Positions 1-64,000 of a DNA stretch of 64,000 nucleotides are shown piece after piece. Numbering within the stretch: position 1 is the first letter of the stretch; each line of letters opens with the position of its first letter. The DNA lies in assembly GCA_964234715.1 (NCBI GenBank), contig OZ174275.1. One strand, given 5' to 3'. The notes beneath the pieces were generated by a model. That model saw only the letters and a list, made by a program, of their open reading frames with translations, had not been told where the DNA came from and made no database searches. Made by a program: the position numbers and the translations under genes. The stretch comes from Podarcis melisellensis. Lineage: Eukaryota.

Positions 1-3000
1 ATTTTTTTTCTAAAGGAGAAAAACCCAGAAATCTAGCTCATATGTAACAAACCATTGCTTGTTGGACCCATATATCCTGGGTCCAACAAGCAATGGTTTG
101 TTATGTTGGGAATGTGAAACCCTGTTTTGCATGGAGCACTCAAACCACAGTTTCCTGGTTAGGATGTCACAGCAAATTACGGTAATTAAACAAACCAGGA
201 AATCTTGTATTAAACTGGGCATGTAAGAGAATGTGAGGTGGAGAGTTGATTGGAAATGGGACATTGGAATTAAGCCAGAAAGAGAAGGATAGAAGAGTTA
301 GGAAATACACACACTTGTTAAACATGGTAGAAAAATAAGGCTGCAATACTTGGCACGCTTACCTTGAAATGGTCTCCGCTGGATACAGTGAGATTTATGT
401 TGAGTGAACCTCTGGGGGATTGTGCTACATAAGTGAGTCCTATGTTGTAGGTGAAGATTGAAGCCAAGTTCCAGATCTGAAAGAGCATTCTACTAGTTTC
501 TAGAACAGAAATTGTCTTTTAATCAGTTTCATACCAGTAGGTTGATATGACAGCAACTAGAATAAAAATATGCTAAAATGTATATAACTTCTTAAGTATG
601 ATATAAAACATATAATTGAAATAACCCATGCTTAATTATATTAAAAGGCCTACAACCTTGTGTTGCTTCAGAAACTTTTGGACTGTGACCATTTCAGAGT
701 TGAAAAATAATTGCCTAGAATCTCTTCGTATGTTTTCCCCACCATACTAGTATTTGATAAAAGAAGGGCATGTTCAGGAGGCCATCCTTGCTAGGCCACA
801 GATTACAAACAATAGGAAAATTGTGTACTTTTTTTCTTCTGCCTTTGTTTTTTGATAAAACAAAGATTCTTTGATTTTAAATTGTTACTCGAGTTTCACT
901 TTTTCCAGACTCTGTGACAGCGTTATCACAGAGCTGAAAGTAAAGCTTCATTTTTACTATATTAATACACAGCTGCCAGTGTTTGTTTTTATCAAGTTTT
1001 ACCTACAGATACTTTGGCAGCCTAAATAACCATATAGTTTTATATTTTATTTCAAAATTATTATGTATTTTATTGAATATGCAAATTTCCTAAATTGAAA
1101 CTACATTCCAGTAGGAAAACCTTGCATAAAAATTTAAGTGATTTTTTGTGTGTCTTTTAATTGGGAGGTTAAAATTTTAAAAAGTTAGGTTACAAAAGGG
1201 TTTTGTTTAGTAGCTGAGGTCAAGTTTTTATAAAGCTAAAACTTTAACATGAGTAAAGGCAGGACCATTCTTGTTCAGTCTAAGCCTTGGAGCAATTTCA
1301 GCTATTTTAATTAGCTACCATTTTTTTGTTTTAGGTATGCAATCTAACCTGCCTATTAAGGGTACTCATCACTTGTCAACATAATTGACTTTATCACCTT
1401 TTTGAAAGTTGAAAAAGGTAATCTCTAGAAAAGTACAAAACAGTGATTTGCTAAATATAATTATACAAAATATAACTTGTCAAAATTTACCTTCCTGCTG
1501 AATGGCAGTGTGCCAAGTATTGTAACATATATGTTTGCTAACTTTGTTTTGGCATGTGCTAATTAAAAACAAGTGACACAGACTAACCTCCCCTGAGCTT
1601 AATAACTACTATGGACATTAGCAAAATATTTTAGATGGAATTTTAGATGGTGGGAATGATTAAAATAGTCTTATCATGTTACCTACAGCACTTTAGGTAA
1701 GATGTTCTATAACTTAGGAAATGCTCACCTTAGGTCATACTATTAGACTATGTGAATGCTGATGATTTAATAAATTAATAATGATGGGTTGTGACAGATT
1801 CTCAGCAGCTCTAGGGCAACCTGTCTAGACTATCTGCACTACAGACTGTCATATTTGCAGATATACTGCATTCAATTCTCCTCAACCATAGCTTTCAAAG
1901 CTTGTTATGTTTAGGGGCTTCTAATGATAGTACCGATAATTTTAAAATGTTTAAGTAGTCACATTTGTTGTTCTGTATTGTGTGTAATTCAGTATTATCT
2001 GTTTATAATATCATGCTCTGAAAAGAGGCATATAAATTAAAATAGATTTATTGGAGATCCTGTACTTAATTCTCACATAATTTACATACTTAAACTGTGA
2101 GTAGATACAGCAGACTAACAGTGACTTGTTTTTCCTGCTCCTGCACCAATTATAGCGTTTAGTCTCCTTATTTTTTTCAGCTTCTAATATAGCTTCTAAA
2201 TAGATTAAGAACCTCCATAGTAATAATAAACTGAGCCAGTTGCATATTCAGAACTGGATTGCACCCCTTCTGAAATAACAGGTTTGTAGTTTGTGGGGTG
2301 ATCCTGGATGTTACTCAAGTCTCTGGTAGCCTCGGTGGCCAGGCCTGCCTTTTACTAGTTGGAATGCCAACAATGGCCATTCTTGACCATAGTGATTAAT
2401 GTACTGGTAACCTCAAAACTTGGTTATTGCAACCTGCTCTTGGTTTTTGCAATGTGGGACTACCCTTGGGCCTGGTCCAAAAGCTCCAGCTGCTGTGAAA
2501 GGCTGTGGTTAGACTGTTGGTGGGGATAGGCTTAAAAGCTTGCACTGGCTGTCCATGTTACCAGGTCAAGTTCTGGGTTCTTGTATTCTTTTACAATGCC
2601 ATTAACAACTTGGGTCCAGGATACCCTTAGGACTGCCTGATTCCTTGTAACCCTGACCAACCACCGAAATCCTCTGTTATTGGTTCCCTGTGACTTAGCT
2701 ACATGGCTGTGGGCTGTGCATTCAATATTATGGGCTTAATTATGTAGACCTTCAGGTGCATAAATAGCTTCAGGTGTATAAATAGCTGAAATAGAAAGGA
2801 ATGTGTATTTGTCTTAAAAAATACTTAAAATCAGTTCTGTTGGTTCTGTTTTAAAATGCCCCATGCCCTTGGAGCTTCTTATGTGATAGAGGGAAAATTC
2901 ACATGAAAACCAGTTTTTAAAAACATTAAGGGACAAATGTGTAGGATGGAAGTTTCTTCCCAGCCAGTCAGATCTATGGCAAGTGTTAGAGAAGTGCTAA

Positions 3001-4329
3001 CGTGCAGCCAGAACATGAGCATTGGGAGACTGCTTCCTTTACCCTCTTAATGAGAAGTTGCCACTGGGTATACATGTGCTGGGTATTAAGTCCTAATCAA
3101 AACCACAAGAAGGTGGAGCTATATGGCAAGTATCATGGGTTGCAGGAGTAACTGACATGGTGCCCCTGCCCATGTTGTAGGGCTTCAGTTGCCATCATAT
3201 TTGACCGTGGTCCTGCTTCCTGGGGTTGATAGGAGTTGGAGTCTAACAACATCTGGAGGATGCCACATTGCCTACACCAGCCTTAACGGATTTGTGGATC
3301 TCGAACTTTTTGCTCAAAAAATGTATCAGCTTTCTGAGTTTGTGTTCCCATGCGGCTTGCTTTTTCACAAGGATATATTGTATAAATAGGAACATGCTTC
3401 ACTTTCTGATTGTTACTTATATTGTATGGTAGGAAAATGCAGGAGCTAATTTCTGTGGTGTCAAAATACCTGTAGCAAACAATGGGATGCGGGGTGGGGG
3501 TGGGGGGAGAACAGTCCAGGCTGTGTAGGCTTTGAATAGTAACATAAGTACTGAAGCTGGGAACAATGGCCGCTATCAGAATAGCCCCATATGAGTGCAC
3601 TTTAGATCTTTTGAATAAACAAAAGTTTAGTGACCTAGAAATGAATCAATAAAAAAAGCTATTCTCTATGTGACAAATTGAATAACTGAAGGATTCTTAG
3701 AGAAGCATTGACTCTAACCATTCAAGATACATTGTTTGTGAAGGTTTTCTGAAACACATTAAATCCTTTGAGCACTGTAGCAGACAGTGAGGTGTTCTGT
3801 ATTTAGGTTGCTCACTGTTTACTCTCACTGAAAGTTTAGCATTAGAGGAACCAAAACACTTATTTTCTTACAGCTCCTTGTTCTTTTGGAAAACTTGAAA
3901 ACCTAACGTTACAAATGTGAGCCAAAAAATGCAGCCTGGCTCATTTAGTAACATAGCAAATGTTAGGCGCTACAGTATTGTTTGAGACCAATTGCACTGT
4001 GCTTATCTAAACCTCAGCTGAAATATTTTTCTTTCAACTAATTGTTATTGCTGATTATCAGTATCAAAATTATTGAGCTAATAGAAACAAATAGCTCTAT
4101 CTTAACTAATAAAAAAATTGCAGCCATGTCCCATTACTAATCAGAGTATCATTTCATATTGAAATGCTGGAATCAGATTTTTTTTTTCTACAACAAACAC
4201 TGATTATTTATTTAGTGCATTCTTATTCAGACTTTCCTTGAAGCTCAGGACAGTGTACAGCACAACACCCCTGTGAGGTATCTTAGGCCAATAGATCATG
4301 ACTGACCCAAGATCACCCAGTGGGATTAC

Positions 4330-5265
4330 TGGTTAAGTGGGGATTTAATTATACACAAAATTAATGGGGAGGTTTCTTAACACCTGTCTGTTCCATCTGT
4401 GCTGGATTAGTTTCAATTGTTGTGTCCTGAGGATGTGGGCAGGCAGCTTGAGGAAGTGTGGCCAACCACCTGCACATTTCTTAGAGCTAACTGTAGGGGG
4501 TGGATCCAGGGAGTGATCAATGCTTCACTGGAGCAGGTGGTACCGTCCACCTACAAGGAGATGGTGGTGTCCCCCCTCGTTGGATCAAGAACTGTTCAAC
4601 AGCTATTGTTCAGTGGTGAACATCAGCTTTTGGGGCAAGAGAGGGTGTGGTGGTCCAGCTCCAGGCATGCTTGGAGGAAACTGATTATCTGGAGCCATTC
4701 CAGACTGGCTTCAGACCCAGTCATGGCCCTGAAACTGCTTTGGTCACTCTGGTTGATGACATTTATATGAAGCTGAATCAGGAGAACTGGAGTGCATATT
4801 ATATTCAGCTCTTTCTCTTTGTTCTATATAAATCAGGAGAGGTGGTTGATGTATAAGATGAGTACTTGGAGGCCATGATGGGCTGGATAAAGGCCAATGA
4901 ATTAAAGCTGGATCCTGAAAATACAGAGATGTTTTGTATCCAAGTTCTCAAGTCCTAGAGGTGAAGAGACTGCATGTTCTTAGATTCCTCTGGAAGGAAC
5001 AGTTTCATAGGTTGTATGTGCTCAGTGGAGGCTCAGATGGCCGCAGTGGTTAGGAGTGCCATTTCGCACCTATGGCTGGTTTACTAGCTACAACTCCCTT
5101 TGGACAGAAACAACTGATTACTGCACTCCATGCTCTGGTAACTTCCAGATTAGATTATTGCAATGTGCATGGAGTTGCCCCAGATTTCTAGCTGGAGTTT
5201 CATTTTAAAACAGGTGCATTACCAGTTTGTTTCTGGGCCCTATGTGTTCACTTTAGTGTTTAAAG
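4330..5265 (+). mobile_element. Degenerate L2/CR1-group LINE ORF2 fragment
   Basis: RT-region relic YLEPFQTGFRPSHGPETALVTLVDDI and a downstream SRLDYCN-like segment. A similar 3' relic lies at ~2310-2750. Confidence 0.7.
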
Positions 5266-5273
5266 CCCTAAGT

Positions 5274-5520
5274 CATGGGTATGCAAACTAAGGTCTGGGG
5301 GCCGGATACAGCCCAATCGCCTTCTAAGTCCGGTCCATAGACGCTCCAGGAATCAGCATGTTTTTAAATGAGTAGAATGTGTCCTTTTATTTAAAATGCA
5401 TCTCTAGATTATTTGTGGGGCATAGGAATTTGTCCCCCCCCCAAAAAAAATATATAGTCCCCCCCTAAGGACTGAGGAACAGTGGACCAGCTCCCTGCTT
5501 TAAAAGTTTGCTGACCCCTG
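5274..5520. mobile_element. hAT-type MITE
   Basis: TIRs CATGGGTATGCAAACT / AGTTTGCTGACCCCTG and an 8-bp TSD CCCTAAGT. Confidence 0.8.
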
Positions 5521-5625
5521 CCCTAAGTGATTGCTTCCTTTTCTATAGAACCTCTTGGGTCTGGTGTTAAGATCAACAGAGAGAACCCTCATGGTAGTTT
5601 CACTACCCTCTCAGGTTTTGGTAGC

Positions 5626-5810
5626 CAGCCAGCATGGTGTAGTGGTTAGAGTATTAGACTAGGACCTGGGAGAGACCAGGTTTCAAATCCCCACTCCTCC
5701 ATGAAGCTCACTGGGTGACCCTGGGCCAGCCACTGTTCTTAGAGGAGAACCAGGTATGACAACTCAAATTCCTTAGGGAAAAAAGTAGGATCTAAACGCA
5801 ATAAATTAAT
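5626..5810 (+). mobile_element. tRNA-derived squamate SINE (Squam3-like)
   Basis: A box TGGTGTAGTGG, B box GGTTTCAAATCC, CCATGAAGCTCACTGGGTGACC body and an A-rich tail. Confidence 0.6.
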
Positions 5811-6435
5811 TAATAAAAATAGTAATAACCTAGATGAGGACATTCTCTGTGACAGCCTCTAAGTTGTGGGATTCCCTCCCCACAACTTAGGTGCATTTGG
5901 CACTTTCATTTTACAGTTTTTGTTGCATGCTAACTTGTTTTAAACTGTTTTAATGCTAGTGGTGCAGCAATAAAACTGCTAGCACATTTGCAAAGCTAGG
6001 CAGGGCCGAGTATGGTTTTAAATTGGATTGGGGACCATATGTTGAGATTCCTGCCTTGCAAGGGGTTGATCCTTGGAGTCCCTTCCAACTCTGCAGTTCT
6101 ATGATTCTATGTTGTATTTTAAATTGGTATAACCTACCTTGGGATCTTATGGTGAAAAGTAGGTAATGAATCACAGTATTATTATTATTCATAACAACAA
6201 TAAATATCGTTAATACTCATGGTAGTTGAAGGGAACCTTCATGTTCAGAGACAATATGCCTCTGAATACCAGTTACTTTGGAACAAACAATGAAAGAGGG
6301 CTATGGCCTTCATCATTTGTATGTCCTCAGAACTGTCTACACGGCCACTATTGGAAATAGGATGCTGGACTAGCTGACATCTTAATCTTATCCAATGGGA
6401 TAATGTGTATCCAATAATGTGTATCCAATGAGATA

Positions 6436-6575
6436 ATGTGTATCTGAAGAAGTGTGCATGCACACAAAAGCTCATACCAATAACTAACTTAGTTGATCTC
6501 TAAGGTGCTACTGGAAGGGGGGGGATAATTTTGTTTCGACTACGGCAGACCAACATGGCTACCTACCTGTAACTA
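6436..6575 (+). mobile_element. Short PLE-type 3' end with a mutated hammerhead-like core
   Basis: GUAU-CUGAAGA-A-GUGUGC/au/GCACAC-(A)AAA-GCUC-AUAC. Stem I (GUAU/AUAC) and stem II are intact, but GAAA has become AAAA. Flanked by a TSD-like TTATCCAAT. Confidence 0.55.
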
Positions 6576-8643
6576 GAATTATCCAATTGGGTTCTTCATT
6601 TGTTCCTGTTTTTTTCTAGGAGTGGGGAAGTGAAGCCTAAGGGACAATGGTCACTTCAACAATTTAAAGCTTCAGTCCTGTACACACCTACCTGGGAGTA
6701 AGTCCTATTGAACTTAATGGGACTTTCTTCTAAATCATGGGTTGGGATTTTATTTTTTTTTTAGCTGAAAGACCATATTCCCTCATGGGCAACTTTCTGG
6801 GGGCTGCATGCCAGTGGTGGGCATAGCTCTAGGCAAATGTGGGTTATTTTTGCTGTTGTATAATAGGCTACATTCCAGCCATGCAGACACGCATACCTCC
6901 ACCCAGGCAAGCAACATACATTATCATCATTCAGGAAACAGGCAAGCCAGGAAAAATAATGGAGCAGGTCCAGAAGAGGCTAGCCTGGGGAGGGGTGTTA
7001 CCTGAGCCAGTGGCGGAGCTTCATGCTCCGGCACCGGGGGGCGTGGCACGCGTCCTGGAGGCATGGCGTGCCGCGATGGCACCCTGCTGGGATCGCGCTG
7101 CCGGGGACGATGCGCTCCCCCCGCACACCTCTTCCTCCGCCAGTGACCTGAGCAGAGCCCCAAGGGTCAGGTGAAGATAGTGTGTCTGAGGTTCTCCACC
7201 CCTGTTCTAAGTAGACATCCACAGGATTGTACTATACAAGTTCCTTAATCAAACAAAACATTTGACTTATTTTTTGTGGGTACATGATGCCAACAATATA
7301 CTCTGTATTTTGAAAAATTACGATAGGTTCGTCTTTTTTAAAGAGAAAGTTTAAAATCCTTACTGCAGTCTAGAAGTAAGAACTCTGAACAAAAACAAAA
7401 TTAAGACATGTGAGCAATCATCAAATATCATTGTAATAATTTCAGTAGAATCAGGCCTTCAGTTCTAAAATCCATTTAATTTATTACCACATCCAAAAGT
7501 TTTGTTGTACTGGTAGAATTTGGCTAAAGTGGAACACCCATTACTATGGCGGTACTTCAGGTCACAGCTGGTATCTAATCCATTTCTCTTACTTCTAAAG
7601 TAGCCTAAAGTTGCCTGCAGCCTACATGTCTGAACCCTAAGCAAAGCACCAAAATATAAATGTTGGTTCAGATCCCCTTATGTCAGATTTTAATATTTAA
7701 TATCTCTTACAGTTGAATTCTTAAAGTTGAAGTCCCCATGCACCTTTAAAGATGCAGAAGGATTCTTTCTCTTTGTAGATGAAGAAATTTCTAACAATCT
7801 GAATTGATACAAATGACAATGTTTAGGGAAGCCACTGCTTCAGAATTTAGAATGCTGAGGTCTAAAGGTGATGATAGGTCAGCTTTCAGCATGAGAGCAA
7901 GAGTACATGGTGTCACCTTTTACTAGTTTAGGAAGGCTTTTACATGATCCCATACTCCTTGAAGCAACACAGCAGACTATTTTTATTTAGGTTTTCCCCT
8001 ATTATATTTATAGCAGATCCTATGATTCATAGCTATATGGATATATGTACAGTTTATTCAACAAAATGCTTAAGGATGCTGATAAGAGCTCTGTACTGTT
8101 ATGATGGTTAAGATTTCACATTTATTTCTCTACAGAAATAAATAAATGAAATATTTTTCTTTGTAATAACATAGCAAATTCTGGAAATTTCTGAAGCCAA
8201 TGAAGATTGCAGCAGGAATAACACTCCTTCTTAACCACTAAAAGCCACAACTGGTTAAACAGTAATTACATATCTCTAATAATGTTCTAAAAAGCTTCTT
8301 TAATAGCAATGGAAGTTGTGAAAATGGCATCCTGCTAATGGTTATGCACAATGTGGTGGTGGTGGAGCTGCTGCTGTCAAGTCTCTCATATTTTCAGAGA
8401 TGTGCCTTTTCTAGCCTGGCCTAAAAGAAAGGCTTATGACACATGATTCTTTAAGAGTGGATCTATCTATCCGCTTGGGCTATCTTTTGGGGGCCCTGCA
8501 GTCCTGTGAATACATATGGAACAGTATAAGCCCAATGGTAGAGGCACTGACAGTGCATAGTTGTGGTCTCATTTGCCCTATCTATGTTTCTTCCACAATG
8601 TGGCTTGTCATGCTAATAATGTGTGTGCTTTGTTTTTTCACAG

Positions 8644-8762
8644 AGGAAGATGTATACGGTATTTATTCCAATCTGTTGTTCAAGCATTTCCTTGCAGAGG
8701 GAATAGTTTGTGGACACCATTTATTTGTTGCTTCAGATAAAGAGCCTGCTGATATTGTAAAG
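8644..8762 (+). CDS. ELP4: ELP4 coding exon (equivalent to human exon 3)
   Basis: Acceptor ttttttcacag| and donor |gtaaag. The 119 nt encode (E)[39 protein letters not shown], which resembles ELP4 [25 protein letters not shown]. Phase 1 in, phase 0 out. Confidence 0.93.
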
Positions 8763-9133
8763 GTAAAGAAAAAAATACATCCATGTAATTATTGCTTAAT
8801 ATTTTCTAATCTAGATGGTGCTAAAAGCAATCCTAAAGCTGGCAGACATTCCTATGCCCTGTATGAGAACTCTGTTAGTAAAGGACTTGTGTGTTACCAT
8901 ACCAACCATGCCTTGCCTACTCCCTCCATGTAAAAAGTACTGTATGGGTCAGGAGACTATAGCGTTATTAATTACCTAAACTCTTCCTGAATACGTTACC
9001 TGTACCTTGATTAAATTCAGTAATTATAGTGATTCAGAGAAACTAGGAGTGGAGATTGTGTTGGAAAAATGGGGCAAAGAAAAGAAGTAAAATGACATCA
9101 CATCTTGAGTTTGAAGTGCTTGTACTTCTCATA

Positions 9134-9493
9134 AGGTAAAGTAAAGGTAAAGGTACCCCTGCCCGTACGGGCCAGTCTTGCCAGACTCTGGGGTTGTGCG
9201 CCCATCTCACTCAAGAGGCCAGGGGCCAGCGCTGTCCGAAGACACTTCCGGGTCACGTGGCCAGCGTGACATCGCTGCTCTGGCAAGCCAGAGCTGCACA
9301 CGGAAACGCCGTTTACCTTCCCGCTGGTAAGCGGTCCCTATTTATCTACTTGCACCCGAGGGTGCTTTCGAACTGCTAGGTTGGCAGGCGCTGGGACCGA
9401 ACAACGGGAGCGCACCCCGCCGCGGGGATTCGAACCGCCGACCTTTCGATCGGCAAGCCCTAGGCACTGAGGCTTTAACCCACAGCGCCACCC
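9134..9493 (-). mobile_element. Sauria SINE
   Basis: tRNA-like head with A/B boxes (GGTTCGAATCC on the minus strand), (ACCTTT)n tail, TSD ACTTCTCATA (9124-9133 and 9494-9503). Confidence 0.9.
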
Positions 9494-11760
9494 ACTTCTC
9501 ATACTAGGTACCAATGTGATTGACCAAACAGGAGCCTGAATGCCATTTTTTATGAAGCATGGGTTGGTGGCACACACAGAGTAGTGTGCGCCAGTGTTAT
9601 AAAATAGTTTGCCATTTTATATTGTTGCGTTGATTTGTGGGGCCTAGCTTTAGAAATAACTGAAACTAACCATATATAAATACATATATAAAAACTTGTT
9701 ACCAGAAGTTGAACATATCAAATACACTTAGTATCAACACATTATAGCAATACTCCACAATAAGACTTATTTTAAAAGTCTTTAAAAATATAGTATTATG
9801 TAGCAAACTATGAAAAGTAGCTTTTGTACTCGTTCTTCCTAGCCTTTATCACCTGAGCCTTAGGATTTGGATATTCATTGATTTCTGCTGGCCCCACAGC
9901 CTACCTTAAAGAGGTAGGGGCAGCAGCACAGACAACACTGGGGAGTACTTCTGGCTAAAAGATAACGTGGCAGCTAGCTGTGCAGCAGACACAAGTCTCA
10001 AAGAGGCCATAGAATAATGAGTCAGTAGATAGATTAGCAAAGCAGAGAAAAGGCTGGAGGAGGCTGAGTAAGGAAGCAAGAGGTGAAGGCTTAGAAAAAG
10101 GGAACAAGGAGGAAGAGAAAGAGGAAAAATGAGAAAGAAGAGAATATAGAGGATCAGAGCTGGGAAGCTTTACCTCAATGGAGATTGAGACTAGCAGCTA
10201 GGAGGATGATAGGGGAAGGTCTGGATCTAACAACCCCAGCGCCACATCCAGAAAGTTTGAGAGGCAGATCCTAGCTGTGATCTTTCATTGTTTGAGGTAA
10301 AGGACAAGATGGTGCCCTAGTAGATTCAACATGCAGAAGATGATCAGACTGGCAGCTGAATCATACTTAAACGCTGATAATGGGTCACTGTGCTCTACTA
10401 CACCTAAGGACAGCAGACTAACACATGGAGTGTATGGCAGACTTCATAGCAGACACAGCTCTGTCCTACAACATTTCATTCTCATTCCTATTCCTTCCAC
10501 CCTCACATCTATGGCCTGAGGCTCCTACATCTCTCAACAGGGTCGCCCTGTTGAGAGGGAAATGTTTTGTTGAATATCTGTTATGAAATGTAAATTCACC
10601 TTCACTTTTGTGTCCTCATTAGGCTTTTTTCTTGAATTAATACTCTTAAACATGAACAAAAGAGGGAAAGGTTTACTGGAATTTCTGTTTATAGTGACAT
10701 GTGTATCAGACATTCATTGAGCACATTAAGGGTTGATTTCATCTGTTATGCTATGATAACTCTTTCCATGGCTGTGGTCAAGCTGGTGGTATCAGAGGTT
10801 TTAAGTCTCCAAATACAAGTTCCTGGGAAACACAATCAGAAGAGCTGTGTTGTGCTCATAACCTGCATATGGACTTCCCATAGGCATCTGGCTTCCGACT
10901 ATAAGAAAAGAATGAGATGGGCTTTTGGTTTGATCTACCCTTATCTCAATAATCTGGGTTTTATTAGACAGTAGGTTTGGAAATGTGCCAATGTTTCTTA
11001 CTGTCATTCCATCCCAATAAAACCATTGCTCCTTAACAGCATATCATCAGCTTGCAACCAATCCAGTATATGGGTGACTAACAACAAGCTAAGACAATTT
11101 ATACATATGATTCACTGTAGAAATTTTTGAATTGACCTGTTTTAATTTTATGATATGTGATTGGGAGTTTCTTGATCCTATAACCAAGACAAATATTGCT
11201 GGTTCTAGGAGAGGGAAGAGATGGTTTTATAGACCATAATTATGTTAAAACTGTGTAACTAAAAGACACGTAGAACATAAAAAAGCCCCATCAGCTGCCT
11301 AAGATATATTATATTACCACCCAGCAATTTATCCATCATCCTTTGAAAACACATTCATGCCTATTGTAGTCAAAGCTTCTTCAGGAAGTCAGCATTAAGA
11401 TGTAACATTGTTGAAAAATTACACCCCTGTAAAAATCCTATAGAACAATATACAGGGGGTTTTAAACAGGATATTTAAAACATTTCTCTTCAGTCACTTC
11501 ATCTTTCTAACAGACAGCTGTACTGCTGCATACTAGAACATAATAAATTATAAAGTAAAAACTAAACCAAATCTTTATGTGACCTGATTACAGTGTCATG
11601 CAGAATTATTCTTCAGTATTTTGTAGAATCCAGAAAGTGTGCTTGGGAAGATACAGGTGATGTGTTGTAAGTGGGACTCATTTTCATTCTAACAAGTGAA
11701 GCTGTGTGCTTCGGTGTTGTTGGTTTCATTGGTTTTTGGGTCTATTTAACCTCTGCTCAG

Positions 11761-12121
11761 AAGGATGCGGGTGGCGCTGTGGTCTAAACCACTTGAGCCT
11801 AGGGCTTGCCAATCGGGAGGTCGGTGGTTCAAATCCCCGTGGCAGGGTGAGCTCCCGTTACTTGGTCCCAGCTCTTGCCAACCTAGCAGTTCAAAAACAC
11901 GTCAAAGTGCAAGTAGATAAATGGGTACCGCTCGGGTGGGAAGGCAAACGGCATTTCCATGCACTGCTCCAGTTTCACCAGAAGCAGCTTAGTCATGCTG
12001 GCCACATGACCCGGAAACTGTCTGCAGACAAACGTCGGCTCCCTTGGCCAGTAAAGTGAGATGAGCGCCATAACCCCAGAGTCGTTCGTGACTGGACTTA
12101 ACTGTCAGGGGTCCTTTACCC
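11761..12121 (+). mobile_element. Sauria SINE (older, different subfamily)
   Basis: GGTGGCGCTGTGG head, B box GGTTCAAATCC, CCTTTACC tail, 16-bp TSD TTTAACCTCTGCTCAG (11745-11760 and 12122-12137). Confidence 0.88.
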
Positions 12122-12295
12122 TTTAACCTCTGCTCAGCCATGAAGCTCATTTAGTGTTCGTAGCCAAATGCTATCAGCCTAGCCTATCTTCCAGTGAGAA
12201 TGCATCTCCAGCCAAGAATTTCACTAAGACTGCAATCATTACCCCACTTACCTAGGAGTACCCCCTGGTGAATTCAAAAGGACCTCTTTTGAGTA

Positions 12296-12298
<3 letters not shown>

Positions 12299-12348
<50 letters not shown>
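12299..12348. repeat. (TA)n microsatellite; partner tract at 13057-13087
   Basis: Direct reading of the sequence. Confidence 0.95.
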
Positions 12349-12350
<2 letters not shown>

Positions 12351-13053
12351 TTTCGTAGATTTTCACGGGTACAGGAATGCAGGTTTTGGTGTCCTCGGGT
12401 GTCTTCCCGTGTAAAAGTTGGGGTGTCTAGGCGACGTTTCGACGAGGTCTCACTCGTCATCTTCAGGCTGGTGCTTTCGGCTTCTTGTTACTGGAACAGA
12501 GCAGGATCTCAGTGTTTGAGTTCCTATAAATACTGTTGAGGGGGTGTGGTGTATAGCCTCCAATGTTCTGGGCAGAGAGGAAGTTCCCAGGCTAGTGTGC
12601 CTTTTCTTCTTTTGTTCCTTAATTACTTGAGGGATATCTTGAGTGATTTCTTGAGTGATATCCTGAGTACCACTTAGGTGGGTCATTAGGTGTGGATTAG
12701 TTGCTAAAGTCTTTGTGTCTTGACCTCTTGAACTTTGTGAAGAGTTTTTCTGAGAAGATGGCTGTACTGCACTTAGTTGTGCTCTGGCTTGGCTTCGTGT
12801 ATAGGGGCGAGCTGTGGTTTTGTGGCCTGTGTCAGCCAGATCTGTGTAGGGATTGCAGGGGGGTGCAGCATCCGGAGGCTATACACCACACCCCCTCAAC
12901 AGTATTTATAGGAACTCAAACACTGAGATCCTGCTCTGTTCCAGTAACAAGAAGCCGAAAGCACCAGCCTGAAGATGACGAGTGAGACCTCGTCGAAACG
13001 TCGCCTAGACACCCCAACTTTTACACGGGAAGACACCCGAGGACACCAAAACC

Positions 13054-13058
<5 letters not shown>
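12349..13058. mobile_element. Penelope-like element (PLE) 3' fragment with inverted pLTR, inserted in (TA)n
   Basis: 185-bp perfect inverted arms 12377-12561 and 12874-13058, each with a CTGAAGA...CGAAACGTC hammerhead-like motif. Minus-strand frame open 12450-12872. (TA)n on both flanks. Confidence 0.8.
12969..13002 (+). ncRNA. Minimal hammerhead-ribozyme-like core (PLE type); mirror copy on the minus strand at 12433-12466
   Basis: CUGAAGA-U-[GACGAG/ugagac/CUCGUC]-GAAA-CG-UC. The conserved boxes and a 6-bp stem II are present. Stem III is reduced to palindromic ACGU and stem I is weak. Confidence 0.6.
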
Positions 13059-13089
<31 letters not shown>

Positions 13090-15046
13090 ACCCTTCATCT
13101 GAGGTGAGGATCACAGTATAAAAACACAAAAATACATAGCATAAATGTATAGTTAGGAGTGTGCTGTTTGTTGGTTTTCCTGTTCTTTAGCAAGGCATAG
13201 CCAGAGTGCAAGGGAGCACAGGGTTCAGACTGGAGGCAAGGCTCTTTAAAACACAGAGCTCTGAAGTTGCTCCAGCACAAGTTGAAACTGAGCCCTTATA
13301 TAGCAGTAGCAGTAGCAGCAGGTGCCACCTAATTGTAGACACTGTCTATACTGCTTGACTTAATAGGACCCAGTCTTTTCTAGTAATTGCCTACTGCAAC
13401 AGAGTGGAGGGTCCTCAGCCTTCCGAAGGGGAATCCTTGGAGTCAGAGGACAGTAGTGTCATGAAGTAGTGATCCTGTGAGCAAGTACTGCTGGGTGGGG
13501 CCCCTCAGGCAGGTGGTAAAAATTAAGTCTCCCAAAATGGGAGCATGTGATGGGGCTGGCTATTTGCCAACATCCCCCAGACCCTATAAATCTACCAGTT
13601 AACCTGCCGGGGGAGAGAAAGAGCAGGCCATGTTTTAGACTTGCTGTTTGATGTTGTGTAGCTGGTGCCAGAGAAGATGCCAATAAAGCCTGGTAACCCG
13701 TTATGTGCTTGCGTGTGATTGATTAACAGCTTGGAGGGAGGACTTGGGAAAGTGACCCCCTCCTTGACATGTAATACCACATTCTTGGGGGTGGGCACTG
13801 GCTTCACAGGTTCATCTGATAGCAGCACTTCTGGGGCTGGTCCTGCATGTCCTTCGCCTTCAGTTTTAGAGTCCTCATCTCTGTCATCCTGTGAAAATGA
13901 ATCTGACTCCTGGTCCCAGACATTAGTCACCAGGTCTTAGTGGCCATGGAAGAGATATTTTTCGTTCATTTTAGCTTATTCATCAAAATCCATTTTAAGC
14001 CGCCTTCTCCTTTTTTCAGCTCCTTCAAATCCATGGTTTTATTTTCCTTTCTTTCATTTGCCTAGATCAAACTTTGGCCCAGTTCAGATATAACAAGCTA
14101 TGCTTTAGTGTTTTGTGAACAAACTGTACAAATAAACAGTACCTTCTTCTCCCTAGTGCATGTGTGAAGGAGATTGAAAGCAGTGAAACTCTGAACTAAC
14201 CACCATTTTCGGTTACACTGAAACTTGGGAAACTATTATTTATTCTAACAATGTTTAATGTAAACAATCCAGGATCAAACAGTGGTTCTAATCTTCATTT
14301 GTTTGAACCAACCACCATTGAAAGACACAAGAGTTTCCCAAGTATGAATGTAATTGTAAAGTCTAGTTTATTTAAAAATTAAAGCTTTCAGTCCCCTTGT
14401 GCATGGAAGAGCAGCTGAGGGGGGAGTACAGGAAACCAGTACAGTACTTAATGTGGTCCATTTTTATAACTCTTAACCGGTGTGGGCCTTTATTATTTTG
14501 AATGCTGTTGTATTAGCTACCATTGGTTTCTTTCACACTATTTAAAATACTCTTTCAGAAATATTATAATCTGTTAAACCTCTGTGCTGAATGACTATCA
14601 TTGTGGTTTAAAATCATGTTAACAGTCTTTAATTATTATTATTTTAACTAGAATGCTTGTATAATTAAGGATTTGAGGTGACTGAAGCAAAATGATTTTT
14701 TTTTTACTTTCCTGAATTTGATTATGTTGTGATTGTTATTTCTACCTCTAGTTTTCTGCAAGCTATGGAAAGCATTTCCTTACAATTGATTTAATTGTAA
14801 GGAAGAATTGTTTAAGGTGTTGTTGTTTTTTACATTCTGGAGATGCTACCATTAATGCTTCCAAATAGAAGCTTGGTTTCTTAGTTTTAACAGCAGACAG
14901 ACAAAGCAGCTAGTTGAAGATGGTGAGAATTAGTGTGTGAAAGAGGAGGGAAAGAAAGTGTGGCCCTGCATCCTATTCCCAATCCCTCTAATCCTCAATA
15001 GCATTACCTCTGCACGGGTCCTCATTTTTAAAACTTAAAGCATTTA

Positions 15047-15262
15047 TAGGTTTGCCATATTTCAAACAGTGAAAATCCAGACAGAAAAGTTGTTAAGCTT
15101 TTTTGGGCAAAATGCAAAAAGAAATTATGTCATTTTTATGCAGAAATGACACTACCAACATGGGCTGCCATGCATCTGGATTTTCCCTATTTCCGCACGG
15201 ACACTGCTGCCGACTGTATTCCAGGAATATGTCTGGAAAAATCCGGATGTATGGCAACCCTA
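15047..15262. mobile_element. hAT (Tip100-like) MITE
   Basis: TIRs TAGGTTTGCCATA / TATGGCAACCCTA. Confidence 0.7.
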
Positions 15263-17786
15263 ATTTGGAAAGCATTTTCTGGAAGAGCAGACAGACTTGA
15301 CTTGTGTGTGTTTGCCTGATGCTCAGGGTTTTCCTATTCATCCACTGTAATTTAACATTTACGGTAGCCAGAGTTTATCAGATGCAGTTATGTAACATTT
15401 TGAAAGCATGCAAGGAATGAAGCAATTTCTGCTATTGTCGATCAAACTTATATTATCAACTAAAATGAAGATTTTCCTCCTGCCTCCATCCCCATAAAAG
15501 AGCTACAGAGCCTATATTTAGTTCAGATCAATTTGTGCAACCCCTCTAGCACTAGAGAGTAAATCATCCCCACATTATTCATAAATATGGGTATTGTAGC
15601 TTAGCACATTTTAAATCTGGATAGTGCTGCACAATGCGCATTTTCAAGGAAGTTCTTTAATATTCTGACAAAGATGGACATAGCAGAAGCAGTGTCCATG
15701 ACCAGCCACCTTTGTAAAGAAGAATGAGGCCATCTCGAGTTACAGGGATTTTGGATGCCATAAAAGTTAGACTACAGTGAATGAATAGGTTAAAATCTGA
15801 GTATTAGGCAAACACCTGAGTTTGCTGTGTGTATATATGATGGTAACCTTAACTCACTTTCTGATATTTTATGTGCATGCAAAAGTATGCCATCTGTCTT
15901 CAGACTTCTATTCCTTAATGTCAAACTGTTTCCCCCAAGTGGTTTAAATTTCAGAGGGACATTTACATTTGCGCTAAATGTATTTGTGCTTTAAATATCC
16001 AACATCATTTTGGAAATGAACATTTGTGAATATAGAGCTTTTATTTAATAAATTATCCATACATGGGTGTGTTTGGTTTTTCACTGAATAAATCCCTGCT
16101 TGTTGTTCTTATTCTGCTAATGCTCTTTATTCTATTTTACTCATACTGTGTCATTGAGATTCTCCTGATCTATCTAGGAGAATAGTGAAAGAGTAGAATA
16201 ACGGGATTGTCCTTTCATATATATTTTATTATATACTAAAAAATTTAGTAGTTTAAACATAGAAAATAATAGATTTGACTTAGACCACTTACTCAAAGTC
16301 AGTTAGAAGTCATTTTTTTATTATGCTTTTCGTATTGGATCTTTGCTGCATATTTTGATCTTTGCTGCATATTTTGTTGTTTCTTCAGCTTGTAAACCAC
16401 CTTGTGTGTAGCAATATAGAAATCTGGTATGCAAGATAAAGTGAAGTGAAATGAAATGAAATAATAAAAAATGATATCTTCATGTTCAGAACCCAGCTAC
16501 TGTTCCTCATTTATCATTTAGCTGTTAGAATTTTTGTAGTTAATACAAAGATTTGAATTTAGATTCTGTTGGCTTCAGTTGGTTTAAATAAATAAAAAAG
16601 CACAGGACCAAGTCTCACTTGAAGAAATTAACTCTACAATCACTTGTTTATATTAATTAAAAATAGGGCTTGACTTTGTCCAGGAAAATATATTCCTTTT
16701 TTTTTAATGGTTGTTACTATAGATAATATACTTTGAAGTAGTTCCTTTCCTAATTGCATTTTTTCCAATGTCCTAAGTTTAAGGAACAACACTTATTTAT
16801 GTATCTTTGAAAAATTACTGTATAAATATCACTTCAAACACAAATCAATTTAGACTCATACACTTTTTAATGTGTTCTTAATCATAGCAGCAATAAAACT
16901 GCAAATGATTATTAGAACATAATAGATAATATTTAAAATTCTATTTTAAAAAAAATGAAAGGATCAAAGAAGTTCATTTAAGAGGGATTTCACATACAGC
17001 ATGAATTATGTCGCTAAATAATAGCACAGTAGTACTTCTCCAGCATTGTAAAATAGCTTAGAGAGAAGTATGATGCCTGTAGTTAGTGTAATGCATTGGT
17101 AATTAAGAGGGTATAAGGTTAAGCTTCATTAACTGTTGTAGGACTGTGGCTTGGGTTTTATTATGCCCTAGAGAACAGAAGAAGAGAGAGAGGTCAAACT
17201 ATTAGAACCTGATTTTGTTTAGTGCATCTGCCAAAGTAGGCAGAACAATGTAGCAGTTGACATAAGGAACAGAAATTCCTCACAGATATGAGGAAGATGC
17301 ATTCTGATGTAGAAAAGCAAGATATTTAGTTGTACCTTGGGAAGAAACCATTCCTGTGAAGGGAAGCTGTGAAAGCACATATCATTTTAACTACATTAAA
17401 CTATCTCTCCCTCCCCTTTCCCCTGTTCCTTTTGTTTACAAATCTCCCATAAAACCAGTTAATGTGAGGAAATCAGGGTTTTTAAAGTATTAAAATCACA
17501 TGGGATGGTCTTTCTAGTGCAGGTGCAGTGTCTACATGCAGGTTAAAAGCTGTTTCTCCCTTCTCTCACATGGGATGAGCCAGGTTGCAGGTGTATGATG
17601 GGCTGGTATGGAGAACAGATTTCCCCACACCTCCCATCCAGTAGCCCTGACATGCTTATGCTGCAGTGGTTTTGAATAATACGTACTGGCGTCCTGTCCC
17701 CTACACTATTCCAGTGCATTATTTGTTTCTGTGTACATAAACCTGGGAGTGAAGAGGAGGGAGGCATCAAGTCCTCTGGACTGTCA

Positions 17787-17924
17787 CAGCCTTTCGCAAC
17801 CTGTGGGTCCCCAGATGTTGTTGAACTACAACTCCCATCACCCCTAGCTAGCAAGGCCAGAGCTCAGGGATGATGAGAGTTGTAGTCCAACAACATCTAG
17901 GGACCCACAGGTTGAGAACCGCTG
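17787..17924. mobile_element. Palindromic hAT-type MITE
   Basis: Long imperfect inverted repeat: CAACCTGTGGGTCCCCAGATGTTGTTG...CAACAACATCTAGGGACCCACAGGTTG. Confidence 0.8.
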
Positions 17925-20900
17925 GTAGAGCATGCTTACATCTGTACACTGTAAGTGAGGAGGAGGGAGAATCAGGGCTCTCTTGAGCTCTGAGGATCCT
18001 TGTGGGGGATCATTTTTATAACAACAACCTAATTGAATAGATTTACCTATCATTAAATAGCTATTAGATACTTTAAAGAGTCTCTTAAAGTTACTTGTTA
18101 ATTTTCCGGATACAAGAGGGAAACATTTTGTAAATTTTGTCCAAACATTTTACCTTCCCAAAGTAGAGATTTAGGTTTAATTGTTTGTTGTTGTTGTTTT
18201 TAAATCCTTTCAAAATCCAAGGTACTGTGAGTAGTCATTTATTTATTACATCGAAGTGCCACATTCCTACAAGTTGCTCAGGGTGGTATATACATTGTCC
18301 CCTCCGGGACCCCATTTTGAAGTAGGGGGATTGGCCCAAGTCCACCAGTGAGCTACATAGCTGAGTGAAGTTTTAAGTATGAATCTGCCCGTTTCTGATC
18401 TGATACTCCATAACCACTATGCTAAACTGACATATATCTTAGAGGAGCTATTTTTAATGTGTGCAGATTACATGTTTTTAATTGCAACTTCACAATTTTG
18501 TTTCAAATTAGGCATATTTACTTATTAGCATCGACAGTTTATTTCTGATAAGGACTGTAATTGACATTTTCTTTCTCTGCTCCTTCACCATCATCAGGCT
18601 AGTGACACTGGGATGCTATAGTCATACATTGTTGACTGCATTAATTTGCATTTATAGACTGTGACATACCTCTGTTACACACACGATTTGGGATTGGGGG
18701 ATTCTTAAGTATTTGCAAAATATTTAGAAGAAGTCATTTAATGGTTATACCTCAATTGTATGTTCCTCAAACATCACCCTGTGAGGCAACCGCATGCTTG
18801 CTTTCTCATATGTCTGCAGCACAGATCAAATAATGATCTGCATTGTTTCCATGTTGTAACAAGAAAAACATTTGGGAATTCTTCAAAAGTGCTACTGGTA
18901 AAAACAAGAGGGAGAATGCTGTTTAAGGAGAGACCACATTAAAGTGTTTCTTCTGGCTCTCAGCCACAAGATTTTAATGTGCAGCCTAGGACATTTGGTC
19001 ACCTCTGCTACAGTGTGAGGCAGTCATTGCAGCAGCAGGTGTGCCCCTCATTGTAAGAGGCAGAATATAAAACAATGAGAAGCTTAGTGAGTTAAGTGAC
19101 TGCTTACATGGGATTTATACTAATGATAATCTCTTCCAGAACAATGGCCTATGGCTGCACTGAATTGTTTTTGTATATAGCATACCGTTATCTTTATGTC
19201 AATTAAAGTGTTGCAGGTGTTACAGAGAAAACGGACGGCAGTTTTATTGAATACAACACCTGGGAAAGTAATTTAAATTGGATTATAGCTGCAAAAACAT
19301 TTACATAACATTTGCCTTAAAAAAAATTTAAGTAGCTTATTTTAATATTTGAAACAATGAGCTATATTACAATTAGCTTAACCAAATAATAAAAAACAAC
19401 TTTGCTTATAGATGCTGAGATTAAAAAATTCAATTCTATTTTTACTTCCAGATTAGTATCATTCTGTTTTATACTTGTTTATTCAGAAGTAAGTATCACT
19501 GTGCTAATGGAGTTTCCTCTCAGAAAAAGCTTCCCATATGTTACCCCAAAGATTGGTTTAAAAAACATCTTCTTTCCTTATTATTTCCCTATTATAAAAC
19601 CGTCTTGCCTTCTGCTAATTCATTTTTCTGGTCAGCAAAGACCAGCAAACATTTTTCAAAGGCTAGTGTAATGTAGAGAATCATCTTTTATTCACCCAAG
19701 AGCTTACAAAATGGGTCTTTAAAAACGTTTTTTTCTACTGTTGGTTAGCGCTAATATAGCATTTACAGTATATTTGTCTATATCGCTATGAAGATTTTAG
19801 GTAGAAATTTGATGGATAAACATGATAAATAAAGTCACTGGTCCTTTTCAGGTGTTACCATTCCATGTGAAGAAAACAAGGGGAGCAACAGAGATAAAAA
19901 CCAGTGGCAGAAAAATGTTCATGGAGCCACCACAGTTACATGAGAAGGTTCCCCACTACGCTCAGTCACCTCCATGAGCTGAGGGTAATAAGAATGACAA
20001 AGCAGAGGGCAAAACTAGTGACCACATAGGTTGAGTCTTGGGTGCAAATATATATCTGCCAAGGACACAGGAAGCTTCCTTATGCTGAGTCAGAATATTG
20101 GTCCATCTAGGTTGTTGTTGTCTATACTGACTGGCAGCAAATCAGTAACCCCACTGCCGCAAACACATTTAAAAGGCCTTATAATGTTATTTAATTGTTA
20201 TTTATCTAGCTGTTCACTAAATATATATCTAACTACATTTTAGCCTTCATGACATTAGATACATTTTTGAGACCATGGAAAAGACAACATAAAAAATGTA
20301 ATCACCTGTGTTTGTTTTCTGTACGTATGATGATGAAAAATCAATCCGAACAAAATGGGCTGTAGCCAACAAAATCATCCCATTCGTGCAAAGACTTCCA
20401 CTTGTGCAACAGAACTTCCCTTCCCTCTTTTCTCCTCACACCCCTTCAAGTCCACTCCAGAGGGTTTGAGGAAACCCAACACAGATGGGGAAGCACACAG
20501 TGGAGAAGGGGGAGGGGAAGTTTCATTGTGCAAGCGGAAGACCTTGTGTGAATAGGACAACTGTGTTGGATACAGCCCTTTAATTATATTAACTGTGGGT
20601 CTGCAAATGGCAGCCTTGGAAGAGGGTTGATCTGCTTTTGGGCAGGCACTCGATCATACTATTCAAAGCATTTTTACCCACATCTACTTCTCACACTGCC
20701 ATTTGTCTTTTGTTGAATCTCCTGTCCCTTAATTAGGAAGAACTCTAGCTCAACTTCTGTAACTTATCTTAGTAACAATGTTACGATTTGTTCTAATGAG
20801 ATAAATGGTGAGTGAACTTCAGTAGAATCACTTCCTTGAGCACATCTCATGCCTCTTGATTATAATTCTTATTGTACTCAAGTCTGCTTGAAGAGTGGGA

Positions 20901-21160
20901 ATCATGAATTCTATATTTAAACCTTGGATCTGTTCCAAGACTCTTACAGATAATTACAAATTCAGTTTGAAACGAGGGAAGAAACTTCTAGGATGGCAAC
21001 CTACAATACCAATTTCTGTTTTAAAAAAACCAACTTGCTTAATGTGAACTATTGTTGGTTGATTATTCTGTAGGCTTATAATAGAATCTGGTAAGAAAAC
21101 GATTTAACTTTATTTTTATAAATTGACTTTTGAATTCCTATAGTTTGTCTTACTGTAGAA

Positions 21161-21293
21161 TAAGGTTACCAGACGTCCCTGTTTCCCGGGGACAGTCCCC
21201 GGATTTACAAATCAGTCCCCTGACAAAATCCATCTATTTAGTAGGAAGTTGAAAAGTCTCTCCGGATTCATTGAAAAAGATCTGGTAAATTTA
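21161..21293. mobile_element. hAT MITE
   Basis: TIRs TAAGGTTACCAGA / TCTGGTAAATTTA and an 8-bp TSD CTGTAGAA. Confidence 0.75.
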
Positions 21294-21481
21294 CTGTAGA
21301 AAGAAGGAAATTGGATCACTCAGCTGCCCTAAGAGAGGTAGTTCTGGTTTGGGTTATTGGAAGTTGGAACATTTGGAGGGCACCAGGTTGGGGAAGGCTG
21401 CTGTACAGGCTACAGGGAGAGGAATGTCAGTAGTTGATGTAGCAGAAAGAAGTTGTTTTAGATTTGTCTAACAGATGGCAG

Positions 21482-21836
21482 GTGGCGCTGTGGGTTAAAG
21501 CCTCAGCGCCTAGGACTTGCTGATCGAAAGGTCGGCGGTTCGAATCCCTGCTGCGGGGTGCGCTCCCGCTGCTCGGTCCCAGCGCCTGCCAACCTAGCAG
21601 TTCGAAAGCACCTCCGGGTGCAAGTAGATAAATAGGGACCGCTTACCAGCGGGAAGGTAAACGGCGTTTCCGTGTGCGGCTCTGGCTCGCCAGATGCAGC
21701 TTTGTCACGCTGGCCACGTGACCCGGAAGTGTCTTCGGACAGCGCTGGCCCCTGGCCTCTTAAGTGAGATGGGCGCACAACCCCAGAGTCTGTCAAGACT
21801 GGCCCGTTCGGGCAGGGGTACCTTTACCTTTACCTT
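21482..21836 (+). mobile_element. Sauria SINE
   Basis: Near-identical to 40732-41094. TSD TAACAGATGGCAG (21469-21481 and 21837-21849). Confidence 0.9.
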
Positions 21837-23942
21837 TAACAGATGGCAGTGGATAGCAAGAAGGGGACATAATTTGCTTACTCACTGTTGTCCTAATGAT
21901 CAAAAAACTCAACAAAGGTAAGCAAGGAGTGTACACTGTTCCTTGACAATTAAGTCAATTTGATTTATAGAGACACAACACTTAATAAAGTATCTTTAAG
22001 CCAGACTATTGGAATATGAACGGAGTGTCTGACTACTATTCTGACTAACATATAGATTCAGGGAGTAAACTTTTAAAAAATAATGATTGTTTTAAACATG
22101 ATATGCCACTTCAGAGCATTCAAAGCATTTCAGATTTATTTTGTTATAATCCTTAGTATTTCTTTAAGATAGATCGCTATTATCCCTGTATTGCAGATGC
22201 GGGACTAAGTGGCAGAGGCTAGATTTGAACTAGGAACTTTCTTATTTGCAGCTCAGTTTCTTAGCTGTTGCTCCACACCAGCTCTCATTTAGCCTATGTT
22301 TGGTATTCTGAGTCGTGATCCCCCTGTGCTTCTGGGTCACTGCATCAAAATTGAGATTGGGTGTCTTGCAAAGGTACACTCTAGCATGCTAATTGCACTC
22401 TGGCAACTCATGCCATAGAAATAGGATGCCAGATCCATTAGGTAGGCCCTAGTATTCAAAAAACATTCAACACATTATCTCATGCACATAACAGACTGAG
22501 ATGTCTATTACTACAACACTTGGTCAGCTGCAATATCCCTGCAATCTTTTCAGCTGATTAGCAAGTTAGCTCCCAATTGGTAGAATGCCTATGTAACTAG
22601 GCCAGAAATAAATAAATAAATCAGTCCTGTCAAGTTGGTATCTACATTTCCACTGCAGTCACTGGTCTAAAAAGCAAATGCAAATGTTACAGTCACTACC
22701 ACAAATCATTTATTGCTACATTTGTACAAACTTTTCTGACGTGTTAGTATTTATTTATAAAACACATATGCATCTTTTGTCTTTTTAAAATTCCCCAAGG
22801 TAGGAATCAGAGAGAAATGCAAACTTATTTCAGACTTATTTCAAACTTATTTCAGTATGTGAACTGAAACACAGTTATCTTTTGGAATTCACACTTCTCA
22901 GAAATATTAGTGAAAACAATGTGCAAATATGCGTATGGGCGGATGTACAAAAATGTGATAGTAGGGGAAATGTGTACGTAAATGTATATGATTTTGTGTG
23001 GGGATTTAAGAAACTCAAAAGTGATGTGGAAAGAGAACACATTGAAAAAAATGAGGAACTTAGAAAAACCAAAATCGATAGATTGATCCACTGTTCCCAA
23101 GCTTATTATAACATTCAACAGGCATTAAGATAATATTTAAAATGTTTATTTATGTGGCTCCACAACATAGGAATGTGTGTACATTCAGCTATAAAATGTC
23201 TACATTAGAGAACCCTGCGTAAGTTATTACATACTTGAATATTGTATGAGATGTGTTTTGCAACGCCACCCACGTCCCTTTTGCATGATAAACCCATTTT
23301 GTGTAACAGGTTTGTATATGTCTGAAGGTGAGTTTGACTTGAGTCAAAGGATAGCAGGTAAATGGGATCATTGGCAATTTTTCAGTTTTAGATCAGGATT
23401 GAATTGTCCTGTCGTTTGTGAATGAATGGGTTCTTTAATTTTGATGCCTTGGCATGCTTGAAATAAAAGTAAAAGGATAAAATCCATACAAATAAATGCA
23501 TCTGTTGATCCCAATGTTTTATTCCTGGCAGATTCTTATTGTATGGCATTTCTCTGCTTTTAGCACTTTCCCCTAATAATTGGCTTTGAACTGCAGGGAC
23601 TTCCTATGCATGTGATGACAGGCTCTGGTGGATTGAGCGCACAAGACAAATAGTGGGTCCAATGGTCATGTGCTGTAGAGGGAAATGAGAGGCTTCTGAA
23701 CTTGGGAAGGTAGCTCATCTAGGATAAGGAAAACTCTGATCCTAAACCTTTGCTGCCTTGTGGCAATACTCATTTCTGAGAAAAGCTTCAGGAGTAAATG
23801 TCAAGGAAAAACCCACACTTGCTGCCCTGCAGCCTCCATAATGTAATCTTATTGTTGTTGTTGTTGTTGTTGCTTTTATTTGCTTTTCTATTACATTTCT
23901 TCACTGGTGTATCACCATTAGTACAACAACTGTTGCATTCAA

Positions 23943-23943
23943 T

Positions 23944-24017
<74 letters not shown>
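23943..24017. repeat. Compound (TG)n(AG)n microsatellite
   Basis: Direct reading of the sequence. Confidence 0.95.
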
Positions 24018-24020
<3 letters not shown>

Positions 24021-24689
24021 GGTGTGTGTGTGAAAAATTCTTTTCATGTACTTCCCTTCCACTCCTTCCCTGGTTTCCTCTCTATTCCCAACCTATCCAC
24101 ATCTTCTTGTTCTTCTAAATTTCCCTCTCTCCTCTTTATCACATGTTATAACTTACGTTGCTGAATTATGCTCATCCTGCTAGATTGACTGTCTTGTTAT
24201 AATAATTTTTCATATATTCTATATATAACATCCAATCTTCATTAAGTTTTTTTATCTGTTTCTTATTCTATTAGCCATACCTGCTAGTTCCGAGTATTCC
24301 AGCATTTTATGATGTCACTCCTCTTTTGTTGGAACTGCGTCTGTTCTCCACTTTTGTGCAAGTAAAATCTGCACAGCTGTGGTCGCATACATCAATAGAC
24401 TCACTTGTTTTGGGAGGACTTCTGTCCTTACTATACCCAGAAGGATCCTTTAAACGTTTTTTTCAGTCCATTCCATAATGTAATCCAGCTCCTGTCCTAT
24501 GCTTGCCTTTCTCTTTCTCTCAGAATCAGGGAAGAAGGCATGCGACTTACATGTGGTTTGGATTACTTTTGCCACTGCAAATGTCTCTGATGTAATGCAG
24601 GAGCAAAAAATATTCTTGTGGGAGGCCAACCCCAGCCCATGTGCCCATAGTTGACCATCCCTGGAATAAAGTGTCACTATAAATAAATG

Positions 24690-26610
24690 ATAAATGGCTT
24701 TAGAATTAGAATGGGCTTTGTAGGCCAGCTAGATTATGTTCCTGCTCAAAGCAGAAAATTCATATCTAGAGCACCCCTAACACATGACTTTCTAGTCTCT
24801 GCTTGAAGACCTCCAATGAGGACAGCCCATTTCCAGGTAACTGGTTCCCTTGTCAAACTTCTCTTAACATTTTAATATTTTTCCTAATGTTCAGCTGAAA
24901 CCTACTCTAATAAAACTGAAACAGAATAGATCTAGTCCTGCCCTCTGGGGTAGCAGAGAACAAAACTTTGTTCTCTTATTTGTGTTAGTCCTTGAGGCAT
25001 TTGTAGAGTGCTAGCATGTCTGTTCTCATCTTCCCTGCATTCAAACAATATCCAGTTATTTCAACCTTTGCACAGAAGACTTGTTTTCCATACCTCTGGC
25101 AGGTTTTGTTGTCCTCCCCTGAACCCATTTCAATTTGTCTCTTATCAGAGGCGTACCTAGGCTCCTTTGTACCCTTGGCAAGGAGTTGTATCGGTGCCAT
25201 CCAACCCTTGTGCTCTTGGCAAGGAGATGTATTGGTGCCTCCAAAGCCAGGAGAGACCATGAACCAGAAACTCAAAAAGTTTGTTTTTTGTTTCCTTTCC
25301 TGCTCCACCAGTGACTTCCTTTGCAGTCATCATGGTCGGGTCAGGTCTGCTCTGCTCCGTCTCTCTCCTCCTCCTCCTCCTCCTCCTCCTCTTGTCTGTC
25401 CGTCTGCCTTCCTCCTCAGAGTGGAGGGGCCAACCTGGCCAACCCCTGTCTAGAATATATCTTCAAAGTGCAGCACCCCAAACTGGACACAGTTATTCAT
25501 ATGAGAGCCGAATCAAAAGGAATTATTAATTCCTGTGATTTTGGTTACTATGGTTCTACTAGCAGCCTTGTGCCTGGTATTGCTTGAGAATGCCATCTTG
25601 ATTTAAAATGGCGTCCAATTGTATCCAAACATAGACAAAAATCTACTACTTGATCATACAAAACTTGGTTCAATTTTTTTTTAGAGATGGCCTCATACCT
25701 ACCAAACTGGTAAACTGATTTCTAAAATATATAATAGGCTAATTAATGCAGCCTAAAATTGCTTAAGGTTTTTTTTGCAACCATATCACTCTGTTGATTC
25801 ATGTTCAGCTTGACAGACCCTTTTCATGGATACTACTGCCAATCCAAGTATCTCCCATCTTATTCTTGTGCATTTTATATTTGCCTAAATGCAACTTTAC
25901 ATTTGTCTCAATTGAATTCCAGCCTAGTTTCCTATCAAGATCTTGAATTTCAGTCCTGAAGTATTAGCCATCCTTCCTGTTTTTGTGTGTTTTTCAAATC
26001 TGATAAAGGTTCTCGCCACCCCTTTATCTAAGTCGCTGATGAAAATATTGAAGAGCACCTGGTCCAACCCAAAGGTAGTCCTCTCAAAATTTCCTTGCAG
26101 TTTGATGAAAAACTATTAATGAGCACTCTTTGAGTATAGTGTTCCAACCAGCTGTAAATCTACGTGATGGTATTATTATGTGGCCCACATTTAATTACTT
26201 TCCAAACTGAATATAAAAGGGGACATTGTCAAATGGCTTGTTGAAATCATTAGAAATTATATTGACAGGCTTCCCATAGTCTACTAAGTAACCCAATAAG
26301 AAAGAGAGATCAGATTAGTCTAGCTAGTAGGATTTATTCTTGACAAATCCATGCTGTTTCTTGCTAATCACTGCATTGTTATCAGGATGCTTACAAACTG
26401 ACTCCTCTGGTATCGAAATGAGACTGACTAGTCTGTAGTCTCCTGGATTCTCCTTCCTCCTCTTTTGTGAAAATTGGGGCAAAATTTACCTGTGTCTGTT
26501 CCTGTGGCACCTTATTCATTCTCTGGAATTTCTCAAATATTATAGACCAAGGTTCTGATGGTACATCCACTGGTTCCTTTAGTACCTTGAAGTGAGCTTC
26601 CAATACTATC
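24690..26610 (-). mobile_element. Degenerate CR1 LINE ORF2 (two blocks, interrupted at ~25100-25450)
   Basis: Minus-strand relics EPWSIIFEK..KVP....NFAPIF.K, RPVSL-like, and DMLALYKCLK, followed by CR1-type 3' sequence. Confidence 0.7.
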
Positions 26611-26709
26611 ATTAATGTTTGCTGTGAGTTGTTAAATCTTCTTTAACAATATTACCCTAAATGTTTAATAAAATCAGCTCATCTAAAACATTTATTATTT
26701 TTCATTCAG

Positions 26710-26829
26710 GAACTTCCCTCACCCTTGCTGAATGAAATAGAAGAAGAAGCAACAGCTGTCAAGTCCAAACAAGATTCTCAGGAATCCATGAGAATAGCCT
26801 GGCGTTACCAGAACATACCAAAACTAGAG
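26710..26829 (+). CDS. ELP4: ELP4 coding exon (equivalent to exon 4)
   Basis: ttcattcag|GAA...GAG|gtaaac; 120 nt, phase 0/0. Encodes ELPSPLLNEIEEEATAVKSKQDSQESMRIAWRYQNIPKLE, including the Elp4 hallmark M[KR]IAWRY. Confidence 0.95.
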
Positions 26830-29800
26830 GTAAACTTTATTTCATAGTAATTTCTTCAAATAATGATGTATGGTAATCTGAAAGTATTTCTTGACAAAAA
26901 ATTCCCTGTTACAATGATAAGCTAACTACACCATTTAGCACTTATTCCAAAAAGTGTTTTGTCCCACCTTAGGCTTATAATATTAAATAGCAGAGTGGAA
27001 GAGCACTTAATAACTATTTCATCCTCTGTTGATTAGCCATTGAAAATATTCTTCCAGTCACTTTGCTGTGGGGAATGGCTGGGGGAGGTATTTTGGGAGG
27101 AGAGTCAGCATAAATTGTTGAACACCTCTCTCTTTTCTGTTGATTCTGTCTACAAATGGACCCACTCAACCTTTTGTGTTTCATTAGCAAACATTGGCTT
27201 GGGAATTCTTGTTTCCCAAGAAAATGTGTAGCACTACCATAAGTGGGCTATACTGTCATAAGAACAGTAAATATTAAATTGTAAAGGCTTCAGCGTCAGA
27301 GCTGTACAATTTACTACACAGGTTTTCAAGAAGTATCCTTTCCATTTATACAAGAAAGCTTTATAAATTTATCTGAATATAGAAGCGTTTATATAGGTTG
27401 AATGAATTGTACTTAGATCCCTCTAGTGAAAGCATGGAATTGAATCAAGCTGTTGACTTGCTTATCCATGTGCGTAATAAGTAAAGTAAGCACTTGAGAT
27501 TATATCAGCTTCACTGTCACTATAAACTAATCGTTATGAAGGCAGCATGTAAGAAACAAGCCCAGTGGTCAATTCTACAGAGTTTACGGTTGTTAGTGTT
27601 TTGTGAATTATATTTCTCCCTAGGCTAGCTATTTTCTTGTGCAGAATAATGGTATGGTGAAATCTCTAAAATTACATGCAATATTTTGGTGTCCATAGGA
27701 ACTTGCTTTGTTTGGCTTTAGTATTTTATATATCTGATAAGTGTAGTGAACTGCCTAGTAAGTTCAGGCTTATTCTAAGGAATATAATTGGAATATGACA
27801 AAATGATTTTACAAGGCTTGGCATGTTTGGTTTTCTTTGTAATTGCACAGACATGTCTATGTATTCATATCAGAGAGAAGATTTATATATGATGACATGC
27901 CAAATCAAAGACCCTCCAGGACGGTTATGTGACCTCATCAATTTTTATTAATATGAAGCTTGATATAGCATGTTGAACCATCACAAAACAGACTTAGTTC
28001 ATATGTGGAGGTAGGGGGAAGGAATACCAAAATTTGAAAAAACTGATATTTTTGAGAAGTACAGTTAAGCTTCCCAGTTTGCTCCAATAATATACCATGT
28101 TTCATTTTATATTATAATGGAGGTTATATCTGATGAAAATTGATGTGAGGTGTAATCCAATTTAAACTGGTGGTTGCATAGCTAAAGCTTTATTAGCTAA
28201 GACCGGACTGAGGTCAGAGTTGGGAACTACAAGTAAAAACTCTCTAAGGTATCATTGGGAATGTTCAGCCTCCTGGCAAAACTGTTTGGTCATGAGTAAT
28301 TGTGGTAGAGCAGATATCCTTATACGTTCCTGATGCATGCATAATTCTAGTGTTTGCCATACACCTCTGAACAACTAAATGCCAAGTGCTTATGCTCCAG
28401 TTCCAGCCACTCTTTAAAACTACCTTGCAATCCTTGTCTCTGAATTCAGCCTGTCCATCAGTCAAATATTCATTAGCTGCAATTCCTACATTGCGGGGGA
28501 TGGACTACATGATCCTTGGTGTCCCTTCCAACTCTACAATTCTATGATTCTATGAATCATTTCTCCATTACCTACCTTGTCACTTCTGTTTGTCAGTACC
28601 TTCCTCTCTGCCTTGCGTGAGTCTGGACAGAATTCAAAGGGCTGCAAATGCATGAGGGTTTTTCGGCATCCACTTCCAGGGCAGTCAGTCATGAACCACA
28701 AACAAGCTGTCCCCAAAGATCAGAGGCACTCTCTAGGACAGCAGTCTACTAGGGGACCATAACTGGAAAGGAAAATTGGCACGTGCTCAAATCCATACAG
28801 AAGTGCTTTGCACACAGAAAGCTGTGTTCATCCTGTCAACTGCTCCTGCTCGCCTATTTCCTAGCTGGCACAATTTATTTATTTAAGGCAACTTGTATCA
28901 GGGCTTTCATACCTAGCACCAGAAGTTTGCATGGTGCAGCAAATGCCATCATCTCTTTGTTTTTGGTTTTTAAAGTTTTATTAGCACTAGAATTAGGATT
29001 CTTATTTTAAGGTCAATTACGTGTTTCAGGGCACAGCTCTGATAAGAAAAGTGCCCAGCCCTGTCCCTACAGCACCACTGCCACTCCCCACTCCATTCTT
29101 TGGTAAGCTTGTGGGGTGCGCCAGGGAAGTGCTGAAAGGACCAGGAAGGTATCTTGCCCAAGCCTCCCTGAAACCTTACACCAGTCATGACACCAGTCCA
29201 GTATATCTTTTCCTGAGGACTAGTTGGAAAATAAAGAGCAATTTTTGGGGGGGGGGGAGAAAGTCATTTTATACATATGTTATGTTTCCAGATTAAATTG
29301 GTAGGTATCAACCCAACATACCAGAAAATTAAATCTCAGTATCAAAAGTATAGGTAAATGTATCCTAACTAGTAATCAATATTTTTAAAATAAAATGTAT
29401 CTTGTAACTTCCACACAAGCATAGGGAAGTGAGTAGTGGTAGAGAAATTTGAGAGATCCACATTAGTTTCATCCCCTTCATGCTGCCTTGGAAATTTTAA
29501 AGGTGTTAGGAGGATCACTGACTTGCAGTTTCACAAATCTAATGTTGCAGGTGCATTGTCTGGGCAGCAAATTCCAGAGGCTTGGGTATTTGTTTAACTA
29601 TTTTATTTGTAATTGTCTAACCATTTGATAGGCAAAGTAAAAACAATAGGTATTCTGTAGCTTGTATCAAGCAGGTAAAGTGTGTGCTCCTTTACCCGGC
29701 TGTCCCCCACCTCTCTCTCTCACACACATATACTCCCTCTTTTAATGAATGAACTGCTTGTATTCTTAGGGCAATATATAAACTGTCACAGCATGAAATC

Positions 29801-32800
29801 AATTTTCTGCCTTGATTCATCCTAAATCTGAGAATTTCTAGCACATTAGTATTGCAATTAGAAACGTTAACGGCAGACGGTAGCATAAAGACATATTCTG
29901 CTCCATGACAACTTAGGTTATTTCTCCTTGTGCAGGCTAGCTCATAGGAATCCAAGGAAAAGGTAGGCTTGAAACCACATTCAGCTAATAAATTTATTAC
30001 CTCACGCTTAAGAGAAATGTATTTTTTCCTCCCTTTTGCTCTGTCTCTGTGGTCATGCTGCTGCTAAGATAGATTATTCATGCTTACTTGATTCAGGTGG
30101 GCTTTTTGCAAGCTTCCCCACTAGGCCTGGGAATGTGGTACATTGAGGTCTATTCATAGGCTTCTGACATAGCCAGGCTTTTATTGCCTGGTGTTTTATT
30201 GCGACCAAATCCTAGTCTCCACCCAGTTTGTAGGCACTGTGCTTATTCTTTAGAATCAAGAAAGGTTATCACCTACCTTAATCCATGCAACTGTGTGGAT
30301 TAGGGAGACCAGTGTTCCCCAGGATTCTCAAAGAGGATCCTGGAAACTTCTTGTTTCTTCTCTTTTGCTGTCTGTACTAAACTCTCTTGGGCCTCAGTGA
30401 GGATTTGCATCTGAAATAGGCAACCTGGAGCTTTTCTCAATGAAGACATCAGATCAAAGTTCAGTTAGTCAAGGCCTTTCTAAAACATTAAGGGGGCTTG
30501 GACTTACACAATAAAAAGATGAGCTCTGGCAGAGATTGCAGTAAAAACATTCTGATCAGTAATCCGGATAAAGGATAGATTATAGGGCAAAGAACAGCTC
30601 TTGTTTAAATTGCTTTGAGAACGCCCAAACGAAATAACTTGGAACTTCTGAATTTATTTTTAAACAATACTCATATTTTATTTTATTTTATTTTATTTTA
30701 TTTTATTGTCAGATTTTGTTCTATTTTATTACACTTTGTAACATTTAATAACGAAAATAAAAACACAGATAGCATTTTTTTAATAATTGCTAAGTACTTT
30801 CTGCATTCTGGTGTAGTATAAGAAACCAAGGTTATAAAAAAAATTGTTTCTTGTTAGCAGTGTTGAATTTGTTACTGTTTTTATTTTTTGCTTATTAAAG
30901 CTTTACTTTTTCTGTTACCTTAGTTTTTTTCAAACAATGTATTGTTGGAATACAGTTTTAACGATCATGTTTTACTGATTGTTTTTAAAATAAAAACCAT
31001 AATATACACAGAGATTTGATTAATTTTTGAATTTATATCATTATAAATACAAAAACCTGGTATTCAGCAGAGCAGTTCTTTATGTATGAATGGCCACCCA
31101 CAAGTCTGGCCAGTTTTCTATAAAATGGGCAGGAGGATGTGGAGTTAAGACACACAACAGAACAAGAAGGTTGAGTGACAACGAACAGTGTTTTCTCACT
31201 TTTGTATGCGTGCAAAAGTGGAGCTACACTAACTTCTAGTTTATGTAAAAATTAAAAAACATTCAAATTGTCATTGTGCTACAATACAACTTTTTCACAG
31301 CAAAATTCTGTAGATGTCTACTTAGAAGTAAATTCTGCTGAGTCCAGTGGCACTTAATCGCATGTAAATGTGTCTAAGATTGCGGTCCCAGTAACATATT
31401 GTTCGGTTGTTTTCATGTGTTTGAAACAAGAGAGAGAGAACACAATAGAAGTTATTCCTCAAAATGTTCATGCATGCAGCCATTAATATTTTAGTTACCT
31501 GGCTCATTTACAGTAATTTGAAAGAGTAAAACAAAATTCATATTATTTGTAAAATGACTTTTATTATAAAAGTAATTTGAAAATGTGATTCTTGAACTGT
31601 TCAAAATATCCAAGTGATATTTTGCCTTTTCTCTCTGGTTACTGGACTCTGATGAGAACAAATGGGATGAGGATGCATGTTTCTGCAGTTCACATCTCCA
31701 GTTACACTGGGAACCATTGCACACACAAAAAAGCTGCATTTGCAGTTCCCTGGGGCTTCTTTTCTTCATTCAGCAGTCAAACTGTGTGCACAGTTGCCAA
31801 AACTGGACTGGGAATCATTTTTAGCATCAGTCACATTATTGTGCCTCTTAGTATTGTCAGCAGCAGTCATATTTTTGGCACTTTTGGAATATGACTCCAG
31901 ACCATTTTTCCTTCTCATGATTCTTGAAGGAAAGTGGAACAGGGCTGCTACATAGAGACTTCCCATCCTTCTAAACATGTGATTGGTGTTCTCAAGCTGA
32001 TAGTAATGTCCATGTAATGAGAAGGCTGAACTGTCCAGTGAATCAGGTCATGATTCATAATCTCTCCAGTGCCAGAGGCTATATCCCTCTGAATACCAGT
32101 TGCTGGGGAACATGCCTAGGAAAGTTTCTGGGCTTTCTATAGGCATCCAGTTGGCCACTGTGGGAACAGAATGTTGGACAAAATGGTCCACAATGGCTTT
32201 CTATATGTTTTAGTCAATGTGTCAGCACACTGCTCTTATGCTGTTTTTGTTGTTGTTGTTTTTGTAGAAACATGGTTATTTGAAAGCAAACTATTTTTAG
32301 CTAGGATACTAATCAGTAGGATAAAATATCTTCAGCCTATCAGATAATGCCAAAATTCATGTGTGTCTTTTGTGTATGTAGAAGACTATGTCCACCATAT
32401 GGATATCTGATGGTGGCAGCAGAAATAAATGACCTTTGTTTCTCTTACTGGCTATATGCTGAAACAGCAGGCATAGCTGAACTAGAACATGAGCAAGGAG
32501 ACGCATGAAGTAAACAAAACACAATTGCTGTGTCACCAGTAACATTTGCTGTAGAAAAAAGAGGGCAGACCGAGCTGTAAAATAGCAATTTCAGCTTCAG
32601 CCTGAGTGGAAAGATCAAAATAAAATTACTTTTTATTTTGTTTGGAGGGTGCCTGGAGTACCTCCCTGATAGCCTGGCCTGCATGGTTGCTTAATTCTAA
32701 CATACACAATAATTCCCCAATGGCTGAGGTTTGCTCCATGGGAAAATGTGTGCATGTGTCAAAGAGGGGGGAGGTATTGTGACCGCTTACATTGGTGTAG

Positions 32801-32923
32801 TGTGCTGGCTTTAGTAGTAGTGTACACTTAAAGTGCAGATTATGTGAATAACCTGTTGAAAAAATGGGTATTAAAAATTTTAGTTGCATTTTAACAGGGG
32901 AAACATATGCACTGTTTTCACAG

Positions 32924-33063
32924 GTGACCCCAGCAGCCTGTTCAAAATTTGGACACTACTTTGATTTATCAAAAACAATGGCTCCAGAATTAATCCAGAA
33001 CATAAAGTGGTATGGCTTTCCCCTTCTTGAAGAAAAAGCTTTGCATCCTGACATAAAATCATG
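32924..33063 (+). CDS. ELP4: ELP4 coding exon (equivalent to exon 5)
   Basis: ttttcacag|GTG...TG|gtgagt; 140 nt, phase 0/2. Encodes VTPAACSKFGHYFDLSKTMAPELIQNIKWYGFPLLEEKALHPDIKS (FGHxFDLSK motif). Confidence 0.93.
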
Positions 33064-33887
33064 GTGAGTTTGAAAAGCTTCTAATTTTAGTTGTTTGCAC
33101 AAAAACTGAAGAGGGTTTGGAGGACAAATTTCATAGACACAAAATTGTGAGCAAATAATTCTACTGTCAGGAGTAAGTTGGCCAGGCATCAATATTTATA
33201 GCAAAACCCTTTCCTTGCCATATTCTAAGCTCCACCCCTTGCAGGAGCTTCCTCTCTTAACTGCAGAGATCTTGGACTGGACAATATACATGTTGTAGTA
33301 AGGCTGCTTGTGGTGCTTCTCTGTGGGTCCACAAAATGTAGTAGAACTAATCTGCCAAGACCACTATTATATCTGCTGCAGCTTATTTTTTAAACATCTG
33401 TCTAAATTGAGCATTAATAAATCCTGTTGTCTCTGATTAGTGGAGCTTGTGTGAAAGGAAGACCTGGGCATTGCAAGGGCCCTTGGTGCACCCCATGAGC
33501 TCTGCACACAGACGGTCTGAGGATGACTTGAACAATTAGCTTTCTTCGATATGCAAATTTGCTTTCAATTTGCATATTGAAGTAGTAGGCTGTTTATTGT
33601 TTTAATCTGCTGGTGCTAGAGTTTGTTCTTTAAAATATCTTTACACAATTTTCAATAGAAGCAGAAATATATACTTGCGTTGGGAGAAGAGAGAAAAAAC
33701 GCATAAATACATAAGTAAAAAAAAAAAGAATAGGAAGCATTCTCTGGCATAGTTTTTTTATTAGGATAATTATATATTTTTAAAAAATATTGAATGCTTT
33801 ATATATTTTCTAAAGACCTGCTCAGATATGTGAGCTGCTGTAGGATGGCTTTGTCCTGAAATTCATTACTGGAATAATATATATGTA

Positions 33888-34295
33888 TGTGATGGGACGA
33901 TGAGCTGCTTGTGCGTAAAATGCAAGTCCCTCAGAGTTTGATCAGGTTTTCAAACCTCTGCCTGTGACGGAGCCCCTCCAGCATGGCTGCGTCAATCACT
34001 AGTAGAATCCGAAAGTGGCTGCTTTCGGAAACGTTTCCAACATAAAAGCTCCTTAACGGAAACACGTCGTCTGGCCTCTCGGCGTGACAGTTTCCGTCGA
34101 GGTGTGGGTGTCCCTATAGGAGGTCCTGAGACCTCCCCACTGGTTTCGCTTGAAGCGTCTCTGAGCCATCCCTCCGACTCACTTTCCCTTGGAGTTCTTG
34201 CTCGCCCTCTACTGGTTCCCTCTTCCGCTGCTACTGCTCTCTCAACCTCAGGGAGCCTTTGCACCTGCGGCGCTTTAGATGTCAGTTCCCTGACA
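33888..34295 (-). repeat. 3' LTR (408 bp)
   Basis: Direct repeat of 38978-39385, preceded on the minus strand by the polypurine tract. Confidence 0.97.
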
Positions 34296-37200
34296 TCCAC
34301 CTCCCCTCCAGGGCCCCCTTCACCCCCTCCCGTCTCCTCTCCTACTGGCGGTGAGGAGGTAAAACCCCTGAAAGAACCTCCCTCATCTTCCGACGTCGCG
34401 AACACTTCCTTCCACTTGTTGCTGTTCCTACTCTCTAGGTACTCTTCGTCATCAGAGTCCACTCCATCTTCCAACTCCGACTCCGCGAACCCTTCCATTT
34501 CCTCTTCCTCATCGGTGGTGCCGAAATACTCCCTCCTAAACCTTGCTATAGGCTGAGGTTTCCTCGGGAACCTTTGGTGGAACGTTTCTGTTAAAACCTC
34601 GTCATTGACTTCCTCTGCACTTACCCAGGTGTTTTCTGACTCCGGTTCCCCTTCCCACGCCACCAAATACTCCACCTGATTACCCTTCCACCTGGAATCG
34701 AGGATTTCCGCTACATGGTTGCGGCGTTCCCTCTCTTCCAAGGCTGGTCCCCTGACGTGCTCCCCTTCACGTCCCCCCCTGTATGGTGACAGTAACGACC
34801 TGTGGAACACTGGGTGCAATTTCATGTGGTTGGGTAATCGGAGTTTGAAAGCTACCGGGTTGACCTGCTGAATCACCTCAAAGGGTCCCAATCTTCTGGG
34901 CCTCAGTTTCTTACAACCCCCTTTGAACGGCAACCCTTGGGTTGACAACCACACTTGATCCCCCACCCTTATGGTTTCACCTTCCCTTCTGTTCTTGTCT
35001 GCCTGCTTCTTATATTGTGCCTTGGCCCTTTCTAAGTTAAGCTGGAGCTGCTGATGGATGGCTTCCATCTCTTCTACAAAATGTTCAGCCGCTGGAACGC
35101 TCCATCTCTCCCCTCCTTCCCCTGGAAATGCCCTGGGGTGACACCCGTAATTAGCCAAAAAGGGACTCATCCCTGTGGACACATTCTCCGCATTATTGTA
35201 GGCAAATTCTGCCAACGCCAACTTTTCGACCCAATCGTTCTCTCTGTCATTGACATAACACCTAAGATATTGTTGAAGAATGCCATTTGCCCTTTCCGCC
35301 TGCCCGTTGGTTTCAGGGTGCCGGGCAGTTGAAAAATTAACTTCCACGTGTAGCAAGCTCATGAGCTTCCTCCAGAACCTGGAAGTAAATTGTTTGCCTC
35401 GATCTGAGATCACCCTCGAGGGAGCCCCGTGCAACCTAAAGATATGTTCCACAAACAACTTCGCCGTTTCTTCCGCTGTGACTGCATGTGAGCATGCTAC
35501 AAAATGGCACATCTTAGTTAACAGGTCTACTACTACCATGATGGCTGTTTTCCCCTTGGACCTTGGCAGATCCGTCATAAAATCTATTGATATCGCTTCC
35601 CAAGGCCGTTCTGGTGTGGGTAAAGGTTCTAATAACCCTGCCGGCGCCCTTCTTTCCCCTTTGGCTCGCTGACATTGGTCACACCCTCTTACATACTCCC
35701 TTACATCTTCCCTCACCTTAGGCCACCAAAATTCCCTGGTAACCAACCACATGGTTTTGTGTTGCCCAAAATGTCCCGCCGTGGGGCTATCATGCAACTG
35801 CTTGAGTACTCTCCCCCTCAATTCACCTTCGGGTATATACAGTGCCCCTTTGTAATACAATGCCCCATTTCTTTCCTCAAAACCTCCGGGGCTCTCGCCC
35901 TCCCCCCTGAGACCTCTGAGCTTATCCTGGGCATATTCATCATTTTCCGTTTCCTCCACCAGTTCCCGTTGCCCCACCAGCGCCGCCCCACACACCCAGC
36001 GGTCCTCCGGGATGACATGTCTCTCTTCGATCACCTCCTCCCCTTCCCAATATTCTGGTTTGCGTGAGAGCGCATCCGCCCTGACGTTTTCTGGGCCTGG
36101 CACATAACAAATCTCAAAGTTAAATTTGGAGAATTCCTGTGCCCATCTCACTTGTCGTTGGTTGAGCACTCGAGCTGTTCTCCAATACTCTAAATTTTTG
36201 TGGTCGGTGCACACTTGCACCTTGTGTTGTGCCCCAATTAATAAATGTCTCCACCTCCGGAATGCTTCGTGAATGGCAAGTAGTTCCCTGTCATACACCG
36301 TGTAATTCCTCTCGGACTTATTCAGTTTCCGCGAGAAGAATGCACACGGTCTCCACTCCGACGCACTCCTCCCCGGTTGAAGAAGGACCGCCCCTATAGC
36401 CCGGTCGGATGCATCTGTTTCCACTCTCATGGGTTTTTGTAAATCCACATGCAGAAGTTGTTCTTCCGAGGCGAAAGCCCTTTTCAGTTCTTCAAAGGCT
36501 CGATCCGCCTCCACCGTCCAAACAAATTTCTTCTTGCTGCTGAGGCAGTCGGTGATGGGCGCCGTCAAGTGGGCAAAGTTCTTGATGAACTTCCGATAAA
36601 AGTTCCCAAACCCCAAGAATCTTTGCACGTCCTTCTTGGTCTTCGGTGTCTTCCATTCCAGTACCGCTTGAACCTTGCCTGGATCCATGGCCAATCCCTT
36701 GTCTGACAAGCGGTACCCCAGGAATTCCACCTCCTTGGTATGAAACTGGCACTTCTCCAGTTTCACCCACAGCTGGTTGGCTTGCAGCCTGCCCAACACT
36801 TCTCGAACGTCCCTCACATGCTGTTCCTCATCTTCCGAATACACCAACACGTCGTCTAAAAAGGCCACACAGTTCTTGTAGAGCAAAGGTCCCAGAACGT
36901 GGTTTATAAAAGCTTGAAAACAGGCGGAGCCCCCTTGTAGACCGAAGGGCATAACGAGGTATTCAAAGGCTCCCAAAGGGGTAAACATGGTGGTCTTCCA
37001 TTCATCTCCCTTCCTTATGCGTATCAGATTGTACGCCCCCCGCAGGTCCAGTTTTGTAAAAATCTTTCCCTTCCTTACTCTGGTCAAAATGTCGTCAATT
37101 CGGGGCATAGGGAAAGCCAGGGGCTCCGACACTGCATTGAGGGCCCTGAAGTCACACACCAGTCTCGGTTTGTCTGTGTTCTTTTTGTCCACAAAGAACA

Positions 37201-37972
37201 CTGGGCTGCCCCCCACCGCTCGGGACTCTCTGATGAAACCTCGCTTCAAGTTTTTGTCAATGAACTCCCTCAGCTCCTGCATCTCCCTGTCTGACATGGC
37301 GTACAGCTTGCCTACTGGGAGTTGGGCCCCTGGGAGTAGGTTGATTTGACAGTCAAAGGGTCTATGCGGTGGCAGTTTGTCTGCTTCCCTTTCGCTGAAT
37401 ACGTTGCTCAGATCTGCGTATTGCGGGGGCACCTTCCCTTTGCCCATCACTTCCATCCCCGCTAGGGTGACTCTGTCTCCTCCCGAGACCTTCCCCTCCT
37501 TGCAGTGTTCTAGGCAATGCGCTGACCCAAAGGAGACCACCCTCTGATGCCAGCCCACTAGCGGATCGTGTAGCGCCAGCCAGCTCATCCCCAAAATGAT
37601 GGGCGCTCCTCCCAGGATGGCCACATTAAACGCTATCTGTTCGGTGTGCCTTGCCACTCTCATTATCATCGGGACAGTCTGTTGGCTAACTTCTCCCCCC
37701 AACAGCTCTCTGCCGTCAATCGTAGTCACCTGCAAGGGGTTACTTAAAGGGATGGTCTGTATCTGGTGCTCAGCTGCAAACTCCTTACTCATGAAATTAC
37801 AGGAGCTGCCTGAATCCAAAAGCGCCTTGACCTTTAGTGGGTGTCCGTTTGGCAGTTCTAGTAACACCTCTATCACTAAAGCAGGTCTGGGAGGTTCTGG
37901 CATGGGCACTTTCATTGCTCTTTGGCCTGGCTGCTGTGCCCCGACGGTGGCAGCCAGGCGTTGGCTTTTACT
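33992..37972 (-). CDS. pol: Pol polyprotein (protease, RT, RNase H, integrase, chromodomain, acidic/basic tail), expressed by -1 frameshift from gag
   Basis: Protease LLDSGS; RT KLDLRGAY, MPFGL and FLDD; RNase H TDAS and TDHKNL; integrase H..H/C..C, IDF, SDRG..F, NGQAER and GPF; chromodomain EILDSR..VEYLVAWEG..ENTW. The start shown is the inferred slip site. Confidence 0.95.
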   Translation of the reverse strand, partial: SKSQRLAATVGAQQPGQRAMKVPMPEPPRPALVIEVLLELPNGHPLKVKALLDSGSSCNFMSKEFAAEHQIQTIPLSNPLQVTTIDGRELLGGEVSQQTVPMIMRVARHTEQIAFNVAILGGAPIILGMSWLALHDPLVGWHQRVVSFGSAHCLEHCKEGKVSGGDRVTLAGMEVMGKGKVPPQYADLSNVFSEREADKLPPHRPFDCQINLLPGAQLPVGKLYAMSDREMQELREFIDKNLKRGFIRESRAVGGSPVFFVDKKNTDKPRLVCDFRALNAVSEPLAFPMPRIDDILTRVRKGKIFTKLDLRGAYNLIRIRKGDEWKTTMFTPLGAFEYLVMPFGLQGGSACFQAFINHVLGPLLYKNCVAFLDDVLVYSEDEEQHVRDVREVLGRLQANQLWVKLEKCQFHTKEVEFLGYRLSDKGLAMDPGKVQAVLEWKTPKTKKDVQRFLGFGNFYRKFIKNFAHLTAPITDCLSSKKKFVWTVEADRAFEELKRAFASEEQLLHVDLQKPMRVETDASDRAIGAVLLQPGRSASEWRPCAFFSRKLNKSERNYTVYDRELLAIHEAFRRWRHLLIGAQHKVQVCTDHKNLEYWRTARVLNQRQVRWAQEFSKFNFEICYVPGPENVRADALSRKPEYWEGEEVIEERHVIPEDRWVCGAALVGQRELVEETENDEYAQDKLRGLRGEGESPGGFEERNGALYYKGALYIPEGELRGRVLKQLHDSPTAGHFGQHKTMWLVTREFWWPKVREDVREYVRGCDQCQRAKGERRAPAGLLEPLPTPERPWEAISIDFMTDLPRSKGKTAIMVVVDLLTKMCHFVACSHAVTAEETAKLFVEHIFRLHGAPSRVISDRGKQFTSRFWRKLMSLLHVEVNFSTARHPETNGQAERANGILQQYLRCYVNDRENDWVEKLALAEFAYNNAENVSTGMSPFLANYGCHPRAFPGEGGERWSVPAAEHFVEEMEAIHQQLQLNLERAKAQYKKQADKNRREGETIRVGDQVWLSTQGLPFKGGCKKLRPRRLGPFEVIQQVNPVAFKLRLPNHMKLHPVFHRSLLSPYRGGREGEHVRGPALEERERRNHVAEILDSRWKGNQVEYLVAWEGEPESENTWVSAEEVNDEVLTETFHQRFPRKPQPIARFRREYFGTTDEEEEMEGFAESELEDGVDSDDEEYLESRNSNKWKEVFATSEDEGGSFRGFTSSPPVGEETGGGEGGPGGEVDVRELTSKAPQVQRLPEVERAVAAEEGTSRGRARTPRESESEGWLRDASSETSGEVSGPPIGTPTPRRKLSRREARRRVSVKELLCWKRFRKQPLSDSTSD
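34296..34309 (-). other. Polypurine tract (PPT) of the LTR element
   Basis: Minus strand GGAGGGGAGGTGGA directly abuts the TGTCAGG start of the 3' LTR. Confidence 0.85.
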
Positions 37973-38931
37973 TGCTCCTTGCTTTCCTCTTCCTTTCCCC
38001 CAACAGCTCCTGCCATCCCTTGCCATTCCTTTCTTTGTGGGCAGACTCTGGCAAAGTGCCCTGGCTGTTGGCAGAGATAACATCTCTTGGCGCTCTTTCC
38101 CTCCTTCTTCCGCCCTTCACTGGGATTTGAAACTGCGCGCGCCCGCGCTGTTCCAACTTCCATCGGCTCTGCCGGCGGGAAAGATGGCTCTGGAATGTCT
38201 GGAATGCGGAACTCCCTCCAACGGTCTCCTTTCCCTTCCCGCCTTTCCAAAGCCCTCGCCTCCTGGCGCGCTCCTATGGCCAGCGCAGATTTGGTTAATT
38301 GGTCCATAGACTCCGCCCTGGGCCCCCGGGAAAGCTCATCTTTGACGGTTGAAGAAAGCCCCTCTTCGAAAAGCATTTGGATGGGCTCCGCCGATAGGTC
38401 CCACCCCAATTTATGAATCAGCATAGTAAATTCAGTCCAGTACTCACGGACAGATCTGCTTCCTTGCTGGCAAGCCATTAACTGCCTTCGCACCACCCCC
38501 TGCTCAATATCGCTGGAAAACATCAGGTCCATGGCACGAAAAAACTTCCTCGTGTCCTTTAAGATCTCATTATTCGCTGCCATCAGGGGTCTAACCCAAT
38601 CTTTCGCCCCGGATTCGAGATGGCCAATCACATACGCCACTCGCGATTCCTCGTCGGGGAAGTCATCAAACTGCAAGTTTAGAGCGTATTGCATCTCTGT
38701 TCTAAAGGCATGATAGTTCCTGGGATCCCCCCCGAATTTCTGCACCAATCCTGGTACCTTTCTGGCGAGCGGGGTGGTTTTCTCCTTTCCCTTTTCTGCA
38801 TCCTGAGCCCTCCTCTCCTCAAGCCTCGCCGTTTGCAGCGCCAACTGGATCTCCAACGCTCTGTACCTTTCTTCCAGGCTTGGACCCCCTCCAGCTGCTC
38901 CTGCACCCCCGGTTCCGGCTGGGTTGCTCAT
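37912..38931 (-). CDS. gag: Gag (339 aa; capsid plus CCHC zinc knuckle), sushi/PEG10-like
   Basis: ATG at 38931 (MSNPAGTGG, A at -3). Retrotransposon Gag motifs FGGDP..Y..F, QGSRSVREY..EF and F.EGL, and knuckle CYLCQQPGHFARVC. Confidence 0.92.
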   Translation of the reverse strand: MSNPAGTGGAGAAGGGPSLEERYRALEIQLALQTARLEERRAQDAEKGKEKTTPLARKVPGLVQKFGGDPRNYHAFRTEMQYALNLQFDDFPDEESRVAYVIGHLESGAKDWVRPLMAANNEILKDTRKFFRAMDLMFSSDIEQGVVRRQLMACQQGSRSVREYWTEFTMLIHKLGWDLSAEPIQMLFEEGLSSTVKDELSRGPRAESMDQLTKSALAIGARQEARALERREGKGDRWREFRIPDIPEPSFPPAEPMEVGTARARAVSNPSEGRKKEGKSAKRCYLCQQPGHFARVCPQRKEWQGMAGAVGGKEEESKEQVKANAWLPPSGHSSQAKEQ

Positions 38932-38964
38932 GATGCTTCTCTCTGCACAAGCTGGCTTTCGGTG

Positions 38965-38975
38965 ACTTTCGGATT
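38965..38975 (-). other. Self-priming primer-binding site
   Basis: Minus strand AATCCGAAAGT lies 2 nt after the 5' LTR and is exactly complementary to ACTTTCGGATT inside the LTR (39096-39106). There is no TGG tRNA-type PBS. Confidence 0.8.
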
Positions 38976-38977
38976 GC

Positions 38978-39385
38978 TGTGATGGGACGATGAGCTGCTT
39001 GTGCGTAAAATGCAAGTCCCTCAGAGTTTGATCAGGTTTTCAAACCTCTGCCTGTGACGGAGCCCCTCCAGCATGGCTGCGTCAATCACTAGTAGAATCC
39101 GAAAGTGGCTGCTTTCGGAATCTTTTCCAACATAAAAGCTCCTTAACGGAAACACGTCGTCTGGCCTCTCGGCGTGACAGTTTCCGTCGAGGTGTGGGTG
39201 TCCCTATAGGAGGTCCTGAGACCTCCCCACTGGTTTCGCTTGAAGCGTCTCTGAGCCATCCCTCCGACTCACTTTCCCTTGGAGTTCTTGCTCGCCCTCT
39301 ACTGGTTCCCTCTTCCGCTGCTACTGCTCTCTCAACCTCAGGGAGCCTTTGCACCTGCGGCGCTTTAGATGTCAGTTCCCTGACA
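38978..39385 (-). repeat. 5' LTR (408 bp)
   Basis: Direct repeat of 33888-34295. By eye only 2 mismatches (39121, 39123). Confidence 0.97.
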
Positions 39386-40731
39386 ATGTACTACAGCCTC
39401 CATGCAAAGCCATACTAGTTTGGAAGTAGAAGGCAGATTTTCTGTCTCCATAGTGTCCATGAGCATAACACTCTTTTCTGTCTCTCATAAGAATGAACAA
39501 CAAGTATTAATATAAAAGAGAAATGGGTAGATTCGTGGATATCATGGGATAGGGATTAATTTCCTCCTGTCTCCATTCACCACAGCAGTCCTAGTCGCCA
39601 GGATCAGACTGATCTGCAGAGCAAATGTTCTATATAATCTATAATCCAGTGACAATATTTTCATGGGTAGGTTTTCCCCCCCAAAAAATTGGCATCTGTT
39701 TTGATTCATCAAAAGCATGCTCCCGAACTAATCTTGACCATAGCACAATGTTACAGAATGTTGGGAACTGGCTTTTAGATATTCAAATAATTCTTTCTTT
39801 CCCAGATGGTTTTCTTGCCAAATCACTTGTTGGGCCAGATTCAAGTACCCCAGTTTGCTAGAGTAATGGTGAAAAAACAGTTGGGATGAAGATGATATAG
39901 GCTAGAACAGCTGGGCTGCCCCCTCAGACAGAAGCCAATATGCTCTTAGGGAGTTTTTGCCACTGCAGCTGCCACCACGTACAAGACAAGGCATTTTTAA
40001 AAGCAGCCTGCTGCTACAGCTGTGGGAGCTGCACCACATAAAACAGTAGAGAGAGTCTCATCATAGAGTACACAGTGTCCTACATTATACAGAAAGAGAC
40101 TCTTTGGATCGCAGCCATAGGTTTGAGTTAAAGCTAATGGTGATTTATATAAGCCAGTGGTTGCCATCCTTTTTGGACCAGTGGGCATATTTTGAATTTT
40201 GCTGGGGGTGCAAGTCCCAAAATGGTGGCAATGGGGGTGTGGCATATCATACAATGGCTGTCATAGGGTCTGGCAAAATACAATATTAGAGAGAGTACAA
40301 TCATGATGCTTTCCTCATAATTGTATTTCCATACAAGAAAAGGCTTAACCTGTTGAATATCTGCCTTGAAAATAAAGCGGCAGGAGGAAAATCACATTAA
40401 AGGGGGGGGTGAAGTACCTCTTTAGGATCCTAGGAATTCCTATTTTCCTGGTGTCTAAACTACTCATCAGTCACAACTATGACAACACTGACAAGTGGGA
40501 GCATCCAGGCTTGCTCATTTCACAGACATTGCTTAGAACGGTACCTTCACCTTTTGCTTCATGGCTTTCTTTCTAGGAGGGTTAGATACTTGATTCTTTG
40601 CGGGGGAGAGTCTGGGGACACAACTGAAGGTGCTTGGTTGGTGACCCCTGATAAATAGTCATATCTGATAGCTATATTCCTTTACAGTTGCCACCCAGGT
40701 TTCTTAATAATAGGGTATAATACAGATCCAG

Positions 40732-41094
40732 GGACGCAGGTGGCGCTGTGGGTTAAAGCCTCAGCGCCTAGGACTTGCCGACTGAAAGGTCGGTGGTTCG
40801 AATCCCTGCGGCGGGGTGCGCTCCCGCTGCTCGGTCCCAGCGCCTGCCAACCTAGCAGTTCGAAAGCACCTCCGGGTGCAAGTAGATAAATAGGGACCGC
40901 TTACCAGCGGGAAGGTAAACGGCGTTTCCGTGTGCAGCTCTTGCTCGCCAGATGCAGCTTTGTCACGCTGGCCACGTGACCCGGAAGTGTCTTCGGACAG
41001 CGCTGGCCCCTGGCCTCTTAAGTGAGATGGGCGCACAACCCCAGAGTCTGTCAAGACTGGCCCGTACGGGCAGGGGTACCTTTACCTTTACCTT
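40732..41094 (+). mobile_element. Sauria SINE, full length
   Basis: GGGACGCAGGTGGCGCTG head, (ACCTTT)3 tail, 16-bp TSD TATAATACAGATCCAG (40716-40731 and 41095-41110). Confidence 0.92.
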
Positions 41095-43289
41095 TATAAT
41101 ACAGATCCAGTATATTTTAGTATTCCAGAAAGAATATTGAATAATTGGTGCTACACTTGCTTGTATTATTTGCTGCTTCGATGGCGTATATATTAAAATG
41201 GGCTTAAATGAACATAGAGTTTGGATTTCCTGATAAATCTGCTAAAACAGCTTAAAATATCTCTCCTAATGGAGTCTGCTTCCCGATAATAGGCCTATTT
41301 GTCATACATTTTGATAACCTTCCCTTTGTTAAATGTTTAGAAACTATCAATAAGGAAGTCAGAGACTGTGTTGTAACTAGGATACCTCCTTACAAGCTCC
41401 TGCTTTATCAGTAACTAGATGGTTAAACAAAAAAAGGATGAGAACGTATTGTTTAAACACATTAGCTGAATTAAAGTGTTGGGGAACAAATCTGTAGGAA
41501 AAATAGCTGACTTTCTGAATGCAACATAGATATCCGTTACCCAAAAAATATGACAAATCCTACTAACAAGATTATTAGTTGGCTCTAGTTAACAAGTTCA
41601 CTTCCAACAGCAAATACATCACCTGTGAGCATATATATTTTACATATTAAATTATAAATAGGGGATTTAGCTGGGATGTTTCAACTTGCATCTGTTCTAT
41701 GGAGTCTTTCTGTCTCACAGAATAACAGATACAATTTTACCATTATGATTCGCCATTTGTTGACAATATAGAAAAAGATTGCTGATCATGTTATGAGTGT
41801 ACAGTCATTTTCATTATTAAGCACTTTCTAAACTAGACTTTAGGCTATGGTGTTGAACGTCTTTCATCTTGGGGGCTGCATTCCTATCTGGATAATCTTC
41901 TGAGGTCCACATCCTGGTTGTAAGCAGGGCCAGAGGTGAAAGTGAGCGGACCAACAAATGTAAATTAGACCTGTGTACCATAGTCTAGGTTCTACACATC
42001 TTTATACACTCCTCTTTTTCCTTAGACATTACCAGAGTTCAAGCACTCATTCCACCCATACAAAAACTCTCAGGGTATGAAACAGGGCCAATGAAGAGTG
42101 TGATCTGGGCACAGTTTCAAGGACTAGGTAGAGGCCTGGAAGGTAGCACTCCATCTTCAGGCCTGAGGTTCCCAACTCCAGCTTTAGGTCAGTTCCATAT
42201 TCCATAATCTGTTATCCAACATGACTCAGATGAAAATCAGGACATTTGTGAAACTAACTGCCTCAAACAAATTGATAGATTCCACAAGCTTTCCTGCCGC
42301 CACCCGCATGACCCCTTGCAAACTTTGCATGTTCCTCCCCATGGTTTGCTCATGGTTTTGTGGTTATGGCCACGGGGGAGGGAAATGCACCACTTTCCCA
42401 GGACAAGGTCCTAGAGTCCACCCTTCTTCTTTCCAAAACCTAGTAAGCGCTAACAAGGCTCTGGGAAGGAGCCCTTGTGCCTTCTTCTCAATGCTGCTGC
42501 TACCCCAGGAGCTGCTTCTGTGGCCCCTGTCTGCTGGCCGGGAGAAATTGGGGTGCCCTGAGAGCAAGTCAGGAACTGTGGCAGCTTAACTAATTCTGTG
42601 GCCATCCTGGCCAAATTGGGATTGTTGAGGGGTATTTAATCATATTGAAATGAATGCACTTCAGCATGTGCAACTGCTAAGCAAAGTATTTTAATTTAAT
42701 TAATTGTCCAGATGTAAGCATAAGGCCTGATTCAACTAATGGGTCCTGCTAGCACAATGGGACTTTCCCCTTTATTCCTCCACACCCACCCCAAGTGGTT
42801 CAGGGGGTCAAGAGAACTCCCAGAACAGGGTGGGAGTGGGGAGGCAGGATCATTCCACCAGGCAAGCAGAAATGCTTTTGCTGATAGAACAATCTTCTTA
42901 GTGCCATGTTGATTCCTACCATAGAATTTGAGAATATGATCTAAAGAAGGTTTTCCTCTTGGATTTGTTTACACAGTAAATAAAGCAGAATACGATATGT
43001 GTAAAAATAACTTAAAAGTATATGAAACTGACAAAAGTGTACAAAAAGAACACTGGTTGAGAAAAATTGGGTGACTTGGTAGAGAGGTAATGTGGCTGAA
43101 ACATCAAATAGAACAAAATAGAAGGCATTGTAGTAGTTTGGTGATGTGTTTTTTATGTTAATTCTATGAAACAGGTTTATGTATGGGTCCAAGTTACAAT
43201 AAGCTTTTCCTTCCAAAGATGTGCTTTCTTTGTTATAAATGACATTTGAAGTAGTTTTAAGTTGGAGTACACTAATTACCGTAAAACAA

Positions 43290-43706
43290 TGTCATGCCTC
43301 TGCCAAGCTCAGAGAAGGTCACAGGTCCAGGGCAGTTGGGGGTCCAGTTATGATGCACACAGACTTAAATTTAGAACAGGCAAACAGTCATCTAGAGGGC
43401 CAGGGACTTATGATCTTGTTGAATGTGGGTTGGTGGTCAGATTCCAGAGCAGCCAATGAGAAGGAAAGGTGAGAGAAGCCTATTCAGTTTCCCACACCAA
43501 CAAGTTGTTCAGACTGATCAGTCAGCTTTTATAAGACCTGATGGGTTCAGATTGGCCTGTGAAGTTAACTACCAATACTGAAGCCTGAAGACCCAGTTAT
43601 GTGAGTCTTCCTGGTTTGCTGAGGAATGAGAGCATGGAGGATGCAGGAGGTAAGGTGCTAGATACTGGCTGCTGTATGTGTTCGTTTAAGATAAGACACA
43701 CTTACA
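43290..43706. mobile_element. Candidate old solo LTR
   Basis: 417-bp TG...CA segment with an internal TATA-like CTTATAAAAG on the minus strand. Flanks AACAA/AGCAA match 4 of 5. Confidence 0.35.
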
Positions 43707-43876
43707 AGCAACCTTATTGAGCATGTGTAAATATTCATATGATTAACTTGTTCAAAGATATCATTGTTTGGTGGGGGATTGCAATGTATCACCTTTCATT
43801 TGCAAAACTATGTTTTTAATGTTTTTCCTGTTGTTAGAATGTATTTATTAAGTCAAGTATTCTCCTTTCTCTCTAG

Positions 43877-43961
43877 TAATATGGCCTGTGGTTATACCAG
43901 ACTTCTTCATTCTATTCAGAAAGTCATTCATCAGCAAGGATTTGATGGCTCCACTCCCCAG
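43877..43961 (+). CDS. ELP4: ELP4 coding exon (equivalent to exon 6)
   Basis: ctttctctctag|T...CAG|gtatta; 85 nt, phase 2/0, completing the TG|T codon from the previous exon. Encodes NMACGYTRLLHSIQKVIHQQGFDGSTPQ. Confidence 0.93.
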
Positions 43962-45949
43962 GTATTAAGCAACTTCATCTTCATCTACAAGCATGCAAAT
44001 ACAGTTTTCATACTGTTTGAAAGGGTGATCCAGCAGTGAACATGTGGTTTCCAAGCTATGATGAAGTAAACAGCAGCTATTTTTTAAAGTTTTGACTGGT
44101 GGACCACATGCTTTGTATTCAGAAGGTTCCATCTCTTATTCTTCTAGTTAAAGAATCAGATACTTGGTGCTGAGCAGCAGCAGACTTGGAAACTATGGTG
44201 CCCTGTGTGAGGCCAAATTTGGTGCTGCCTCTGCCCTGCTTTGGGAAGGAGATGTGAGGGCTCTGCCAGGGTCCTAGAGCCCTCCCATCTCCTTCCCAAA
44301 GCTGGGAAAGCACTAACTAAGCTTTGGGAAGGAGGTGGGGAGACTAGGACCCTGTCAAAGCCACAGGCCTCTGTCCCTAAGCCCAGTGCCTCACCAGGCT
44401 TTGAGTCCGCACCCAGTGCAGGCACACCACTCGCACAGCCCTAAATCTGCCCATGGACTGAGAGTGGCCTCTGCTTGAGAGTCATTGCCAGCCACAGTTG
44501 ACAGTATTGGTTAGATAGGCTGATTCTGTATAAGGTAGCTTCCTACTGTCGGGCTTTTTCTGTTTTTGACAAATGTGTGTAGCTTTGGCAAATGCAGTAA
44601 TAATCCATTAATAAATGCATTTTCTATACAACTACCAAATATTAATGAAAGATTACACCACTGGTGGTAAGTTACATGTGATTACTGTAACATAAGGTCT
44701 TTTTTTAAACAATTTTTTCATCTTATTGTTAAAAAACAAAATCTGAGGACTTGTCTTACACCATGCCTTTGCCACGGTCTCTCATGTACACTGCTCCATA
44801 TGGGAGATTTTTTCTGCTGCCAGGATCCCTCCCGTGCATGAAAATCTGCATTCATGGGAGGGCTGGGAACTCTCTATATCATCCACTAAATATTATAGAC
44901 CAAAACAAAACTTCTGATCCACAGGCCAAGATTAGAGGCATGTGCAAATGCATAAAGTGCTAATGCAGTCATGGGGAGGTGTGGTAGGGAACTAGCTTTT
45001 ACTTCCTGCTGCAAAAGCCCCTCATACTAAATTGAATGCTGCTTGAAAGGCCCTTTGAATTTCTGTACATCCTGCAGAATATCTACATTATCTTCAGGCA
45101 TCATTTTATGTAGTCTTAATTTTCAAAAGAAAACAGAATGAGTGTTATTTTATATATGCATTCTTCTACATAGAATCTATCAATTACCAGAATATAAGGT
45201 TTAGGATATTATTTAATTTATGATTGTTTAATATCCACCATTACCTACAAAATGTATTAAAGTTTATTCTAGCAAGTACCATAAAGTTATCTGCAGAGTT
45301 AATTCTGTTATTTTATTCTGTCCAAAATCAAAGCACTAATGCACTACTCTTGGGAGTTTATTCTCTGGTTAACTTGTCTCTTTAAATATGGATTCTATTT
45401 AATGCTTCTGCATTCTAGCGTAATTTTTATTAATGTTTATCAAGCAGAATTCTCCTGGTTGTTTTAGTTTTCAGTCTGTACTGAGCATAATGTGCAAGTA
45501 TGTTTTCCCTTTAGTAGTTAGCAGTGTCCTTCTGGAGAAGTAAATTGGTCCCTGACAGGCACCTCTGCTTTGGTTACCATAGCAACAGGCATGTCATAAC
45601 AGTTCCCCTAGTACAGTTTGTTGAGCTGCTCCTCCAACATGATGACAGGTCCTTTGGAAGAAGGAAATTGTAGAATATCGGAAGCAACAGCACCAAAGTG
45701 ACATGAAAACCCTGGGAGCAGACAGCAAATAACCTGCTACTGGAAAAGAGTTTAATAATAAAAAATGTGTAGACACTGGGTGAGGGATAAAAATAGCACT
45801 AAGGTATGTCCCCAATGCTTTTTTAATAACCCAGAACTCATAAGTAGATAAAGCCATTTCTAAGACATGAAGAATTGTTTTCTTCTTTTAAAACAACAAC
45901 AACAACAACAACACAGCAAGAGGAGCCAAACACTTCGTTTCTAGTAACA

Positions 45950-47550
45950 ATTCTGTTTCATTATTTAAAACATTTAAATCCTGCCTTTTTAAAGTTGTGC
46001 TCAAGAGGGCTAACAACAATAAATGAAAATTATATTAAGAATTGTAACAGTAGAACACTAAAAGCAGCAGAAAAACATTAAAACATCAGAAGTGGTGTTT
46101 GTGTGTATAAAAAAGGCAGACGAATATTAAAAATTCCATGCGAAGGTGGCCCCTCATGGCCCAAAAGCTTTCCTGAAAAGGAAGCTTTTAACCACCAAGT
46201 TGAAGGCCATTGAAGAGAGGGCAAGACAAGGCTCTGAAGAGGGGGGGTCTCAAGAGCCTGGTTGCAACCATGGAAAAGGATCTCTTTCTGGATTCAACTA
46301 AGCATACATCTAGGATGCTGGGTTGCTGCAGGCTCTTAATCTGCCCCTCTTAATCTGTTCGAAGAGCTCTTCGAACATTCATCTTTAGCGGATGACCTCA
46401 TTTTTCAGTATTATGAGGAGAGAAGATTCTCTCTAACCACTTCCTTCACACCATGCTTAATTTTATACGCCTATATCAATCATGTCCTTACCACACCCCC
46501 ATTTGCCTTTCTATATAAACTAAAAAGCCCAAAATGTAACCTTTCCTCATAGGGGAGTTGACCCAGCTAAACAATCATATTGGTTGCAGGTAATGAGAGG
46601 CTTTATGCACCAGAGTGAGTGCCTTAAATTGGGTTCAGTAGCAAACAGGCAGCCAGTACAAAACGTTAAGGATTGGTGATAAATGATCCACTTTGCAGTG
46701 CCAATTAGTAACCAGGCTGCTGCATTCTGCACCAGCTGCAGCTTCCAGATGTTCTTCATGGCAGTCCCATGTAGAGTGCATTGAAGAGAGCTTACCAAAG
46801 CATGTGCAGCTTGTAGCTAGGCCCTCCCAATCCAGGAAGCACTGGGCTTAGACACTCCTTGCCACTGAAGCTACCTGAAGCTACCTGAACTTGAAGTGAC
46901 AGTGGCTCTAAGAGCACCTCCTCCCTCCCCCTAAGCAGTGACCCTTCTCTTTCTGAGGGCGTGCAGATTTATCCCAAACAATCTAACTTCTGAAACCCTG
47001 AATCATGGAATTGCTCGCCCACAGTACTTCTGTCTTACTGGGATTCAGACTCAAGATTTTTGGCCCTCTTCTATTCTGTTACTCCTTCCAGACACTGCCC
47101 CAACACTTGAATACCCTCTCCTGATTCAGATGGTGGAGGTGTGTATTATGTCCATACTGATTACATTGTGCTCCAGATCCCTGGATGGCAGCTCCATAGA
47201 GTTGTTTTTTTTAAAAAAAAAAATCCAGACCAGATGAAATCCTACAGAATCCTGCCACCCAAATGCCAAAGGCTGAGCATAAGTTTCCAATTCTACTTTC
47301 CTTTCCTTTCTGTCAATAAGAGTGAAACCACCATATTCTAATGCTCTTAACCCATAAAACCATTCCAGGAAGATGTTGCAGTCAGTGCTTTCAAAATCTG
47401 CAGAGAGATTAAGGAGAACCAACAACGTAATCCATCAGGGTGACCAAGGTTGTTTCAATGCTTAGCCAATGCTGGAAACCAGCTTGAAATGAGTCTACAT
47501 AACCACATTCATCCAGACAAGCTGGAAGCTGAGCACCACCTCAATCAAGT
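45950..47550 (-). mobile_element. Degenerate L2-group LINE with a small CR1 fragment (~46400-46560)
   Basis: Relics LVLLNLSADFE.TD and KLQLVQNAAAWLL on the minus strand. Confidence 0.65.
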
Positions 47551-47879
47551 GATGGTCTCACTCAATGCACCTTGCTCATTCTGTTCCCTAGACTGAAAAA
47601 CCCTCTCAAAAGAAATGAGAGACTTTAACAATCATATAGAAGCTTTCTGAGGCCTCCTCAGATTTTAGCACAGGGGGAGTTGTGGGCAGCTTAGGGGGAA
47701 AGCCTGTGAGTAGCAGTGCATTTTGCTCTTGGATTTCCCTATAAACCCACCTATTCCTTTCTCTCATTTCCACCTCATCTCCCTGCTCCCCAATCCCAGC
47801 AAGGATATTCTAGAGTTTATTTCTTTCCTTTTAATGTTTCAGATGTTACTGAACATGTTACCTTTTTTATATTTGACAG

Positions 47880-48068
47880 AAGAAGCAAAGAAACATTTTG
47901 AGGATTGGAATTCAGAGCATTGGTTCAGTACTATGGGGTGATGACATTTGTAGTACTGAAAATCCACAAAATATTCATAGTCTCACAAAATTTATGTATG
48001 CTCTCCGTGGTCTCCTTAGAACATCTTTGTCTGCCTGCATTATTACTATTCCAGCTCATCTGATCCAG
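47880..48068 (+). CDS. ELP4: ELP4 coding exon (equivalent to exon 7)
   Basis: atttgacag|AAG...CAG|gtaggc; 189 nt, phase 0/0. Encodes [63 protein letters not shown]. Confidence 0.95.
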
Positions 48069-48828
48069 GTAGGCTTATGCTAAGTGCAACTTAATTGGGT
48101 GGATACATAAAGAAAAGCACAGTCAAGTTATTTTGAATTATTTAGAAGACTTCTATGCTGCTTTTTTTGACAATCATTTAAATGGATACTTAATGATCAG
48201 AATATGCCAAAGTGGTGCTATTGAATTGCTAAAGTCCACCTTATTTTAGCTGTATTTTTTCAGTAGCAAATATAGTGTTAAATTATTATCATTATTTTAT
48301 TTAATTTAATATAACTCAATTTAACTATGTTATTTAAAGTTGTGCTAGGCCATCATAGACCTCTGAGAAAGTGTGGTAAATGGGGAAATGGGGTGTTAAG
48401 GAGCTAGTCATTTTTGAAGGGAAAGTTACACTTAACAAACTATTGCAAGCTCGTTCCCATGTGTATGGCCAGAGGTTAGAATAGAAAAGGAGAATGTTCA
48501 ATTTAATTTAAATTGAAACAGTACAGCATGATGACATATGTTCAAGGATCCTGAAGATGTTTGCTGGGCGATCCTGAAGATGTTTGATTAGATATTACTT
48601 TGAAGAATTAATAGAGCACTGGAATGGTCACAAAAGATAAAGGGAGAGCAAATATAGTGCCCTCATTTGCATGTAACACTAAGCCAAAACATGACTTTGT
48701 GAGAACAAGCAAACATGCTTTTCCACCTCCCCACTAATTCCTGCTATACTGCACGGAACTAAGCAGTGGTTTTGCTTAGCATGTCATTGGAATATGGGCA
48801 AAAAGCTGGGAGAGAGTAGATCAATATA

Positions 48829-49043
48829 CAGTGGTACCTCAGGTTATAGACGCTTCAGGTTACAGACTCCGCTAACCCAGAAATAGTACCTCAGGTTAAG
48901 AACTTTACCTCAGGATGAGAACAGAAATCGCACAGCGGCAGCAGGAGGCCCCATTAGCTAAAGTGGTACCTCAGGTTAAGAACAGTTTCAGGTTAAGAAC
49001 GGACCTCCGCAACGAATTAAGTTCTTAACCCGAGGTACCACTG
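48829..49043. mobile_element. Tc1/mariner-pogo MITE, copy 1
   Basis: TA|CAGTGGTACCTC...GAGGTACCACTG TIRs and internal CAGGTTA repeats. Confidence 0.85.
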
Positions 49044-49512
49044 TGTGGCTGTTCTCCAGACAAACCACAAGCTGTAAACCATAGGACAAGCCTTGGTTCA
49101 GTTTATGATGTTTCTAGAGAGCTAAACCACAAGCCCATGTTCATATGACACACTAAGCCAAACCACTTCTTAGCTCAGTGCAGCAGTAAAGCAATTGAGG
49201 AGGAGTAAAGAGTGCTTACATGTAACTTGTCCATACTAAACCATGATTTAGCATAACATTATGTGTGAAGCACAATAGACAAGGAATTTCAAATTTTATG
49301 CTTGATTTCTGAATTAGGGAACTATTGGAGCAAATACTAACAGTATATTAGCACTTTTAATTTCTGAAATAATGACAAGCAGCCTATATGGTTTCATAAA
49401 GAAAAATATTTCAAGGCCAGTCTAATACTTTATTTGATAAAATTAGTTACATAGAGATAAGGTGGACAACCCTGGATATTTTAGGTTTAAAGTTAAAGAG
49501 GGCTTTGACCTA

Positions 49513-49754
49513 CAGTGGTACCTCAGGTTACATATGCTTCAAGTTACATACGCTTCAGTTTACAGTCTCTGCTAACCCAGAAATAGTGCTTCAGGTTAAG
49601 AACTTTGCTTCAGGATGAGAACAGAAATTGGGCTCCGGCAGCGCGGCAGTGGCGGGAGGTCCCATTAGCTAAAGTGGTGCTTCAGGTTAAGAACAGTTTC
49701 AGGTCAAGTACGGACCTCCGGAACGAATTAAGTACTTAACCCAAGGTACCACTG
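49513..49754. mobile_element. Tc1/mariner-pogo MITE, copy 2
   Basis: TA|CAGTGGTACCT...AGGTACCACTG|TA; same family as 48829-49043. Confidence 0.85.
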
Positions 49755-52700
49755 TAGTTGCATTTAAACTGTGCAGGGCATTACAGATGGAGAGAAGGAA
49801 TTTAATCCTGAGGTACCCATTCACATAGCATGTTTCCTAACTGATCCTGCTAGTGGATTTTGAATAGCCCTAGACAGAATATTTTTATTTATTTTTGAAA
49901 TGTACAGTATATCACACCAGCATGACTTCAGAGACCTTGAACACTTTTTGTATTGCACTGCCCCGAAATTAGAACAATTAGTTCTGTTGCAGATTTGGTC
50001 TCTTTGTAATGAATAGTTAAGAGATATGTAGCATACATTGTAACAGCCATTCTACCTAAAACAAACACATTTTGAGTTGGCTAAATATGAATATTCAAGT
50101 TCTGTACTTATAGGACTTGATTCAGTTGAGAACAGGAGCAGCATGTGTACATAGGAATCCCATAAGGAACTAATTCAGCCTTGTTTTCCTTCTCCCCTGC
50201 TAATATGAGCACATAAAAGTGGTCTGGAAGGCAACCCTGCAAGGAATTGGAGGTCCATGCATGACTCCTCCATTCCTGTTGAATCCCTATTTATGCATCA
50301 TTCAAGTTACTCCTGTAGTGAGCATAAGTAATTCGCATGTTGTAAGGGGCAAGATGGAGAGATTGGATGTGCCCTTCCCTGCAGTGGCCCCTTGGTTCTG
50401 CTTGCGGTGCACCTGAGTCCTTGAGCTGGCAGAAGATGGGGAAAACGAGGCTCTATAGACTATGTTCCCACATTCAATTAGGTGAAGCCCACGGTTTTCA
50501 GTTGCAAATATTAATATTGGTATTAACAAATATGAAAGACTACACACATTCATAATCTAAGTAATAGAACTTAATATTGGTATGGACAAATAGTAAAGAC
50601 TTCATGCGTTATTAACTTAAGTAAAATAACTTTATAATAGCAAAGAATGCTGCATTTCCAATTGCTAGCAGCTGATTTATTCCCCATCTTAAATATTTGG
50701 TTTCCCCTCCACACACACACACACTTTCCCCAGCATTTTGCAGATTTAACATTAAAACCCTACGTGTCACCTTTGACTAGGCTTAGTGAAGAAATGTGTT
50801 GTATTAATTTTGATGTATTTGCCACAGTAGTAACATTAAACGTAGCTAGCAGTGGTTAAACCTCAAGCATCCTCTTTCCATTAAGCAGTAACTTAACAGA
50901 ATGCTTAAACTGTAGAGCAAACTGTCATCAGGAGGAGCAAAGCGGCTGAGGTTTTCCTATATCCCACATTACTCAGTTCCCAGAGCCCTGCTGTGTAGTT
51001 GTTCCAGTCTCCAAGAAGCCTGTTAAAGAGCCCCCAAGAGCATGTGTCCAGCCCTCCATGTTAATAGTTAATTGGTGAGGATGGCAAGATGAGAGGACAG
51101 CCGAACATGTGGTCTCTCAGTCTCAAGCACTAGACAGACTTTTTAGTTCTAATAACAGCAGCTGCTCACATTCTCACTACTGAGCTTCTCACAACTCTGT
51201 TGCTGGGATTTGTGAGTGGATTAAAAAAACGTAAGGGAAAGATCTTTGTCTAAAAGACAAAAGTTTTCCTTGTTTCACCTTTGCATAAAAGAGATTCATG
51301 TGCAGTTCTATATGTCTATTTATTCAATATTTCCAGTAGAATTAGCTTATTTATTTAATGTATTTATACTTTGGTTTTCAAGAGCACTCCTTACAAGGCA
51401 GCTTACAAAAAAAAATTAAAACAATAAAACGTCTCCTTTTTTTAAAGCCTGTTTAAGAGTAAAACCACTCAAGGTGTATATAATGCACATAATTGTTTAC
51501 CAAATGTAACACAAATGTAGTTATTATTTATTAAATTAACACAACAACTTTTCTCCTATAGCCTTTAGATTAAATAATCATTTATGTTCTGTGTAGTTTC
51601 CATGGGAGTTTATTGCATTGGGCAGGAACTGTCAGAAAAATAGCGTTGTTAAAGACTGGGGAAACTACAAAATTGGTTTCCTAAATTGCTTTATTGCGAG
51701 CTGAATCAAAACTTACCACCATAGAGGCCAATAATACAATATATTCTCCAGGAATGTGAATTGGAAGATAACCCTTCATAGTGCTTCTATTTGCTGTGAT
51801 CACTGAACAGTCTAAAAGGTCTAGTCAGAGTGATAGACATCTGTAAGGTCCCTGAGCATTTTGTTGCTATTTGTGTTTGTATATCTTTATCATCTGTGTC
51901 TTGCAGTAGAATAACATCAAACTCTACAAAGGGAAGATGTATAGGCTTGGATCTAAAGATTGGATGAATGGAACTCACTTATGCCACAGCCCTCAAAAGC
52001 CTCTCCTGAGGGTTGAGAAAGCTCTTGAGAAAGACCTGGGATGTGGCCCTGGGTTCTGCAGTGGAAGGAGTAATTGGAGAAAAACAAGCAGAGTTCTGCC
52101 TGTGCAAGCTGTCTCTCCCCAAATATCTCCAATTTCCCTTCCCTGTTGTCATATTCCAACTTTCTCAAAAGTAGCTTTTTAAGGAGCACAGGCAGTTGCA
52201 AGTTGGGGGCAGGAAAGCCCCATGGTGCATGAGCAGTTACAATTTGCTTTTCTGCAGGGTAGTAAATAGTGATTGGAACTATATATGCTTGGGGGAGAAA
52301 CTATACTATTTAGTCCTGCAACAAACAGTACAAATTGCTAATTTGTTTAGTTTTGTTGTAGGATCCAACTAGTTAAAGTGAACCTGTTTCATAAGCGGAT
52401 AGAATTATTACTCAGCATATACCAAGGGAAACTGATAAACGAAAAGTCAGTAGGAATAAGCCTTGTTATATTCCTCAAGGATTCAGTGAGGTACTGTTTA
52501 GTGTGGTGTTTTCATTATTTCATATGATATATTTAAAAATGTAGATGGTGAATTATTTATATCTTGCTTCTTTGAATTCACTGAAGTGAGTACATGTTAC
52601 ATTATGTTTCTCAGTAGAAAGAAAACCAGAAACAAACCTCTTCACATCTATAGACTTTTGTGTTCATGCTGGGTATTATTGCCTCTAAAGTCTCTTTCAA

Positions 52701-55048
52701 ATCAATTAGAATATTTTAGAACTTATGTTTTGATTATCAAATAGAGCAGGCTATGTGCTTATATATTTTTCTGTGCTGATGTTCTATTCTTTAAGCATTT
52801 TTATTCTTGGAGGTAAAAAATACCATATAGAACTAATATTTTTTATTAATTGATTGAATTTATTTAAGATTTTCCATCTTGTAGTCTCTGTACTACAACA
52901 GAAAAATATGTTTGGTGCTCTTCTAGAGGAAAAATATAGAACTTAGTTTTCATGGTACTAAGACTAGATTTGTGCTACTTTATTTTCTAAATGTAAATAA
53001 AAGAGAACATTTTGATGACTGCACATGGAGTTATAGAAGGTCATAGAATTGTGGGATCAGGTTTGGCAGGTTGATAGTAATTATGTTGTAAACCATTTTT
53101 TGCCTAAAAAAAAATATTATCAATATTTCAACCATGTGCAAAAAAGTAACTTGTCCTGGACAAGTCACATACCCTCGACCTAATCATCTTTAGCAGGTGT
53201 AACAATGAGCATCTCCTAACCATGGTTAAGAGATTGGGTGTGTGCTGCCAGATCACAAAGTCCCTCTCCACAGCGCTTTCACAAGCAAGTTTCTCCCCCT
53301 CTTCCTTAGTCGCCTGTGAGTATGATTAAGTATTACATCTGTACTGGCATGAATCATTGTTAGGCTGATGTGGTTTCTTTCTTAACACGGTTTTGAAATC
53401 AGACTTCAAAGCTGATTTCCCATCTTGGTTAAAGGGATCCCTAGTTTTCCTTGACAACAGTTAACAGTACTCAGGACCAACCGAGATTGACTCTAGAGAG
53501 GAGAGAAGATAGAGGGCGTAAAACATTTTGCCACCTCCCAGTTTCATAGCTGCAGTTACCATATTCCTCCCAACTATTACCTCTGCACCAGTCCACAGGA
53601 AGAGTTTTATGAAACTAAAACCATGTTTATCTGAGTTCCTTAGTGGAAGCTGTAATAAATCATTAACTTATTTGTAAAATTTCACACATTTAAGAAGATA
53701 AACTATACTAAGCAACAAAAATAGCATTGGATTTTTGAGCAGAAGGAAGCTTCACACAAGGGAATTCCCTGCCCCAAATCTACTGCAGTCCCTTGTACCA
53801 TCTACCCTGTAAAAACCTCTCCTCAGGGTGGGGAAAATCTTTGACAGTAGCTTGAGATGAGGCATAGGAGCTGCTGGATGAAAGAAAAATCACCCAAAAT
53901 TGGGTGGATGGCACGTTCCACAAATTCTGTCACCTATGGAAGATTCCTTGTACTTCATTTTGATCCCCCTCCCCGCTGTATTACTATCTGATCTTGGTGA
54001 TAAGACTGAGGGTGGTGGGGCCATTTTGACAGTTCTCAAATACTTTTTAAAATTAACTTTGACATTCGGCACTAGATTAACAGTGTAATCCTAAACGTGT
54101 CTACTCAAAAGTATTGAGTATTGAATTCAGTGGGACTTACTTTCAGAATTGCAGTCTAAATTGTCTCAAGAAGATTGCAATCTTCTTTCCTAGGGTCTTT
54201 CAAGAAAACATATTTTTGAAGGACAGCCTTAGAGCTATATAGTCTCTTTTAAAAAATGTAGATTGAAGTATATGATTCACTGGGTACACTTCAGTTGTGT
54301 GATTCTGAGATTAGCAACAACAAAACCAAGTTACAGAACAAATGTGTTTGTCTAATCTGAAATAAACTGTAGGGTTCTATAAAATAACTTGGTCTTGTTT
54401 AACTGAGAGTCAAGATTTCAGAATGAAAACTGCAGCATTGATTGAGATTGTTAGATGTTCTCACAGTATGGTGAGTACTCATCTGTTTAGGCATATGGAG
54501 TATTTTGGCTGCTGAGCTAGATAGTTAATATAATGTCTAGCATCCAAGTATGGACACAACTGTTACAAAGGCAGAAGGCAGGGAGCTCATGTATAGAGCT
54601 TATTTAAACAGTTCTGAGAAAAGGAAAGAGTCTAGTAAGAATAATTAGGATTTGATTATTTGTATTGGGAAAATAAAAGTTTGGTAATGTTTATATTTCT
54701 TGAATGTTTTGTGTTATTTATAAATAAGGTGATGCACTTTTGAAAATCACTGAAGAGTGTTTGTTGCTCAAATACAGCTTTTCCCAACTAGAACAAATAA
54801 ACATGATTTTAACATTTAATGTATAGTCAAATTTCTTCAAAATACTTTTATAAAGTACAGACTATTGCCTTATTTTCTTAACACCTACCTGCTTATCTCT
54901 ATCTTTTAGGTCTGTTCTATTAATTACATGATAATTATGATATAAAGGAATGTTGCATCTTTAATGATGTTTTTGTGCCCTGTGTAGTTAAGCTTTAATG
55001 CTAGGGGGAGGGAGGGAGATTAAATTAGCCTTCTAACCTCTTTCTGTT

Positions 55049-55380
55049 NNNNNNNNNNNNNNNNNNNNNNNNNNNNNNNNNNNNNNNNNNNNNNNNNNNN
55101 NNNNNNNNNNNNNNNNNNNNNNNNNNNNNNNNNNNNNNNNNNNNNNNNNNNNNNNNNNNNNNNNNNNNNNNNNNNNNNNNNNNNNNNNNNNNNNNNTCAC
55201 TTCTTGAAGTAAGTGCCAGTTCAGNNNNNNNNNNNNNNNNNNNNNNNNNNNNNNNNNNNNNNNNNNNNNNNNNNNNNNNNNNNNNNNNNNNNNNNNNNNN
55301 NNNNNNNNNNNNNNNNNNNNNNNNNNNNNNNNNNNNNNNNNNNNNNNNNNNNNNNNNNNNNNNNNNNNNNNNNNNNNNNN
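55049..55380. other. Two assembly gaps (55049-55196, 55225-55380) around a 28-bp island; a third gap at 62499-62674
   Basis: Runs of N. Confidence 0.99.
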
Positions 55381-57109
55381 CCTCCTGTTCTGGGAGTTTC
55401 TGGTTGGAGTCCAAAATCCTTCGATTGATGTTTATAAAATGGTCTTACTTCAGCTTATTAACTTACGTTGCAGATCAAATAAGAAATATTTTTCCAGAGT
55501 CTTTCTGTTAGAAGCTCTTCAAAATCCATTCTCCCTACTCCTCCCCCATGAGCTGTGTTTGCATGGCATGAGATTTAGAAATGTCTGTATCGCGTGTACT
55601 TGAAAGTATATGTTGTGTCACATTCATTATATTTACTTTTAATTTCAGAAACATAAACAGTACGTATCAAAGTTCACATTTTTAAAAAGGTGCTGTTTAA
55701 TTGTGCAATTTAAAACAGGAAAAGCTAGCTGATCAATCCTTCAGCCTTCTCTTTTCTTAAAAATTATTTTCGTAAAATAGGGCATCATGAGTTCAGAAAT
55801 GTGAAAACACACAGCAACAGACCGAAGAAGGAACACTTTGCATTATTTATTGGCTGCATCATTAATATTTAAAGGAAAACTAGTCATTAGTTAAAAATTA
55901 AAGCAGATGAGGGCCTTGCCAGCAGAGGGAGCAGTCATGTCTTCTGTCAGATTCCCATCATTTCCCCACCTATTTCATCTTTTTTCCCAGCCAGTCTCCC
56001 ATCTGGACCTAGCTTTGGCAGCCTGTTCCTGATGACAGGCTATAATTTTATACTCAATAAGGGATTAGTGTAAACTGATTGTAAAATTCAGTATCTTTAA
56101 CCTACCATTTGATTACAAACATCAGATGGATGCTCTGCTTGATATTTGCTTGTTGGTGATTGCATATGTAGGCAAGTCGCTGTTTGGTCCTCTATGAATT
56201 ACTTAATTCCCTCCTTTGAGGAAGCAGCAGAGATATATAGCTATTTCAAATGCAGCACATTTCTTATATTTAAACTGAATCAGAAAGAGGTACTTGGTTT
56301 CTAACAAGAATTCAGATTTCCCAAAGTCATTCTGCCTCTAATATTATTTCTGTCTTTGAAATGCATAAAAAATTAAAATTATAACTAGTAAAGCAGTATT
56401 TCTATTCTACCTTGACTACAGAAAAAACCTGTTCAAAATATGCTACATTTTTCAGACAACTGACACAGGTATCCAACCTTCTCTTACTCAAGTGTCTTGT
56501 CTGTAGTATAAATTAAATATCAGTGCTAAGGATGTTTTCTTGGAAGAGAGTTCTGTTGAAAGCAATAGGATTCTCATATCCATCCTTCTTTATTATATAT
56601 GTAAAAAAAAATATGTTGCAGACAAAGCTGGAAGCAATAACACTGATTGGATGAACATTTGTTCATATTGGAATATAAATTTTCATAGCTCAGTAGTAGC
56701 AATCTGATTCCATTTTTGATTAAAGTAGAACCCATTCCTTTTTGTATTGGACTGACTTTTCCCAAAAATCGCCCCGGTCCCTAATAAACCTAAAGGTTTC
56801 CCTTCCTTGGCCTATTCAAATACTGAGGTCTATGCACAATATTTAAATCATATGACCTACATATAATTTAAGAAGACGGCACACATGGAATAGAGAAACC
56901 AAATTTTTGTCCTATATTTTGCTTACATAGCCTCAGGCAAATGACTTGATTGTTATGTGCAATTTTCTGTATCTTTAAGATGACAAAACAGCTTATTCTA
57001 TCCTGTTACTATGTTTTGTAACCCTGACTGTGTAGTATGTTGCATTTATTAGTAGTTTTACTCCAAAAGTTAGTGTGCTTGCTGTTTTTCTTAATCTATT
57101 ATTGCCTCC

Positions 57110-58440
57110 ATCGATCAAATTGTACCTGGACCAAATTACAATTCAGAACTATTGCCCTCTTCATCAGATACATGAAGGGTTATCATGTGTTGGGGGAGGA
57201 TTGTAGCCAGTGAAGTAAAAAAGAAATGAAATGCAGACGGTATGAACAGGGATAAATAACAGGGATAAATCAACAGTAACTATTCACAATAAACAGTTAC
57301 TGTTGATAACACAGATATCCTGGCATTGGCACATGTGGTGCAATTTTTTTAAAAAAAAACCTTTGTCTCAGTTCAGTCTATATGATTTGCAATTCAGCAG
57401 TTTCATGTTGCAGTCTTTCTTTGAAATTCCTTTGTTCGAGGATGACCTTTTTAAGATCAGTTACAGAAATATGTTCCCACTGGTTTCTGGATATTGCCAT
57501 TTCTGATGCCAGAAGACTGACCTAGTTGTCCTCTGTAGAATGCAGATAGTGGCCTGCATAATGTTGGAAGCTAGGGTTGGGTGATACCAGCTTTTCAACA
57601 TCACTTTGTATCACCAGCCAAACATTGCCGTTTGGCAATATACTGCAATGTTGAAAAAACAAGCTGCATTGACCTCTGCCCGTGAGGCCCTTGGGGAAAC
57701 TGCCCCAGATCTCACGTCAGGAACTAAGGCTGTTTCACCCAGGCGCTGGGACACCACAGCTTGTCTGCGCAGCTCAGCTGAGGAGCAGGAGGATTCCCGC
57801 TCCCCAGCTGAGACAGCGCCTGGCACTCCTGCCGCTCACACGAGAGCGGGCAGAGCATCAGGGCTCCTTTAACTGCTCGAAGTGGGGAGCTCCAACCACA
57901 CTCGCCTCAGCTGAGCAGTTTCAGGGAGCCCCTCCCCCCAGCGCACCAGCTCACAGGAGCCAGCACTGAGCTAGGGGCTCATTTAACTGCTAGGCTGTGG
58001 TAAGGGCAGCTGCACACTCCTCATTCGAGCAGTTTAAACATGCAGAGGGAGGAACAAGGTGCATCGGCGCCTCGCTGATACAGCTTGTTTCTCTGTCTGC
58101 ATCGTATGAGGGCAGTTTCACTCAGCGATATATTGCCGCTGCTCCTGAGTCCCTCTGCTAGCAGTACCGCTGGAAGAAGGAACTCTAGCGGCCGCTACTA
58201 GCAGAGGGACTCAGAAGTGGTGGCATTTTCACCAACAATATACAGTGCCACTGAGTGTAGTCCTCAGCGATATATCGCCCAGGCAAAAGCTGATCAAGTG
58301 AATGAACACCAGATACTGTGAGTGACATTCGGTTCTGCAGTAGTGTTGCCAGGGTAGACATGGGGACAAAACTGAGCATCGGGATATTATCCCTGTCTTT
58401 GTATATCTGTTATGTTGCCTGTTGCTGGTAATCTATGATG
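57110..58440 (-). mobile_element. Degenerate Penelope-like element (GIY-YIG endonuclease region plus 3' end), interrupted by an insertion
   Basis: Minus-strand translations: QFCPHVYPGNT..PNVTHSI..SFT (58290-58375), SAFYRGQLGQS..IRNGNIQKPVG and SVTDLKKVILEQRNFKERLQHETAELQII (57380-57550). CTGATGA core at 57161-57167. Confidence 0.75.
57572..58284. mobile_element. Non-autonomous hAT-like DNA element nested in the PLE relic
   Basis: Imperfect terminal inverted repeats TAGGGTTGGGTGATA ... TATCGCCCAGGC, a GC-rich interior, and PLE coding sequence resuming on both sides. Confidence 0.55.
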
Positions 58441-58444
58441 CAAC

Positions 58445-58600
58445 TGCATTTGGAATACTGTGTACAGTTCTGGTCACCTCACTTCAAAAAGGATATTGTT
58501 GAGTTGGAAAAGGTTCATGAAAGAGCAACCAAAAGGGGTGGAGCAACTCTCCTGTAAGAAAAGGTTGCAGCATTTGGAATTTATTTATTTTTTAGTTTAG
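58445..58600 (+). mobile_element. CR1 3' ORF2 fragment
   Basis: [28 protein letters not shown] motif. Confidence 0.75.
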
Positions 58601-59249
58601 AGACAAGTTTGTACTGTTCTTTGTGGAACTATTCTTGAATTCCTCTCAGAAAATACTGCTGCTCATGTTCTGAATGGGCTCATCTTCCTGGAACATGAGA
58701 CTCTGCCTTTATTGTTAAAATTGTACTGGCTACCAGTCTGTACCCAGACTCATTTACTGATACTGATTATCTTAGGCCTAAATGGTTTGATACTGTACTA
58801 TGATACATAGAGGACTAAGTAAACCTTGTATTACCTTTGTCTGGCATGTGTCAGTGCTAAAGCAGTTCTGGGGAATTTATTGCCTTCTAGAAGCTGTTGG
58901 ACTCCAACTCCCATCAGCTCCAGCCTGCAATAGCCAGTAATCATGGATACTAAGAGTTAATTCGGCATTATCTGGAGAGGCATAGATTCACTATGCTCTG
59001 CAGTAAAATAAATAAATAAATAAAAGCTTCAGTGTGACTACTTCCAGATTGTGGAAATCTGACCCAGGAGAGACTCTGGCTGTGTTTTACTCGCTGGAAA
59101 GCCCACTACTTTCTCCCCTTTACTGGACCACAAACACAAAATTACTTCGTCTCTCCCCCAACCCCTAACACTCATTCTCTTCTCCCTCTGGAGAAGATAG
59201 GCAAGGAAGCGACACACATGCTTAGCTTTTAGGAGAAGTCTAGCCAAAG

Positions 59250-60600
59250 CTGGCTAGAAAAATGATCCTCTACCAGCTTCTTCCCATTCACAGTTCACAG
59301 AATTCAACACTACATTAGCTGCCTTGTAGCTCTTTCTTCAAGTGAAAGGGCATATATAAGTACAATCAGTGGCACTAGAACCAGTCTCTACAGAGAAATG
59401 CTTCTTCAGCATCTATTCAATCTTCTTCGTGGTACTCCAAAAAGACTATGTCTCTTGGAGAGCCATTCTGGACCTAAAATTTCTGAACCAAAATTCAAAA
59501 TGGAAACTCTTTGTCTATCAAACTCAGCAACATCCTAATCCATCACAGATTCCATCATAGTGAAATCTAGCACCAACAGATAAGGAGGCACCCAATTTTG
59601 GAAGCTTCAGGCAGAAGTATGCCTCTTCCTCAGCTGGACAGAACACAAAATCCAGTCAGCCACAGCCAAGCACATCTCCAGGCTCCTGAAGATGCAAGGA
59701 GACTGGCCGAGAATGCAGGAAAATGGACCACGCAAAATGGCAACTGCATTTGGCAGTTTTCCATCAGCTTCTGTCAAAGTTCAGCCAATGCCAAGTTTGC
59801 CTCAGACTAGAATCATCAGCTCCCACGGTTCTTTACCAGATTGCCCCGCTCTTCCCATGGCCACCAGGTCTTTTCTTCCCTCCACTTCCCATTATTTTGA
59901 GGGTCCTCCAGAAGATCAGAGAAGAGCTCTTCATCACACCATTCTGGTCTTGTTGTTATTGGTTCCCTCAAATACTCCACCTGGCAGTCTCCCCTCCCTG
60001 GTACTTACCTCACAAATCTCCTGACTCAGGACCCAGTTCTTTATCTGGAGCCCAACTGGCTCCAGCTGACTGCGTGGAGTTTGAATGATGACTCTTTACC
60101 AAGCTGGACTTACCTACAGATGTCATTGCTACACTCCTACACTCCAGGAGGCCCTCCACCATCCACTAGTACCAATCCGCCTGGGAAACCTTTCAGCTCT
60201 GGTGTGCAACCACAATATGCTTCTCCAAGAAAGTGGAAGCTTTCCACTATCCTTTCCTTTCTAAGGATGGCCTTGGCAAAGGCCTTCACTCAAATACCCT
60301 CAAATGGCAAGCAGTAGCTCTCTCTTCTATCCTGCCATAACCATCCACTGCCCCCCTCTCATCCCATCCACTCTTGAAACGATTCCTTAGAGAGGCAACT
60401 CTAAATTGTTCCCTGACCAGCCACAGATTCCCATCCAGGAACCTCTACAAGGTCCTATCACTTTTACAGAAGTCTCCCTTTGAACCACAAGGGGAGGTCT
60501 CCTTCAAGGTCTCATTTGTAGTGGCCATCATTTCAGCTCACAGAATTTCAGAACTCAGAGCTCTGTCTACAGCCAAGCACCTCTGCGCCTTTCAAAGTCA
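59250..60600 (+). mobile_element. Degenerate DIRS1-like tyrosine-recombinase retrotransposon
   Basis: RT relic IYSIFFVV.QKD..WRAILDLKFLN; MT-like FPWPPGLFFPPLPIILRVLQKIREE; YR relic KRFLR..HRFPS.NL..VL..L.KSPFEP..KVSFVVAIISAHRISELRALS. Many frameshifts and deletions. Confidence 0.8.
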
Positions 60601-60799
60601 AACTCATCTGATAGCCTGGTTGGGTCTAGTTTAATAATAACAATAATAACGACAATAATTAACAATAAAGAATATATAAAAATTTACTAATAAAGAATAA
60701 TAATAGTTTGTTTGGATTTTAGTAGATATCAGTGTTTAGTATCATTACATGTAGGGTTAGTTTGGATGTAGTAATACTGGCCTGATTAACAAATCATAG

Positions 60800-60940
60800 T
60801 TTATTAAGCTACAAACAAGTGTCGACGACCTTGATTGAGCCGGAAAGGCACCCGACCCCCCCCCAACAGCCGAGAGGAGCTCCAAACCCAGGAACAGTGG
60901 AGCCAACGCAGAGAGGGAGAAAAAGAAAAGAGGGAAAGAA

Positions 60941-61001
<61 letters not shown>

Positions 61002-62413
61002 AAAAGGAGCCCTAAATTTACCGCTGATGCCCCCATCTCTGCCGACAAAGAAGAGGGGAGGTAGGTGAACACGGGAAGGCAAAAGACGCTGCGAAAACAC
61101 GTGGCTGAGCCGACCTGAGCCGACCGGAGCCTACCTCTCCATGCAAAGCCGCATGACAAAGGAAATCGCAAAAAGGAAGAAACTACCCCCTTTTTTCTCT
61201 CCTTTTTTCTAAAAACAAACAAAATCCCTTTTTTTAACCCCTTCCTACCCCTACCCCTTCCCCCCCTTTTTTTTTTAAAAAAAAAAGAAATACTTTTTTA
61301 TTCCCCCCCATATACCTACTTTTATCATTTTTCTTTTTAAAAGAGGGGCCACTGCTGCTGCAGCCACCCTTTAATTGAATCTTTATTTTCATTTCTATCT
61401 TTTCTACACACTATTTAAAGACACACTTTTCCACACACACACCCCCTCAATTTAAACCTCATTTTATTTTCACCTCAAACTCCCCTCTTAAGAATTAAAA
61501 TGGCAGTACCCAGAAAACAGCCCTGAACCATCACAGGCCGTTTCCTGGGACTGCCACTTCGCCCCCAGACTTTCCACTCTCTTTTACCTATACCTTACTC
61601 ATTTTTATTTTTATTTTTAAATAAAAAGCTCTATCTATCTACCTATCTATCTAAAGACAACCCCCCCTTTCTTTTTCTTTTTTTTACCTTTAATTCTCAT
61701 TTTTATCTTTTACCCGTACAATTTTAATTACTTTTTTACAAACAAAAAATAAGAACAATAATTAGGGGGAAATAGTATTATTTATTTTTATTCTTTATTT
61801 TTTATTTTTAAAAACAACAACAACACACACACACATTCCCCCCCCCCCTCTTTTTAAAGCCCTTTCTTTTCTATTTGTTGGCTTGTTCTTGAGGGGGAAA
61901 TCTTTCACCCCCAGCTACAACCACCACTCTCTTTTAAAACAAAAATTTCCTCTACATCACTGTTATTGTTATTGATACTCCCCCCCTCAACTCCCCCCTT
62001 TTATTTTTCTCTCCCTTTTTTCTCTCCCCTCTCTCTCTTCACCACTCCTCATTTTTTCCCTTTATCCCACCTTTCATTTTTCATCCCCAATTTTGCTTTC
62101 TATCCCTTGTATTTTTTTTAAAAAAAAAATCAACCCCCCCCCCCCGTTTTAGCCTGTCTGTCAGTTTGTTTATGAGAGGGGAGCCCTTCCCCCCACCCCC
62201 TCTTTTAAAATAAGACTTTCCCCCATACCATTGCAGCAGCTCTCCCTCCCTCCCTCCCTCCTCCCCTCTCCCCCTCTCTTTTCTTCTCCTTCCCTCTCCC
62301 ACCCCTCCGCCTCCTCCTCTCCTTTACTCTCCCTCCTCCCTCTCTCCATCCCCCCTTCCCCTAAAGGAACTACTGCTGCAATCTAATACCACTGATATTA
62401 CTGTACTATCTCT

Positions 62414-62475
<62 letters not shown>

Positions 62476-63152
62476 CCTCCTCTCTTACTCCAATCTCCNN
62501 NNNNNNNNNNNNNNNNNNNNNNNNNNNNNNNNNNNNNNNNNNNNNNNNNNNNNNNNNNNNNNNNNNNNNNNNNNNNNNNNNNNNNNNNNNNNNNNNNNNN
62601 NNNNNNNNNNNNNNNNNNNNNNNNNNNNNNNNNNNNNNNNNNNNNNNNNNNNNNNNNNNNNNNNNNNNNNNNNNTTACATATAGCCTATTTGTCTGTCTC
62701 TGTTTCTAAGCGCACTCCCAACCCCAATTCCCACCTTAACTGGACCCCAGTACCCCTTTTGGATATATACAACCCCCTCCTAAACACATATTTCCCCTGG
62801 CCCCACCCCTCTAATCTCTTGCATCTCTACCTGCTAACCCCCCTCCCTTTATATGAACTGTCTGTCCGTTAGTGTACCCATCTCTGCTTACCTGCCCTCC
62901 CCCCCAGCCTCGGCGGCATCGCTGAGGCAACTACAGAAAACCCAAGAGAAGTTCTTAAAACACAGGCTAGAAGTGACACAAATGACCACCTAATCCAAAC
63001 GCTCTGTAAAAGCCACCAGCCAACAAAGCCTGATCAGCTCAACAACCCAACAATACCCAGGAATCACCACTGCCACAACTCCTAACCACCACACGCCCTA
63101 CCCCAAGTGGACGCCAAGCCAACCTCAAACCAAAACTATCAAGGAGACCGAG
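60800..63152 (+). mobile_element. Probable 5' UTR of the L1-clade element
   Basis: CpG-retaining segment ~60820-61170 followed by a long T/C/A-tract low-complexity region leading to ORF1. The 5' boundary is uncertain and the region contains a gap. Confidence 0.5.
60944..61003. repeat. (GAAA)n microsatellite
   Basis: Direct reading of the sequence. Confidence 0.95.
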
Positions 63153-64000
63153 ATGACACCAACCAGGGAGATGGCAAACAATGCTAAGATGGCAACTCCC
63201 CTTCAAGATGATGACCACCCAATAACGAAACGAGATCTGAGGGAAATGGAAGCAAGATTAGAAGAAACACTGAAGGCCACAATGGCTCCCATGCAGGTAC
63301 TAATCAACAATCTAACCTCCAAAGTGGAAGCTCTAGAGAACAAAAACCAAATGCAAGAAAAAATAATAGAGCAATACCGGGAGGAGAACGCACGTGTGAA
63401 CAAGAAACTGGACGAACTGGTAAACCAAATGGAAGCAGAACACAGAGAGATGAAAATTAAACAAGCTGACCTTGAAGATCGCAATAGACGTTGTAACATC
63501 CGCTTCCGCAACTTTCCTGAAAAAACAGAGGAGAAAAGCCCAGCAGACCTAATTATACGCTGGCTGAAAAACACAATCCCAAGCCTGAAACTCGAGGCGG
63601 ATGACTTGGAGAGGGCACACAGAGCCCTAAAACCTATGCCAAAACCCAGCGCCCCCCCAAGAGACATCATTGTATGCTTCACACGCTACAAAAAGAAGGA
63701 AGAGATATGGCACCACCTCAGAAACTCAAGCAACCTTCGATACGGAGAAACCCCCATTCTGGCCCTACAAGACCTATCTCAGGATACCCTAAACCGGAGG
63801 AAAAGCCTGCGCCCATGCACCCAGCGTCTCCAACAAGCAGGGATCAAATACCGATGGGGCTTCCCCTTCCGCCTCATTGCAACAACCAATACAACACAAC
63901 ACATGGCTACCAACATACCTGAGGCCCTGCAACTACTAAAGAACCTTGAACTCGACCTCCCACCGGAATGGCAACCGACAAACCCACCAAATGACAGCCC
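63153..64000 (+). CDS. L1-clade LINE ORF1p (coiled coil, RRM, CTD); open to the window end
   Basis: Manual translation has no stop and includes DLEDRNRRCNIRFRNFPE, LERAHR, PRDIIVCF, QDLSQDTLNRRK and IKYRWGFPFRL. It is absent from the ORF track because it has no stop in the window. Confidence 0.9.
   Translation, partial: MTPTREMANNAKMATPLQDDDHPITKRDLREMEARLEETLKATMAPMQVLINNLTSKVEALENKNQMQEKIIEQYREENARVNKKLDELVNQMEAEHREMKIKQADLEDRNRRCNIRFRNFPEKTEEKSPADLIIRWLKNTIPSLKLEADDLERAHRALKPMPKPSAPPRDIIVCFTRYKKKEEIWHHLRNSSNLRYGETPILALQDLSQDTLNRRKSLRPCTQRLQQAGIKYRWGFPFRLIATTNTTQHMATNIPEALQLLKNLELDLPPEWQPTNPPNDS

Follow-up and report, generated by a model that had tools for sequence, protein, structure and literature searches.

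The window, i.e., the whole analyzed stretch of 64,000 nucleotides from the lacertid lizard Podarcis melisellensis, hosts an intact Ty3/Gypsy chromovirus that is young and of the Tf1/sushi type, and reverse transcription of this element is very probably started by Tf1-type self-priming. An 11-nt segment of its long terminal repeat (LTR) pairs exactly with a primer binding site (PBS) located 2 nt past the 5′ LTR, both segments covary among related copies, and the same arrangement recurs in other families.

Element anatomy and primer binding site

LTR-LTR alignment and Pfam matches defined a minus-strand element with two 408-bp LTRs, a target site duplication (TSD), and intact gag and pol genes, thereby confirming the first-pass annotation, which had described an intact copy. 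The 5′ LTR (38978 to 39385, minus strand; TGTCAGG...CATCACA), whose end at 38978 was set by the LTR-LTR alignment, and the 3′ LTR (33888 to 34295, minus strand) are flanked in this alignment by the TSD TACAT (39386 to 39390, minus strand, on the 5′ side and 33883-33887 on the 3′ side). The gag gene (37912 to 38931, minus strand; 339 aa) encodes a capsid and a CCHC zinc knuckle (Pfam Retrotrans_gag, Ty3_capsid, and zf-CCHC). The pol gene (33992 to 38083, minus strand; 1363 aa) was assigned by Pfam and motifs to protease (PR), reverse transcriptase (RT), RNase H (RH), and integrase (IN), followed by SH3_Tf2-1 and a chromodomain, with the Pfam matches RVP_2, RVT_1, RT_RNaseH, Integrase_H2C2, rve, SH3_Tf2-1, and Chromo in this order. 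Catalytic motifs were found for PR (DSG), RT (FLDD), and IN (HHCC and DDE). In the RT motif, FLDD replaces YxDD at pol residue 408 (~36862-36851, minus strand); it is found in 36 of the proteins compared, including Podarcis families with 54-95% Pol identity, and is therefore a lineage trait and no defect. Relative to gag, pol lies in the -1 frame with an overlap of 171 nt, inside which the heptamer GGGAAAG (37993 to 37999, minus strand, gag frame) represents a candidate -1 slippery site resembling the PEG10 slippery site GGGAAAC. Furthermore, the purine-rich tract GGAGGGGAGGTGGA (34296 to 34309, minus strand), adjoining the 3′ LTR in the LTR-LTR alignment, is a candidate polypurine tract (PPT) for plus-strand priming.

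The leader between the 5′ LTR and the gag ATG (38931) comprises 47 nt and contains no TGG, in agreement with the first-pass annotation, and thus no tRNA-type PBS. Instead, the PBS AATCCGAAAGT (38965 to 38975, minus strand), identified by pairing and covariation, follows 2 nt (GC) past the terminal CA of the LTR; no other candidate PBS was seen past the 5′ LTR. A 2-nt spacer between LTR and PBS corresponds to the layout of retroviruses, two bases being trimmed by integrase. On the minus strand, ACTTTCGGATT (39106-39096) in the LTR is the exact reverse complement of AATCCGAAAGT (38975-38965), so that the perfect 11-mer pairing initially described was right in coordinates and sequence. This LTR segment (39096 to 39106, minus strand), which covaries with the PBS, is the proposed self-primer and putatively forms the first 11 nt of the transcript, i.e., the start of R; an identical 11-mer is present in the 3′ LTR at 34016-34006. 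The duplex amounts to exactly 11 bp, with C opposite C at either end barring any extension. A perfect complement of at least 11 nt was obtained for 11 out of 20,000 shuffled LTRs (offsets of 0-8 nt past the LTR; 5.5e-4), and among the other internal 11-mers just 1 out of 4672 has a perfect complement in the LTR. ARAGORN detected zero tRNAs in the window, and an Rfam E-value scan of the element returned zero matches.

Two PBS-like words occur in the vicinity. A second CCGAAAG (38956-38962, minus strand), 3 nt past the PBS, would offer the primer an alternative pairing register of 7 bp; it reads CTGAAAG in L002-L004 and L010 and is absent in the L005 group and L011. The word TCCGAAAG (39119-39112, minus strand) is located just upstream of the proposed start, on the other side of which the self-primer completes an inverted repeat with it; pairing of this word with the copy in R would be confined to the 3′ U3-R end of the RNA. 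It was dropped as part of an RNA structure, showing no covariation with the primer in other haplotypes.

Covariation, recurrence, and the proposed start of the transcript

A Gag search of read assemblies from public sequencing runs yielded four close relatives (84-95% identity), the contigs of which were fetched together with one more carrying a close Pol relative. The set for the covariation analysis comprised eight copies, i.e., the window element and seven lizard read-assembly contigs hosting both 11-mers (gag 84-95% identical); the Gekko locus L001, a 47-kb spliced gene model, was left out of the comparison. The eight copies resolve into four haplotypes of the 11-mer pair, each of them perfectly complementary: LTR 11-mer ACTTTCGGATT with PBS AATCCGAAAGT in the window element and L003, ACTGTCGGAAT with ATTCCGACAGT in L005, L006, L009, and L015, ACTGTCCGATT with AATCGGACAGT in L010, and ACTGTCGGACT with AGTCCGACAGT in L011. 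Positions 4, 7, and 10 vary, position 10 with three states, and the opposite arm matches every change. In the consensus fold, this is represented by changes on both sides at three of the 11 pairs and zero broken pairs. The check for covariation of the two 11-mers suggested in the first-pass annotation thus turned out in favor of its proposal, with all three variable positions compensated. The mismatches bordering the duplex are constant, leaving 11 bp exactly in every haplotype. In the model established for Tf1 and retroviruses, the plus-strand PBS arises as a copy of the primer, so that lockstep change would be expected from self-priming itself, beyond the effect of selection alone.

Six other elements were inspected for the sequence past their 5′ LTR, with LTR ends taken from LTR-LTR alignment where two LTRs exist. 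These represent six further vertebrate chromovirus families with mutually unrelated PBSs, each perfectly complementary to a segment of its own LTR. In a second Podarcis lilfordi family (L016; Pol 56% identical to the window element) the PBS complement comprises 11 nt (7 out of 3000 shuffles), and in an Anolis carolinensis family (L017; Pol 46%) 10 nt (0 out of 2000 shuffles). Among the more distant elements, with Pol identities of ~40%, a complement of 10 nt was found in a Prochilodus element (L013; 3 out of 5000 shuffles) and of 9 nt each in the inner and outer Labeo elements (L014; 50 and 85 out of 5000 shuffles, respectively). A contig of unknown origin (L012; Pol 49%) carries a PBS complement of 11 nt, its LTR end not being definable. 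In all other families except L012, the PBS lies 1-2 nt past the CA of the LTR. The fish loci L013 and L014 are nested insertions of one sushi-type element within another, each with its own LTR pair.

The complementary LTR segment begins 30-32 nt past the start of an A/T run (6 nt or longer) in each of the seven families, with only one to nine such runs per LTR, and opens with a purine preceded by a pyrimidine. A TATA-like run ~30 nt upstream of a pyrimidine-purine step is the geometry of a TATA-dependent RNA polymerase II (Pol II) start. This provides strong, although indirect, evidence that the complementary LTR segment represents the 5′ end of the RNA. Within the window LTR, just two A/T runs reach a length of 6 nt; one of them, the TATA-like TTTTAT (39132 to 39137, minus strand), starts at -31 from 39106 and is accompanied by the initiator-like start context CCA(+1)CT. 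TTTTAT is kept in four of the five family haplotypes and was lost by synonymous changes in L011. Since the run also forms part of conserved Pol-tail codons (E L L C W), its conservation may reflect coding. Contig ends were considered as an additional indicator of the start site and discarded as uninformative, as the contigs start 29-99 nt before the gag ATG or extend into U3.

Based on these data, the proposal that the transcript starts at ~39106 and primes itself is supported by covariation, by recurrence in six families, and by the A/T-run geometry. As we infer them, initiation of the transcript, cleavage, and priming would proceed as follows. Pol II would start at A39106, 31 nt past the TATA-like box, and the first 11 nt of the RNA (ACUUUCGGAUU) would fold back on the PBS, 2 nt past U5. 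The RNase H of the element, the domain of which is intact according to Pfam, would then cleave after nt 11, where the duplex stops in all haplotypes. The freed 3′ OH would be extended via GC and further through U5-R, yielding minus-strand strong-stop DNA. During plus-strand synthesis, the 11-nt RNA primer would be copied into the PBS, by which the PBS would automatically track any change of the LTR 11-mer.

Among the competing explanations, the one retaining most weight, albeit unlikely, accepts self-priming but places the start elsewhere than 39106, with the 11-mer being internal and freed by two cuts or provided in trans from a co-packaged RNA. The start at 39106 is indeed deduced from sequence, the TATA-like run is missing in L011, and a second TATA, CCTATAGG (39208), is present upstream within the LTR. 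However, this second TATA is not conserved (TGTA in L005, L006, and L009), whereas the pairing ends exactly at 39106 in every haplotype, and the spacing of -30 to -32 together with the pyrimidine-purine step at -1/+1 is found in seven of seven independent families.

Still less probable is a scenario in which the long-range pairing serves RNA circularization, packaging, or translation control and another primer is used. Regulatory structures are common in retroelement leaders, and priming has been experimentally demonstrated for Tf1 only, whereas for the window element it is predicted. Yet the site 2 nt past the CA is precisely where the minus-strand primer must anneal for complete LTRs to be formed, and neither an alternative PBS, nor an Rfam match in the element, nor a tRNA in the window was found. 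Furthermore, the strict retention of 11 out of 11 pairs despite drift suits primer copying better than selection on a helix that tolerates G-U pairs.

Priming by a host tRNA, annealing as a tRNA half or via its 3′ terminus or an internal stretch, would be the default for LTR retroelements and is nevertheless highly improbable here. A CCA end cannot pair where TGG is absent. The four PBS haplotypes differ at three positions while each fits its own LTR, so that a fixed host tRNA offers no explanation, and seven families show seven unrelated PBSs, each of them matched by the respective LTR. Finally, complementarity by chance or as a side effect of the repetition of CCGAAAG, for which the similar words at 39119-39112 and 38962-38956 in a somewhat repetitive region might speak, is negligible in view of the shuffle frequency and effectively refuted by covariation, since the 11-mer pair covaries and the two other motif copies do not.

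Leader folding and the LTR-encoded Pol tail

For the RNA between 39106 and the gag ATG, the structure of lowest energy comprises three hairpins inside the 11-bp duplex, which forms its closing helix. The fold energy of the whole 5′ untranslated region (UTR) is no better than that of shuffled sequences (z = -1.29), and total stability therefore provides no evidence. The consensus fold of five haplotypes retains the duplex and, in R-U5, a hairpin formed by CAGAGGTTTG and CAAACTCTG (39022 to 39050, minus strand). The hairpin arms show no variation among four haplotypes, the loop of 10 nt is hypervariable, and one closing pair covaries; possible roles include packaging, 3′-end formation, or function as a U5-IR analogue.

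The first-pass annotation additionally contained an 8-bp stem between U5 and the leader that brackets the PBS. The sequences of both arms, GCACAAGC in U5 (38997 to 39004, minus strand) and GCTTGTGC in the leader (38945 to 38952, minus strand), are present and complementary as described, whereas the helix as such stays within chance expectation and lacks covariation. Out of 1000 leader shuffles, 253 reached a helix length of 8 bp or more against R-U5 (G-U allowed); restricted to Watson-Crick pairs, ~0.05 would be expected by estimate. Three fish elements gave non-significant results in this shuffle test as well. Among the family copies, the two arms hardly vary, and variants only break pairs: the sole change in the U5 arm, G to A in L005, L006, L008, and L009, disrupts one. 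As the stem crosses the primer-PBS duplex, its formation would create a pseudoknot. For Tf1/sushi elements, a "pretzel" of the 5′ UTR has been described, in which the primer-PBS duplex is combined with two duplexes joining PBS-adjacent and LTR sequences (PMC10085805). The U5-leader stem could correspond to one of these flanking duplexes, judged from its position; covariation and helix shuffles gave no support for the Tf1 pretzel flanking duplexes in the window element. A GUGAU/AUCAC duplex beside the primer, found in the minimum-energy fold, was rejected, being broken in L003 and L005.

The window LTR (38978-39385, minus strand) carries no canonical polyadenylation signal by which the R/U5 boundary could be set, neither AATAAA nor ATTAAA or common variants thereof occurring anywhere in it. 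AATAAA follows the proposed start in the fish, Anolis, and second Podarcis LTRs.

The Pol reading frame continues past the purine tract, covers ~100 codons of U3, and stops 22 nt into the proposed R. The LTR-encoded tail covers 33992-34295 (minus strand), the same bases being present in the 5′ LTR at 39082-39385. With its end ...PRRKLSRRE[A/S]RRRVSVKELLCWKRFRKQPLSDSTSD and an identical stop, the tail is preserved in all subfamilies as well as in annotated proteins of P. muralis, and substitutions within it favor third codon positions (e.g., 13/8/30 and 11/8/24 at positions 1/2/3). The self-primer encodes P-L-S-D-S, with its variable positions 4, 7, and 10 coinciding exactly with codon third positions; therefore, the wobble change in the LTR likely came first and was followed by the PBS. 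Taken together, we tentatively propose, at somewhat less than even likelihood, that the same few dozen LTR bases act as core promoter and transcription start, as self-primer, and as the conserved C-terminal tail of Pol/integrase, with primer changes admitted only at the wobble positions 4, 7, and 10 and the non-coding PBS 130 nt away following by primer copying.

According to the LTR-LTR alignment, the 5′ and 3′ LTRs differ by two bases at adjacent sites (39121-39123 versus 34031-34033), by which one Arg codon of the Pol tail is altered. This codon reads CGT in the 3′ LTR, as in L003, and AGA in the 5′ LTR, while CGA, CGC, or AAG (Lys) takes its place in other subfamilies. This paired difference may originate from recombination of co-packaged RNAs rather than from two mutations after insertion.

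Relation to known retrotransposons

The closest proteins are Podarcis muralis entries annotated as "Gypsy retrotransposon integrase-like" (94-95% identity), with P0001 being the closest Pol. Outside lizards, the best Pol matches are mostly chromoviruses of fish, amphibians, and fungi (39-49%), besides one grass match (35%). In terms of solved structures, Gag is best related to the PEG10 capsid (7lga, E = 1.2e-4) and Pol to the Ty3 Gag-Pol (7q5b); the Pfam matches of Gag include the RTL1-8/LDOC and PEG10_N-capsid families. The window element shows the Ty3/Gypsy order PR-RT-RH-IN with a C-terminal chromodomain, and a PBS past the CA of the LTR that is complementary to the LTR itself (11/11 bp, 2-nt offset). 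Its termini TGTCAGG...CATCACA fit the terminus motifs TGTYANR and CNTNACA of the Sushi clade (PMC3601003, Table 3), and gag and pol are arranged for a -1 frameshift, as is typical of group members other than those of fission yeast. In these sequence-level characters, it agrees with the Tf1/sushi group.

Tf1 and Tf2 of Schizosaccharomyces pombe as well as Tj1, Tosmo, and Tcry of other fission yeasts likewise lack a tRNA PBS and carry a chromodomain integrase, and the Tf1-type elements of fission yeast share the 11-nt self-primer from the RNA 5′ end as well as a PBS just past a 5′ LTR ending in CA (PMC10085805, PMC4600332). In contrast to Tf1, Pol of the window element extends ~100 codons into the LTR. 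With the sushi elements it shares the motifs at the LTR termini (PMC3601003) and the -1 frameshift between gag and pol, and the fish sushi-type elements examined display the same geometry of TATA, self-primer, and PBS. Self-priming has likewise been predicted for sushi-ichi and other Tf1/sushi elements of vertebrates (Butler et al. 2001, J Mol Evol 52:260; as cited in PMC10085805 and PMC4600332). Differences to sushi elements concern the squamate, i.e., amniote, host, the short 408-bp LTR without AATAAA, and a protein-coding stretch that takes up part of U3 and extends just into R. The PEG10/RTL (SIRH) genes have a related Gag (PEG10 capsid 7lga; RTL1-8/LDOC, PEG10_N-capsid); in contrast to the complete, mobile window element, they are domesticated single-copy genes without LTRs, PBS, or mobility. 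The tRNA-primed Ty3/Gypsy elements (Ty3 and plant chromoviruses) correspond in overall genome plan, with Pol being closest to Ty3 (7q5b). Their characteristic PBS of ~10-18 nt, starting with TGG and complementary to a tRNA 3′ end, is absent from the window element, the primer of which would instead derive from its own RNA.

The novelty initially attached to the signature was overstated, considering that the mechanism is already a common trait of Tf1/sushi elements, vertebrates included. According to PMC10085805, PMC4600332, and PMC6317226, which cite Levin 1995/1996, Lin & Levin 1997/1998, and Butler et al. 2001, self-priming was shown for Tf1 and is common among Tf1/sushi elements, those of fungi as well as those of vertebrates. 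Squamates are also known to host full-length chromoviruses that are presumably active (PMC3670739). The mechanism itself stays unchanged and is expected for the clade; usefully added are a natural series of covarying pairs, the geometry of the start site, and an overlap between coding, promoter, and primer functions.

The analysis extends the signature of Tf1-type self-priming to young, apparently intact squamate elements from three separate lizard families, to which the natural covariation of LTR 11-mer and PBS, evolving in lockstep, adds evidence. The steady spacing from TATA to primer translates into a simple prediction of start site and U3/R boundary within a clade where such boundaries are rarely known. 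If the triple role of the LTR bases holds true, the natural variation of the family would document, for an amniote element, how the primer is copied into the PBS, and would point to a translated, LTR-encoded extension of the integrase. These lizard families belong to the chromovirus lineage held to be ancestral to PEG10 and other RTL genes.
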